From NCBI GenBank assembly GCA_002269645.1, contig NIVC01000871.1, positions 48,513-112,512 of the forward strand: a stretch of DNA of 64,000 nt, given 5' to 3'. The number at the start of each line of letters is the position of its first letter. The stretch's first letter is position 1. The notes under the pieces are model-generated. The model was given only the letters and a program-made list of their open reading frames with translations. It ran no database searches and was not told the DNA's origin. This DNA is from Macrostomum lignano (taxonomy: Eukaryota). Below are positions 1 through 64,000 of this stretch, piece by piece. A program made the translations under genes and the position numbers.

Positions 1-498
1 AGAATGGGATTTCGGGGTGAAAATCGAGTGACATTGCAGAGTGACAATCGAGTGAGATTCCGGAGTGAAAATCGAGTGAGGTTGCAGAGTGAACATCGAG
101 TGACATTGCGGAGTGAAAATTCATTTAGAGTCGTTGATTTCCCGGCTCCCATTTGAATAGAATTTCGATTTCAGCAGAATGTTCAGTTCTCTCAACAAAA
201 TTTGGAGAAATCTGTCAAGCCATGGAATCCCCCCCTTTGGGATTTGATGTCTGCCTGCCTCCTGTCAATGTTTGCGCAGAATTTGCAAGTGGATGGAAAT
301 TCGCTTTTCGAGTCCCCATCGACCCCCGAGAATTGGAGCAAAAAAAGCTCGGAGAAATTCGAGTTTTTATTTAAGCTCTCAAATTTTTAAGTCGAGTGTT
401 GGTTCCAAATGCACTTTTGTGCTCGGTGAATAACTTCACTCGATCTCCGCTCGATGGTAAGAGCTTCAGGTCATGACTAACTGATCCGTCACTTGCAG

Positions 499-579
499 AT
501 CGTGTGCGCCCAGGATATGACCACGCTGCCTTCGTTGCCCGAACCGGAAGGAACTCATCTGAGGAGCCACCTGCAGCAG
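499..579 (+). CDS. MADD: MADD exon (end of DENN core)
   Basis: ttgcag|ATCGTG...CAGCAG|gtgagc; [27 protein letters not shown] joins in frame to ALASM of the next exon. Confidence 0.9.
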
Positions 580-3500
580 GTGAGCGGCTTTAGCCATACA
601 GCATCTCTATGCGATGTCGTCTGTTGTGCTTGTAGTTGGCACTGTGGCCTTGTCTGTGCGGAACTGATAGACCTGTGTAGCTTAATGCAACACTGCTTCA
701 TCTCTCTCCCGTGTCACAGATCTTCCGCCTCTGGCCCTTCCCTTCTCTGCCACCTTATAATCCTACCTTCTCCTGTTACTCACCCTCTGCCTCTGCTCAC
801 ACTCTATCACCCTCTGCCTCTGCTCACACTCTATCACCCTCTGCCTCTGCTCACACTCTATCACCCTCTGCCTCTCCTCACACTATATCACCCTCTGCCT
901 CTCCTCACACTCTATCACCCTCTGCCTCTGCTCACACTCTATCACCCTCTGCCTCTGCTCACACTCTATCACCCTCTGCCTCTCCTCACACTCTATCACC
1001 CTCTGCCTCTCCTCACACTCTATCACCCTCTGCCTCTGCTCACACACTATCACCCTCTGCCTCTCCTCACACTCTATCACCCTCTGCCTCTCCTTACACT
1101 CTATCACCCTCTGCCTCTCCTCACACTCTATCACCCTCTGCCTCTCCTCACACTCCATCACCCTCTGCCTCTCCTCACACTCTATCACCCTCTGCCTCTC
1201 CTCACACTCTATCACCCTCTGCCTCTCCTCACACTCTATCACCCTCTGCCTCTCCTCACACTCTATCACCCTCTGCCTCTCATCCTCCATCACTCTCTCC
1301 CTCACCCTCTCCATCACCCTTTCCCTCATCCTCACCCTCACCCTCTTTGACACCTCCCTAACCCTATTTCTCACTCTCTCTATCACCCGCTCCATCACCT
1401 TCCCTATCACCCTTTCCATCACTCTCTCCATCACCCTCTCTCACACCCTCTCCCTTACCCTCTTTATCACCCTCTTCCTTCTCCGCCCCCTACTCTTCTG
1501 ATCTCTCTATTTTCAAGTATTCAAGTGCAGTCTTCATACCTTTTTAAGCATAATAAATGAGCTAAACACCAGATTCTTGCACTTGATTTTTTGTGTCCTC
1601 TCTAACCAGCTATATATTGTTTGAAAACTTTTTTCAGTGCCTTCAGGTAATACTACTATATTTCTTGTACGGTTATGGGCATTTTATTTGTCTGAAAATG
1701 GCACAAACTGTTTTTGCATTGAATGGCTTTTTTGCATGTGCAAGTCGTGGTATACAATTGTTTATTATGGAATACGGTACGCTTAACTGACTTGACTATT
1801 TGCATAAAGATAGTCAGGTAAACATTTCTCCTTTCACTAAAATAAATCAACTATCGGAAATTGGAGCTGACAACCTGTGAGAAAGAGCTGAGATGCAGGT
1901 TTGTTTAAAGAAAAAATTCAAAAGAAGAAAATATATTTTCAATACCTGCCGTTTCATTTGCATCCTTGGTCACCTGTTTTGTACCTTGTGTCAGATTTTG
2001 TGCCGGAAATTGAATTTTCACAAAAATTTGTCTTGTGTTTTCGTTCGTATTTTGGATTATTCACTTTGTTACTGGTGCTAGGCGAATTAGGAATACGCAT
2101 TGTACTTTTTACCTTATTAATGCTTAAGTGACTTGCAGTTCTAATCAACGCATTGTATTGAATCGCAGAAGTTTCACATTGGATTTGGTTAATGAAGGGA
2201 AGGGTTTTGTCGGGATAGTGAGTGTACATCGGGTCTGGCTGATATGGGGGAGGGTTTTGTGTGGAGAGTGAGTGTACATCGGGTCTGGCTGATAAGGGGG
2301 AGGGTTTTGTGCGGAAACTGAGTGTACATCGGGTCTGGCTGATAAGGGGGAGGGTTTTGTGTGGAGAGTGAGTGTACATCGGGTCTGGCTGATATGGGGG
2401 AGGGTTTTGTGTGGAGAGTGAGTGTACATCGGGTCTGGCTGATAAGGGGGAGGGTTTTGTGCGGAAACTGAGTGTACATCGGGTCTGGCTGATAAGGGGG
2501 AGGGTTTTGTGTGGAGAGTGAGTGTAGATCGGGTCTGGCTGATAAGGGGGAGGGTTTTGTGCGGAAACTGAGTGTACATCGGGTCTGGCTGATAAGGGGG
2601 AGGGTTTTGTGTGGAGAGTGAGTGTACATCGGGTCTGGCTGATATGGGGGAGGGTTTTGTGTGGAGAGTGAGTGTACATCGGGTCTGGCTGATAAGGGGG
2701 AGGGTTTTGTGTGGAGAGTGAGTGTACATCGGGTCTGGCTGATATGGGGAGGGTTTTGTGTGGAGAGTGAGTGTAGATCGGGTCTGGCTGATAAGGGGAG
2801 GGTTTTGTGCGGAAACTGAGTGTACATCGGGTCTGGCTGATAAGGGGGAGGGTTTTGTGTGGAGAGTGAGTGTACATCGGGTCTGGCTGATATGGGGAGG
2901 GTTTTGTGTGGAGAGTGAGTGTACATCGGGTCTGGCTGATAAGGGGGAGGGTTTTGTGTGGAGAGTGAGTGTACATCGGGTCTGGCTGATATGGGGGAGG
3001 GTTTTGTGTGGAGAGTGAGTGTACATCGGGTCTGGCTGATAAGGGGGAGGGTTTTGTGTGGAGAGTGAGTGTACATCGGGTCTGGCTGATAAGGGGAGGG
3101 TTTTGTGTGGAAACTGAGTGTACATCGGGTATGACTGACAAGTTGGAAGCTTCTGTCGGGAGATTAGGTGTACATTGCCACTCTCGCCGACTTCCCCTCA
3201 GGCTCTAGCTAGCATGAGCATGGCGCAGCCTCAGCCAATCAAGAACCTGGACTCAGTAGTGTCTCAAGACCCAGAATTCTGGATGCAGCAGCAACAGCAG
3301 CAGGCAACTCAATTGCCGCTCGCTTCTCCCGGTAGAGTGGTGTTCGGAAACGACGTTGATTCCGTTGACGTTGCTACCCGAGTTGCTATGGTCAGATTTT
3401 TTAATTCTCCCAACGTGCTCGGCGGTTTCATTGAGCACACTAGAACTCTGAGGCTGCACCCTCGTCCAGTAGTGGCATTTCAATACGACGCCTTCGTGCA

Positions 3501-3910
3501 GTCGCGCGAACGGCTGACGGATTTCACTAAACGCTTGGCCAAAACTCAAGCTGTCGAGTATTTTGCCGAATGGTCGCTGTGCCCGGATAACAGCGCGTTT
3601 CAGCGGATTCACTCGGGTTTGAGCGACCCGGCGGCCATCGGGGACAAGCCGAAATGGTTCAGCCAGCGGCTGGAGCGGCTGGCCTTCTCAGTCTGCCGCC
3701 CAGATGGCGCTTGCACTTTGCGGTTGAAGCCTACTGGGACTGGCGATGGGCCTGGGGCTGACGCTACCGCCGAGGATGACGCACCCACTGGTGAGTGGCC
3801 GCGGGTGAGAGGGTACTAGAGTTAGTCAGTTAGTTTATTAGTATTTTGTTTGTTTGTTAGTTAGTTAGTTAGTTTGTTTGTTTGTTTGTTTGTTTGTTTG
3901 TTAGTCAGTC

Positions 3911-3967
<57 letters not shown>

Positions 3968-4030
3968 TTAAGTAAGTTAGTCAGTTAGTTAGTTATTAAG
4001 TAAGTTAGTCAGTTAGTTAGTAAGTAAGTA

Positions 4031-4065
<35 letters not shown>

Positions 4066-4066
4066 A

Positions 4067-4113
<47 letters not shown>

Positions 4114-4122
4114 CAGTTAGTA

Positions 4123-4189
<67 letters not shown>

Positions 4190-7100
4190 AGTTAGCTGGT
4201 TAGTCAGCCAAGCAGTTGGCTGTGATGTCGATAGACCCGGTGACTATCAATCCATGCTAGTGGGAATACACAAAGAGAAATTTAGCTTATATATTCCAAT
4301 ATTTTCTCACTGTTCTCAAACTCAACAATCAAAGGCTTATTAATTGGCAATAATTAGCATTTGGTTTCCGTGAATAAAATTGCATGCCCAATTGTATAGG
4401 CCTGATGTTAGCCAGCTAAATAATTCTCAATTGCTCATTGAATCCGGCTATTAGAGGCGGTGAGGGGCTGCCACACTGCAGTGTTTGCTTCCCATTAATT
4501 TCTATTGTGTAATTTGTATGACTTTGCATCAATACGGTTTTGCACTTTAAAACATATTTCCGAAGTCACTTTGGCTAAGAATTTTATCGAATTGCTATCT
4601 AAATTGTGCATCAGCTTCAACAGCAAGCCATGTCAGCAGCAGCAGCTCTGACTCAGATTGCAACAATGGACGAGGTGAGGGCTGTTTTGCTTAGATAATC
4701 AGCTTACAGAATAAGCCCTGAAATTTATTGATTGAAATTTTTGTTATAAACGTTAAAAGTTGTGTTTATATCGACCTGTTGCTACTGTATGCATTTTATT
4801 GCGCTTAGATATTATTATGACTATTTAAATTATGTTTATTCTTAACTCTTGCTGGGGGTAACCCGGGATACTAAATTTGGATACTCATTTTTTACACTCG
4901 AATAGTTATTTGGGAGACCCTGAAGACCCTGATGATCCTGAAGACCCTGAAGACCCTGATGACCCTGATGACCCTGATGATCCTGAAGACCCTGATGACC
5001 CTGAAGACCCTGATGATCCGGAAGACTCTGATGACCCTGAAAACCCTGAAGACTCTGATGACCCTGAAGACCCTGAAGACCCTGATGATCCTGAGGACCG
5101 TGATGACCCTGAAGACCCTGAAGATCCTAAAGACCCTGAAGACCCTGAAGACCCTGATGATCCTGAAGACCCTGATGACCCTGAAGACCCTGATGATCCG
5201 GAAGACTCTGATGACCCTGAAAACCCTGAAGACTGTGATGACCCTGAAGACCCTGAAGACCCTGATGATCCTGAGGACCGTGAAGACCCTGATGATCCTG
5301 AAGACCCTGAAGACCCTGATGACCCTGAAGACCCTGATGATCCTGAAGACCCTGATGACCCTGAAGACCCTGATGATCCGGAAGACTCCGATGACCCTGA
5401 AAACCCTGAAGACTCTGATGACCCTGAAGACCCTGAAGACCCTGATGATCCTGAGGACCCTGAAGACCCTGATGATCCTGAGGACCCTGAAGACCCTGAA
5501 GACCTTGATGATCCTGAGGACCCTGAAGACCCTGAAGACCCTGATGATCCTGAGGACCCTGAAGACCCTGATGAATCAGGAGACCCTGAAGACCCAGAAA
5601 ACCTGAAGACCTACAAAAACCTGAAGACCCAGTCGACCTCAGAAGCCTAGAAGACCCCTAAAGAACCTGTTGACCCTGATTTTGCACACCTGTCTGCCAG
5701 ATGAGTGTTAACAAGGTCACTCCCCAGATACTATACACTTGTTACAACTGTGTCCGTTAAATATATAAAATTTTCCTTTGCTAAAATTTCTACAAACAAT
5801 CCTAAGTCTATAAATGTACATGCCGTGTCGTTTGTATTCTTCATTGATCTCATATACATCTTAAATCATGTTGACTTATTTTTGTTAATGATAAACGTTT
5901 TTTATCTATTTCTCTTGCGTTTGTGTGTCAATTATCGATTTTTAGTTGAAAGGATAAACTGACTTTAATCTTCTTTGTAAGAATTTTAATGGCCACACTG
6001 CTGGCTCTTTATCTGCTATTGATTAAGCATGCTTTGATGAAGGGCTGATGAGGATGGGATGGGACTGTTTTCCCAGATAAGGACTGTCTGTTCTGGCACA
6101 TTATTTAATATTTCTGAAGAGCCGTTTGTCATCTTCAACGTTTTTAGCTCCCATTTTTTGCCATTTCTTTACATCTTTACCACACATTTTAAACCTTATC
6201 CTTCCCGCATCTTTACCATACCCTCAACCCATCCTCTCCAATTCTTTACCACACCCTCAACCCATCCTCTCCACATCTTCACCACACCCTCAACCCATCC
6301 TCTCCAATTCTTTACCACACCCTCAACCCATCCTCTCCAATTCTTTACCACACCCTCAACCCATCCTCTCCAATTCTTTACCACACCCTCAACCCATCCT
6401 CTCCGATTCTTTACCACACCCTCAACCCATCCTCTCCAATTCTTTACCACACCCTCAACCCATCCTCTCCAATTCTTTACCACACCCTCAACCCATCCTC
6501 TCCAATTCTTCACCACACCCTCAACCCATCCTCTCCAATTCTTTACCACACCCTCAACCCATCCTCTCCAATTCTTTACCACACCCTCAACCCATCCTCT
6601 CCGATTCTTTACCACACCCTCAACCCATCCTCTCCAATTCTTTACCACACCCTCAACCCATCCTCTCCAATTCTTTACCGCACAAAACCTCCCCAAAAAT
6701 AATAACTCCTAATCTCCCATAATGGTCTAGGTTTTACAAACAATTAGTTTTCGTCTCATAAATCTTGTCCATTATTCCCCATCATCCTCCCCTCCCTCCA
6801 AACCACACCAGACGAAAGCGGCCGGTCAGACTACTCTGACAACGACGCCGACAATTTAAACGGCGCCAAAGGCAGCGTCGATCGTCTGACTGACAGCTCG
6901 TCCTATTCCAGCCTGACGGACTTTGTCTCCGAGATGATCTCGTCAGAAATCAACAGCGATCACCTGGCAGGTGTGCATGCTGTACCAGCTTCCGGCGCTG
7001 CTGTCTTGTCTACAAACGGTGTAGCGATAGCGGCTCCATCGGCGCCTTCTGCTGCAGCTGGCGCCATCTGCCGGCTGACTGTGGAATTGACGCCGGATAT

Positions 7101-8851
7101 TTTCAACCCGCCCGACTGCCTGCAACTGACTGGCAGCCAGCCTCCTTTAGCCTCATCAGTGGCTGATCAGGCGGCTAGCTCAGATGAAGACGAATCTGCT
7201 GATGCTTCTGTGAGCATCACTTTTCATGAGTCATTTTTTATGGTCTCTCTTATCTCTGCCTTGCCTGACTCTCTTATCTGTGTCTTACCTGACTCTCTTA
7301 TCTGTGTCTTACCTGACTCTCTTATCTCTGCCTTGCCTGACTCTCTTATCTGTGTCTTACCTGACTCTCTTATCTGTGTCTTACCTGACTCTCTTATCTC
7401 TGCCTTGCCTGACTCTCTTATCTGTGTCTTACCTGACTCTCTTATCTGTGTCTTACCTGACTCTCTTATCTCTGCCTTGCCTGACTCTCTTATCTGTGTC
7501 TTACCTGACTCTCTTATCTGTGTCTTACCTGACTCTCTTATCTGTGTCTTACCTGACTCTCTTATCTGTGTCTTACCTGACTCTCTTATCTGTGTCTTAC
7601 CTGACTCTCTTATCTGTGCCTTACCTGACTCTCTTATCTGTGTCTTACCTGACTCTCTTATCTGTGTCTTACCTGACTCTCTTATCTGTGTCTTACCTGA
7701 CTCTCTTATCTGTGTCTTACCTGACTCTCTTATCTGTGTCTTACCTGACTCTCTTATCTCTGCCTTGCCTGACTCTCTTATCTGTGTCTTACCTGACTCT
7801 CTTATCTGTGTCTTACCTGACTCTCTTATCTCTGCCTTGCCTGACTCTCTTATCTGTGTCTTACCTGACTCTCTTATCTGTGTCTTACCTGACTCTCTTA
7901 TCTCTGCCTTGCCTGACTCTCTTATCTGTGTCTTACCTGACTCTCTTATCTGTGTCTTACCTGACTCTCTTATCTCTGCCTTGCCTGACTCTCTTATCTG
8001 TGTCTTACCTGACTCTCTTATCTGTGTCTTACCTGACTCTCTTATCTGTGTCTTACCTGACTCTTTTATCTGTGTCTTACCTGACTCTCTTATCTGTGTC
8101 TTACCTGACTCTCTTATCTGTGTCTTACCTGACTCTCTTATCTGTGCCTTACCTGACTCTCTTATCTCTGCCTTGCCTGACTCTCTTATCTGTGTCTTAC
8201 CTGACTCTTTTATCTGTGTCTTACCTGACTCTCTTATCTAACTAAAGTTAGCTACATACAGTATATATCATACACGCATGTATACATATGTAATATTTTT
8301 CACAAACCCTCGTCATTTCAGAAGTCACAAAACGCACATGGCACTGCAGCATCCAGGTTGGGATAAAATTATTCTGCTGGCAATATGAAATACGCAATTT
8401 GCACGTATTTATAAACCGATTGCACAGTCTAACACCCACCCCCCTGCCCATTGAACAGAACCCGGAGCCTCACTGGTCAGCACCGCCAGCACCCTGTTGG
8501 CCTGCCGCCTCGACCGCCACCTCCCAAGCGGATTGGCAGCGTGGGCTCGCATCCCGGGACGCCGGAGGGCGCGCCGCGGGTTAGCGCCAGCGCCGGCGCC
8601 AGCGCCAATTCTGGCGCCGACGAAGAGCAGCGGCATCGTTTGGAACGGCAGGACTCCGCGGCTTCCAATGCTAGCGGATTCTCTGGCAACAGCTCTGCCG
8701 CGGTGCACCTGTTCGACTCGTTTGCTCTGAGCTCCGCTGAGCAGCAGCAGCAGCAGCACTCTTTGCTGTCCACCACCCAGCAGGCCGGCTCTGCAATTGG
8801 GGAGTTCCTGGGTGAGTTGCCTGTCTGATTCTGTCTGTCTGCCTGTCTCTT

Positions 8852-8882
<31 letters not shown>

Positions 8883-8885
8883 TAG

Positions 8886-8936
<51 letters not shown>

Positions 8937-11900
8937 TTTTGTCTATTTAATGAGCAAGTCGAGATGAAAAGGAACTGAATTGAATATCATTGACTATTTC
9001 TAGAATGCATATTATTTCTGGCTTCCCATGAATAGGGCTTCCATCTAAATATAGATCGAGCCCACCAGTCAGTCAGGAATACTGATGGTTGGTTTCCTTT
9101 CGGTAGAGTTAGAGTTAGTAACATTTTGTTCTTTGGTAACTTTCTTATTGATGAAGGCATGCAACATCGGAATGCCAAGTACTAAATTTAAAAAAAGGCT
9201 GACTGATATCTGCCGTGACCGTCTTGATACGCGCATTGATGTTATCTTCACTACTCAAAAGGTGGCCAATTTTGTGACTAGCCTAAAAAGCAAAATCTGT
9301 TTGTTTGCCCTGCTGAGCTGAGGCAGTCGTACATCGATAAGACTGATCGACACCTGTACACTAGGATCGAGGAACACCGCAAGAAGGCTAGCGCGATTCA
9401 TGACATCAAACATGATCAAAAGTTTAAAAAAATATCGATCGGATTCAACACCACTACAAACTAAATGTGTTGGAAGCCCTGTGCATTAAACAGTTAAAGC
9501 CTACCCTGAATGTACAACTGACAGGAAGGGGGGCTAGTGCTATTCTTAGAATTTCTTGACTATTCTACGGCTACTTAAAGAATCAAAAAGGTCGCAGTTG
9601 GATGGTCGTCTTCGTCTGAGGTTCGATGAAACTTTCTTGTGCAATTGTTTTAATAAGATCGCGAAATAAGAATGAAATTAGATTGGAGGATAAGATTGAG
9701 AGGTATATGAGATGAGATTGATGGATTTGAGAGATGAGATTGAAAGGTGAGAGATGAGATTGAAACGTGAGAGATGAGATTGAAAGGTAAGAGATGAGAT
9801 TGAAAAGTGAGAGATGAGATTGAAACGTGAGAGATGAGATTGAAACGTGAGAGATGAGATTGAAAGGTAAGAGATGAGATTGAAACGTGAGAGATGAGAT
9901 TGAAACGTAGATATGAGATTGAAACGTGGAGATGAGATTAAAACGTGAGAGATGAGATTGAAACGTGAGAGATGATATTGAAACGTGAGAGATGAGATTG
10001 AAACGTGAGTGATGAGATTGAAAGGTGAGAGATGAGATTGAAACGTGAGAGATGAGATTGAAACGTGAGTGATGAGATTGAAAGGTGAGAGATGAGATTG
10101 AAACGTGGAGATGAGATTTAAACGTGGAGATGAGATTTAAACGTGAGAGATGAGATTGAAACGTGAGAGATGAGATTGAAACGTGAGAGATGAGATTGAA
10201 ACGTGAGAGATGAGATTGAAACGTGAGAGATGAGAATATGCGAAGAGATTGTAGATACGAAATTGGAAGATGAGATCTTGAGATGCGATTTTGATAGTTG
10301 CGAATGAGAAATAGGATTGGGGATGAAAGCTAGAAACGGGAGAGATAAAGATGAGACAAGATCTCTCCCCAACCTCTCTCCAAAACTAACAAAACCTCAG
10401 GCCAGAAGACTTCAGCAGCGCTCAACCGCAGTGGCCTCCAGTTTGCACCGCTCGGCTCCAAGCGGTCTGTGGTGGAAAACTCGGCACTGATGCGTCAGGC
10501 CCAGGGTCTGGTGCAGCAGCAGCAGCAGCAGTTCTCTTCTAACAGAAAATCTTCATCGGCATCCGAAGTGTCGACAACAGCGCCGGCAGATCAGATCTTC
10601 CTGAAGGACATCGCCTCCGCGGTTCTCGATGGTCAAGGAGTTGGATTTTTGAAAGGCGGTCAATTAAAATCCCTGATGGAGATTGAGTCGCACAGGTGCA
10701 TGCTGCTGTCTAGGCTGAACCATAATCTGCTCGGAGACAAGCTCACTGACACCAGCCAGGAGCAGCAGTTGTGCGATCAGCCAGTTAGGAGAGCCGTGTT
10801 CAAAGGCCTGCTCACTGTGCTCAAAGCTGTTGTCACCGGTCTGGAGCGGAGCTACAAAGCCAGAGGCAGGGGCGGGCTGGCCTCGGCCCTGCTGCTGCTT
10901 GAGGTGGCGCACACGCACTACTGGCTGCGGGATGCCAGCGTGGCCAGCAGGAACTCTGCTGATCCCCTGCAGGTGAGGGCTGCGGCTCCCACTGCTTTTG
11001 GAGATTGGCATTTGGGGTCTACTCTCTGCCGAGAGTGGGGATTTTAGTGGGGATTTGAGGGATCTGGAAGGTAATATTGGGGATTTTAGGGATCTGGGAG
11101 GTGATAGTGGGGATTTGAGGATCTGGGAGGTGATAGTGGGGATTTAAGGGATCTGGAAGGCAACAGAAGGGATTTAAGGAAACTGGGACCGCAGCAGGGA
11201 TCTAAGGATCTGAGAGCTGATGATGTGGTATTCGGGAGCTTGAAGTGGAGATTTAGGGATCTGGAATGTGGTAGTTGGGATTTGGGTAATCTGTGAGGAT
11301 GGAACAGTCAACCTGAGCAGGGTTGAGCCATTCAGTCTGGTCCTCGCACGCAGAAGCTGTCCCCATTCGGCAGTCAGGACAGCCTGTCAACCACGCCGGG
11401 CGCGCCCTCGTCCGTATCGAACTCGGGCGAGCCGGAGTCCTCCAACTTTGTGGCAACAGTTGGTAAGCAAACTTTATCGATTCGCTCTGCTTTCCAACTT
11501 CCTATATTTTAATCCATTTTTTTGTTATTTATCCTTTAAAAAATCTGTACATTTCTTCTTGCACTACTTGCTCACTGAATCTTAATAGTAGTATAATAGA
11601 TTTTTATTCTGAAATGATTCTACGACAATATTTTAATGCAATAGCGGCGGATTCAGCCGGGACCGCGGCGGCCACCTCTTGGCTGGGGCTGAAGTTTCTC
11701 AGCCTGCTGGGTGGTCCGGAAACTTCCGGCCGTTACGCCGCTTCCGGCGGTAGTTTCCGGGCGCCTAAACGGCCCCGATCGCTGGCGCTGGGAGCCAGTT
11801 TTGCCGACTCGGATTTTGCCAGCCGGGGCGGCGTCCGGTCTGCGGCCGGCACCCCGCTGGGGCCGGTGTTTGAGGCCGGCGAGTCGGCAGTTATAGCCGC

Positions 11901-14900
11901 AGGTATTGTTAGTATAGTTTACTTACGATAATCTGTCTGTCTCAGCGATTGATTAATCACTTAGTGCTAATCACCGGTGTTGGGGGTGGCGGTTTCCTAC
12001 TCTCTGGCTACGGATTTTCCAACGCGTATTTTATTTATTTATTCATTTATTTTTTTATTCTCACCAGGAAATTTGAAGCAAAATGTCCTAGTTTCACTAC
12101 TCATAAGTAGAAAAATCAGAGTTTTACTCTATTTTCATTTGTTTCACTTTCATAAATTTTCCTCTCGCAGCCGGCTGGTTCAAGGACATCCGAGAGGTCA
12201 CCGCGGGCAGCCGAGGTGCCAGTCCCAGGCGGCTGAGTGCCAGAGGTTTGTCAGAGATAAACAGCATCAGTTTTGTATTGTTATATCTGCTCTATTGTTG
12301 TCTACCTATTGAATTGTGTAGGACTTTTATAATCTACATATTTTGTTCTTTTATGTAACACTGGTTGATTCGAAATAACCCTGATTCCGGCTTTGAAAAG
12401 TTAACTAACTGGCATTATTTATTTATATCGAAGTTGACTAACCCGATCTGTTGTGCTCTTACAAGTTGTTTTAACGCATATTTATATTTTTCCGCTTAAA
12501 TTGAATCTCATATTTAAAAAAAATCCACTTGTTATTATTTCAAGTAGGCAAGCCGCAGATTAATAGATTATAATTTTTTTAAGCTTACTGTACTATTAAA
12601 CTTTCAATTTTTTTCCACTGTAAGTAAGGGATAAGTAGCATGATTGAGAACTAAAATTTCATTTTTACGTAGATAATTTTAACTTTAAAATGTTCCAATC
12701 ATCCTACTGCAAGTAGGCAAGTAACGAATTTTACTATTAAAATTTATTTCCATACAAAACGCACCAAGGTCCCCCAGTAATGCTAAACGGAGAGGAATAC
12801 GAGAATATTGAAATGCGAGGAGCCGGCGGCTCAGCCTCGCTGATCTCGTCGACAACCTCGGCGCCGGCTTCGGCCACCGGCCCGGATCCGATGCGAGACC
12901 TGCGTGTTAGCGGCGGCCTCGGGGGCGACGGCGGAGGCGACGCTTCGCCTTCATCAGATTGCGGCGCGCGGCCGCCCCCGGTGGCCAGCAAGAGTCGCTA
13001 CTCGTCTGGCTGCCGGTACACCACGGCTGGCCAGCGATTCCGAACTGTGGGAGCTGTGGGGGAGGACACAGGCAGGACCTACCTGTTCGAGCTCATCTCA
13101 GCTAAAGACCGCAGCCAGCTGTGGGATCAGGTGCAGTTCTGGGAGGACGCCTTTCTCGATGCTGTGGCCGCCGAACGGGACATTGTTGGCATGGATCAGG
13201 TCCCCAACGAGATGATGTCCAGGTGGGTTGCGCTGGATGTAGGGAGATGAATGGAGAATGTAGGGAGAATGAGAGAGATGAAGGGAGAATGTAGGGAGAT
13301 GATGGGAGAATGTAGGGAGATGATGGGAGAATGTAGGGAGATGAAGGGAGAATGTAGAAAAATGAAGGGAGAATGTAGGGAGACAAAAGGAGAATGTAGG
13401 GAGATGAATGGAGAATGTAGGGAGAATGAGAGAGATGAAGGGAGAATGTAGGGAGATGATGGGAGAATGTAGGGAGATGATGGGAGAATGTAGGGAGATG
13501 AAGGGAGAATGTAGAAAAATGAAGGGAGAATGTAGGGAGACAAAAGGAGAATGTAGGGAGATGAATGGAGAATGTAGGGAGAATGAGAGAGATGAAGGGA
13601 GAATGTAGGAAGATGATGGGAGAATGTAGGGAGATGATGGGAGAATGTAGGGAGATGAAGGGAGAATGTAGAAAAATGAAGGGAGAATGTAGGGAGACAA
13701 AAGGAGAATGTAGGGAGATGATGGGATAATTTAGGGAGATGAAGGGAGAATGTAGGGAGATGATGGGAGAATGTAGGGAGATGATTAGAGAATGTAGGGA
13801 TACGAGGAGAACTAAGGAGAACTCGTATGAAGGGAGAATTTAGAGAGATGAAGGGAGAATGTGGGGAAATAAAATGGGAATTCAGAGAGATGAAGGGAGA
13901 ATTCAGGCAGAATGTAGAGAGACGAAGGGAGGCGAAGAGTGGAATAGATAGGCGGAAAGGAAAATGGATCAGCTGAGGAAGCAACAAGACCACCCCGCGT
14001 GATTCGCAGGTACGAGTCCCTCGGCAAGGCGGAGCGCAAACGCTTAGAATTGGACGAAGACCGCCTGCTGAGCACAATGCTGTACAACCTGGTAGCATTC
14101 ATGGTCATGATGCGAGTTGACACGGCCGAACTCAAAAAGAAGGTTTGTTTGCTAATAAGCTGCTAGGGCCATTTGGAGCTTGTGTGCGTGAAAATTGGCG
14201 ATTTACATTCATCAGGGCCAACCCCAAAGGCACAGAGTGTGCATGTCTAATCATTCTAAGAAAGGGCCTCTGTACATGCCTGCGTACAGTATCGACGCGC
14301 TTCGTAACTTTATTTATCGTTAGGCATGTACACTTCCCTGTGCCTTGAGGGTTGGGCCTTAACGGCGTTAATTGCACGAGCAGAGCCAGGCCGAGATTCC
14401 AATTTAGCCCCAAATTAATGTGACTGCACTTGGAATCGAGCCTGGGCCGCTGGTACATCGGAGCGCCGCGCTCTCTAGTTTTCTAGTTTATGAATAGAGT
14501 TTCTAGCTTATGAATAGAGTTTCCAGTTTATGAATAGAGTTTCCAGTTTATGAATAGAGTTTCCAGTTTATGAATAGAGTTTCCAGTTTATGAATAGAGT
14601 TTCCAGTTTATGAATAGAGTTTCCAGTCTATGGATAGAGTTTCCAGTTTATGAATAGAGTTTCCAGTTTATGAATAGAGTTTCCAGTTTATGAATAGAGT
14701 TTCCAGTTTATGAATAGAGTTTCCAGTTTATGAATAGTCTCTAGTCAGTTTAAACAAAAGTGCCTCACCTGAACTCTCGCCAACCGCAGGTGCGCCGCTT
14801 GCTAGGCAAGAGTCACATCGGCCTGCACTACAGCCAGGAGATCAACGCCCTCCTTGACCAGCTCAGTGGACTCTCAGGCAACGATATCGACCTGAAACCG

Positions 14901-17286
14901 CCATTGAGCAGGTTTATGCAGAAACAGTCATTCGCTGTCCACTTCGGCCAGGACAAAACTGGAGATCTCCGATTCTTGGAGGTCTGCGACGACTGCTTGA
15001 TCCTGAGAGCTTGCTCAGGCGCTGTCGTTGACCGATGGTGGTACGAGAAGCTGGTCAACATGACCTTCTGTCCAAGCACTCGGGTGCTGGTGCTGTGGCG
15101 CAAGGACATCGGCAGCTCTAACAGTTGCGCCGACCCGATGCGCAGCACCGCACCGGCTGTTAAGAGCGTCTTCTACAGCAAGAAATGCCGTGACGTGTAC
15201 AACTGCATCCGGGACCAGATGGCCAGGGCTGCTGCTAAGACTGTACACAGGGCTGATGCGCTGGGTGAGCCACCACTTCTGGTGTGATGAAAGAGAAGTC
15301 TCTCAAAAAGCCTCTCAAATCTACCCCTAGCCTGTCAATTTTACCCCTAGTATCCCAAATCTACCCCTAGCCTGTCAATTTTACCCCTAGTATCCCAAAT
15401 CTACCCACAGCCTCTTAAATCTATTCTAGCCTCTTACACTGTAAATCTACTCCTATCCTCTTAAATCTACTCCTATCCTCTTAAATCTACTCATAGCCTC
15501 TCAAATCTACCCCTAGCCTATATAACCTACTCAAACTACCGTATAGTGAGCAGACCCTAATCATTATCATCCACCCCAAAACCTACCCAACCTACCCCAT
15601 CCCCAGGCATCGCAGGCGAGCTGGGCAGCCGTTACGAAGTGGTTGAGACCAGCAGCGGAGAGTCCGGCATTCTGCAGGTCAGCATGCAGGGAATGCAGCT
15701 CAGTCTGAGCAGTTCGCCCAAGGTAAATAGCAAATATTTTTGTAATTTCATTGTTGTATCGTTTAAACACTTTTACTCAGTTCTACCTCGCAGTTGTCTG
15801 TTGTCAATGTACATATACTTACCATTGTTATATTGAAGTTTATAACACAGTACAATATTGATTCTCATTGACAGCAGCCAATCTTCATAGAGATGTCCAG
15901 CATAAAGCGTTGCTTTGAGAAGCAGCCAAATTTATTAGTTGTTGAAGTTTGCGGTAAGCTGCAGTCGGCCTAGCTGAGTGCAACACAGTTTTTTTTCAAT
16001 CGCCTTATTGACTTATTTCTGAGTCATACATGTAGCGCATAAGTTATAACGTTAATTATTCAAGCATTGATTAACACAAAACCATAGGTGTGCGTTACGA
16101 GAGGTGGTTGTGTTGGAAAAGTTCTGACACTTAATTTCAACAAAAATATGCACAATCAACATAAGCGTGATTAATTCTTAGTAAGAAAAATTTTGCCGGT
16201 TTAAAATGACACGAATGTGTTTCTGTTCTTTTTCTGTACAATTAAAAGTGTCAGAACTTTCCGGACAGCCCTCGTATTGCGTTAGAGGTTATTCGCGATG
16301 ATAATTTTTCCCTAATAATTGACCAAAATCAAAGTCAAGCCCGCCTGCGACTGCACAAACTTTATGGAATCTACAGTGTGTATGATAAAGTTTTAATTGT
16401 AATACATTATAAGTTCCATTGTATAATTATAAATATGCCTGGTTTTAGCCTAATATATAACTAAAAAGTTATAAACATTTCGCCATTATCATGCAAATTA
16501 ATTCACCCAAAATCATAGTTTACTAACAGTAGTATATATAAAGCTTAACGCTAAAATTAATATTTTAACAAACATTTTTAATTTTTTATCAGCATTCGAT
16601 TTGTTTTTCAGATGTTTCACAATTAGCCAATTTTAATACTCGTTTTAATCTACTTTTTCAGACCCAGAGAAGCGAGAAGTCAGGCAGATGACGTTTCGAT
16701 CAGATTGCGTAAGCTTAAAATTTTAGAGCAATTTTCCAAAAAAATCCTGTTTTCGTGTCGTAATGTTGTGATGATCATCATTCTCTCTGACTGTGTTGTT
16801 TTCGTCCTCGCTTGTCTCTGTGTTTCAGAGTCTTTTATATAGGGAAGTTATGGAATCATTAGGATAGGATGTTAAAGAATAAATTTATTTGGTTTAGAAA
16901 AAAAGTACTCTACTCTTATATTATCATCACTTCTGTTTTTCCTCTCGAAGTGTAATCCTTGATTATTTTTTGTTTAAATACGCTTTAACCCCACGCATAG
17001 TTAAATTTACGGTTTCGGAAATAATTTCAGAAATTTATTAAAAATCGACTAGCTTTAAAAACTGGCTTTAAAGTAGAACAATAATATCTACTGGAAGAAA
17101 ATCTAACTATATATATTGTTAATAATAAAAATTCAGGTGCCGGATCTGCTATTACTTTTCCACCGGGTGGTGTCAGTTCAGGTGCACAAGCGGATGGCCG
17201 CCGACAGGACTAATAATAATAATAATAATACCAGCGGCAACAGTGGCTCGCTAAGCTTATCCGCCGCCAGTCATGCCGCTTTGTGA
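499..17286 (+). CDS. MADD: MAP kinase-activating death domain protein / Rab3 GEF (DENN), 5'-truncated by window; 16 exons
   Basis: Exons with GT-AG ends: 499-579, 3202-3790, 4615-4674, 6812-7209, ~8459-8811, 10401-10972, 11336-11462, 11645-11902, 12171-12245, 12769-13222, 14010-14142, 14790-15264, 15607-15722, 15875-15953, 16662-16708, 17137-17286 (TGA). Phases are consistent except the 7209/8459 junction. Peptides match recalled MADD motifs: [119 protein letters not shown] at 17307-17312. Confidence 0.95.
779..1290. repeat. Intronic minisatellite, 27-bp unit CTCTATCACCCTCTGCCTCT(G/C)CTCACA
   Basis: 9-aa periodicity in the ORF track; C/T-rich; degenerate flanks. Confidence 0.95.
2205..3130. 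repeat. Intronic minisatellite, ~50-bp unit GGGTCTGGCTGATAAGGGGGAGGGTTTTGTGTGGAGAGTGAGTGTACATC
   Basis: Period 50 (e.g. 2281/2331/2381), ~18 copies. Confidence 0.95.
3202..3790 (+). CDS. MADD: MADD exon (dDENN region)
   Basis: cctcag|GCTCTA...ACTG|gtgagt; contains [25 protein letters not shown] and [16 protein letters not shown]. Confidence 0.95.
3820..4205. repeat. (TTAG)n/(TTTG)n microsatellite
   Basis: Direct reading. Confidence 0.95.
4615..4674 (+). CDS. MADD: MADD small exon (Ser-rich)
   Basis: catcag|CTTCAA...CGAG|gtgagg; 60 bp, phase 1/1. Confidence 0.75.
4915..5630. repeat. 9-bp GA(A/T)GACCCT array with 180-bp higher-order repeat
   Basis: Blocks starting 4981, 5161 and 5341 are near-identical. 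Confidence 0.9.
6218..6680. repeat. Intronic minisatellite, 33-bp unit CCCTCAACCCATCCTCTCCAATTCTTTACCACA
   Basis: 11-aa periodicity, ~14 copies. Confidence 0.95.
6812..7209 (+). CDS. MADD: MADD exon
   Basis: caccag|ACGAAA; [23 protein letters not shown]; donor tct|gtgagc. Confidence 0.85.
7243..8238. repeat. Intronic minisatellite, 24-bp unit CTCTTATCTGTGTCTTACCTGACT (two variants)
   Basis: 8-aa periodicity, ~41 copies. Confidence 0.95.
8459..8811 (+). CDS. MADD: MADD exon (acceptor uncertain)
   Basis: GC-rich open frame [10 protein letters not shown]...AIGEFL; donor G|gtgagt. Acceptor at 8459 does not match the upstream phase; an in-frame AG near 8479 or 8488 would. Confidence 0.7.
8830..8940. 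repeat. (TCTG)n microsatellite
   Basis: Direct reading. Confidence 0.9.
9150..9560 (+). mobile_element. Degenerate Penelope-like element 3' fragment (linker + GIY-YIG endonuclease)
   Basis: Frameshifted translation [78 protein letters not shown] fits the Penelope GIY-YIG pattern (YIG.T...L..R..EH; LEAL.I....P.LN.Q). Confidence 0.8.
9700..10230. repeat. Minisatellite, 20-bp unit GAGATGAGATTGAAACGTGA
   Basis: Direct reading. Confidence 0.95.
10401..10972 (+). CDS. MADD: MADD exon
   Basis: cctcag|GCCAGA...CTGCAG|gtgagg; [25 protein letters not shown]...[18 protein letters not shown]. Confidence 0.9.
11336..12245 (+). CDS. MADD: MADD three low-complexity exons (11336-11462, 11645-11902, 12171-12245)
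   Basis: Each bounded by AG/GT, phases 0-1, 1-1, 1-1; [10 protein letters not shown] motif. Confidence 0.75.
12769..13222 (+). CDS. MADD: MADD exon
   Basis: [48 protein letters not shown]; donor AG|gtgggt. Confidence 0.92.
13240..13930. repeat. Purine-rich minisatellite, 21-bp unit GGGAGAATGTAGGGAGATGA(T/A), with a 157-bp block duplication
   Basis: Identical ORFs at 13251 and 13408. Confidence 0.9.
14010..14142 (+). CDS. MADD: MADD exon
   Basis: ttcgcag|GTAC; [32 protein letters not shown]; AAG|gtttgt. Confidence 0.92.
14310..14472 (-). mobile_element. tRNA-like SINE family copy A
   Basis: B-box-like GGCTCGATTCC (14432-14442, -); aligns by eye over ~165 bp with 51320-51483. Confidence 0.6.
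14480..14745. repeat. Minisatellite, 20-bp unit TTCCAGTTTATGAATAGAGT
   Basis: ~13 copies. Confidence 0.95.
14790..15264 (+). CDS. MADD: MADD exon (C-terminal region)
   Basis: [25 protein letters not shown]...[22 protein letters not shown]. Confidence 0.95.
15607..17286 (+). CDS. MADD: MADD last four exons (15607-15722, 15875-15953, 16662-16708, 17137-17286)
   Basis: [25 protein letters not shown] / [13 protein letters not shown] / [16 protein letters not shown] / [12 protein letters not shown]...stop; collinear with the recalled MADD C-terminus; phases consistent. Confidence 0.85.
16096..16276. mobile_element. Tc1/mariner-type MITE
   Basis: TA-flanked imperfect TIRs: TACGAGAGGTGGTTGTGTTGGAAAAGTTCTGACACTT vs revcomp TACGAGGGCTGTCCGGAAAGTTCTGACACTT; TA TSD; 181 bp. 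Confidence 0.7.
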
Positions 17287-20200
17287 CATTCGATATCCTA
17301 TCTATTAATAAAAGTATAGCTGATCAATTACCTATCACATCGGTGCATCGAATTACTTCTGTGTGTTTAAAATATTAAAATAAATTTTCTTGTGCTCACA
17401 GCTAGGGAGTCTGAAAGTATTCTCTGAAAAACTTCAGAAATTATTTCAATTATTGTCATCTCCAGTTAGTCGTTTCTTGGACATTTAATTAGGCTCTTCT
17501 TTTCCTACGGAAGTCTTAGTCTATGTTAGTTTTTCATGTCCATTTGTTTCTCAGGCCCGAAAACTAGGTCTGAGAAATCGTTTCTCAGTGCTGAAGATGA
17601 GTTAAATGCCGTAAGAAGACACGACAGCAAAACGTCTAGATGCCGCTGCCCGAACAGTGTCATCAGAGTCATCTGCAGCTAGATTGGCAGTAGTCATAGA
17701 TGCAGTAGTGGTGCAAGGATGCAAACAGAATTGATCAACTCAAAATCCAAGTTCGGGCAAATCCATCTCGCTGTCTCCTTCTGTCTTAGTCTAATAAACA
17801 GCTCGATCTATATGTAGTAGGTTCTCTTTAGAGATTTTGTCTATGGCGAATATATAAAAAAACATTTGTCTATAGATCTGTCTCCACATCCCCGTTGGAA
17901 GAACTGGAGATGAAATTTTATCACACCCTCATATAAATGTGTTCTATGGTCGAAGGTCCTCTGACGCTATTCTCAATTGCCTCGGCCTGATAAAAACGCA
18001 TCCTCGGACTTTCTTTTCCATAGAACACATTATGGGCGGGAGTGATACTGCACTTAAATTTGATATAAATATCCCTGCTGTGTGTACAATCGCTTACAAT
18101 GTGCATATTTTCCATATTGTTACGGTACTTGGCAACGAATATTTCTTTTAATATTCTTCAGTATATTTCTGTGTATTTTGTTGTAAGTGTAAGGTGATCA
18201 TTCCTGTGTTATTTTATATTTTATTTACCATTGAGTTACATTCCTTGTTTTGTATAATGAACTACTCGATTTATTGAAATAATATCGTAAAACAATGCAA
18301 TTAATGTTCGATGGCTATGTCTCAGTCCCTTTGATGTTTACTAAATAGTCGACATGGGTAGGTTAATACTACAGCTTTCATTCTATATATATATAAAGAT
18401 TCAAGAGAATGTAAATGAGCATAACTTAAAGCTTTTACTTAGTGTATTTTTAGAAGTTTAAAAACGGTTTATAAGTTTTAAAATTTCTTATTTTGTTTCT
18501 TCTTAATTATCAATACTTCCGCTGCATAAAATAAAATGGTATGGCTAAATAAAAAATTATTGTCATATTTGGTGTTGTTTGTTTAAATATTCTCCTAGAA
18601 TTTTTATTACCAGCACACTCATATATATTACATAGAATATGTATACTCATTGACAAATTATAGTATTAACGTCATCCTCACGTGGCTGTGATCGGTGTCT
18701 CTGACCAATTCACGTATCGAACTTTTACATTATCTGACTCATTTGTTTCTCCGCCAAATAATCTTGTATTTGTTAATATAGATTGCTTCTGGTTGAGTTA
18801 CTATATACTGTACATCTCTGTGGTGTTTTTGTCTGCCAAATTAATCTCAATGAAGCTGTTTAGGGTATTAATACATTTAGCTTGCTTTGTACCTGTCCTG
18901 TGATTCCTGTTGTATTGCCTGACTAGTATTTTTCGTTTTTGTCCTTTCATCTCCTCCCTAGTTACGCTTATTTATATTCTAAGAGCCATCCTAACCATTC
19001 CATTCATTTTTCTGCCATTTACAGAAAAACAAAATAAAGACATTTTACGAGCTAGTATGCTGTACACATATATATTTATTTCAAGATGTGATTTGTTGTG
19101 ATTTATGAAAAAACATATTGATAAAAACTTAAAAAGAGTTGTTTATATTTGTTTTTCAATTTATCTATACGAATAGTTTTTTCTATTTTTTTGTGAATAT
19201 GATTGGGTTTTATTGTACTAATATTATTTAAGAGGTAAATCAATGAATATACATCGGTTTAATACTATCTAGATATTTTATGCCAGCTTCCCAATGACTT
19301 CACGTGGTCCTTACAACCCCACTGTGCATATGTATGCAGACTCAGACACTCGTCCAGTTCTGTTCCGAATCCAAAGCTCCTTAAATGCTAGCGAAATGAA
19401 AACTCGTCGGTCCTTATGTACGATATCCACTTAAGTATACTGTAGATCTGCTTTGCCTAGAGCTGATCGTGTGTACATGGATGGAGCAGGTAAATTAGTT
19501 ATAATCTATTTCAATTCTAGCCTACCTTTGCATAGGGTGCATAATTATACGTATTCGCAGTTGATTTCTAAGAAAAAGACATTTATTTTCTTCCCGCAGG
19601 CTGAAGAGATCTGCCATTCGTTTGTGCACGCAATAGCCGACAACCTAATGGGCGAATGAAGCTATCAGATTGAAACTGTCACATATATATATATTGAATA
19701 CTTTCACTTAAAAGTTGCGCGTCCATAATATGCTAATTGTAAATACATGTTAATTGCGCAATTTTAACTGTGGTTGCTGATAACTTGTTTAACTTTTTAA
19801 CTCCCATCTATCGTAAATATGAAATATGATTATTTTTTATCATATTTAGATAAGAATATAAGCGCCTTGTCTGTCTTGAGAAAAAAACAATAAACCTCGT
19901 ACTATTATAATGCAACCCGAAATACTAAAGTTTTGTAAAAAAACAATAAAGGGGACATTAAAATTATATATAAAAACAAGATATATACTTTGTCAATCGC
20001 GAGAATCTCTATATTAATGATACGCTCGTATTTCAGCCAATCAACTGCAAATGAACTTTTTAGGCTATTTTGCGAATCAACGATCACATTATACGTGCAA
20101 TCAGATGTGTATCATCTTCAATATGTATGTCTAGATATTTTTTCTTTCTTGAAACATTCTTCCTTTCCGTGTCAACATAAAAACGCATTAACTTATTTTC

Positions 20201-21035
20201 ATTAATTGGTGTACCTGCTTTATGCTTTACTTTTGGTTGCAGGATCGAATCTATGTAGTTTTGGCTTTGTATCTATTGTATTGTTTCACTGGAATAGATT
20301 GTAAGCATGATTCATTCACAAATCAATTTCAAGGCATTAAAGTGCAATAATGTTTGTGGTGGTTCTCAATCGAAAGCTAATTATTATTTAAATTGCCTTT
20401 CGTTTCAAAAAATTCTAGTTTTTTTTAATCGTGCAGTAATTACTAGATGATGAAATTTACAAAACACTTTTCATTGCGTATGCGGCTAGAATTTATTATA
20501 GCTTGCACTCGACAATAAATGCATCCATACTTTATATTCTCCTATCGAGATACAAACATTTTATGGTTAAAATTCTCTGAATAAAATATTTCCTTTGTTA
20601 AATTTTGTTAGTTTTTTTCTTCGAGGTACACTGTAAAACATCACTGATCTAGCTGGTTTACTATAAAGAGAAACGCATACAGAGTTAACAAGCTTCCGTA
20701 ATGCAAATTGATCTTTTTCTGCAAACCGCTGGAATTTTAAATCAATGCAGGAATTAGAAAGTCTGCTTATTTACACTGTTTATATACGAGCGTATTACTT
20801 GCTAGCTTGCTTCAAGCAAGTAAAATATATGTACAAGTATATTGGATCCTTACAGCTTCTGTTTGCATTTGGTAAACATTTTTGCTAGTCCAAACACAAT
20901 GCTAAACTCAATTCAAGATTTTTTTTCAATTTAGAGTTCATCGCAAACACGCAAGATTTTTAGTTTACTAAAAAGTGGACTTTTTGTGATTGGCTGCAGA
21001 TTTGCCATTGATTTGCAGTCTTGAGAAAATAAAGC

Positions 21036-22803
21036 ATGCACACAGCTTGCATCTGGGTGGAATGGAAGACTTCAACAAACCGTGGTCGCGTTAGAATCGG
21101 TATGTCAGACCGACAACAGGATGCCGCATCTTTCAGACAGAGGAATCGACTGCTGACTTGGCTGGCTCCGCTGGAGAACTGCATGCAGAGCAGCTCAGTA
21201 CACGGATTGAGCAGATTAGTTGGAGACACGAAACCGCTGTACCTTCGCATCGCCTGGCTCATCGCTGTCCTTCTCTCGTTCGCTTTCTGCAGTTTGCGAA
21301 TATTTGAACTCTGCGAACGATTCTCCAGTCGGAACATAGCCTGGACGGTGCGCGAGAACGCCATCAGCTTTGAGTTTCCGGATCTGTACGTGTGCAATGC
21401 GAATCCAATTTCTGGTAGCTTTCCAGGAATTCTCAACCTCCTCGTCTATCGGGGTGCTGAATCGGTACAGGCGAATGGCTAGAGAGTCGACTGCAAGATT
21501 TCGCGACGCTTGGAACCAGTCTGAGCTGGCTCTGTACCCTGCGCTGCTAGTCAACAGCCTGCCATTCCAGTTCCTGTCGGATCACCTGGCTCACAGGGCC
21601 TACCAGACTGTAATCTTTTCCAGCCTAACAACCACCTTTGTTCCGGTGAAGACTTTCTACCATCCCCGCTATGTCAACTGCATCAGCCTCAACATGAGCG
21701 AGGCCGATCGACTCGTGTCCGGGCACCGGGGATTCGGTGTGTTTCTCATTCTGTTTCTAGACTCCCTGCTGCCAACAGTCAGCGATATCGATAGCATCGA
21801 TTTTCTAAACGGAAATTCCAGTCTGTCTCTTGTGGATTTAGACTGGGATTTCGGCGTGGACTATTGGCGCCCGAACGGATTCCACGTATTCCTGACTCCG
21901 AAAGATGAGTACCCGAGCGAGCTGGGTGCCCACTTTACTGTAGGACCCGGGCAACAGGCTCGAGCCCAGGTCCGCATGGAGGACACCGTGTACAATACTG
22001 GCGATTTTCCTGACATCTGCGGCTCCGATGCGGGTAACAAAGGAGAGTCAGATTGGATTGATTTTGTTAATCCTTACACTAAAGCGAAAGAGAGGTTTCT
22101 AAAGAGCCAGGAAACCTGCTTCTATCAAGAGCTGGCCAGCCTGTATCAGAAGTTAATGAACTGTTCGGGCTCCCGAATACCACTGGCCTGGGCTTACCGG
22201 CACCTGCCCTATTGTATGAACATCACTAAAGGTGAAAGGACACCGATAGACAGTAAATTTCATCGACTTCGAAGCGACGCAACCATTGCCGCCTTGCAGA
22301 AGTGCGACAAGCTTAAGCGCTGCAAGACCCGTTCCTACACTTATGACTACTCGTCCAGCGGCCTGACGCAAGACCATACTGCTCAGCAATTCCTTGCCGC
22401 CGCGATTCGTAGCAACTACGTGAGTCTAAAATCCACCGGCCTAAAACTGCCAGGCATTGAGCACCTGCTCCAGCTGAACAATAGTAACAATCTGGAGAAG
22501 TTCCGTCAATCGATTGCCCAGATTTCGGTGTCGGCCGTGTCCAGTCAGAGCCGCGAGGTGGAACTGTCGTTACGCTACAACGCCAACTCGCTGTTGGCGG
22601 ATGCCGGGGGGATGCTGGGCTTCTTCCTGGGCATGTCACTGCTGTCAATGCTGGAGCTGCTGGAACTCCTGCATAACTGCGCCCGCTACGTCTGCCGCAG
22701 TTGGAAAAAACGCGTCCTTTCCAACGATGAGAAGTCGACGACATCCATGCAACAGACTGAGCCGGAAACGATTGATGGCACCACAACCGCGTCCGAAGTT
22801 TAA
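21036..22803 (+). CDS. ENaC/degenerin (ASIC-like) channel subunit, essentially intronless, with one frame break near 21410-21484
   Basis: ORF1: pre-TM1 HG motif (SSVHGLSRL), TM1, FPDLYVCNANP. ORF2 (+1 frame): YVNC, GFHVFL, Cys-rich thumb, TM2 LLADAGGMLGFFLGMSLLSMLELLE with GxS filter (GMS). Start may be 21036 or 21102. Confidence 0.88.
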
Positions 22804-23554
22804 CGACGTCAATGGCGACAAATTTTAAAACTAACCGAGAAGTCTGGATTCGTTTACTTAAACAGTGCCAGAGCTTGACTGCCAAGGACCAGTAAATTAG
22901 GGACATAACATTCACATTAGCACCGTGTGTACTCTAAACTGTTTTGTTGTAGAGTGCATTGCATCGATTGATATTTAGCTCGTATGTCACAGATAATCTT
23001 GAGACGCGAAAAATTCGCCCAGAAACAAATATATTAAAGAGATGGAAAGAAAGGTAATAAGTTTGCTACATTTGGCAGAAGCGTCTCCAGAAGCGCTTTT
23101 TCCTGAATCTATGTCAACCAAACAATGTTCTGGCTGCTTGTGATCGTCGTAAAAACAATTAAGCAGAATGTATATGAAATCGTTTACAATTAAGAGTTTC
23201 CATCTCGCCAAAGTGTATCAAAACAAAACATGGCATTTAAATAAACTTTCTTAGAACGTGATACAACGGGGTAACTTCCAATGGCCATTGTTAATTGCTT
23301 AACAATTATTTTGTGAGACCTTGCAGGTAGCGACTTGGTATAACTGAAAATTTTACGTCTAATAAAAGCAATTGATTTGTAGAATTGGAAGATTCTCCTC
23401 TTAGTCGAGACTCGAGAAAATCACATGAATCGATAATTTACAAGCTGATTGTTTGCCGAAATGAAATTTTACCGTCAGTTATTCGAAAAATAATCAACGA
23501 CTTAATGATCTTCAGATTTATTAAATTTTATAAATGTGTTTTGGATGTTTCGAT

Positions 23555-24605
23555 CAAGGACTTCTAGACTAACAGGACGTAAAACTCAAAGATCGTGCAA
23601 TTTTTTGGAGGCCACGATTTCCTGGAAAAAATACACTGCGAAGATAGGAAAAAATCAGTTTTTCGTCACAAAATCTGTGATTGTGTTTGATCTGGGGCAG
23701 TCAAGACTACCATTCTTTTAATTTAACATGCACAATATGTTACTCTATTATATTTTCATATAGCTGTGTAGTGAAGTTTTCATTTTCATATTGTTTTCAC
23801 TTTATTTCATAAGCCCAAAGTTGCAAACTCACAAGTGGCATTAGCCAAACTTTTTGTGTTGTTCTTTTTAAAATAAAGTATAAAAACATTGCATGTAGGT
23901 ACTCTTAGTCTTAAGCTATTATTGTTGGTTTAGTAACTATACTAATTCCTAGGCCTACTAGAACTAGACCTATCACTACACTATCTAGCCTAATAAGTAA
24001 TTAAATTTAGACAATGACTTAAAGATTAGTATATTTAGATTTTTTTATTATATATAGATTACCAATAAATAGTTTCATATGGTTGGTTACCTAGGCTTGA
24101 GAAAGCTGTATTATCAGTTTTTAAGCCAAGCCTATATTTAGGACTAAGATTTAAGAAGAATAGACTTAATCACAAAAATAGGCCCTAACCATTTTTACTA
24201 GGTATCTATAAGAAAAAACATTGATTAGTCCTTTTATAATTTTTATTTTAAAGGCTAAAAATATTATTATATTACAAATTTGAATAGCTTTTCTTTTCTT
24301 GAATTTGATATTTGGCTAATGCCACTTGTGAGTTTGCAACTTTGGGCTTATGAAATAAAGTGAAAACAATATGAAAATGAAAACTTCACTACACAACTAT
24401 ATGAAAATATAATAGAGTAACATATTGTGCATGTTAAATTAAAAGAATGGTAGTCTTGACTGCCCCAGATCAAATACAATCACAGATTTTGTGACGAAAA
24501 ACTGATTTTTTCCTATCTTCGCAGTGTATTTTTTCCAGGAAATCGTGGCCTCCAAAAAATTGCACGATCTTTGAGTTTTACGTCCTGTTAGTCTAGAAGT
24601 CCTTG
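23555..24605. mobile_element. Non-autonomous long-TIR DNA transposon (MITE/foldback; P- or hAT-like ends)
   Basis: 295-bp inverted arms 23555-23849 and 24311-24605 with 2 mismatches; termini CAAGG...CCTTG; perfect 8-bp TSD GTTTCGAT at 23547-23554 and 24606-24613; 461-bp AT-rich core. Confidence 0.92.
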
Positions 24606-25167
24606 GTTTCGATCTGCTTGGTTTCTTGATTCTGAATATATTTTCTTCTTGGCTAGTTGGATGTGTTCATGCATTATCACATCCTGCTCGATCCAATATG
24701 ATATAGAATACTGACTGTTGGGGAGAGTTAGAACAGTAAAGCACAAAGATCCGTTTGTATAGGGCACTGTGCACACCTTTCGAGAGTGCACTCTGCAGAA
24801 CATCGCTGGAATTAGTTTGCCAATTGTCAATGCAATCGATTGAGTGTACATACTTATCAATTTCCAGTCGTCACTGCGATTATAGGTGTAGAAATTACCA
24901 ACTATTCTCTAGCTGGTACTCCAAAGCGCCTTCAGACGCTACAGCCAATTCTAAAAGCTATTTAATTATAAAATGCATAATTAGGTTTCATAGAAGTATA
25001 TAAATGTAGTTTGTCAAGATATTGTCAGCGTCAATAATATAAATGTATTAAGATCTTACAAATCGGTTTTGTGTTTGAACTGACGTTTGATAATTCAAGG
25101 AGACATTTTCCGGTGGTGAGTCGGTTGACTCAACACACCTGCCTGTTTCATTATTTATTCATTACGT

Positions 25168-26551
25168 CTATTTAAAACTGTAATTTTCAAGGCCGCTGCT
25201 AAAATTCCCAATGCAAACTATATAGTTAAAATATACACATTGAGACAGTATTTCCCCCCCCTCCAACAATCCCACCATGAGCCTTGGCGTGAAATCGAAC
25301 AGATAAGAACCATAAGATAAACCCAAAGGGGATGTGAACTTGATAGTAATCATTAGAAATGCCTCCTGTTCTAGTACGCGGATGTCGCGAAGTGGTACGT
25401 AAAGCTCGACTTCTTCACTTAGCAAAATTCGGACGGAGAACAAGGACTTCATTTGATTGGGAGTGTCCGTAATCGCGGCAAGGTCGTGCGTCTTACGAGC
25501 GTGTTCAACTTTTCTCTACAGGCCTCGTGCGATGCTGGGACTTCAGTGTCGAAGCCACCGAAGTCGACACTCTTCGCCACCATGCTGCGCGCATCGTTCA
25601 CATCCGCCTGATTGTCAATGCCATCATCGATTTCCTCGTTGTCATCTTCGAAGTCGTCGTCTAATCGCTGACGCCTGCGGGTTTTTAGTCGAACGGCGTC
25701 GTCTTTCGACATCTGTACACCTGTTGGTCGCTGCTGCAGGATGCTTGCACTGGCGCCCAAATTTACGACGCATTTCCTGAACGATATGACTGCTGTTGAT
25801 GTCAGCATCCGTTTTTCATGCGCATCTCCTTAAAACGTCGGATAATCTTTGAGCGCCAGAAGGTTTCGGAAGGGTCTTTTAGACCGGGATACGTTGCAAC
25901 AATTGCCTTGCACACATCGGTGAGATGGCTGCGTGAGACGTATGGGTTGCTGTGGAAGACGTAATCCGACAAAATGTTTTCAACGATGCACTTTAGGAAG
26001 AGGTTGAGAAACGTCGCATTGTTTTTTTTAAATCCGAGCTTTTTTCAGGATGGATTCGAAGATTACGAAGCGTATCTCAGTGAGGCTATCCAACCTTGGC
26101 AGTGGAAAAACGGCAGGCCATGGCAACCTCGCCCTTTCCTGATCGTCGTTAGTGCACCCATGGGGTGGATGAGGCGGACAAAGCAATCGGTTTTGGCACC
26201 GCATCTGGACACGAATTTCTGGGTGTTATAGATGCAGATGCTGCTAGAAAAGTTGCTGGCTCGCTGCGCACAGTCAGAGAGCAATTCTCCTTGTAGAAGA
26301 AAGTAGACATTCTTCCCTTCTTTTGCGACTTCCGGAATAAGTTCGTCGTCATCAATCTCGAATCCATCTGCAGTAACGATGCGCACATTTTCCGCATCGA
26401 TAATGTCCAACTTAGCACACCCTTCTGTGCGCAGGTAATTAATGGAGAGACCTGAAGCTGGTAACATCATTACAGGTTAAGACAGGTCATGACAGGTTAA
26501 GGGTCCAAAAATAGAATTCGGACCCTTTCCGGACCTTTTAGATTTACAGTG
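25168..26551 (-). pseudogene. Decayed SAMD3-like accessory ORF of an EnSpm/CACTA-type transposon, with a terminus at 26551
   Basis: Frameshifted minus-strand peptides: WPAVFPLPRL; ILSDYVFHSNPYVSRSHLTDVCKAIVATYPGLKDP.ETFWRSKIIRRFKEMR (SAMD3-like pattern). Terminus reads CACTGTAAATCT on - with subterminal ACAGGT and GGTCC/GGACC repeats. May extend left beyond the MITE to ~22990. Confidence 0.55.
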
Positions 26552-26659
26552 CGGTACTTAGCGAGGACATCTTTTCTACTCTTGCTTGCTCCAGTGATGT
26601 TTCTATTCTTCAGCAGTACATTCAATTAACATGCAGCGGACGACAGCAAGGTTCGGAAT

Positions 26660-26675
26660 CAGTTTAGTTAGTTAT

Positions 26676-26762
<87 letters not shown>

Positions 26763-26763
26763 T

Positions 26764-26818
<55 letters not shown>

Positions 26819-26819
26819 T

Positions 26820-26910
<91 letters not shown>

Positions 26911-26911
26911 T

Positions 26912-26966
<55 letters not shown>

Positions 26967-26967
26967 T

Positions 26968-27038
<71 letters not shown>

Positions 27039-27110
27039 TTTAGTTAGTTAGTTAGTTAGTTAGTAATTTAGTTAGTCAGTTAGTTCGTCAGTTAGTTTTT
27101 TAGGTAGTTA
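26660..27110. repeat. (TTAG)n microsatellite
   Basis: Direct reading. Confidence 0.95.
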
Positions 27111-27533
27111 GGACCTAAGGTTTCTTGGTTTTTGAGTGAGTAATTATTTTAATTTTTTATCGTATTGGTGCGCTTTCAGACTTTTCAGAACTGTTCAACA
27201 GTGCCAATTTTCGCGCGAATTTGAATTAGACTTCATTTAATAATCGATTTGTATTAACACTTATCCGCCCTGTTCAATGGAGTTTCATGAAATCTGTTTA
27301 AAAACACCCGAGTACAGTTACAGATCGGATTAAATTATTTCGGTCTCCACCAGTTTTATTTAAAGGTAAAATATTACATTGAACGGTCAACGATGAGAGA
27401 AAACTGCTCTCTTGCTGATGCATTGTGAAGTGAATCGGATGTTCTCTCACATTCTGCAAGGCTTGAAGAAGAAGCTTATAAAAATAGTTATCTATGCCGA
27501 GTATATATTTAATTGAAGTGCCCGTAAGTTGCT

Positions 27534-27931
27534 TCAATTTTGAGGCAGTAAGAGATGATGCTGTTGCTGCTGCGCCTGCGGTTGCTGCTGCTGCACAAAT
27601 CGGTCAGGAGTGAGTTCCTTGTTGCCAGCAGTGCAGTCTCTCACAGCGGCAACCAGATCGTTGCGTCCCATGCGACTCAGGGCATCACTGAGCTGATCCA
27701 CCAGGCTCCCTCGCTCCGGAGCGGCACAGGTTCGCTTCCAGTACAGCAGAACTCGAAATGTAAAATTGCTGCTGCTGCCACCAGCGCCGCGGGTCGAGAT
27801 GGTCTCGAAGCCCAGGGCCGAAACGGCACTCTCGGGAATTCCCAGTTCAGCGGCCAGGGTCACCCCCTGCTGAATCTGTTCGGCCAGGGTCTGCAGGCTA
27901 CGGCGACTCAGCGCGCGGGGCTCGCGACCGT
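27534..27931 (-). CDS. ZU5-UPA-DD gene last exon: death domain
   Basis: ccttcag|ACGG; LQTLAEQI..GVTLAAELGI....TFRVLLYWK...LVDQLSDALSRMGRNDLVAAV; AATAAA on - at 27355-27360. Confidence 0.88.
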
Positions 27932-30900
27932 CTGAAGGATTTTTTGGGTTTTGGAGATATTGAAATCTATAGCTGTGATCCAAAGCTGTGATCTATAGCT
28001 GTGATCTTCAGCTGTGATCTATAGCTGTGATCTATAGCTGTGATCTATAGCTGTGATCTATAGCTGTGATCTATATCTGTGATCTGCGATCTATAGCTGG
28101 GATCTATAGCTGTGATCTATATCTGTGATCTGTGATCTATAGCTGTGATCTATATCTGTGATCTATATCTGTGATCTATAGCTGTGATCTATAGCTGCGA
28201 TCTATAGCTGCGATCTATAGCTGGGATCTATAGCTCCCATCGTCCCCTCCCACCGGGCACTCACGAGCTGGCTGGGCGTTCCTCTTCGGTGCCAGCAGTC
28301 GCTGTTGGCTCTCCAGCCGGGCCTGCTGCGGGTCCAACTCGTAGATCCGCAGCTTAAGAATCCTGGGATAATGAAACCAACCGCCTGGTTTCTGCTGATC
28401 GTCCTGTCGGTTTCCGGCACTTCCGGCCGCTTCATCGGCGTTTTCGCTGTCCAGAGCGGCCGGCGGAGGCGGCGGAGGCGGCGGCTTGAGGTCCAGGTAC
28501 TGCTTCAACGCGTGGAAGCCAACGCTGAACTCGTGATTGGACAGGACTTTGCCGGCGGAGCTGAGCAGCTTGATGGAGCCTCTGTCCGGTTTGTTGGGTT
28601 GCAGTGGGAATATGATTGAATGGGATTTTTGTGTGATTTTGGGATTTCTTAGAGTAAGATGGGATGTCTTAGGGATCAGATTGGATTTCTTAGGGATCAG
28701 ATTGGATTTCTTAGGGATAAAATGGGATTTCATAGGGGATCACATTGGATTTCTTGGGGATCAGATGGGAATTTCGTTGGGACCAGATGAGATCCCAAAA
28801 GAATCCCGAACTTCTAAATCTCATCTCTCTAGAGTCTTAAACTCTAAGAACCTCAGAAAACCTTGTCTTAACTCACCTAAACGTAAGCGTCTCATTCCCT
28901 GCCTTGTCCACCAGCTTCGCCTCGGCCGTCTCCTTCCTGTCGCCCTCGTCCTCGGCCAGCTCCAACAAGTAGGAGAAAAAATCCGACACGATGGTCACCG
29001 TGCGATCTGTCGGCACCAGCTCGAACACGACGGGATTGTCGGCGAATCTCTGGTGATACTGGAAGCTTACGCGGTCTCCGGCCTGACTGTCGGGCGTCTG
29101 CTGCAGCTGAAAGTCGCCCGTCAATTCGACGCTGAAGCTGTCGCCTTCGCGTAGCAGCAGCTGCTCGGATTTGGTCATCTCGGCTGCCGCGGCGGCTGCG
29201 GCAACTGAGGCCGCGTTCTGGCGCCCGGCTCTGACGGCGCGGTCAACTCGAGCGCCAGTCGGTTGCAGCGGCGGCAGCAGCTGCCATCGAAGAACGTCTT
29301 GACCGTCGATTGGTCCGGCTCCTGATGCTGATGATGAAGGTTTCATTACAACTAAATCTAGGGACTCTTTTCATCTGCAGGATGCTTGCTATCTGGGGGA
29401 TGCTTGCTATCTGGGGGATGCTTGCTATCTGGGGATGCTTGCTATCTGGGGGATGCTTGCTATCTGGGGGATGCTTGCTAACTGGGGGATGCTTGCTATC
29501 TGGGGGATGCTTGCTATCTGGGGGATGCTTGCTATCTGGGGGATGCTTGCAATCTGGGGGATGCTTGCAATCTGGGGGATGCTTGCTATCTGGGGGATGC
29601 TTGCAATCTGGGGGATGCTTGCTATCTGGGGGATGCTTGCTATCTGGGGGATGCTTGCTATCTGGGGATGCTTGCAATCTGGGGGATGCTTGCTATCTGG
29701 GGATGCTTGCAATCTGGGGGATGCTTGCTATCTGGGGATGCTTGCTATCTGGGGGATCCTTGCTATCTGGGGGATGCTTGCAATCTGGGGGATGCTTGCT
29801 ATCTGGGGGATGCTTGCTATCTGGGGGATGCTTGCTATCTGGGGGATGCTTGCTATCTGGGGGATGCTTGCTATCTGGGGGATGCTTGCTATCTGGGGGA
29901 TGCTTGCTATCTGGGGGATGCTTGCTATCTGGGGGATGCTTGCTATCTGGGGGATGCTTGCTATCTGGGGGATGCTTGCTATCTGGGGGATGCTTGCAAT
30001 CTGGGGGATGCTTGCTATCTGGGGGATGCTTGCTATCTGGGGGATGCTTGCTATCTGGGGGATGCTTGCAATCTGGGGGATGCTTGCTATCTGGGGGATG
30101 CTTGCAATCTGGGGGTTGCTTGCTATCTGGGGGATGCTTGCTATCTGGGGGATGCTTGCTATCTGGGGGATGCTTGCAATCTGGGGGATGCTTGCTATCT
30201 GGGGGATGCTTGCTAACTGGGGGATGCTTGCTATCTGGGGGATGCTTGCTATCTGGGGGATTCTTGCTATCTGGGGGATGCTTGCTAACTGGGGGATGCT
30301 TGCTATCTGGGGGATGCTTGCTATCTGGGGATGCTTGCTATCTGGGGGATGCTTGCTATCTGGGGGATGCTTGCTATCTGGGGGATGCTTGCAATCTGGG
30401 GGATGCTTGCTATCTGGGGGATGCTTGCAATCTGGGGGATGCTTGCTATCTGGGGGATGCTTGCAATCTGGGGGATGCTTGCTATCTGGGGGATGCTTGC
30501 AATCTGGGGGATGCTTGCTATCTGGGGATGCTTGCTATCTGGGGGATGCTTGCTATCTGGGGGATGCTTGCTATCTGGGGGATGCTTGCTATCTGGGGGA
30601 TGCTTGCTATCTGGGGGATGCTTGCTAACTGGGGGATGCTTGCTATCTGGGGGATGCTTGCTATCTGGGGGATGCTTGCTATCTGGGGGATGCTTGCAAT
30701 CTGGGGGATGCTTGCTATCTGGGGGATGCTTGCAATCTGGGGGATGCTTGCTATCTGGGGGATGCTTGCTAACTGGGGGATGCTTGCTATCTGGGTGGAT
30801 GCTTGCTATCTGGGGGATGCTTGCTAACTGGGAGATGCTTGCTATCTGGGGGATGCTTGCTATCTGGGGGATGCTTGCTATCTGGGGGATGCTTGCAATC

Positions 30901-33900
30901 TGGGGGATGCTTGCTATCTGGGGGATGCTTGCTATCTGGGGGATGCTTGCTATCTGGGGGATGCTTGATATCTGGGGGATGCTTGCTATCTGGGGATGCT
31001 TGCTATCTGGGGGATTCTTGCTATCTGGGGATGCTTGCTATCTGGGGATGCTTGCTATCTGGGGGATTCTTGCTATCTGGGGGATGCTTGCTATCTGGGG
31101 GATGCTTGCTATCTGGGGATGCTTGCTATCTGGGGGATATTTTCTATTTAGGGGAAATGCCTAATGAAAATTGTCTTTTTGTTACTCCCGTTCTCACCTG
31201 CGGCAGTAGCTGAAGACGCGTCCGCTGCACCCTCCGGCAGAGGCGCGCAGCGGGCACACAGAGCCCAGCGTCGCCTATCGAACGCGATGAAGAGATTCAG
31301 CTGTCCTGGACGTCCAGTGTTCAGCGCCTCCAGGTGCTGCAGGCCCAGCACGGCTCTCGGCAGTCGGGCGGGAATCGCGTCTACGAAGCAAAACCTGGCC
31401 GCCAGCTGTTTCGACTCGAAGCTAACGGTGGTTCGAGTCAGCCTCGGCGAGGCGCGCTTCAAATCCAGCAGGGTCCACTGGCCGCCCACGTCGGCGTCTA
31501 AACGGAAGGCGACGGCGAGTCGAGCGGTGGCTTCCTTGCGTTCGCTGTCTCGCAGCCAGGCTGGCAGAGGCAGCTTGACGGTGACACCTCGTCGGATCGG
31601 AGTCGCGTCGTCGTCTTCGGCGGCGTGGTCGTGATCGTCGTCACAACGGAAACTGTACATCGGGGTGAGGGCGGCGATGTCCATTGTTTCGGAGCGGCGA
31701 AGCTGGCGAGCGAGGGCAGCGCCTTTGTCCGTGAATGGGAGGATCTGTGGGATGGCATTTGATGGAATCTCAATCGTTTTACTCAACCAGTTGATCAAAT
31801 CAATCAAACCAATCAAACCAATCAAATCAATCAAATTTATCAGCCCAATCAAATCATAAATTTATCAATCAAGGAATTACCCTCAGTTTAAACAGTCTGG
31901 GCACTGGGAAGGCATTCTTGGGCACCCGCAGCGACACGCATTGGTCGATGCGAAAATCGATGAGCCCTCCGTTCGGAGAGATCTGGAAGGTCTCCTCCAC
32001 TGGAGACAGCAGCATCATGTACGTTCCAAGGCTGCGAGTGTCCACTCTGATGCTGGAGTGGTCCGCCTGTGGATTAAACAGAATATTTTGGATAAAAAAA
32101 TGCTTCGAATTTTAACAAAAAAAATGAGTGAGTCAATTAAACTACTATCAGTAGAATAATATATCTATTGGGGATTTTCCACGTTTAGTATAGTGGACTA
32201 GCAAGCTGCGCCCCCAACAAAGACAAAAATATGAATATTGAGCTATTGTTAATTGCTCAAGGAAACTGAGGCTAAAAGTAAAAAGCATCCGCCCTGAAAG
32301 TCAGCTGTTTACAGGGCGATTCGTTAAAATGGTCGAACCCTAACCCTACCCAAACACTAACAATAACCCTGCTGAGGGTTACAACGTTTCAGCAACTCTC
32401 CCATGTGCCTGCCTTGACAACTCAGCCATTCCACCCCCCCCCCCCCAATGAACCATGGCATTTTAGCAGCTCCTCCACGAGTACTTTACAATTTGACAGG
32501 GCGAATCGCATACTCAAGGGCCTGAGTGCACAAGGCAGGGCCGCTGTACACCCGTGTGAGCGTGTGTATGAGTGCGTACAGTACTGGCATGTGTAGTGAC
32601 TGGCTGCTAGCTGGTTATTCAGCAGCATTCACTAGCTTTCCCTAAGAGTGCTGTGGTCCGCTGCACAGTAGCTCAGTCCACCTGATCTAGTGAGAGAGTT
32701 AGTGAGAGAGTTGCTGGGCCTAAGTGTTTACTGCCCGATGACTCATCGCCTGAGCAGGCGTGGGCAGCCACACTCAATGTCTTCCCACTCGCGCTGAGGA
32801 GGCGTAGCAGGATGACTCATCACCTGCGCGGAGTATAATGACTGCCTAGAGGGAGTAAATAGGATGACTCATCCGCCCATGTTCTATTTTTAGCACAGAA
32901 AAGCACGTGACTGTGCACGCACACTGTGCGTGGCCACTGACCTTGAGTCACGCCACTGCTGCGTGACAGGGTTGCCTTATTTGGAAGTTGGCCTTGAATC
33001 ACGCGTCGCTCGTGGACAAGCGTGGTACCTGCGGTTTAGGCTACTGGTTTATTTTTAATTTGATTAATCTAAGCTCGAGAGACTCCGGGCTTAGATTAAG
33101 CTAGAAGATTTCCTAGCTACCTTAAATTGGATGAATAGTTGTTACGATCTTAGGTTTACTTTGCTCTACTAATCTGCTATTACGTACTTTTATTTGGTAG
33201 GTCGCTGCCACCAGACTAATGCCCCTTATAATTAATGTTAAATTAAAATAAGTGAGACAAGAGTCAATTTCATATAAGATTATTTAGATCAAACAAACAA
33301 AAGAAATATTATTAAACCAAATATGCAAAAGAAGCTATACAATTAATCCCTATGTTAACAATTCGGTAGACTCCGATTCTTAGTTAGACTAATGGTAGAC
33401 TCCCTTAGTCTTTCCCTATGTTACCTAATTTATTCCTATTCTTCGGTAGACTCCGTTTTGACTAAGTGGTAGACTCCTTCTTAGCCTCCCTATTTTACCC
33501 TAACTTACCCTTAATTTCTGTTTTAGAATTTTTTTTAGTATTTCTATCTTTATACAAGGGAGACTCCCTTATATTTTGAGTTTGTGCTTTGAGACTTAGT
33601 CTCTGAAATATTGTCCTGATGGACGGTCCTGAACGGATCCTTGACTGATTGTCCCGAACGGATGCTTTTCCCGAGGCTAAACAGCCTTTTACTAATAGAG
33701 GAACCCGCTAATACTCGAATTCCCACAACTTCAGATATTTCCCCGAGGGTGAACTACTAACAGTAGCGTAAAAGCAAAACTGCTTATTCTCGATTTCGGA
33801 AAACTAAAATAATTATCTCGACGAATCGGAAACCTTGGCAAACGCCCTTAGCAAAACTGCTTGAACTAAACCCCCTACTACACTTACCCCCCACTAAAAA

Positions 33901-36900
33901 AAAATGTGCAAACCCCTTTGCATATTTAGTTAATATCGGGTTTATTTCAAGTAATTCAGACAGTATTAGTAGTGGCATGCATGGACTAAATATAAGCAAT
34001 ATAATGAGCATGATTAAGCAATAATAATAACTGAGTAATGGTAGCATAGCATAGTATGGAACATAGTATGATTAATTAGTAATATACGGTATAGGTAGTA
34101 ATAATAGCATACTATCAGCAAAGGTAATAAACAGTACGAGTACATGATTAAGGAAAATTAAACGACAATAATTAAGCCATACAATATTAGTTGAGCAATA
34201 TTATGTGAGCATTGAGTATAATGGGATTCATGAAATAGGCAATGACCATATAGGTTTCCTTCCTGAATATTATCGATATGTAAAGATATATATAAGGCCA
34301 AGAAGCGGTGCAATAATTTGAGAAAAAGAAAAAAAATGGCACTATGGCACTGTGTAAAATGCAGACAACATAGAAAAGAAAAGTTAAAGCTGTGTGGTTG
34401 TGTAATAATAACAAAAAAAAAATTACCAGCAATGGAAGCGTTAATCCCTGGGTTATTAAATTTTCAACTCAAAGATTCCCTAGGGGTCGGCAGGTTGGCG
34501 CCCTCTGCGCACACTGGTAAAGCAGGCCGGTTGCTGGCGTTTTCTTGCCTTCCGGGTCAAATAATTCTGCCAGGTCGCGTAGATGTTCACTCACCTGGTA
34601 CGGTGATATTGGTCCTTTCGCCCGTTCCTCTGCATGCTGCAACGCATAGGTGCAGGCCACCTCTAAGCTCTGGATGCGCTGCGCCGCCGTAGCCTTAGCG
34701 AGAAATCGTGTGCAGGCCGCTGGCACTGTCGGATCGTACCGGCCCGTGTTGCCGGTCTGCAGCAACCACCTTTTCAGGGCCTTTGTGCACTTCCGGAACT
34801 TTCTTGGACTGGCGCCGGAAGGTTCGTTCGCTGCGTCTTGGTTGCTGGGCGGTGGTGCGTCGTCTCGAAATAGTCCGGCGACATCCAAGGGAGGCTCATC
34901 CGCCACCGGAGCCGGCTTATGCTCTTGGACATCATTGCTTGGTGGTTCCTCTGCCACTGGTGCCTCATTGGCAGGGCTCAAGGCCTCTTCAATATCGGGC
35001 AGGCTAACATCTAGCAACATTCGTAAAAACTCATCGTGCTCTTCTCTTCTCTCTTCTTCCTGCTTCCTTGTCTCGGCTTCCAGATCTGCGCCTCCCAGAT
35101 CTATTATTAATCTACCTTCGCCTTCTTCTTCCTTCGTAATCGGTTCTTCCCGTGGATGGGGTTTCTCGGGCTCGTCAGCCGTTTCTATCACCCTTACTGC
35201 GCGCACTCTCGGGGGTTCATTTTCGTCTGAATCATGTCTCCTTTTTCCGGAATAAATCTTTTTAATAGGATAAATGCGCTCCGGGGCATCAGCCATAATG
35301 CTATTCGAGCTGGAAGAGTAGATAGGGGTTAAACAACTCCTTTACTCTCTGTACGTAGCTCTTCTGGCCTGGGTCTATCGCTAATCTACTCGGCTCCCGT
35401 CTATTTCTAACTGGTCTATTTTCGACTACTGGCTGTTCGTTATTTTGTACTGGCATATCTTGCACTGGTATATCCTGCACTGGCATAACCTGCACTGGCA
35501 CTGGAACATTATTTTGAATTTGCACTGGCACAAACTGCACTTCATCTTCATGTTCACTCTCACTGTCGGCTGCTTCGTACATCGGATTAAGCGGTACATT
35601 TTCTCGAAGTTTCGGTCGCCTGGCACAACTGCTTTCTGGCTTTTCTTCCTCACTAACGTAATCGGCTGTTGGTACGGGTAGTAAATTATCCCTATGCATG
35701 ACTAATTCCTCTTTTCTAGCCTTAGTACTTTTGTTTAATAATCTAATCCTGTAAACTACTTCTGATAACTGTTCTATGACCTCGTAGACTGCTCTTCTCT
35801 TCCTGTGGAACTTGTTGGCTTCTGTCTGTGTGATGACTGGGTTGTTAATGAAAACTAAGCTCCCTATAGGTAAGTCTGGTTGTTTAGGTTTGTTAGAATA
35901 GTGCTGCTCACGCTTACGTTGTATTAATTTGAGCCGCTGTTTGGCGAGTTCTTGCCCCTCTTGCAGGTGAGTCAAGTGCTCTTGAACATAAGCAGGCAGA
36001 TCGGCGAACGCCTTTGGCTGCTGGAACACATTGTCACTCGGCATCCGGGCCTCTCTTCCAAACACAAGATAATGCGGGCTGAAACCTGTGGCTGTATGCG
36101 TGCTGGTGCGCAATGCAGTTATACAACCGGGCAATAGAACATCCCAGTTCGCATGTTCTTTCTCGAGCAAACAGGTAAGAATTGACTTAATTTGTTTGTT
36201 TAAATTCTCTACTAGCCCATTGCTTTGTGGATGATAGCTTGTTGTCCTAGTGTGCCTAATCCCATAGAGGTCTAGAAACTTCCTAAATGCTCTCCCTGTA
36301 AATTGTGTTCCCTGATCCGTGTGAATCCACTGAGGTATTCCAAAGTCGGCGAAAACTCGCTCCTGCAGAATTTTGATTACTGTCTTAGCCTTCTGATTTT
36401 TAATTGCAAACGCAAACGGAAATTTGCTAGTGCTGTCAATAACTGACAAGACATATTTGTTACCAGATTTGCTAGTCTGACTGATCGGACCTATCAAATC
36501 AATGTGAAGGCGTGAGAATGGCTCGACAATAGGAAAATTCTGCACTGGTGCCTTGCATCGCTTTCTTGATTTACTTTCTAAACAAGATTTGCACTTGGCG
36601 ACGTACTTTTCGACTGCTGTAGCTAATCCTACTCTCCAAAATCTTTCCTTAACTCGCTGATAAGTTTTATCTCTTCCTAGATGACCTGCTAACGGTGAAT
36701 CGTGGAATTCGTGAAAAACTTCACCATCCAAAGACTTGGGCAACACCACTTTAGATTCGGTCCGCCCTAAATTTAAGTCTATTCGGAGAACACCGTCTTC
36801 TATCCTGAAGAGTTCATAATAACCTAGCAGATTTCTAATCTCGTGAGACAATTCTAGTCTTTCTTGAAAGTTCGGTTTCGGCAAGTCAGACTCAATCAGA

Positions 36901-39900
36901 TTCCTGACATAGCTTAGTGCGGGGTCAGCTAGCTGAGCTGCGACCAAATTTTCGCGACGCACCGGGCTACGAAGGTAATCACTCAGCAGTGCATTGCAAA
37001 CAAGCGGGTGCCTTTCCTTAGGCTCCTGTTCTTGCCTTTTGCTTAGCAACCTGCTACTAAAACTCGGAGTATTGTGTCGGTTCGGCGCCATATTCTGCGG
37101 CGAACAGCATGACGTAACTCCACTGTGTAGACTACAGGTTTCGGCTTGCGCGGAATTGCCTGAGCTCACAGTAACAGCTGATGCTGGGTCTGTGTTCACA
37201 GTTGCCCTACAGCTAAGCGACCTGGCATATGGGGATGACTCATCCTGTTGAGGATCCGGGATCCTGGATAGAGCATCAGCATTCACATGCTTAGGGCCAC
37301 TTCTATGCTCAATCTCAAAATCAAATTCACTAAGTCTCTCGATCCAACGACCTAAAATGCCTGTCTGTTCGGTCTGGCGAAGCAACCAGGTTAGGGCATT
37401 GTGATCAGTGCGCACCTTAAAACGTTTCCCTACGAGGTAAAACCTGAAGTACTTCAGCGAGTCAACAATCGCTAGAAGCTCCTTCCTCGTAATCGGGTAT
37501 CTACTTTCTGACTGCCTCATTTTTCGACTATAATACGCGATCGGTCTCTCAACTCCGTCGCTCTGCACTTGATTTAAGACCGCCCCAATTCTGACATCCG
37601 ATGCATCAGTGTCTAACACAAAATAAACTTGGGGGTCTGTATTAAACTCTGGGTAAGCAAGCACTTCTTCGGAACACATCCGTTCCTTCAACAGCTCGAA
37701 GCATTCATCATGAATCCTGGTCCATTTGTCCTGGATACACTTGATGTTCTTCTTCGTTAGCTCACAGAGTGGTGCTGCTACCTCGGCGAAATCTCTAACA
37801 AACTTTCGATAATAGTTACAGAGTCCGAGAAAACTTCGAAGCTCTGTCACAGATTTAGGTTTTGGCCAGTTCCTAATCGTTTCTAACTTTGACGCATCCC
37901 TTTTAATTCCTGATTTGCCTATGACGTGTCCTAGATATTGCAGTTCTGATTTGAAAAGGTGACATTTCTTCGCTTTTAGTTTCATATTAGCTTGGATTAG
38001 TCTTTTGAGCACTTCTTTCAGGTGTTCTAAGTGAGATTCAAAGTCTGTACTATAAACTATTACATCGTCTAAGTAAGCTATGGCGAACTTCTGTGCAATG
38101 TCCTTAAGAACTAAGTTCATGCACCTTTGGAAAGTTCCTGGAGCTCCTTGCAATCCCATTGGCAAAACTTCGTACTCAAACGAGCCTCGATGTAAAGTTG
38201 GAAAACTAGTTTTGCATTTATCTTCTTCCCTAAGAGCTATCTGATAATATCCTGAGAATAGATCTAACGTAGAAAATTGACTGGCTCCATGGAGACACGA
38301 GAATGTTTCATTAATATTAGTTATTGGATACGGAAAGTACTCCGATTTGTTGTTTAGTGCTCGATAGTCGTTAACTAATCTCAGCGAACCATCTTTCTTA
38401 GGTACTATGACTAATTGAGTCGAGTACTGCGAGTAACTAGGCCTAATGATGCCTCTAGCCAACATGAGATCTAACTGCTCATCTACCTCCTTGATCCAAT
38501 GAGGTGGAATCTTTCTAGCTGGTATCTGAACTGGGTTGTTGTCCTTCAAGATAATCTCATGTGTGACTAAATGCGTTCTGCCTAAGTCTAACTCGTGCTG
38601 CGAGAAAGCTGCTGAATGCTCCTTGACGACTTCGATCACCTTCTGTCTCTGCTCCTGAGTCAGTTCAGTTCCTATGTTAATCTCACTAATCCAGTCTTCT
38701 GACTTGTCTTGAACCTGTCTGATGTTTTCGCAAGACTGCGTGTTCTTATTCTGGCATAACTGCTCTTTCTCTGGTTGATCTTTAAGATAGTTTAATTCAC
38801 TAGCTAAAAGTGGCTTAGCCATTCCTACTAGTGCTGCTGCTGGCACTCTAGCTTCCTGTGAGCTGGTGTTAATCACTTCCAGATAAGCTCCTCCTTGTCT
38901 CAAAGTTACTAGACTTGGCACTACAGTTACCTTCTCTGCTCTAGTCTTCAATCCTGATCTGAGTGGCTCAACAACTGACGGCACTCCGAAATTGGATTCA
39001 CTACCTGTGGCTAATCTAACCTTGACTAATCCTGAACTATTAGCTGGAACTGTCGTCTTTTCTGCAACATAGATTCTCTTAACCTGAGGCTTAGCTCTGG
39101 TAGAACGAAGTGGAATTCTGGTTCCCTGCTTCATAGTTAGCATTCCTGTCTCAAAGTCGATAGCATTACAATATTGTTGGACAAACGTCACGCCTATTAC
39201 ATTGTCTACTTCTGCGTCACATAAGAGAAACTCTATTTCTTCTTCAAAATCACCGAATGTCGCCTTAATAACTACGGAACCTTTAATTGGAATCGGCTCT
39301 TCTGTGAACGATACGATTCTATTGTTCCATTGTTTAATTAAGTGACTATTCTTGCCAGTGAACAAGTGTTTCCAGGTTTCACGTCCTAGAATGTTCCTAT
39401 TGCTGCCAGTGTCTAATAGATAAACTACCTCCTTATTTAGAATGCTGCCAGTAATATACGGATCGTAATTTTGCTTCTTAGTTGGTTCGCTTAAATTTTG
39501 TGGTTTAATTTGCTGCTTACTAGAACAAGGTTGTTGCTGTGGTGCGTGTGAAAAGTGCTGAGAATAAATATTTGGTTGATTAAATGATTGATTAAATGGT
39601 TGCGCATGTCTACTGTTATACAAAGAATTCAATTCACTATTTACAGAAAAACTATCGCTGCTATTTACAGGTTGCGAGGCTACAGACTGCTGGCTGTCTA
39701 CTTCTGGAAAGCGTTGCCTCCTACGCTTCCGGCTACTCCGTTTCCCTGATTCTTATTCTGGTACTGCTGCGGGAACTGCTGCTGCGGGAACTGCGGCGGC
39801 GGGTACTGCGGCTGGTACGGAATAAACTGTGGTGGTTGTGGAAACTGCTGCTGCGGAAACTGCGGCTGATTCTGCTGCTGCTGGCAATGCTTAGCTATGT

Positions 39901-42900
39901 GACCGCTTTTCCCACACTTGAAGCACTTTACTGGCTGCTTCTGACCTTGGCCCTGTTGCTGGCCTTGGTACGGCTTCTGTCTAGCCTTCTGCTCAGCACT
40001 CTGCTGGTGTCGAAGCAACTCCTGGAGTACCCTCTGCTGGCTTTCTAGTGTCTCACCTTGCTTGCGGACTAACTCCCTCAAGCTACTTTCCGCCTCATCT
40101 CCTCCAGTTGCCTTGCACTGAGCTGGATCTCTACCTCGGCGAGACATGGTATACGCCATTTCGATACGTCGCAAAACTCGACGTGTCTCTTGGAGTGTGT
40201 TCGCCTGTGCTAGCAGTAGCTTCTCCCTAGCCTCTGGGGTTATCCTAACACCTCTAATAAATTGTTCCACCACTTCTTCCTGTCTTTGGTCATTAGTTAG
40301 GTGGGGAAATGCCATATAGGCTAACTCTGTCAGCTTCTCCGCATAGTCGTCAGAGCTCTCTGTCTTAGATTGATATCTGCTGCGGAATTCTTCCCTAGCT
40401 TCTTGGGCACTACCCGCATGCGTGAATCGTTCGATGAGCCTATCCTTGAATTCAGCATACGGTAGATTAGGGTCTAAATTCAGCCTTGTCACAATAGCAA
40501 ACGCTGATTGGACATCTAGATTAGATAGTAGTTCATTTTTCCAATCGGCTGCAGGTATCTCATCTGCGATACACCTTTGCTCAAAAGCCTGAATCCATAC
40601 GTCTATATCTTGATTAGGCGTGTACTTTTGGATCCTAATGTGCTTTCTAATGTCTAGTCTGTCTCTAATTCCTTCAGCCAGAGCTTCTACTACTTCGTTG
40701 GCGTCCATTAGTTTTTCGAATTACGAATTATCGCTTCTGATACTTACTATTAATTGAATTCAGTGAGACTGGGAGACTCCTGAGTCACTGATCTATTTAA
40801 CTAGTTTTTAATTGGTTATTTCTAATTTGTGAACAGAACTGCTAGACTGCGTGATCTCTTCACTTTTAACTGGGTCAATTATGACCTTGCTATCAAATTT
40901 CGAAACTGCTAGTTCAATAGAAGCGTTAATTCGTTCTTTAATTTGTTAATCCTAGGATTTAGGATTATCGCATTAGTTTCAGTATTTAGATTACCTTCTC
41001 TCCTGATTCTGACTTTCCGAAACGTTTTTATTTTGCAGGTTATATATATTACTGATTTTGCTAGTTTTGCACCAGTCTTTAACTTTTTTTGCGTTTCTCG
41101 GGTTTACTAATCCCCTAAGCTGCCACCAATTGGACAAGCTAGCGTGGTACCTGCGGTTTAGGCTACTGGTTTATTTTTAATTTGATTAATCTAAGCTCGA
41201 GAGACTCCGGGCTTAGATTAAGCTAGAAGATTTCCTAGCTACCTTAAATTGGATGAATAGTTGTTACGATCTTAGGTTTACTTTGCTCTACTAATCTGCT
41301 ATTACGTACTTTTATTTGGTAGGTCGCTGCCACCAGACTAATGCCCCTTATAATTAATGTTAAATTAAAATAAGTGAGACAAGAGTCAATTTCATATAAG
41401 ATTATTTAGATCAAACAAACAAAAGAAATATTATTAAACCAAATATGCAAAAGAAGGTATACAATTAATCCCTATGTTAACAATTCGGTAGACTCCGATT
41501 CTTAGTTAGACTAATGGTAGACTCCCTTAGTCTTTCCCTATGTTACCTAATTTATTCCTATTCTTCGGTAGACTCCGTTTTGACTAAGTGGTAGACTCCT
41601 TCTTAGCCTCCCTATTTTACCCTAACTTACCCTTAATTTCTGTTTTAGAATTTTTTTTAGTATTTCTATCTTTATACAAGGGGAGACTCCCTTATATTTT
41701 GAGTTTGTGCTTTGAGACTTAGTCTCTGAAATATTGTCCTGATGGACGGTCCTGAACGGATCCTTGACTGATTGTCCCGAACGGATGCTTTTCCCGAGGC
41801 TAAACAGCCTTTTACTAATAGAGGAACCCGCTAATACTCGAATTCCCACAACTTCAGATATTTCCCCGAGGGTGAACTACTAACAGTAGCGTAAAAGCAA
41901 AACTGCTTATTCTCGATTTCGGAAAACTAAAATAATTATCTCGACGAATCGGAAACCTTGGCAAACGCCCTTAGCAAAACTGCTTGAACTAAACCCCCTA
42001 CTACAATCGCATGATTTTAGTAACCAAATAAGGAAGTTTCACGCGCTCACCGCATGAAACTCACTCTTTTGGGGGTCCGCTTGGCTATAAATACGGAGCA
42101 TCTGCGAGCCATTTTTCTCCAGACTGCGTCGTCTCGCGGAGCATCGTGGCTGACTCGAAAGCCTTCTCCGAGCTCTCCTCTCTCATTTCAGGTTTTTCAG
42201 GTTTTCAGGTTCGAGCAGCATTCTACTAAGACGATCAACTGTCGAGACATTTTTCTGATTTGCCTTTGCTCCGAGCGACTTCGTTATTTTATTTCAGGTG
42301 ACGGATAGACAACTCTGCCGACGCGTCGAGTCCGCACACCAAGGTGTCAGCAACCCTACCAAGTCAAGGCTAACGTTTTAGGTTCATTATCAGGCAAATC
42401 GATAGGTAGTACAACGGTGCTATCTAGCTACTTCAGGAGCAGCGGGTTCTATTTCTAGGAACATCTTCAAGAACCCGAGAAGAAGCATAACAAATGTGCT
42501 GAGTCAGCGGCATTGGAAGCGGATTGCAACTATGAGAAGCCTGAGTGAACTTTTCGCAGAAGGATAAACTGTGGAAAACCCGCGTAAAACCATGGAAAAA
42601 CCGGCTTTGCTGAAACGGAAATTTTCTACTTGTTTTTCGAATCTACGGACGCCACAGTCACACTTGAAGTGTCGGCGCCTCACCTCCAGGTTGCTGGCCG
42701 GAAGTTCCTTCCAAGGCGCTCCGCCGCCACTGCCTCGGTGCAGCAGCCGCAGTCTACTGAACTGGCTTGGCTCGCCTTCTGGCAGCTTCAACGGCAGCTT
42801 CAACGCCAGCTGGCATCTTAGGCTGCGCACGCTGGGGCTGGCGAGCTGGTAGACTGGGGAGACCAGGCGTTCCATCTCGGCTAGGCGAACGGTGAAGTCT

Positions 42901-43813
42901 GATAGCTCGGCTGGTTGCACCGAGCTGACGGTGATGCTGTCGTTGCGGCTGAACCCGCCGGCCTCCGGGATGGTCAGGCAGCCGCCGTCAGGCAGCTGGT
43001 AGCGACCGCCGCGCTTGCCCGGGCGAACTTGGATGGATCGGCTGCGAGTTTGAGGGATTTGGATGGTATTCGGGTTGCTATGCAGGATATTCGGGTTGCT
43101 ATGCAGGATATTCGAGTTGCTATGCAGGATATTCGGGTTGCTATGCAGGATATTCGGGTTGCTATTCAGGATATTCGGGTTGCTATGCAGGATATTCGGG
43201 TTGCTATGCAGGATATTCGGGTTGCTATGCAGGATATTCGGGTTGCTATGCAGGATATTCGGGTTGCTATGCAGGATATTCCAGTTGATATGAGAATATT
43301 CGGGTTGCTATGGCGATATTTCTGTTGCTATGGAGGATATTCAGGTTGCTATGGAGGATACCCGGGTTGCTATGGACGATATTTATGTTGCTATGGAGGA
43401 TATTCGGGTTTCTATGGAGGATATTCGGGGTTGCTATGGAGGATATTCGGGTTGCTATGCAGGGTATTCGGGTTGCTATGGCGAATTCATGAGCGTATAG
43501 GAGAATTAAAGTCTCAGAAGGGAACTCAGTTTCTATGAGAGATACTGAGGCTTAAAAGGAAAATAATGTTTTCTAAGAACAGCTAGTGTTTCCATTGAAG
43601 CTCACTTCACATCCGGTATGCAGGATTCTTCAGCTTCCCCTCCGCCGCCGTCCCCTGCAGCTTTCGACTTGTCAGAATCCGCCACCAGCTGAAGGTGGTG
43701 CGTCTTTGAACCGTTGGATTGAGCGGCAGCTGAAGCTGTCTTCTGACGGCGCTGCTGCACTGCCGAAGTGTTCGGACTGCGCTTGGCAGACTGCACTGAA
43801 GCTCTGGCTGCTG
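27534..43813 (-). CDS. ZU5-ZU5-UPA-death domain protein (PIDD/DTHD1/ankyrin-type supramodule); 5' exon(s) unresolved
   Basis: Minus exons ~43813-43606, 43041-42684, 32066-31881, 31744-31198, 29321-28877, 28581-28265, 27931-27534 (TGA), GT-AG with consistent phases 2,0,0,1,2,1. ZU5a GKRGGRYQLPDGGCLTIP..LVSPVY; ZU5b ISPNGGLI..VSLRVPKNAF; UPA SFSVELTGDF..RVSFQYH..NPVVF; DD FRVLLYWK..LSDALSRMGRNDLV. Confidence 0.85.
27965..28235. repeat. Minisatellite, 13-bp unit ATCTATAGCTGTG
   Basis: Fills the last intron of the ZU5-DD gene. Confidence 0.9.
28265..29321 (-). CDS. ZU5-UPA-DD gene exons 29321-28877 and 28581-28265: UPA domain and linker
   Basis: catcag|GAGCC...TTTAG|gtgagt; gacag|AGGC...GCTC|gtgagt. 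Confidence 0.8.
29378..31140. repeat. Minisatellite, 17/18-bp unit GGGG(G)ATGCTTGCTATCT
   Basis: ~1.76 kb; G-run length variation shifts the ORF frames. Confidence 0.97.
31198..32066 (-). CDS. ZU5-UPA-DD gene exons 32066-31881 and 31744-31198: second ZU5 domain
   Basis: cacag|GCGGAC...CTGAGG|gtaatt; ccacag|ATCCTC...GCAG|gtgaga. Confidence 0.85.
32738..32950. promoter_or_regulatory. Cluster of four AP-1 (TGA[C/G]TCA) motifs, candidate enhancer
   Basis: ATGACTCAT at 32738, 32812, 32864 (each within GATGACTCATC); TGAGTCA at 32944. Confidence 0.45.
33013..33882 (-). repeat. 3' LTR (870 bp)
   Basis: Differs from 41131-42005 by one substitution, one 1-bp indel and one 4-bp indel; TATAAAG and AATAAA present on -. 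Confidence 0.97.
33883..33895 (-). other. Polypurine tract
   Basis: AGTGGGGGGTAAG immediately 5' of the 3' LTR on -. Confidence 0.85.
34469..35296 (-). CDS. Retrotransposon ORF3, 275 aa, non-env, unknown function
   Basis: Intact ATG-stop ORF starting 4 nt after the pol stop, inside a young element; basic N-terminus, acidic/Pro-rich middle, Cys-containing C-terminal ~100 aa; no signal peptide or TM seen. Confidence 0.8.
   Translation of the reverse strand: MADAPERIYPIKKIYSGKRRHDSDENEPPRVRAVRVIETADEPEKPHPREEPITKEEEGEGRLIIDLGGADLEAETRKQEEERREEHDEFLRMLLDVSLPDIEEALSPANEAPVAEEPPSNDVQEHKPAPVADEPPLDVAGLFRDDAPPPSNQDAANEPSGASPRKFRKCTKALKRWLLQTGNTGRYDPTVPAACTRFLAKATAAQRIQSLEVACTYALQHAEERAKGPISPYQVSEHLRDLAELFDPEGKKTPATGLLYQCAQRAPTCRPLGNL
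35301..39740 (-). CDS. pol: Pol polyprotein (aspartic protease, spacer, RT, RNase H, integrase), expressed by -1 frameshift from gag
   Basis: LLDTGS protease; RLVNDYRALN, LDLFSGYYQI, YLDD RT; LDTDASD..ELLAI..TDHNAL RNase H; H..PLAGH..C..C and IDLIGP..TDQGTQF..NGLVEN integrase. Frame is open from 39752, upstream of the track start at 39632. Confidence 0.97.
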   Translation of the reverse strand, partial: RSSRKRRRQRFPEVDSQQSVASQPVNSSDSFSVNSELNSLYNSRHAQPFNQSFNQPNIYSQHFSHAPQQQPCSSKQQIKPQNLSEPTKKQNYDPYITGSILNKEVVYLLDTGSNRNILGRETWKHLFTGKNSHLIKQWNNRIVSFTEEPIPIKGSVVIKATFGDFEEEIEFLLCDAEVDNVIGVTFVQQYCNAIDFETGMLTMKQGTRIPLRSTRAKPQVKRIYVAEKTTVPANSSGLVKVRLATGSESNFGVPSVVEPLRSGLKTRAEKVTVVPSLVTLRQGGAYLEVINTSSQEARVPAAALVGMAKPLLASELNYLKDQPEKEQLCQNKNTQSCENIRQVQDKSEDWISEINIGTELTQEQRQKVIEVVKEHSAAFSQHELDLGRTHLVTHEIILKDNNPVQIPARKIPPHWIKEVDEQLDLMLARGIIRPSYSQYSTQLVIVPKKDGSLRLVNDYRALNNKSEYFPYPITNINETFSCLHGASQFSTLDLFSGYYQIALREEDKCKTSFPTLHRGSFEYEVLPMGLQGAPGTFQRCMNLVLKDIAQKFAIAYLDDVIVYSTDFESHLEHLKEVLKRLIQANMKLKAKKCHLFKSELQYLGHVIGKSGIKRDASKLETIRNWPKPKSVTELRSFLGLCNYYRKFVRDFAEVAAPLCELTKKNIKCIQDKWTRIHDECFELLKERMCSEEVLAYPEFNTDPQVYFVLDTDASDVRIGAVLNQVQSDGVERPIAYYSRKMRQSESRYPITRKELLAIVDSLKYFRFYLVGKRFKVRTDHNALTWLLRQTEQTGILGRWIERLSEFDFEIEHRSGPKHVNADALSRIPDPQQDESSPYARSLSCRATVNTDPASAVTVSSGNSAQAETCSLHSGVTSCCSPQNMAPNRHNTPSFSSRLLSKRQEQEPKERHPLVCNALLSDYLRSPVRRENLVAAQLADPALSYVRNLIESDLPKPNFQERLELSHEIRNLLGYYELFRIEDGVLRIDLNLGRTESKVVLPKSLDGEVFHEFHDSPLAGHLGRDKTYQRVKERFWRVGLATAVEKYVAKCKSCLESKSRKRCKAPVQNFPIVEPFSRLHIDLIGPISQTSKSGNKYVLSVIDSTSKFPFAFAIKNQKAKTVIKILQERVFADFGIPQWIHTDQGTQFTGRAFRKFLDLYGIRHTRTTSYHPQSNGLVENLNKQIKSILTCLLEKEHANWDVLLPGCITALRTSTHTATGFSPHYLVFGREARMPSDNVFQQPKAFADLPAYVQEHLTHLQEGQELAKQRLKLIQRKREQHYSNKPKQPDLPIGSLVFINNPVITQTEANKFHRKRRAVYEVIEQLSEVVYRIRLLNKSTKARKEELVMHRDNLLPVPTADYVSEEEKPESSCARRPKLRENVPLNPMYEAADSESEHEDEVQFVPVQIQNNVPVPVQVMPVQDIPVQDMPVQNNEQPVVENRPVRNRREPSRLAIDPGQKSYVQRVKELFNPYLLFQLE
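39676..39746 (-). promoter_or_regulatory. -1 programmed ribosomal frameshift signal (G GGA AAC + predicted H-type pseudoknot)
   Basis: Heptamer at 39740-39746 in gag frame; stem 1 GGAAGCGT/ACGCTTTCC; loop GAGGC pairs with GCCTC at 39680-39676. Confidence 0.8.
39698..40708 (-). CDS. gag: Gag (336 aa) with CCHC zinc knuckle and Gln/Pro-rich tail
   Basis: ATG 40708; capsid-like FEQRC..W..ELL...Q..ES.DDYA..L; CFKCGKSGHIAKHC. Confidence 0.95.
   Translation of the reverse strand: MDANEVVEALAEGIRDRLDIRKHIRIQKYTPNQDIDVWIQAFEQRCIADEIPAADWKNELLSNLDVQSAFAIVTRLNLDPNLPYAEFKDRLIERFTHAGSAQEAREEFRSRYQSKTESSDDYAEKLTELAYMAFPHLTNDQRQEEVVEQFIRGVRITPEAREKLLLAQANTLQETRRVLRRIEMAYTMSRRGRDPAQCKATGGDEAESSLRELVRKQGETLESQQRVLQELLRHQQSAEQKARQKPYQGQQQGQGQKQPVKCFKCGKSGHIAKHCQQQQNQPQFPQQQFPQPPQFIPYQPQYPPPQFPQQQFPQQYQNKNQGNGVAGSVGGNAFQK
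41119..41128 (-). other. Primer-binding site (tRNA-Leu-like)
   Basis: TGGTGGCAGC 2 nt after the 5' LTR; complementary to the 3' end (..GCUGCCACCA) recalled for tRNA-Leu(AAG/TAG). Confidence 0.8.
41131..42005 (-). repeat. 5' LTR (875 bp)
   Basis: Direct repeat of 33013-33882; followed on - by the PBS. Confidence 0.97.
42684..43041 (-). CDS. ZU5-UPA-DD gene exon: first ZU5 domain
   Basis: ctcgcag|CCGATC...CTGGAG|gtgagg. Confidence 0.85.
43065..43490. repeat. Minisatellite, 21-bp unit GGATATTCGGGTTGCTATGCA
   Basis: 7-aa periodicity. Confidence 0.95.
43606..43813 (-). CDS. ZU5-UPA-DD gene exon: low-complexity N-terminal region
   Basis: NAGNAG acceptor after a pyrimidine tract; donor AA|gtgagc in phase with the next exon; no in-frame ATG. 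Confidence 0.65.
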
Positions 43814-43849
43814 CTTGAGGTGAAGAAGGAGCACTTGGTTGAGGGAGAG

Positions 43850-44750
43850 TCGCAGAGGGCACTGGGAGAACTGAGGGAGAGTCACAGACTGAGGGAGAGG
43901 CACAAACTGAGAGAGAGTCACTGAGGGAACTGAGGGAGAGTCATAGAGGGAACTGAGGGAGAGTCACAGATATAACTGAAGGAGAGTCCCAGATATAACT
44001 GAAGGAGAGTCACTGATATAACTGAGGGAGAATCACAGATATAATTGAGGGAGAGTCACAGATATAACTGAGGGAGAGTCACAGATATAACTGAAGGAGA
44101 GTCACTGATATAAATGAGGGAGAATCACAGATACAACTGAGGGAGAGTCACAGATATAACTGAAGGAGAGTCACTGATATAACTGAAGGAGAATCACAGA
44201 TATAACTGAAGGAGAGTCACAGATATAACTGAAGGAGAGTCACTGATATAACTGAGGGAGAATCACAGATATAACTGAAGGAGAGTCACTGATATAAATG
44301 AGGGAGAATCACAGATATAACTGAAGGAGTATCACAGATATAACTGAAGGAGAGTCACTGATATAAATGAGGGAGAATCACAGATATAACTGAAGGAGAG
44401 TCACAGATATAACTGAAGGAGAGTCAGATATAACTGAGGGAGAGTCACAGAGGGAACTGAGGGAGAGTCACAAAGGAAACTGAGGGAGAGTCACAGAGGG
44501 AACTGAGGGAGAGTTACAGAGGGAACTGAGGAAGAGTCACAGTGGAAACTGAGGGAGAGTCACAGAGGGAGCTGAGGGAGAGTCACAGAGGGAACTGAGG
44601 GAGAGTCACAGAGGGAACTGAGGGAGAGTTACAGAGGGAACTGAGGAAGAGTCACAGTGGAAACTGAGGGAGAGTCACAGAGGGAGCTGAGGGAGAGTCA
44701 CAGAGGGAACTGAGGGAGAGTCACAGAGGGAACTGAGGGCGATTCACAGT
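43850..44750. repeat. Minisatellite, 23-bp unit GGGAGAGTCACAGA(TATA/GGGA)ACTGA
   Basis: Two variant blocks. Confidence 0.9.
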
Positions 44751-45278
44751 TAGACTTAAGAGGGAAAACGGGAATTAAAGTCAGTGAACTTTATCTAAAA
44801 AGACGCAGTCTCCAAGAAACGCATACAGTACATGTACAATATATGCAATTGAAACAGAATGCAAAGAAATACGGAGAACTACTACGCTAAGCACTATCAA
44901 TAAATCTTGTTTTCTTTCATTCCAACCTCTATTTGAACTTTTTTACTAAGAGGAAGTACTATATACATTGGAAGCTTGCCAAACTAATCATTTACATTAA
45001 TATGTATTAGCATTAACCTTACCTGACATGGCACACTAATCAGTTTGGTGTCGGTAAACCAACAAGCAAGATAAAAGCGACTAAAAGAAAGCAAGCTTAC
45101 AACACCTGACACGCTGCTAAAATTTGCTTTTGAGTCAACTTAAATAGAAGCTGAGCGGGGGGGGGGGTAAGGGAAAAGATGCTTGGCGTAACAGACTCGC
45201 TTGTCGTGGAGTGCTGGTTTGACGTGTGATCTGGATTGGCCTGGAAACTTAGGCTATTTGATGAGCCACAGGTGCTCT

Positions 45279-45850
45279 AATCTCATCCATTTGGGCGCTC
45301 TAATCTCATCCATTTGGGCGCTCTAATCTCATCCATTTGGGCGCTCTAATCTCATCTATTTGGCGCTCTAATCTCATCCATTTGGGCGCTCTAATCACAT
45401 TCATTTGGGCGCTCTAATCACATATATTGAGGCGCTCTACTCTCATTCATTTGGGCGCTCTAATCTCATTCATTTGGGCGCTCTAATCTCATTCATTTGG
45501 GCGCTCTAATCTCATCCATTTGAGCGCTCTAAATCTCATCTATTCAGGCGCTCTAATCTCATCCATTCGGGAACTCTAATCTAATTCATTTGGTCACTCT
45601 AATCTCATCTATTCAAGCGCTCTAATCTCATCCATTTGGGAACTCTAATATCTTCTATTTTTGAACTTAAATCTCGTCTAATCTCGTTGTTATCTATTTG
45701 AAACTCTAATCTCATATCTTTGGATGCTCTAATCTCATCTATTCGGAAGTCTTATTTTATCTATTTGGCGCTCTAACTTCATCTATTTTGGCACTTTAAT
45801 CTCTCCTATTCGACACTCTAATCTCACCTTTTTGGCACTCTCATCTTGCT
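45279..45850. repeat. Minisatellite, 23-bp unit CTCTAATCTCATCCATTTGGGCG, decaying rightwards
   Basis: Direct reading. Confidence 0.9.
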
Positions 45851-46659
45851 ATCACGCGGGACAGCTGCTGTTGCTCTAATCTTATTCTGATGTATTAATG
45901 TCCAGATGTATTGATAGATGTCTAGATTTAGACATGCATGAGCACTCCTAGCCAACCACTCGCGTTCAACGGTTTTTATAGAGACCGAATCGCACACAAG
46001 CCACTATCTCAGCCCCTCAGTTTAACCCCCACCCAAACCCCCGCAAGTGACGGGAAATGTGAAAGATGGTCCACAATTTCAACTGAGCGCCTTTTAAGAC
46101 TGCTCAATTGCTTCCTGTGAGCAGTCGCTGTCTGGGGGGGGGGGTTGTTACTGCATTTCAGAGCCTTCACCTATAAACTGCAGGCTTGAAAATAAACTGG
46201 CCACGCATACTGCAGTTTCGCTTGTAAATAAACGCATTACCTCAGACTGAAATTGAATGCAACTCACGCAGCCCTCTCTACCTTTTTGATAGCCAGCATC
46301 ATCGCTCATTTTTTATCCAGTCTCCTTTCTCATTTTATTCCAGCTTTATTCAATTATCAATTCTTTTTGACAGTCTTCATTATGCAAAGAAGAGTGAGTT
46401 GGTGTTAGGCTGGGATGTGATCCATCTGTGTCCACAAGAATTAACCTCAGTTTGGGTGGCCTCTTGATATTTCCATCTAGACTAAATTTATTGCCTTATT
46501 TATACTCGTATTTTACGGTTTTTCTATAATAGTGCAGTATAGATTCCATAACTATATCGTCAATCAACTAGTTGTCCGCACACTCTTTATTGGGTCTAGC
46601 ACTTGCATGCAACTATGATGGTTCTTGTAAAGTTCTGAAAGCCATTGTGATGCCAAACT

Positions 46660-47660
46660 TTGGGATGGGAAACTTCTGGGGATGGGAAACTTCTGGGGTG
46701 GGAAACTTCTGGGGATGGGAAACTTCTGGGGTGGGAAACTTCTGGGGTGGGAAACTTCTGGGATGGGAAATTTCTGGGGTGGGAAAATTCTGGGATGGAA
46801 AATTTCTGGGACGGGAAACTTCTGGGATGGGAAACTTCTGGGATAGGAAATTTCTGGGATGGGAAATTTCTGGGATGGGAAACTTCTGGGATGGGAAATT
46901 TCTGGGATGGGAAACTTCTGGGATGGGAAATTTCTGGGATGGGAAACTTCTGGGATGGGAAATTTTTGGGATGGGAAACTTCTGGGATGGGAAATTTCTG
47001 GGATGGGAAACTTTTGGGTTGGGAAACTTCTAGGATAGGGAATTTCTGGGATGGGAAACTTCTAGGATGGGAAACTTCTAGGATGGGAAACTTCTAGGAT
47101 GGGAAACTTCTAGGATGGGAAACTTCTAGGATAGGAAATTTCTGGGATGGGAAACTTCTAGGATAGGAAATTTCTGGGACGGTAAACTTCTGGGACGGGA
47201 AACTTCTAGGATGGGAAACTTCTAGGATGGGAAACTTCTAGGATGGGAAACTTCTAGGATGGGAAACTTCTAGGATGGGAAACTTCTAGGATAGGAAATT
47301 TCTGGGATGGGAAACTTCTAGGATAGGAAATTTCTGGGACGGTAAACTTCTGGGACGGGAAACTTCTAGGATGGGAAACTTCTAGGATGGGAAACTTCTA
47401 GGATGGGAAACTTCTAGGATGGGAAACTTCTAGGATGGGAAACTTCTGGGACGGGAAACTTCTAGGATGGGAAACTTCTAGGTTGGGAAACTTCTAGGAT
47501 GGAAAACTTCTAGGATAGGAAATTTCTGGGATGGGAAACTTCTAGGATGGGAAACTTCTAGGATGGGAAACTTCTAGGATGGGAAACTTCTAGGATGGGA
47601 AACTTCTAGGATGGAAAACTTCTAGGATAGGAAATTTCTGGGATGGGAAACTTCTAACGA
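46660..47660. repeat. Minisatellite, 16-bp unit GGGAAACTTCT(A/G)GGAT
   Basis: ~60 copies. Confidence 0.95.
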
Positions 47661-48639
47661 TGGAAGTTAAACATAGAAAATAGTACAGGTCACGAAACCC
47701 TTTTGCCGTCAAAAGTTATAAGTTCTATTGTTCGAATTTTTATGTGTAAACAATTATTTCTTGCTTTGACGCTATTCAGTGCTTTGACGTCACTTTGTGC
47801 ACTAAATTTTGGGCGAGACTCGTTTAAATTATAGCTTAGTTTACACAGGTATATATGCACTGCTTCGTTGTTATCTATAAACCTACCTGACATGGAGACA
47901 AAAAACTGCCACATACAAAGAAAGAAAGCTGGTACATTTTAAACAATATAATCTGTATAATTTATGCAAAGCGAGATATTTGTTTTGTTGAAGGCTGGAA
48001 AAGACTGAGTGAGACTTAAGGAAAGGGCTTTTTGTAATTAATGCAGGGTGGTTACAGCTAGCTATATATAGTTGTTGTTTTCGTAGGGTCAATGTGTCTT
48101 TTTTATTTCGCTGTGTATTAAATAGAAGCAGCTGATCGACAAAATGACGTTGTATAGAGATGGGTGCGCCAGAGATTACGTGCGTGACTCTAATACTGCT
48201 AAAAGTTTCAGCAATGGTGCGAACGATGTAGATCTTAAAGAAATTTTCTAAAGCAACCAAAAGAAGAAACTGTAATTTGCTTCTTCCGAGCAGTAAATTT
48301 GTTATAGGTTGGCTCTTGATCGGTAACAGAGTAACACTATAGTGTGTGACAGTCTGAAAACTATATTGTCTAACTGGGGCATTACATGGTAAACACTTCC
48401 AATTGTCTTGATTAGAATGCACAGCTAGCGGATCGATCTAGCGGTTGCGAGATCTGTACTACATTTAATAAGTAACTATAGCGAACGCTACGAACGTAAT
48501 CGTACCTAAAAAGTTAAACAATCGACCCTTTTTAACGGTCGAAACCCTACCTAACAGATTACACAAATACGTCTGGTTGTATGTATGTAGTATATTGCCT
48601 GTATGTACCGCTAAAAAGACTGCCGTATAGAAGTAAGTG

Positions 48640-48860
48640 CAAAACATTTAGCGGTTGTGAAGTTTCGCGGTTATGAAGCAATTCGCGGTTGTGAAAGTAG
48701 AGATGACATTTAGCGGTTGTGAAGTTTCGCGTTTATGAAATTTAGCGCTTATGAAAGTAGGTGATTTAGCGGTTGTGAAGTTTCGCGCTTGTGAAGTTTC
48801 GCGTTTATGAGAGTGACTTCAAAAAATTGGCGGTTATGAAATTTCGCATTTGTGAAACCA
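48640..48860. repeat. Degenerate ~15-bp array (GCGGTT(G/A)TGAAGTTTC)
   Basis: Direct reading. Confidence 0.7.
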
Positions 48861-50963
48861 ACCCAGCTTCTCTTAACGATTACAATACATTGCATTAAAT
48901 TTATGTTGATCAATAGCCCACATTATAAGTTTTATTTATTTATTAATTTTAATTGACATTATAAAAAAACTCTTTTTTACTCAACAATCATAATAGTTAA
49001 ATTACATATTTGTTTTAGCTTGTAAAATATTTACTGTATTTTCTAAATTTTTTAATTATAGAAAATAAGAATTGAAATTTTATAAAGCATCAAAGTTGCA
49101 TGTCGTTTTTGCTTGCTTTATTTTATTTGTTCTATAAATTTAGACATGTTGGGTAAAAGAAAAATGCGTATTTCTATTTCTAGCCTACTGTCATTTCTAA
49201 AAAATAATTATTTCTAGTTGAAACATCTGGCTTTTGGCTTCTATTGAGTATTGACCATAGTAGAGTGCTTTCTAAGTTTCTATGCTTGAAATTGAATGGT
49301 AGGCCTACCATGCGCAACCCCCTTAATTATACTGGCCGTGTGTCTTACTTTTTGACCTAAAAGGCGACTTACCTGTAAATAAAAGAAGTCTTGTTTCAGA
49401 CAACTGGGAATGTATATTTTAATATTTTACATAAGGCTATAGCCATAGGCTATATCGCCTATATGACTTAATAGGATTTAAAGAGTTATTTTGTTTCATA
49501 TTTTAAGGCAGTGCATGTAAAATAGCTTAAGCATAAAAATGCCTTATTATCTAACTATGTCTGCATTTTTTGGGTAGTCATTTTTGTGATTTATCCCTGA
49601 TCTATTCACAATTACTGGTGGCTAGATTGGCTAGGTTGACTAATAGTTGCACATATATGCTATGCATGTTATATTAGTCTATCTTTGTAGTACAAATAAT
49701 TTATAAATCAATTTATAATATTAGACTATCTTTGTAGTACAAATAATTTATAAATCAATTTATAAAGTAAGTTTGCCATTGTCTATTGTCTAGTTTAGTT
49801 AAGATATGAGGGCTTTCTAAAATTTATAGTATTTTTGTTAGAATTATATTCAATTTTAGATTTTGTACTCCATAAGTTACATAGTCCCCTTTATTGCCAA
49901 TAGCCATTATAAAATACTATTTCATAGTCATTTCTTACTTATTTGATTAGTAGATAACAAAGTAAGCAATACTAGGTAGTTAATGACAAAGTGGTAAATA
50001 ATAAAATGTCTAGGAACCTAATAAAGATACTACAATTGATTAGCTTGATCTGATCTTAGAAAGATTATATACATATTTAATTGGCTCTAGTTGCAACTTA
50101 TTTTTTGTTTTCTTTTTCTTTTTTCTTATGTTTTCCCTTTATTTCTTTTCTTTCTTGCTTTGATCATTCAACCTCCTTGTTGCCTAAGTAGAAAAAACAT
50201 AAATATAGAAAATATGACAATGAATATAAGGTGCAACTTTGCAAGAGTTATCTATTAAATACAAAAGATTTGTCTTTTTATGCTTGTTTTGTCTGAATAT
50301 ATTCCAAGAAAATTCCATTGAGAAAAATAGTTTTATACAAGCTATTATATTGCACTTTCTTTTATTCCCATAATTTTCTATAGCTATAGCTAGTAGTTAT
50401 AATAAATAAATAAAGAAAGCACAATCCTAACTTAGCTTCTAGGGGTTGCAGGTTGCAGCAAGACAACTTTTACAATATATGTGCATTCACCATGGCCAGA
50501 CAAAGACCAATATATTAATTGTAGACTGCAGATGTTCCCCTTTTATCCCATTGGTAAAAGTCTAGTCAATAATATAATTTTAGAGTTCCTAGTCAGTTTG
50601 CCAGCCATGTATAGCCAGTTGGAATATGTTATGTATCTACTTCTAGGAAGTAGGTCTGGCCCTCTATGTGACTAGTCATACATGTGCAACCTCCAAAATT
50701 CAGTCAGCCATGCAACTTAGTTTTAACAAAAATGCGACGTAGTTTTTGGGCAAAAATGCAACTTACATTTAAAAAAACCCTAAAGCAAAATTAACGCCTC
50801 TTCTTTAGCACAGAACACGCTACTTAAGTCCTCTGATTCCGCCTGGGTTGCCAGGCTAGCCATGACAGGAAATAGGCATTACTATGTTAGTTGGTGTTCT
50901 TATAGTAAATTTTGGTTATAGGTCGTTCATGTGAGCGCTCACTGCTGCAGACATGCAAGGGGC

Positions 50964-51120
50964 TGTGTGAACCCTGGTGCACTTTAAGCGACATTGTCAC
51001 ACAACTGGCTAGAGGCATTACTGCCCAGTCCACTAACTTCTCTGAGCAGGCACTCAAGCGCGCAGATATCTACTCTTGTTTTGGCATGTACTTTGCCTTG
51101 GGGGTTGGCCATTCTTTGGC
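50964..51120 (-). mobile_element. Truncated inverted copy of the SINE 3' region
   Basis: 50964-51075 is the reverse complement of ~51535-51646 (roughly 80% by eye); 51085-51120 resembles 51435-51470. Confidence 0.6.
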
Positions 51121-51136
51121 CCAAAGACACTTGTCA

Positions 51137-51292
51137 GAGAGGCTGGTGATTGGTGATGATAGTGAATCTTCTAGCCGTAGATATGGCTGCAGTACTTCTT
51201 GATGCCAAAGATGATTGGCAATGATCTCAAATCTTCTCAGTTCTTTTTGAAAGATTGAAAATGATGGCCAGTGCTTCATTTTTATCTGATTA
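51137..51292 (-). mobile_element. Degenerate Gypsy RNase H relic
   Basis: Frameshifted minus translation EALAIIF...IIFGIKKYCSHIYG/RRFTIITNHQPL matches the RNase H E.LAIIFG.KKF..Y.YGR.F...TDH.PL pattern. Confidence 0.55.
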
Positions 51293-51313
51293 ACACTCTT
51301 ATTTAGAAGGCTG

Positions 51314-51646
51314 TAGCCTAGTGCAGCGCTTGTATGTTCCAGCGGCTCAAGCTCGATTCCAAGTGCAGTCACATTAGTCCAGAGCTAAATGGGAATCTCA
51401 GTTTGGGTCTGCTGGTGGAATTAACACCCCTGAGGGCCAACCACCAAAGCACAGTGAAGTGTGACATGCCTAATGGTAAATAGTTAGGACTGCTATACAC
51501 TCCTGTGTGAGTGTGTGCCCTGAGTGTATGACTGCGTAGGTATCCGCGCGCTTGTGTGCCTGTTCAGGGGAGTCGGCGGAATGGGCAGCAATGCCACTCG
51601 CCGGTTGTGAGACAATGTCGCATAAAGTGCGCCAGGGTGCACACAT
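51314..51646 (+). mobile_element. tRNA-like SINE family copy B
   Basis: A-box-like TAGCCTAGTGC (51314-51324) and B-box-like AGCTCGATTCC (51350-51360); homologous to 14310-14472. Confidence 0.6.
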
Positions 51647-51939
51647 CTGTTACCGTTTGTAGTTTTCATAGAAATTATCAATAGGGTTAGTCAGATTTGA
51701 AGTATAAAAATCCAACTGTAAATCATTCTGAATTATATGCACTTGTAATGTGCTTTACGAAATTATGTCTACCGTTGAAAGAGAGTGTTTTTTTCTGATT
51801 GGCCCTACAGGCATCATCCAATGGTAATTCCTCAGTGTTGAAAACACCCCCATATAATATATAGTAAAAATGCAGCAAAATAGGGATTTCTACAATCCAC
51901 TCTTGTTTCCTTTCAGATTATTAGTTAAAAAAAGACAGA

Positions 51940-52979
51940 ATGAAGTGTCACAAGCTAATCAGTTCTCTACTCTGTTTAGCCCTGCTGTTGTCCAACTGCT
52001 CCTGTCAGACCCACCTGACTAGGAGCGTCTCCGGCAGCGGCATCAGCGTTGTTGGCGGCGCCGGCTCCAGCAACCCGGCAGATCTCATGGCTCCAACATA
52101 TCACAGGCGTCAGGACGAGTACAGCCTGGCTGTCAACTGCACCCCGGGCCTGTCGAAGTCCGCTGCAGCAGCTTACAGTGTTGAACAGCCGCCACCGGCG
52201 ATCACCATTGCTGCCACAGCGGCCGGAGCCACCACGGCAACCAGTTCCCCAGCTAGACTGAACTGGCTAGTGCGGCCGGCCGACATCTACGAGCTGTCAA
52301 TCATTCACAAGCCAATCATAGCTTTCAATATCAATCCGAATTGTCAGCTGGCCTATCCGGCCGCCTCGACGCCTTCGAATCTGTTCGACTTGATTGAATC
52401 TGGCAATTTTGTGGCCCTAGTTAGCGCTCGAGTGTGCACCCTGCTGCAGCTGGTGCAAGCTGTACGCCAGCTGTCTCCGTTTGCTAAGCTCTTTCTACTC
52501 CGGGATATTGCCGAACGGGCTCCGCTGCCTCAGCTGTTTAATCCGGCTGATGAGGCTAGCTTGCAGCATCCGCTAGGTCTGTACGTGCTGGCCTACACCG
52601 GACAAGCCGGTTCGCCCAGTCGCTTAGCCGAGGACCTGTTGAACCGGAGCTGCAGTGTCAGTATTAATTATCGCCTGTCTATGCTGGATAATCTCATTAA
52701 TAAAACCTCCGTACTGTTTGTGTCCGTGTCCTTCATACTGCTCATGATAATTAGCCTATCCTGGTTGGTGTTCTATTATGTGCAGAGATTCCGCTATTTG
52801 CACGCTAAGGAGCGTCTATCGGTAATGCTATTTTTGCTGCTGTTTTACTATTACTTTCGATACATATCGGACTATGCTAACATAATTTTTTGTCTGTTAT
52901 AATTCAGCGTCGACTTGGTAATGCAGCTAAAAAGGCTTTGACAATGATTCCCGTGAGGATTCTTAAACCTGGAGACAAG
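51940..52979 (+). CDS. Goliath-family ligase exons 1-2 (luminal domain, TM)
   Basis: 882-bp and 72-bp exons, phase 0. Confidence 0.92.
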
Positions 52980-55900
52980 GTAAATTTGTGGTTTGATTTT
53001 TTAGATGAGGCTAATGAAATACAATATATTAGATTTCAGGAGACTAATACTAGAGATTTTCTTAGATTAGCAGTTGAGATATTTGAGGCTGATTGAGATT
53101 CTATGAGACTATCAGTAAGAGTTTATTTTTAAAAGACCATGGGCGAGAATTTATGACCCTATGGATGAGAGTTTATGACCCTATGGGTGAGAGTTTATGA
53201 CCCTATGGGTGAGAGTTTATGACCCTATGGGTGAGAGTTTATGACCCTATGGATGAGAGTTTATGACCCTATGGGTGAGAGTTTATGACCCTATGGATGA
53301 GAGTTTATGACCCTATGGGTGAGAGTTTATGACCCTATGGATGAGAATTTATGACCCTATGGATGAGAATTTATGACCCTATGGATGAGAGTTTATGACC
53401 CTATGGGTGAGAGTTTATGACCCTATGGGTGAGAGTTTATGACCCTATGGATGAAAGTTTATGACCCTATGGGTGAGAGTTTATGACCCTATGGATGAGA
53501 GTTTATGACCCTATGGGTGAGAATTTATGACCCTATGGGTGAGAGTTTATGACCCTATGGGTGAGAGTTTATGACCCTATGGATGAGAGTTTATGACCCT
53601 ATGGATGAAAGTTTATGACCCTATGGGCTATGGGTGAGAGTTTATGACCCTATGGATGAGAGTTTATGACCCTATGGGTGAGAGTTTATGACCCTATGGG
53701 TGAGAGTTTATGACCCTATGGATGAAAGTTTATGACCCTATGGGCTATGGGTGAGAGTTTATGACCCTATGGATGAGAATTTATGACCCTATGGGTGAGA
53801 GTTTATGACCCTATGGGTGAGAGTTTATGACCCTATGGGCTATGGGTGAGAGTTTATGACCCTATGGGTGAGTTTATGGCCCTATGGGTGAGAAACTATG
53901 ATCCTACAGGTGATGGGTGGAAATTTGAAAGCAAGATTTCTTATGGGAAAATTTTCCTGAAAAGCAGCGAAAGAGAGTGCTTTTTGAATGTTGACGTGTT
54001 GAGTGCGGGTGAATGTTGACGACAGCACCAAAAAAACTGTCTCGATTCGTGCAGGTGACAATAATTAATTACTAGGAATGAGATTTTTTCTGCAGTGGCT
54101 CACGTGTTCTAAGCAGATATTTGTCAGAGAAAATTGCCTCTTTTTATTATTGCGGGTCTTCGCGTGCTCCACCCGGCAGGTGGGTCTGGAAAATGCGAGT
54201 TTGATAGGCCCTGTGCGTCAGTCTGCCTGGTTGCTTATTGCTCACGTGCTTCATCTCTTTGATGAGGCATCCTCTCTTCTTTGATGAGGCATTTGTGAAA
54301 CTGGCGTTGCTCGCCTCACTGCTTTGTTAGCATATGTTTATTAGCGAATAATTGCACTTGATTTATAATTATGGCTAATAGTGACTAATTAAGTATAAAA
54401 ATCCTCGCCTTTTTCTAGCTACTAAAATGTATATTGCTAGTTACTAGAATACAGATTGCTAGCTACTAGAATTCAGATTACTAGTTACTCGTACTAGAAT
54501 ACAGATTGCTAGTTACTAGAATTTAGATTACTAGTTACTAGAATACAGATTGCTAGTTACTAGAATACAGATTACTAGCTACTAGAATTCAGATTACTAG
54601 CTACTAGAATTCAGATTACTAGTTACTAGAATACAGATTGCTAGTTACTAGAATTCAGATTACTAGTTACTAGAATACAGATTGCTAGTTACTAGAATTC
54701 AGATTGCTAGTTACTAGAATTCAGATTGCTAGCTACTAGAATTCAGATTACTAGCTACTAGAATACAGATTACTAGCTACTAGAATTCAGATTGCTAGTT
54801 ACTAGAATTCAGATTACTAGCTACTAGAATTCAGATTGCTAGTTACTAGAATTCAGATTACTAGTTACTAGAATACAGATTGCTAGTTACTAGAATTCAG
54901 ATTGCTAGCTACTAGAATACAGATTGCTAGTTACTAGAATTCAGATTACTAGTTACTAGAATACAGATTGCTAGTTACTAGAATTCAGATCGCTAGTTAC
55001 TAGAATACAGATTACTAGCTACTAGAATACAGATTGCTAGTTACTAGAATTCAGATTACTAGTTACTAGAATACAGATTGCTAGTTACTAGAATTCAGAT
55101 TGCTAGTTACTAGAATACAGATTACTAGCTACTAGAATTCAGATTGCTAGTTACTAGAATTCAGATTACTAGTTACTAGAATACAGATTGCTAGTTACTA
55201 GAATTCAGATTGCTAGTTACTAGAATTCAGATTGCTAGTTACTAGAATTCAGATTACTAGCTACTAGAATACAGATTACTAGTTACTAGAATTCAGATTG
55301 CTAGTTACTAGAATTCAGATTACTAGTTACTAGAATACAGATTGCTAGTTACTAGAATTCAGATTACTAGTTACTAGAATACAGATTACTAGTTACTAGA
55401 ATTCAGATTACTAGCTACTAGAATACAGATTGCTAGTTACTAGAATTCAGATTACTAGTTACTAGAATTCAGATTACCAGTTACTAGAATGCAGATTACT
55501 AGTTACTAGAATTACTAGAATTACTAGAGTTACTAGTTACTAGAATTCAGATTGCTAGCTACTAGAATTCAGATGCTAGTTACTAGAATGTAGATGACTA
55601 GTCCATTGCTATACTAATAGCTTAATAAATAGAGAATGCAGACACTTCAAAAAAATTTGTAGAAAAATTTTCATTGTATACTAGGGGGCCCTAGTTGTAT
55701 GATCGAAATTTAGTAACAAAACAAACGAACAAACGAACGAAACAAAATTTAGTATGCGATGCATATGAATAATAACATGACTAATTCTACCATCAAACAA
55801 AGATCTCAGACTAGCTAACTTTAACCAAACAGTTAAAGCGTATTGATTGGGGAGCTGTGGGAATATGTAGGAATCCTCTCTTATAGTTCCACAATGGAAG

Positions 55901-58900
55901 CTGAGCTATAGGTTAGTTGAGTAGCTGCTCACGTGTGTCTGTCATGGTCTGACTTATTGACAGCTAAATGCAAACTGTGTTTTTTATATAAAATGGATAG
56001 CGTGGGCGTTCTCGCCAGATGGAAGCTGTTTTTTGCTAGATAATAATAAAATAATAGTCATAGCACTTGGCTATTTATTGGATAATTGGTTTTTATACGA
56101 TTTATACTGATTTTTTATGTCTGTTATTCATGTATCGATCGATTTTGTCCATCAAACACCCTTGATCCAGGATTTCGTCTGGATTGGAGACCAATGCGCT
56201 GTCTGCATTGAGCCGTATCGTGTGTCCGATGCTGTCCGAATTCTGCCCTGCAAGTGAGTAGGCAGGAGAGGGGGGTAGGAGGAGGAAGGGAGGGTAAGAG
56301 GGTGAAGAGGGGGTAAGAGAGTGAAGGGAGTGTAAGAGGGTGAAGGGAGGGTAAGAGAGTGAACGGAGGGTAAGAGGGTGAACGGAGGGTAAGAGAGTGA
56401 AGGGAGGGTAAGAGGGTGAAGAGGGGGTAAGAGAGTGAAGGGAGTGTAAGAGGGTGAAGGGAGGGTAAGAGAGTGAACGGAGGGTAAGAGAGTGAACGGA
56501 GGGTAAGAGAGTGAACGGAGGGTAAGAGGGTGAAAGGAGGGTAAGAGAGTGAAGGGAGTGTAAGAGGGTGAAGGGAGGGTAAGAGAGTGAACGGAGGGTA
56601 AGAGAGTGAACGGAGGGTAAGAGGGTGAAAGGAGGGTAAGAGAGTGAAGGGAGTGTAAGAGGGTGAAGGGAGGGTAAGAGAGTGAACGGAGGGTAAGAGA
56701 GTGAACGGAGGGTAAGAGGGTGAAAGGAGGGTAAGAGAGTGAAGGGAGTGTAAGAGGGTGAAGGGAGGGTAAGAGAGTGAACGGAGGGTAAGAGAGTGAA
56801 CGGAGGGTAAGAGAGTGAAAGGAGGGTAAGAGAGTGAAGGGAGGGTAAGAGAGTGAACGGAGGGTAAGAGGGTGAAGGGAGGGTGAGAGGGTGAAGGAAG
56901 GGTAAGAGGATGAAAGGAGGTTAAGAGGGTAAAAGGAAGGTAAGAGGGTAAAAGGGGGGGTAAGAGGGTAAAAGGAGGGTAAGAGAGTGAAGGGGATAAG
57001 AGGGTGAAGGGAGGGTAGGAGAATGATAGGAGGGTGAGAGGGTAAGAGGGTGAAGGGCGGGGAGAGGGTGCAGTGGTGTTAATAATCTGTGGGCTCAAGT
57101 TACAATAGCATTATAATTCGCAGATAAGTAAAAAATGGAAAAATTTGCACAGCTTATTCAAGGCCATACAGCCGCTTGCAATCATATTTTCAGCCATTTT
57201 TCCCTATTCCCTAGGGAAATGCAATCTTTCAGGCAGGCTTTCACTGGAAAAGTGGGAAGAAATTCCACTAAGTACCGTATTTTTTGTACCCTTCCAGAGG
57301 AATTTATGTAGATAGGGTGGTGCAGTGGGCTGTGCTTAACTCCTAATCCAGGCCAATATGTCCGCTACTAACCATTTGCCCTTTGTACTTTTGCCCAAGC
57401 AGATTGGGGAACTATGCATTATTTATTGCCTCCTGCTGCTTTTAGCGAGAAACTATATAGCATATTCTTTGCGATTTGCTGGTCTTCTTCCATTGTGAAT
57501 TCCAACTGGTAGATAGTTAATTCCAACTGGCAGATTGTAAATTCCAACTGGTGGATTGTAAATTTTAACTGGTAGATTGTAATTCCAACTGGTAAATTGT
57601 AAATTTTAACTGGTAGATTGTAAATTCCAACTGGCAGATTGTAAATTCCAACCGTCAGATCGTAAATTCCAACTGGTAGATTGTAAATTCCAACTGATAG
57701 ATTGTAAATTCCAACTGGTAGATTGTGAATTCCAACTGATAGATTGTAAATTCCAACTGGTAGATTGTGAATTCCAACTGATAGATTGTGAATTCCAACT
57801 GGTAGATTGTAAATTCCAACTGGTAGATTGTGAATTCCAACTGATAGATTGTAAATTCCAACTGGTAGATTGTGAATTCCAACTGGTAGATTGTGAATTC
57901 CAACTGATAGATTGTAAATTCCAACTGGTAGATTGTAAATTCCAACTGATAGATTGTGAATTCCAACTGATAGATTGTAAATTCCAACTGGTAGATTGTG
58001 AATTCCAACTGATAGATTGTAAATTCCAACTGGTAGATTGTGAATTCCAACTGATAGATTGTAAATTCCAACTGGTAGATTGTAAATTCCAACTGATAGA
58101 TTGTGAATTCCAACTGATAGATTGTAAATTCCAACTGGTAGATTGTGAATTCCAACTGATAGATTGTAAATTCCAACTGGTAGATTGTAAATTCCAACTG
58201 GTAGTTTACAAGTACCAACCAGCAGGTTGTAAAGTAGACTCAGTAGATTGTGAGGTAAACTCGGTAGATTGTGACGTAAACTCGGTAGATTGTGAGGTAG
58301 ACTCAGTAGATTGTTAATTCGATCAATTAGAATGTATCACTCTGTTGCCCCGCCTCCCCAGGCACTTCTACCACCGTTCTTGCATCGACCCTTGGCTGCT
58401 GGACCAGCGCAACTGCCCCTGTGCAAGCTGGACATTCTCAAAGCTGTCGGCCTCGCCTTGCGCGACCGCCGTCAGCGACGTCGCCGCGGCTCCTCGGATC
58501 TGGAAGGTCGAATCCCATCGACTGCCGCCGGCGGTGCCGCCGTCGCTGGTGCTGCCGCCCCTTATGTCGACAGCATGGGTGGCGTGGCTTCTGTCGAGGT
58601 TTGTCTGCCTACCCAACTGTTATTAACTTTCCAAATTACTCAGGCCTTGAGCTACTCAAACTCGAATCTACCTTAAGCACGATAGTTTTAAGTGATAGTT
58701 TTAATAGTTTTAACTTTTAAGTGAAAAACTTACACACCTCAATCTTCATGCCTACCGATATGTAGCGTAAATACCTTTTGCACACTGGAATCTTCATGCC
58801 TACCGATATGTAGCGTAAATACCCTTTACATACTGGAATCTTCATGCCTCCCGATATGTAGCGTAAATACCTTTTGCAACTGGAATCTTCATGCCTACCG

Positions 58901-59479
58901 ATATGTAGCGTAAATACCTTTTGCACACTGGAGTCTTCATGCCTACCGATATGTAGCGTAAATACCTTTTACACACTGGAATATTCATGCCTACCGATAT
59001 GTAGCGTAAATACCTTTTACACACTGGAATATTCATGCCTACCGATATGTAGCGTAAACAGCTTTACACACTAGAATCATCGTCTCTACGTAACATGCTA
59101 AAATTTCTTTCTAATTAAAACTACTGGTGACCTGCTTCGTAGCTAAAAAAAATTGTCAGGCATAAAAAAATTCATATCCTTGCTACAAAACTTGGATTTA
59201 CTATATTTTTGAATTTGCACAATGTCGCATCCGCAGGACGGAGTCGATGACTATTACTCCTTAGCGGACAGCCTTGGCGGCATCAGCAGCAGCGGCGGTG
59301 GCGGCATCATCGGCTGCCTCGGCGGCGGCGCCAGATCCTCCGTCAATGCTGCCTCCTCTCTGTCCGATCCCGGCTCGCCCACTGTTGCCGCTGCTCCGGC
59401 TGCCCGGGCGTTCGCTGACGTGGAACCGCCCTCCGCCAGCGCTAACGGCAATCCGATTGATAATGGCGTTGTTTTGCTG
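51940..59479 (+). CDS. Goliath/GRAIL-family (RNF130/149/150-like) signal peptide-TM-RING-H2 E3 ubiquitin ligase; 3' end unresolved
   Basis: Exons 51940-52821, 52908-52979, 56171-56253, 58362-58598, 59237-59479. Signal peptide [18 protein letters not shown]; [32 protein letters not shown]; [11 protein letters not shown]; [44 protein letters not shown] with a 1-bp frameshift at 58416-58419. Confidence 0.92.
53137..53890. repeat. Minisatellite, 22-bp unit TTTATGACCCTATGGGTGAGAG
   Basis: ~33 copies. Confidence 0.95.
54436..55600. repeat. Minisatellite, 22-bp unit CTAGTTACTAGAAT(A/T)CAGATT(G/A)
   Basis: ~50 copies. Confidence 0.95.
56171..56253 (+). CDS. Goliath-family ligase exon 3 (RING N-half)
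   Basis: atccag|GATTTC; [21 protein letters not shown]; AA|gtgagt. Confidence 0.92.
56270..57060. repeat. Purine-rich minisatellite, 20-bp unit GAGGGTAAGAGAGTGAA(CG/GG)G
   Basis: Direct reading. Confidence 0.92.
57495..58310. repeat. Minisatellite, 21-bp unit GATTGT(A/G)AATTCCAACTG(G/A)TA
   Basis: 7-aa periodicity (YQLEFTI on -). Confidence 0.95.
58362..58598 (+). CDS. Goliath-family ligase exon 4 (RING C-half, frameshifted as sequenced)
   Basis: ccccag|GCAC; [13 protein letters not shown]; GAG|gtttgt. Confidence 0.85.
58730..59075. repeat. Minisatellite, ~48-bp unit ATGCCTACCGATATGTAGCGTAAATACCTTTTGCACACTGGAATCTTC
   Basis: ~7 copies. Confidence 0.9.
59237..59479 (+). CDS. Goliath-family ligase exon 5 (Gly/Ser-rich tail)
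   Basis: ccgcag|GACGGA...CTG|gtgagg, phase 0. Confidence 0.7.
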
Positions 59480-59509
59480 GTGAGGCCCCATTGCCTTCAG
59501 ATGGCGCGT

Positions 59510-61323
59510 TTGCTTTCTCTTTTCCTCCTCTCCTCTCCCCTCTTCTCTCCCCTCTCTTCTCTTCCCTCTCTTCTCTCCCATCTCTCCTCTCCCCTCTTCT
59601 CTCCCCTCTCTTCTCTTCCCCTCTCTTCTCTCCCCTCTCTTCTCTTCCCTCTCTTCTCTCCCATCTCTCCTCTCCCCTCTTCTCTCCCCTCTCTTCTCTT
59701 CCCCTCTCTTCTCTCTTCTCTCCGCCTCTTCTCTTCCCTCTCTTCTCTTCCCCTCTCTTCTCTCTTCTCTCCGCCTCTTCTCTTCCCTCTCTTCTCTTCC
59801 CCTCTCTTCTCTCTTCTCTCCGCCTCTTCTCTCCCCTCTCTTCTCTTCCCCTCTCTTCTCTCTTCTCTCCGCCTCTTCTCTCCCCTCTCTTCTCTTCCCT
59901 CTCTCCTCTCCCCTCTTCTCTCCCCTCTCTTCTCTCCCTCTCTTCTCTCCGCCTCTTCTCTCCCCTCTCTTCTCTTCCCTCTCTCCTCTCCCCTCTTCTC
60001 TTCCCTCTCTTCTCTCTTCTCTCCGCCTCTTCTCTCCCCTCTTCTCTCCCCTCTCTTTTCTCCCTCTCTTCTCTCCCCTCTCTTCTCTCCCTCTCTTCTC
60101 TCCCTCTCTTTTCTCCCCTCTCTTCTCTTCTCTCCCTCTCTTCTCTCCCTCTCTTCTCTCCCTCTCTTTTCTCCCTCTCTTCTCTCCCTCTCTTCTCTTC
60201 CCTCTCTCCTCTCCCCTCTTCTCTCCCCTCTCTTCTCTCCCTCTCTTTTCTCCCTCTCTTCTCTCCGCCTCTTCTCTCCCCTCTCTTCTCTTCCCTCTCT
60301 CATCTCCCTCTTCTCTTCCCTCTCTTCTCTCTTCTCTCCGCCTCTTCTCTCCCCTCTTCTCTCCCCTCTCTTCTCTTCCCCTCTCTTCTCTCTTCTCTCC
60401 GCCTCTTCTCTCCCCTCTCTTCTCTTCCCTCTCTCCTCTCCCCTCTTCTCTTCCCTCTCTTCTCTCTTCTTTACCTCTTCTCTCTTCTCTCTGCCTCTTC
60501 TCTCCCCTCTCTTCTCTCCCTCTCTTCTCTCCCTCTCTTTTCTCCCTCTCTTCTCTCCCTCTCTTCTCTCCCTCTCTTTTCTCCCTCTCTTCTCTCCCCT
60601 CTCTTCTCTCCCTCTCTTCTCTCCCTCTCTTTTCTCCCCTCTTTCTCTCTTCTCTCCCTCTCTTCTCTCCCTCTCTTCTCTCCCTCTCTTTTCTCTCCTC
60701 TCTTCTCTCCCTCTCTTCTCTTCCCTCTCTCCTCTCCCCTCTTCTCTCCCCTCTCTTCTCTCCCTCTCTTTTCTCCCTCTCTTCTCTCCGCCTCTTCTCT
60801 CCCCTCTCTTCTCTTCCCTCTCTCATCTCCCCTCTTCTCTTCCCTCTCTTCTCTCTTCTCTCCGCCTCTTCTCTCCCCTCTTCTCTCCCCTCTCTTCTCT
60901 TCCCCTCTCTTCTCTCTTCTCTCCGCCTCTTCTCTCCCCTCTCTTCTCTTCCCTCTCTCCTCTCCCCTCTTCTCTTCCCTCTCTTCTCTCTTCTTTACCT
61001 CTTCTCTCTTCTCTCTGCCTCTTCTCTCCCCTCTCTTCTCTCCCTCTCTCTCCCTCTCTTCTCTCCCTCTCTTCTCTCCCTCTCTTCTCTCCCTCTCTTC
61101 TCTCCCTCTCTTCTCTCCCTCTCTTTTCTCCTCTCTTCTCTCCCCTCTCTTCTCTCCCTCTCTTCTCTCCCTCTCTTTCTCCCTCTCTTCTCTCCTCTCT
61201 TCTCTCCCCCTCTTGTCTCTTCTCTCCCTCTCTTCTCTCCCTCTCTTCTCTCCCTCTCTTCTCTCTTCTCTCCCTCTCTTCTCTCCCTCTCTTCTCTCCC
61301 TCTCTTTTCTCCCTCTCTTCTCT

Positions 61324-61367
<44 letters not shown>

Positions 61368-61830
61368 TCTCTTCTCTCTTCTTTACCTCTTCTCTCTTCT
61401 CTCCTCTCTTCTCTCCCTCTCTTCTCTCCCTCTCTTTTCTCCCTCTCTTCTCTCCCTCTCTTCTCTCCCTCTCTTCTCTCCTCTCTTTTCTCCCTCTCTT
61501 CTCTCCCTCTCTTCTCTTCAGACTCTCTTCTCTATTCTTTACCTCTCCTCTCTTCTCTCTGCCTCTTCACTCCCCTCTCTTTTCTCTTCTCTCCCTCTCT
61601 TCTCTCCCTTTCTTCTCTCCCTATCTTATCTTCTATCTTGTCTCCCTCCCTTTTTTCTTCTCTCCCTCTCTTCTCTCCCATTCTCCTCCTCTCCTCTCCC
61701 TCTCTTCTCCCTCTCTTCTCCCTCTCTTCTCTTCTCTCTTGTCTCCTTTTGTTCTTCCTGTCTTCTCTTTCAGAAAACATACAGGCAGACCGGTTTCTTC
61801 CCTTCCCCTCTCTTCTTGTAATTTCCTCCG

Positions 61831-61915
<85 letters not shown>
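59510..61915. repeat. ~2.4-kb polypyrimidine (C/T) tract ending in (CT)n
   Basis: Almost no purines on + over most of its length. Confidence 0.95.
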
Positions 61916-61920
<5 letters not shown>

Positions 61921-62297
61921 TTTTTAATTAAATAATCTCTCGACGGGGCGTCCCTACCTTTCCTGTGCTTTGATATGGGAAATTGGAAAAAATGAAATAA
62001 TTCTTCCTTTTATTTTCGAAATTGCAGTCTTTCAACTGCCTTGGCTGTCAAATTTAATATGAATATTCATCTACTTAAAACTGGCGGGCCTGGCATTGCG
62101 TCTGACCCTGCCTTCCGTCTTCCAGCCCCAGATTTTTTCCGCATCCCCCTACCTTACGTTCGTCAATTCTTGTTAGGAAAAGTGCCTACGATTTAGAGTG
62201 CAAGCCTGACGCGCTGCATCCTTTTATTGTGATTGTCTGCTCACTCCCGTGCGGGCCCTCTGATCTCTCTGACTGTCTGCCGCTGTGCTGAGCAGCT

Positions 62298-62336
62298 TTG
62301 AGTGGATTGCGGGATGTCAGACAGGCCGGCACTAAA

Positions 62337-62397
<61 letters not shown>

Positions 62398-62398
62398 A

Positions 62399-62437
<39 letters not shown>

Positions 62438-62438
62438 A

Positions 62439-62495
<57 letters not shown>

Positions 62496-62625
62496 CTAAG
62501 ACAGAGATAGACAAGACAGCCAGACAGACAGACAGACAGAGACAGACAGACAGACAGACAGCCAGACAGACAGAGACAGACAGACAGCCAGACAGACAGA
62601 GACAGACAGACAGACAGACAGACAG
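62298..62625. repeat. (GACA)n microsatellite
   Basis: Direct reading. Confidence 0.95.
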
Positions 62626-63109
62626 TCTCCTGTGTCAGCAGCCCATGCTTCAATTGAGAAGTGAAAAGCTACTCATCAAAAGTGCATCCTTTTCTATAGC
62701 TACTCAGACTCGATCAGTCAGCCACTGCAAAGCCGTAGCCTCTGCCCGAGTCCATCAGTTGGCGCAGAACTGAGGCTGTTTTCCCCCAACCCGATGGCTG
62801 CTCTCAGCTTTCACTCTGCCCGGTTCAATCCGTCTCTCCCTCTCCCTTACTGGCCTGCTATAAATGGAATTCTGTTTGTAACCGGCGTTTTTTCGAGGCA
62901 GGCTTTTTATTGAGAGGTCTGGCCCACTGTAGCAGAGGTTTTTTGAGACGTTTTTCCCGCCGATTCTGGGCAAATGGGCAACTTTTAGTTGGGGATGAAT
63001 AGGAAATGTTTATTTATTAGCTTTCGATTCTTTTCACGTGGCAGCCAATTTCTTGATGTCAATATCGACAGCCATCAATGCCGTTAACTTTTCTACAAAG
63101 CGCAATTTT

Positions 63110-63650
63110 ATTTCTACCGATATGTATTGTAAATAGCTTCACACACAGCAATCAACATGCCTACGCGATATGTAGCGTAGATAGCTTCACATACATGAAT
63201 CAACATGCCTACCGATATGTAGGGTGAATAGCTTTTGCACATATGAATCTTCATGCCTACCAATATGTAGCGTAAGTGGCTTTTACTCACAGGAATCAGC
63301 ATGCCTACCGATATGTAGCGTAAATAGCTTCACATACATGAATCAACATGCCTACCGATATGTATCGTAAAAAGCTTCATACACGGGAATCAACATGCCT
63401 ACTGATGTGTAGCGTGAATAGCTTTTGCATTCAGGAATCTTCATGCCTACCGATATGTAGCGTAAATGGCTTTTGCTCACGGGAATCAAAATGCCTACCG
63501 ACATGTATTGTAAGTAGCTTCACACCTAGGAATCAATAGGCCTTCTGAGATATAGCTTAAATAGATTTTACACAGAAATCAACAAGCCTACCGATATGTA
63601 GCGTAAATGGCTTTTGCACTTAAGAATCTTCATGTCTACGATATGTAGCG
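63110..63650. repeat. Diverged ~48-bp array, same family as 58730-59075
   Basis: Shared core ATGCCTACCGATATGTAGCGTAAAT. Confidence 0.88.
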
Positions 63651-64000
63651 CAAATGGCCTAAGGTATTTTCAGCCAGTTTAGCAGACCGGATTTACTGTC
63701 TATCAGGTTTACTCCCCACTTTCCTCTGTACCGGTTGTAGCTAATAATTAAAAGGTTAATTAAAAGTTAAAAATAATTTTTTGAACGTGCAGTCGGACGA
63801 ATCAGAGGTTTCCAAAATTTGAGTAGTTGCTGACTGACGGATCTAGCTAGTGGAGAGCACAGAGCAGACTTGATCTTAGCTTTGCACGCATGATCTGCAG
63901 TGGCGGATTACGAGTATGATGGGGAGTTCCTAGGCTTATTCTTAAGTCAGGCTGGGCTGAAGGCTCCTGTCCTAGGAGCCCTAGGGGGATTTACGAAAAT

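Follow-up and report, generated by a model that had tools for sequence, protein, structure and literature searches.

What does a retrotransposon encode in the slot where env would be expected, and from which RNA is that gene read? These questions are raised by a complete Ty3/Gypsy element of the flatworm Macrostomum lignano, which runs from 42005 to 33013 on the minus strand of the window (the whole 64,000-nucleotide stretch of contig NIVC01000871.1 that was analysed) and carries a third open reading frame, ORF3, directly after pol. Non-env third ORFs are already known from rotifers and nematodes, as is a split between splicing and an internal promoter for the env of Tor elements. Few of the non-env accessory genes that animal LTR retrotransposons carry have been characterised, the CERV protein of Caenorhabditis elegans Cer1 being the one tested case found. 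An initial annotation of the locus, made from the letters alone, had proposed an accessory protein such as a silencing suppressor or a targeting factor, expressed like env from a spliced subgenomic RNA. M. lignano is a transgenic, RNAi-amenable stem-cell model, so it can be tested directly whether simple retrotransposons evolved regulators in the style of complex retroviruses, and whether a retroelement can use the SL trans-splicing of its host.

Membership of Ty3/Gypsy is borne out by the LTRs, the primer site, the polypurine tract, gag and the subsequent order of reverse transcriptase (RT), RNase H and integrase (Table 1). The two LTRs are nearly alike, with a single substitution and two short indels between them, which marks the insertion as young. 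The primer-binding site is presumably of the tRNA-Leu type; its motif recurs inside both LTRs (41335 and 33210), 130–200 nt before the LTR end, in both of the subfamilies termed A and B below. The pol frame, 99% identical to one M. lignano protein record, would be reached from gag by a -1 frameshift at a slippery heptamer. A sense-oriented GGAGTCT motif recurs three to seven times over LTR and leader, beginning at the putative TATA, in 7/7 copies scanned, one repeat lying about 70–80 nt upstream of gag (at 40780 in the window, with the B copies alike in the scan), and is a candidate protein or RNA site. Sibling copies are bounded by 4-nt target duplications and their flanks are unrelated to each other, which rules out site-specific insertion and leaves the suggested targeting role of ORF3 unsupported.

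Table 1. Features of the element and of its ORF3 (window positions unless a copy is named)
Feature	Position	Strand	Basis
5' LTR, 875 nt, TG...CA	41131..42005	-	LTR-LTR comparison; ends set from siblings flanked by 4-nt target duplications
Best-scoring candidate donor, 8/9 consensus matches, in the first 1.4 kb, inside the LTR	41625..41633	-	
Primer-binding site	41119..41128	-	sequence, sibling copies, leader comparison
Initially proposed candidate donor AAG/GTAATC, GT at 40994	40989..40997	-	leader comparison
gag, 336 aa, zinc knuckle	39698..40708	-	ORF and domain search
Slippery heptamer, X XXY YYZ type	39740..39746	-	sequence and reading frames
pol frame: protease-like, RT, RNase H, integrase (Gypsy order)	35301..39752	-	domain search
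Antisense intron	L055:2404-5904; matching window sites: donor after 36174, acceptor before 39671	+	contig joints
Predicted 3' splice site over the end of pol: branch-like motif, pyrimidine tract, CAG	35310..35333	-	
ORF3, 275 aa, intact accessory gene	34469..35296	-	ORF list, genome matches, alignment, selection
ORF3 aa 1-20: conserved A-P-x-R motif and basic patch	35237..35296	-	alignment
ORF3 aa 63-95: hydrophobic-acidic motif, then acidic amphipathic helix	35012..35110	-	alignment, model
ORF3 aa 164-265: predicted five-helix domain, basic first helix	34502..34807	-	model pLDDT 77.6, pTM 0.71
Polypurine tract	33883..33895	-	sequence, sibling copies
3' LTR, 870 nt	33013..33882	-	LTR-LTR comparison

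ORF3 is a real gene family under purifying selection. The frame is intact in the window, with its ATG 4 nt past the pol stop as first described, and 108 of 127 scored candidates in the genome match it at 26–100% identity, splitting into subfamilies termed A, B and C here. The family proteins are 240–285 aa long, and alignment of 15 intact ones leaves 46 invariant columns. Comparison within subfamilies gave 0.57–0.86 synonymous against 0.12–0.25 non-synonymous changes per site in 18 of 20 pairs, in which synonymous sites are near saturation, while the two unsaturated pairs have dN/dS values of 0.20 and 0.34. Three of the six pairs among the four youngest A1 copies lack a synonymous excess, these copies being too alike to tell, and such a neutral look is expected from decay after insertion. 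No region of ORF3 with dN/dS above 1 was found. The initial view, that an accessory gene other than env occupies the env slot, holds, the gene being selected and its protein free of membrane segments. A description of the family was not found in the literature; the main text of PMC12801592 mentions neither the ORF nor splicing, and its supplements, or an earlier classification paper, may note the ORF. A 193-aa plus-strand frame over ORF3 has no Pfam match at cut-off.

The gene is exchanged between backbones as a 3' cassette. The window element and two A2 copies are 94–100% identical per 200 nt through gag-pol, with a sharp break near 35530 beyond which identity falls to 54–69% over ORF3 and the 3' untranslated part, indicating that old ORF3 cassettes recombined onto one gag-pol backbone. 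LTR types are mixed too. The A1 ORF3 occurs with the 875-nt LTR (window, L032, L034) as well as with a 710-nt LTR (L031, L033), the latter being found also with the A2 ORF3, and strict pairing of ORF3 type and LTR type is absent. Separately, the RT of subfamilies A and B is 92–97% identical while integrase is 70–80% identical (window 37300-38700 compared with copies L044, L052 and L055), which points to exchange of an RT segment between them. At one further locus (L068:3300-7900) an A-type ORF3 with no acceptor before it lies directly after a gag-pol that is degraded and belongs to a more distant family; this locus is possibly a chimera.

The protein has none of the hallmarks of an envelope. 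The highest 19-residue hydropathy is 0.57 in the window protein and 0.65 across the family, so that a membrane segment is absent in 15/15 family proteins, as it is in 14/14 proteins of the sister families described below; a C-terminal membrane anchor and a hydrophobic signal or fusion peptide are both lacking, and no RxK/RR furin site occurs in the window copy, much as the initial annotation had it. The basic N-terminus that it reported is likewise present. The A-P-x-R-type motif there is found in 15/15 family proteins and a K-K/R-x-K/R cluster in 13/15, the window protein itself having no strict cluster; from composition, we take the basic patch to be a candidate nuclear localisation signal. 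The conserved hydrophobic-acidic pentapeptide at aa 63-67, present as a loose pattern in 15/15 proteins, we take to resemble a SUMO-interacting motif (SIM), and the acidic amphipathic helix that follows presumably resembles an activation domain. In the structural model the N-terminal half is acidic and disordered, a single helix spans 69-95, and five helices form a domain at about 164-265. A Cys-containing C-terminal domain had been described; the domain is indeed predicted, but the Cys label was overstated, as 12 aligned domains share only one invariant Cys, the model is all-helical and the sister proteins have one to four Cys. With a single invariant Cys, the domain is not a Cys finger.

Neither ORF3 nor its isolated C-terminal domain gave a significant fold or sequence match in the libraries searched. 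Pfam returned nothing for ORF3 at cut-off and Rfam no match, a search against 5.8 billion proteins found none, and homologue searches restricted to proteins of near length gave 0/1576 candidates with the single protein and 0 of 8000 scored with the alignment. Among PDB sequences the best E was 0.18, Foldseek produced no E under 0.001 in the pdb or viral libraries, and VIA-align with the domain reached Z of 7.2 and 6.5 at best, to generic helical bundles. Foldseek rows to adenovirus 33K (E 0.08 and 0.29) were gone when the isolated domain was used. The ESM Atlas values of 0.82 for the window domain, and of 0.92 for a sister domain to bacterial clusters of low recognition, are leads only.

The second question concerns the RNA. 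The last pol codons had been read initially as a 3' splice site, and the layout is present: TTTAAC at 35333-35328, a pyrimidine tract and a CAG ending at 35310, so that the would-be exon starts at 35309. By pyrimidine content this acceptor ranks first among the 464 YAG sites of the element; it has no AG in the preceding 17 nt and its branch-like motif lies about 20 nt upstream. The corresponding site ranks 1/453 in one A2 copy and 4–5 of 458–489 in five B copies. Sibling copies keep the motif, with TTNCAG 13–18 nt before the ATG in 46/46 scored copies (49 loci less one duplicate and two unscored, the window included), which represent few lineages. The codon that holds the TT before NCAG alternates between Leu and Phe with no loss of the TT, and three copies retain TTAAC despite a changed pol residue; acceptor conservation overlaps constraint on the pol protein, the two not being separable on so few lineages. 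Across the subfamilies the ATG lies 2, 3 or 4 nt past the pol stop, and this variable offset argues against read-through; with no conserved frame offset, read-through or frameshifting from pol into ORF3 was rejected.

The donor side is less orderly. The proposed AAG/GTAATC is present in the leader of the window element and in 9/9 A-type leaders, but in 0/15 B-type leaders, and with 7/9 consensus matches it ties for second place with three other sites, below the site at 41630 in the LTR. The latter, at 8/9, had no counterpart when other LTR types were scanned.

Assembled contigs of seven runs from four studies, presumed to be RNA, were compared with the window (four runs) and with a B copy (four runs, one common to both). 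Among the joints and loose ends listed for these seven runs there is no joint or loose end at 35309, where the initial annotation had placed the junction, and no SL leader joined at the acceptor, and contigs cross 35309 unbroken in runs X1, X3 and X6; assembled contigs may drop minor sense junctions or SL joints. Retro-copied spliced forms were not seen among the 46 scored copies. The proposed spliced subgenomic RNA fares accordingly: its acceptor is conserved and top-ranked, but its junction does not appear in the seven runs and its donor is missing in subfamily B. The contigs do contain an antisense-strand skip of 3499 nt, bounded by GT-AG, on the B copy in three of four runs from three studies. 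As the deletion occurs in 0/37 genomic matches, the skip is a real antisense intron, and most copies of subfamilies A and B retain both of its splice sites. Its recovery demonstrates that junctions can survive in these contigs and that part of the coverage is antisense, and it supports the RNA status of three runs. A protein from this antisense RNA was rejected, no start being conserved between the two copies checked and no antisense ORF being conserved.

Related families offer a second arrangement. A further M. lignano record with 64% RT identity (sister families about 65%) led to 15 additional loci. In every one of the 15, pol is followed by an ORF whose C-terminal domain is common to the set, two of these ORFs looking broken in the N-terminal half. 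One sister domain has 142 matches among 150 scored in the genome. Profiles of the window-family and sister domains match over 60 columns only, with a probability of 67.5%, an E of 5e-5 and a score of 32.3, against 15.6 for the reversed control and 0/40 block shuffles reaching 32.3. An E-A-P-L/E-R motif in 8/15 sister loci matches the N-terminal motif of the family. Profile match, motif and shared slot together make it likely, though not certain, that the sister ORF3 is homologous. RT and integrase trees, in which the outgroups include no named reference elements, place the window lineage as sister to these families, so that ORF3 probably predates their split; the direction of change between promoter and acceptor is unrooted in them.

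Sister ORF3s start 203–535 nt past the pol stop. A strict TATA lies 72–106 nt before the ATG in 7/14 sister copies, against 0/201 pol windows, in spacers whose AT-richness inflates TATA matches and with a start coordinate that is not an ATG in two copies; AGCCAAT occurs in 7/14 spacers against 23/201 pol windows. Most sister copies have no strong acceptor before ORF3. This suggests that the sister families drive ORF3 from an internal TATA promoter rather than by splicing. The window lineage has no strict TATA within 600 nt upstream of ORF3 in 11/11 copies. In five sister copies (L146-L149, L151) the end of pol is T-rich and runs into the AG of its stop codon, four of them having no strict TATA, and a third mode of ORF3 expression is possible there. 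Overall, a whole clade carries one orphan protein family (108 + 142 genomic matches), apparently in two expression cassettes, with ancient ORF3 variants swapped onto one backbone.

For the window lineage, cis-splicing may tentatively be put forward as the source of the ORF3 message, at somewhat under an even chance. It is rather unlikely that ORF3 is expressed unspliced, by reinitiation after the pol stop or from a TATA-less promoter in pol, with the acceptor a by-product of pol codons. The ATG follows the stop within 2–4 nt in all subfamilies, and neither a junction in the seven runs nor a retro-copied form among the 46 copies was found, all of which would fit such expression, as would the env of Tor3b, reported to start inside pol (PMC4402516). 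Against it, the site leads the ranking in an element rich in purines, its conservation is seen at the nucleotide level, and minor junctions may drop out of assembled contigs. Reinitiation should moreover give little protein, because pol itself depends on frameshifting, and a promoter in pol would have to act with no TATA in 11/11 copies.

Somewhat less probable again, and unlikely, is SL trans-splicing of the ORF3 message. M. lignano is reported to trans-splice about 30% of its genes, at a YTNCAG acceptor (PMC8629364). The window lineage has YTNCAG in 46/46 copies, cis and trans sites looking alike, and host trans-splicing at this motif would explain a conserved acceptor with no conserved donor. 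Improbable, in our estimate, is the fuller scheme in which a Gypsy clade that is non-infectious has a transcriptional switch protein of its own, from an undescribed family, whose internal promoter was replaced by an SL trans-splice site in the window lineage. If true, genomic RNA of this lineage would be processed like a host operon, releasing the ORF3 message.

As to function, the favoured reading, put forward tentatively, is that the ORF3 protein acts in the nucleus to activate or de-repress transcription of the element itself; in the window lineage its message would probably be a separate RNA with its joint at the predicted acceptor, 35309. The basic patch would allow nuclear entry, host machinery would be recruited by the acidic amphipathic helix, and the small basic helical domain would bind chromatin or nucleic acid. 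In the sister families an internal promoter would supply ORF3 early and so raise LTR output in the style of foamy virus Tas; in the window lineage the spacer is missing, and the promoter's part would fall to the acceptor that overlaps the end of pol. Basic clusters, acidic helix, basic helical domain and the internal promoter of the sisters together make a Tas-like layout. Against the activator, none of the fold or sequence searches suggested DNA binding, ORF3 and LTR types lack strict pairing, the window protein has no strict K-K/R-x-K/R cluster, and no common response element of spacer and LTR was found. Shared 9-mers between sister spacers and LTR regions stay within the shuffle maximum in 12/12 copies, a comparison that degenerate sites would escape.

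Tas is transcribed from an internal promoter (PMC12789967), and the likeness lies in a regulatory gene near the 3' end with such a promoter, here predicted for the sister families. The two differ in that no match of sequence or fold was found, the flatworm elements have no env and the spacer–LTR comparison just mentioned turned up no common element. Tor elements of Oikopleura are reported to express env by splicing or from an internal promoter located within or after pol, both modes for a third ORF occurring in one element group (PMC4402516); the Tor ORF3 is a membrane glycoprotein with RACE-mapped transcripts, whereas the flatworm protein is soluble and its transcripts are predicted. Errantivirus env-F, also a third ORF after pol, is read from a spliced subgenomic RNA (bioRxiv 2023.08.03.551782), but unlike it the flatworm ORF3 lacks a signal peptide, a fusion peptide and a membrane anchor. 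LTR elements of bdelloid rotifers are described as having non-env genes in the ORF3 slot, which are recognisable enzymes or membrane proteins (PMC5408684), whereas the flatworm ORF3 matches no family.

The activator or de-repressor is ranked ahead of a factor like Rev or CERV that would export or stabilise unspliced genomic RNA and be made from a spliced message, which is doubtful. The precedent is CERV, a lineage-restricted non-env accessory protein of a Gypsy-type element, nuclear, made from a spliced RNA and required for export of genomic RNA, with structured domains and flexible linkers (PMC10309623). An element with a strong acceptor must, moreover, protect its unspliced RNA, and the GGAGTCT repeats of LTR and leader could be an RNA site. 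These repeats are, however, absent from 12/12 sister-family LTR regions, and the sisters, mostly without a strong acceptor, would have less need of an export factor. CERV itself is reported to share exons and frame with gag and to comprise 517 aa with a G-protein-like domain and a Cys loop (PMC10309623), whereas ORF3 lies after pol, has 240–285 aa and a five-helix domain, and is spliced and nuclear by prediction only. No listed sequence or fold match links the ORF3 domain to those of CERV, the G-protein-like domain included.

Less likely still, ORF3 would counter host silencing, either small-RNA or SUMO-dependent chromatin silencing, in an arms race that keeps and swaps diverged cassettes. Such a race would account for synonymous-saturated cassettes on backbones that are nearly identical up to the break near 35530, although template switching alone predicts cassette swapping and no region shows the dN/dS above 1 that would point to it. 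The family does have a spliced antisense RNA, and the loose SIM-like pattern recurs in every family protein, but the motif is short and its SIM label presumptive. That ORF3 serves the particle or integrase as a structural or targeting partner, or is what is left of a degraded env, is quite improbable: the env-slot position and the frequent role of small helical bundles in protein contacts are in favour of this, but there is no signal or membrane segment, insertion flanks are unrelated, and simple decay of env is excluded because the soluble domain is under purifying selection.

The surroundings of the element deserve brief description. It is inserted in the LTR-like or promoter-like end of another multicopy repeat (32900-33012, 42006-42500), which has 40 matches, some paired about 9.8 kb apart. 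The insertion point lies above a TATA and between two boxes that we take to be CArG-like, and the empty site is present in contigs of 3/4 runs. Elsewhere in the window, two long intronless frames on the plus strand at 21036-22803 have the look of what is presumably a degenerin/ENaC-type channel gene, and a 295-nt inverted repeat, 99% complementary and enclosing 461 nt (23555-24605), is likely a small non-autonomous DNA transposon.
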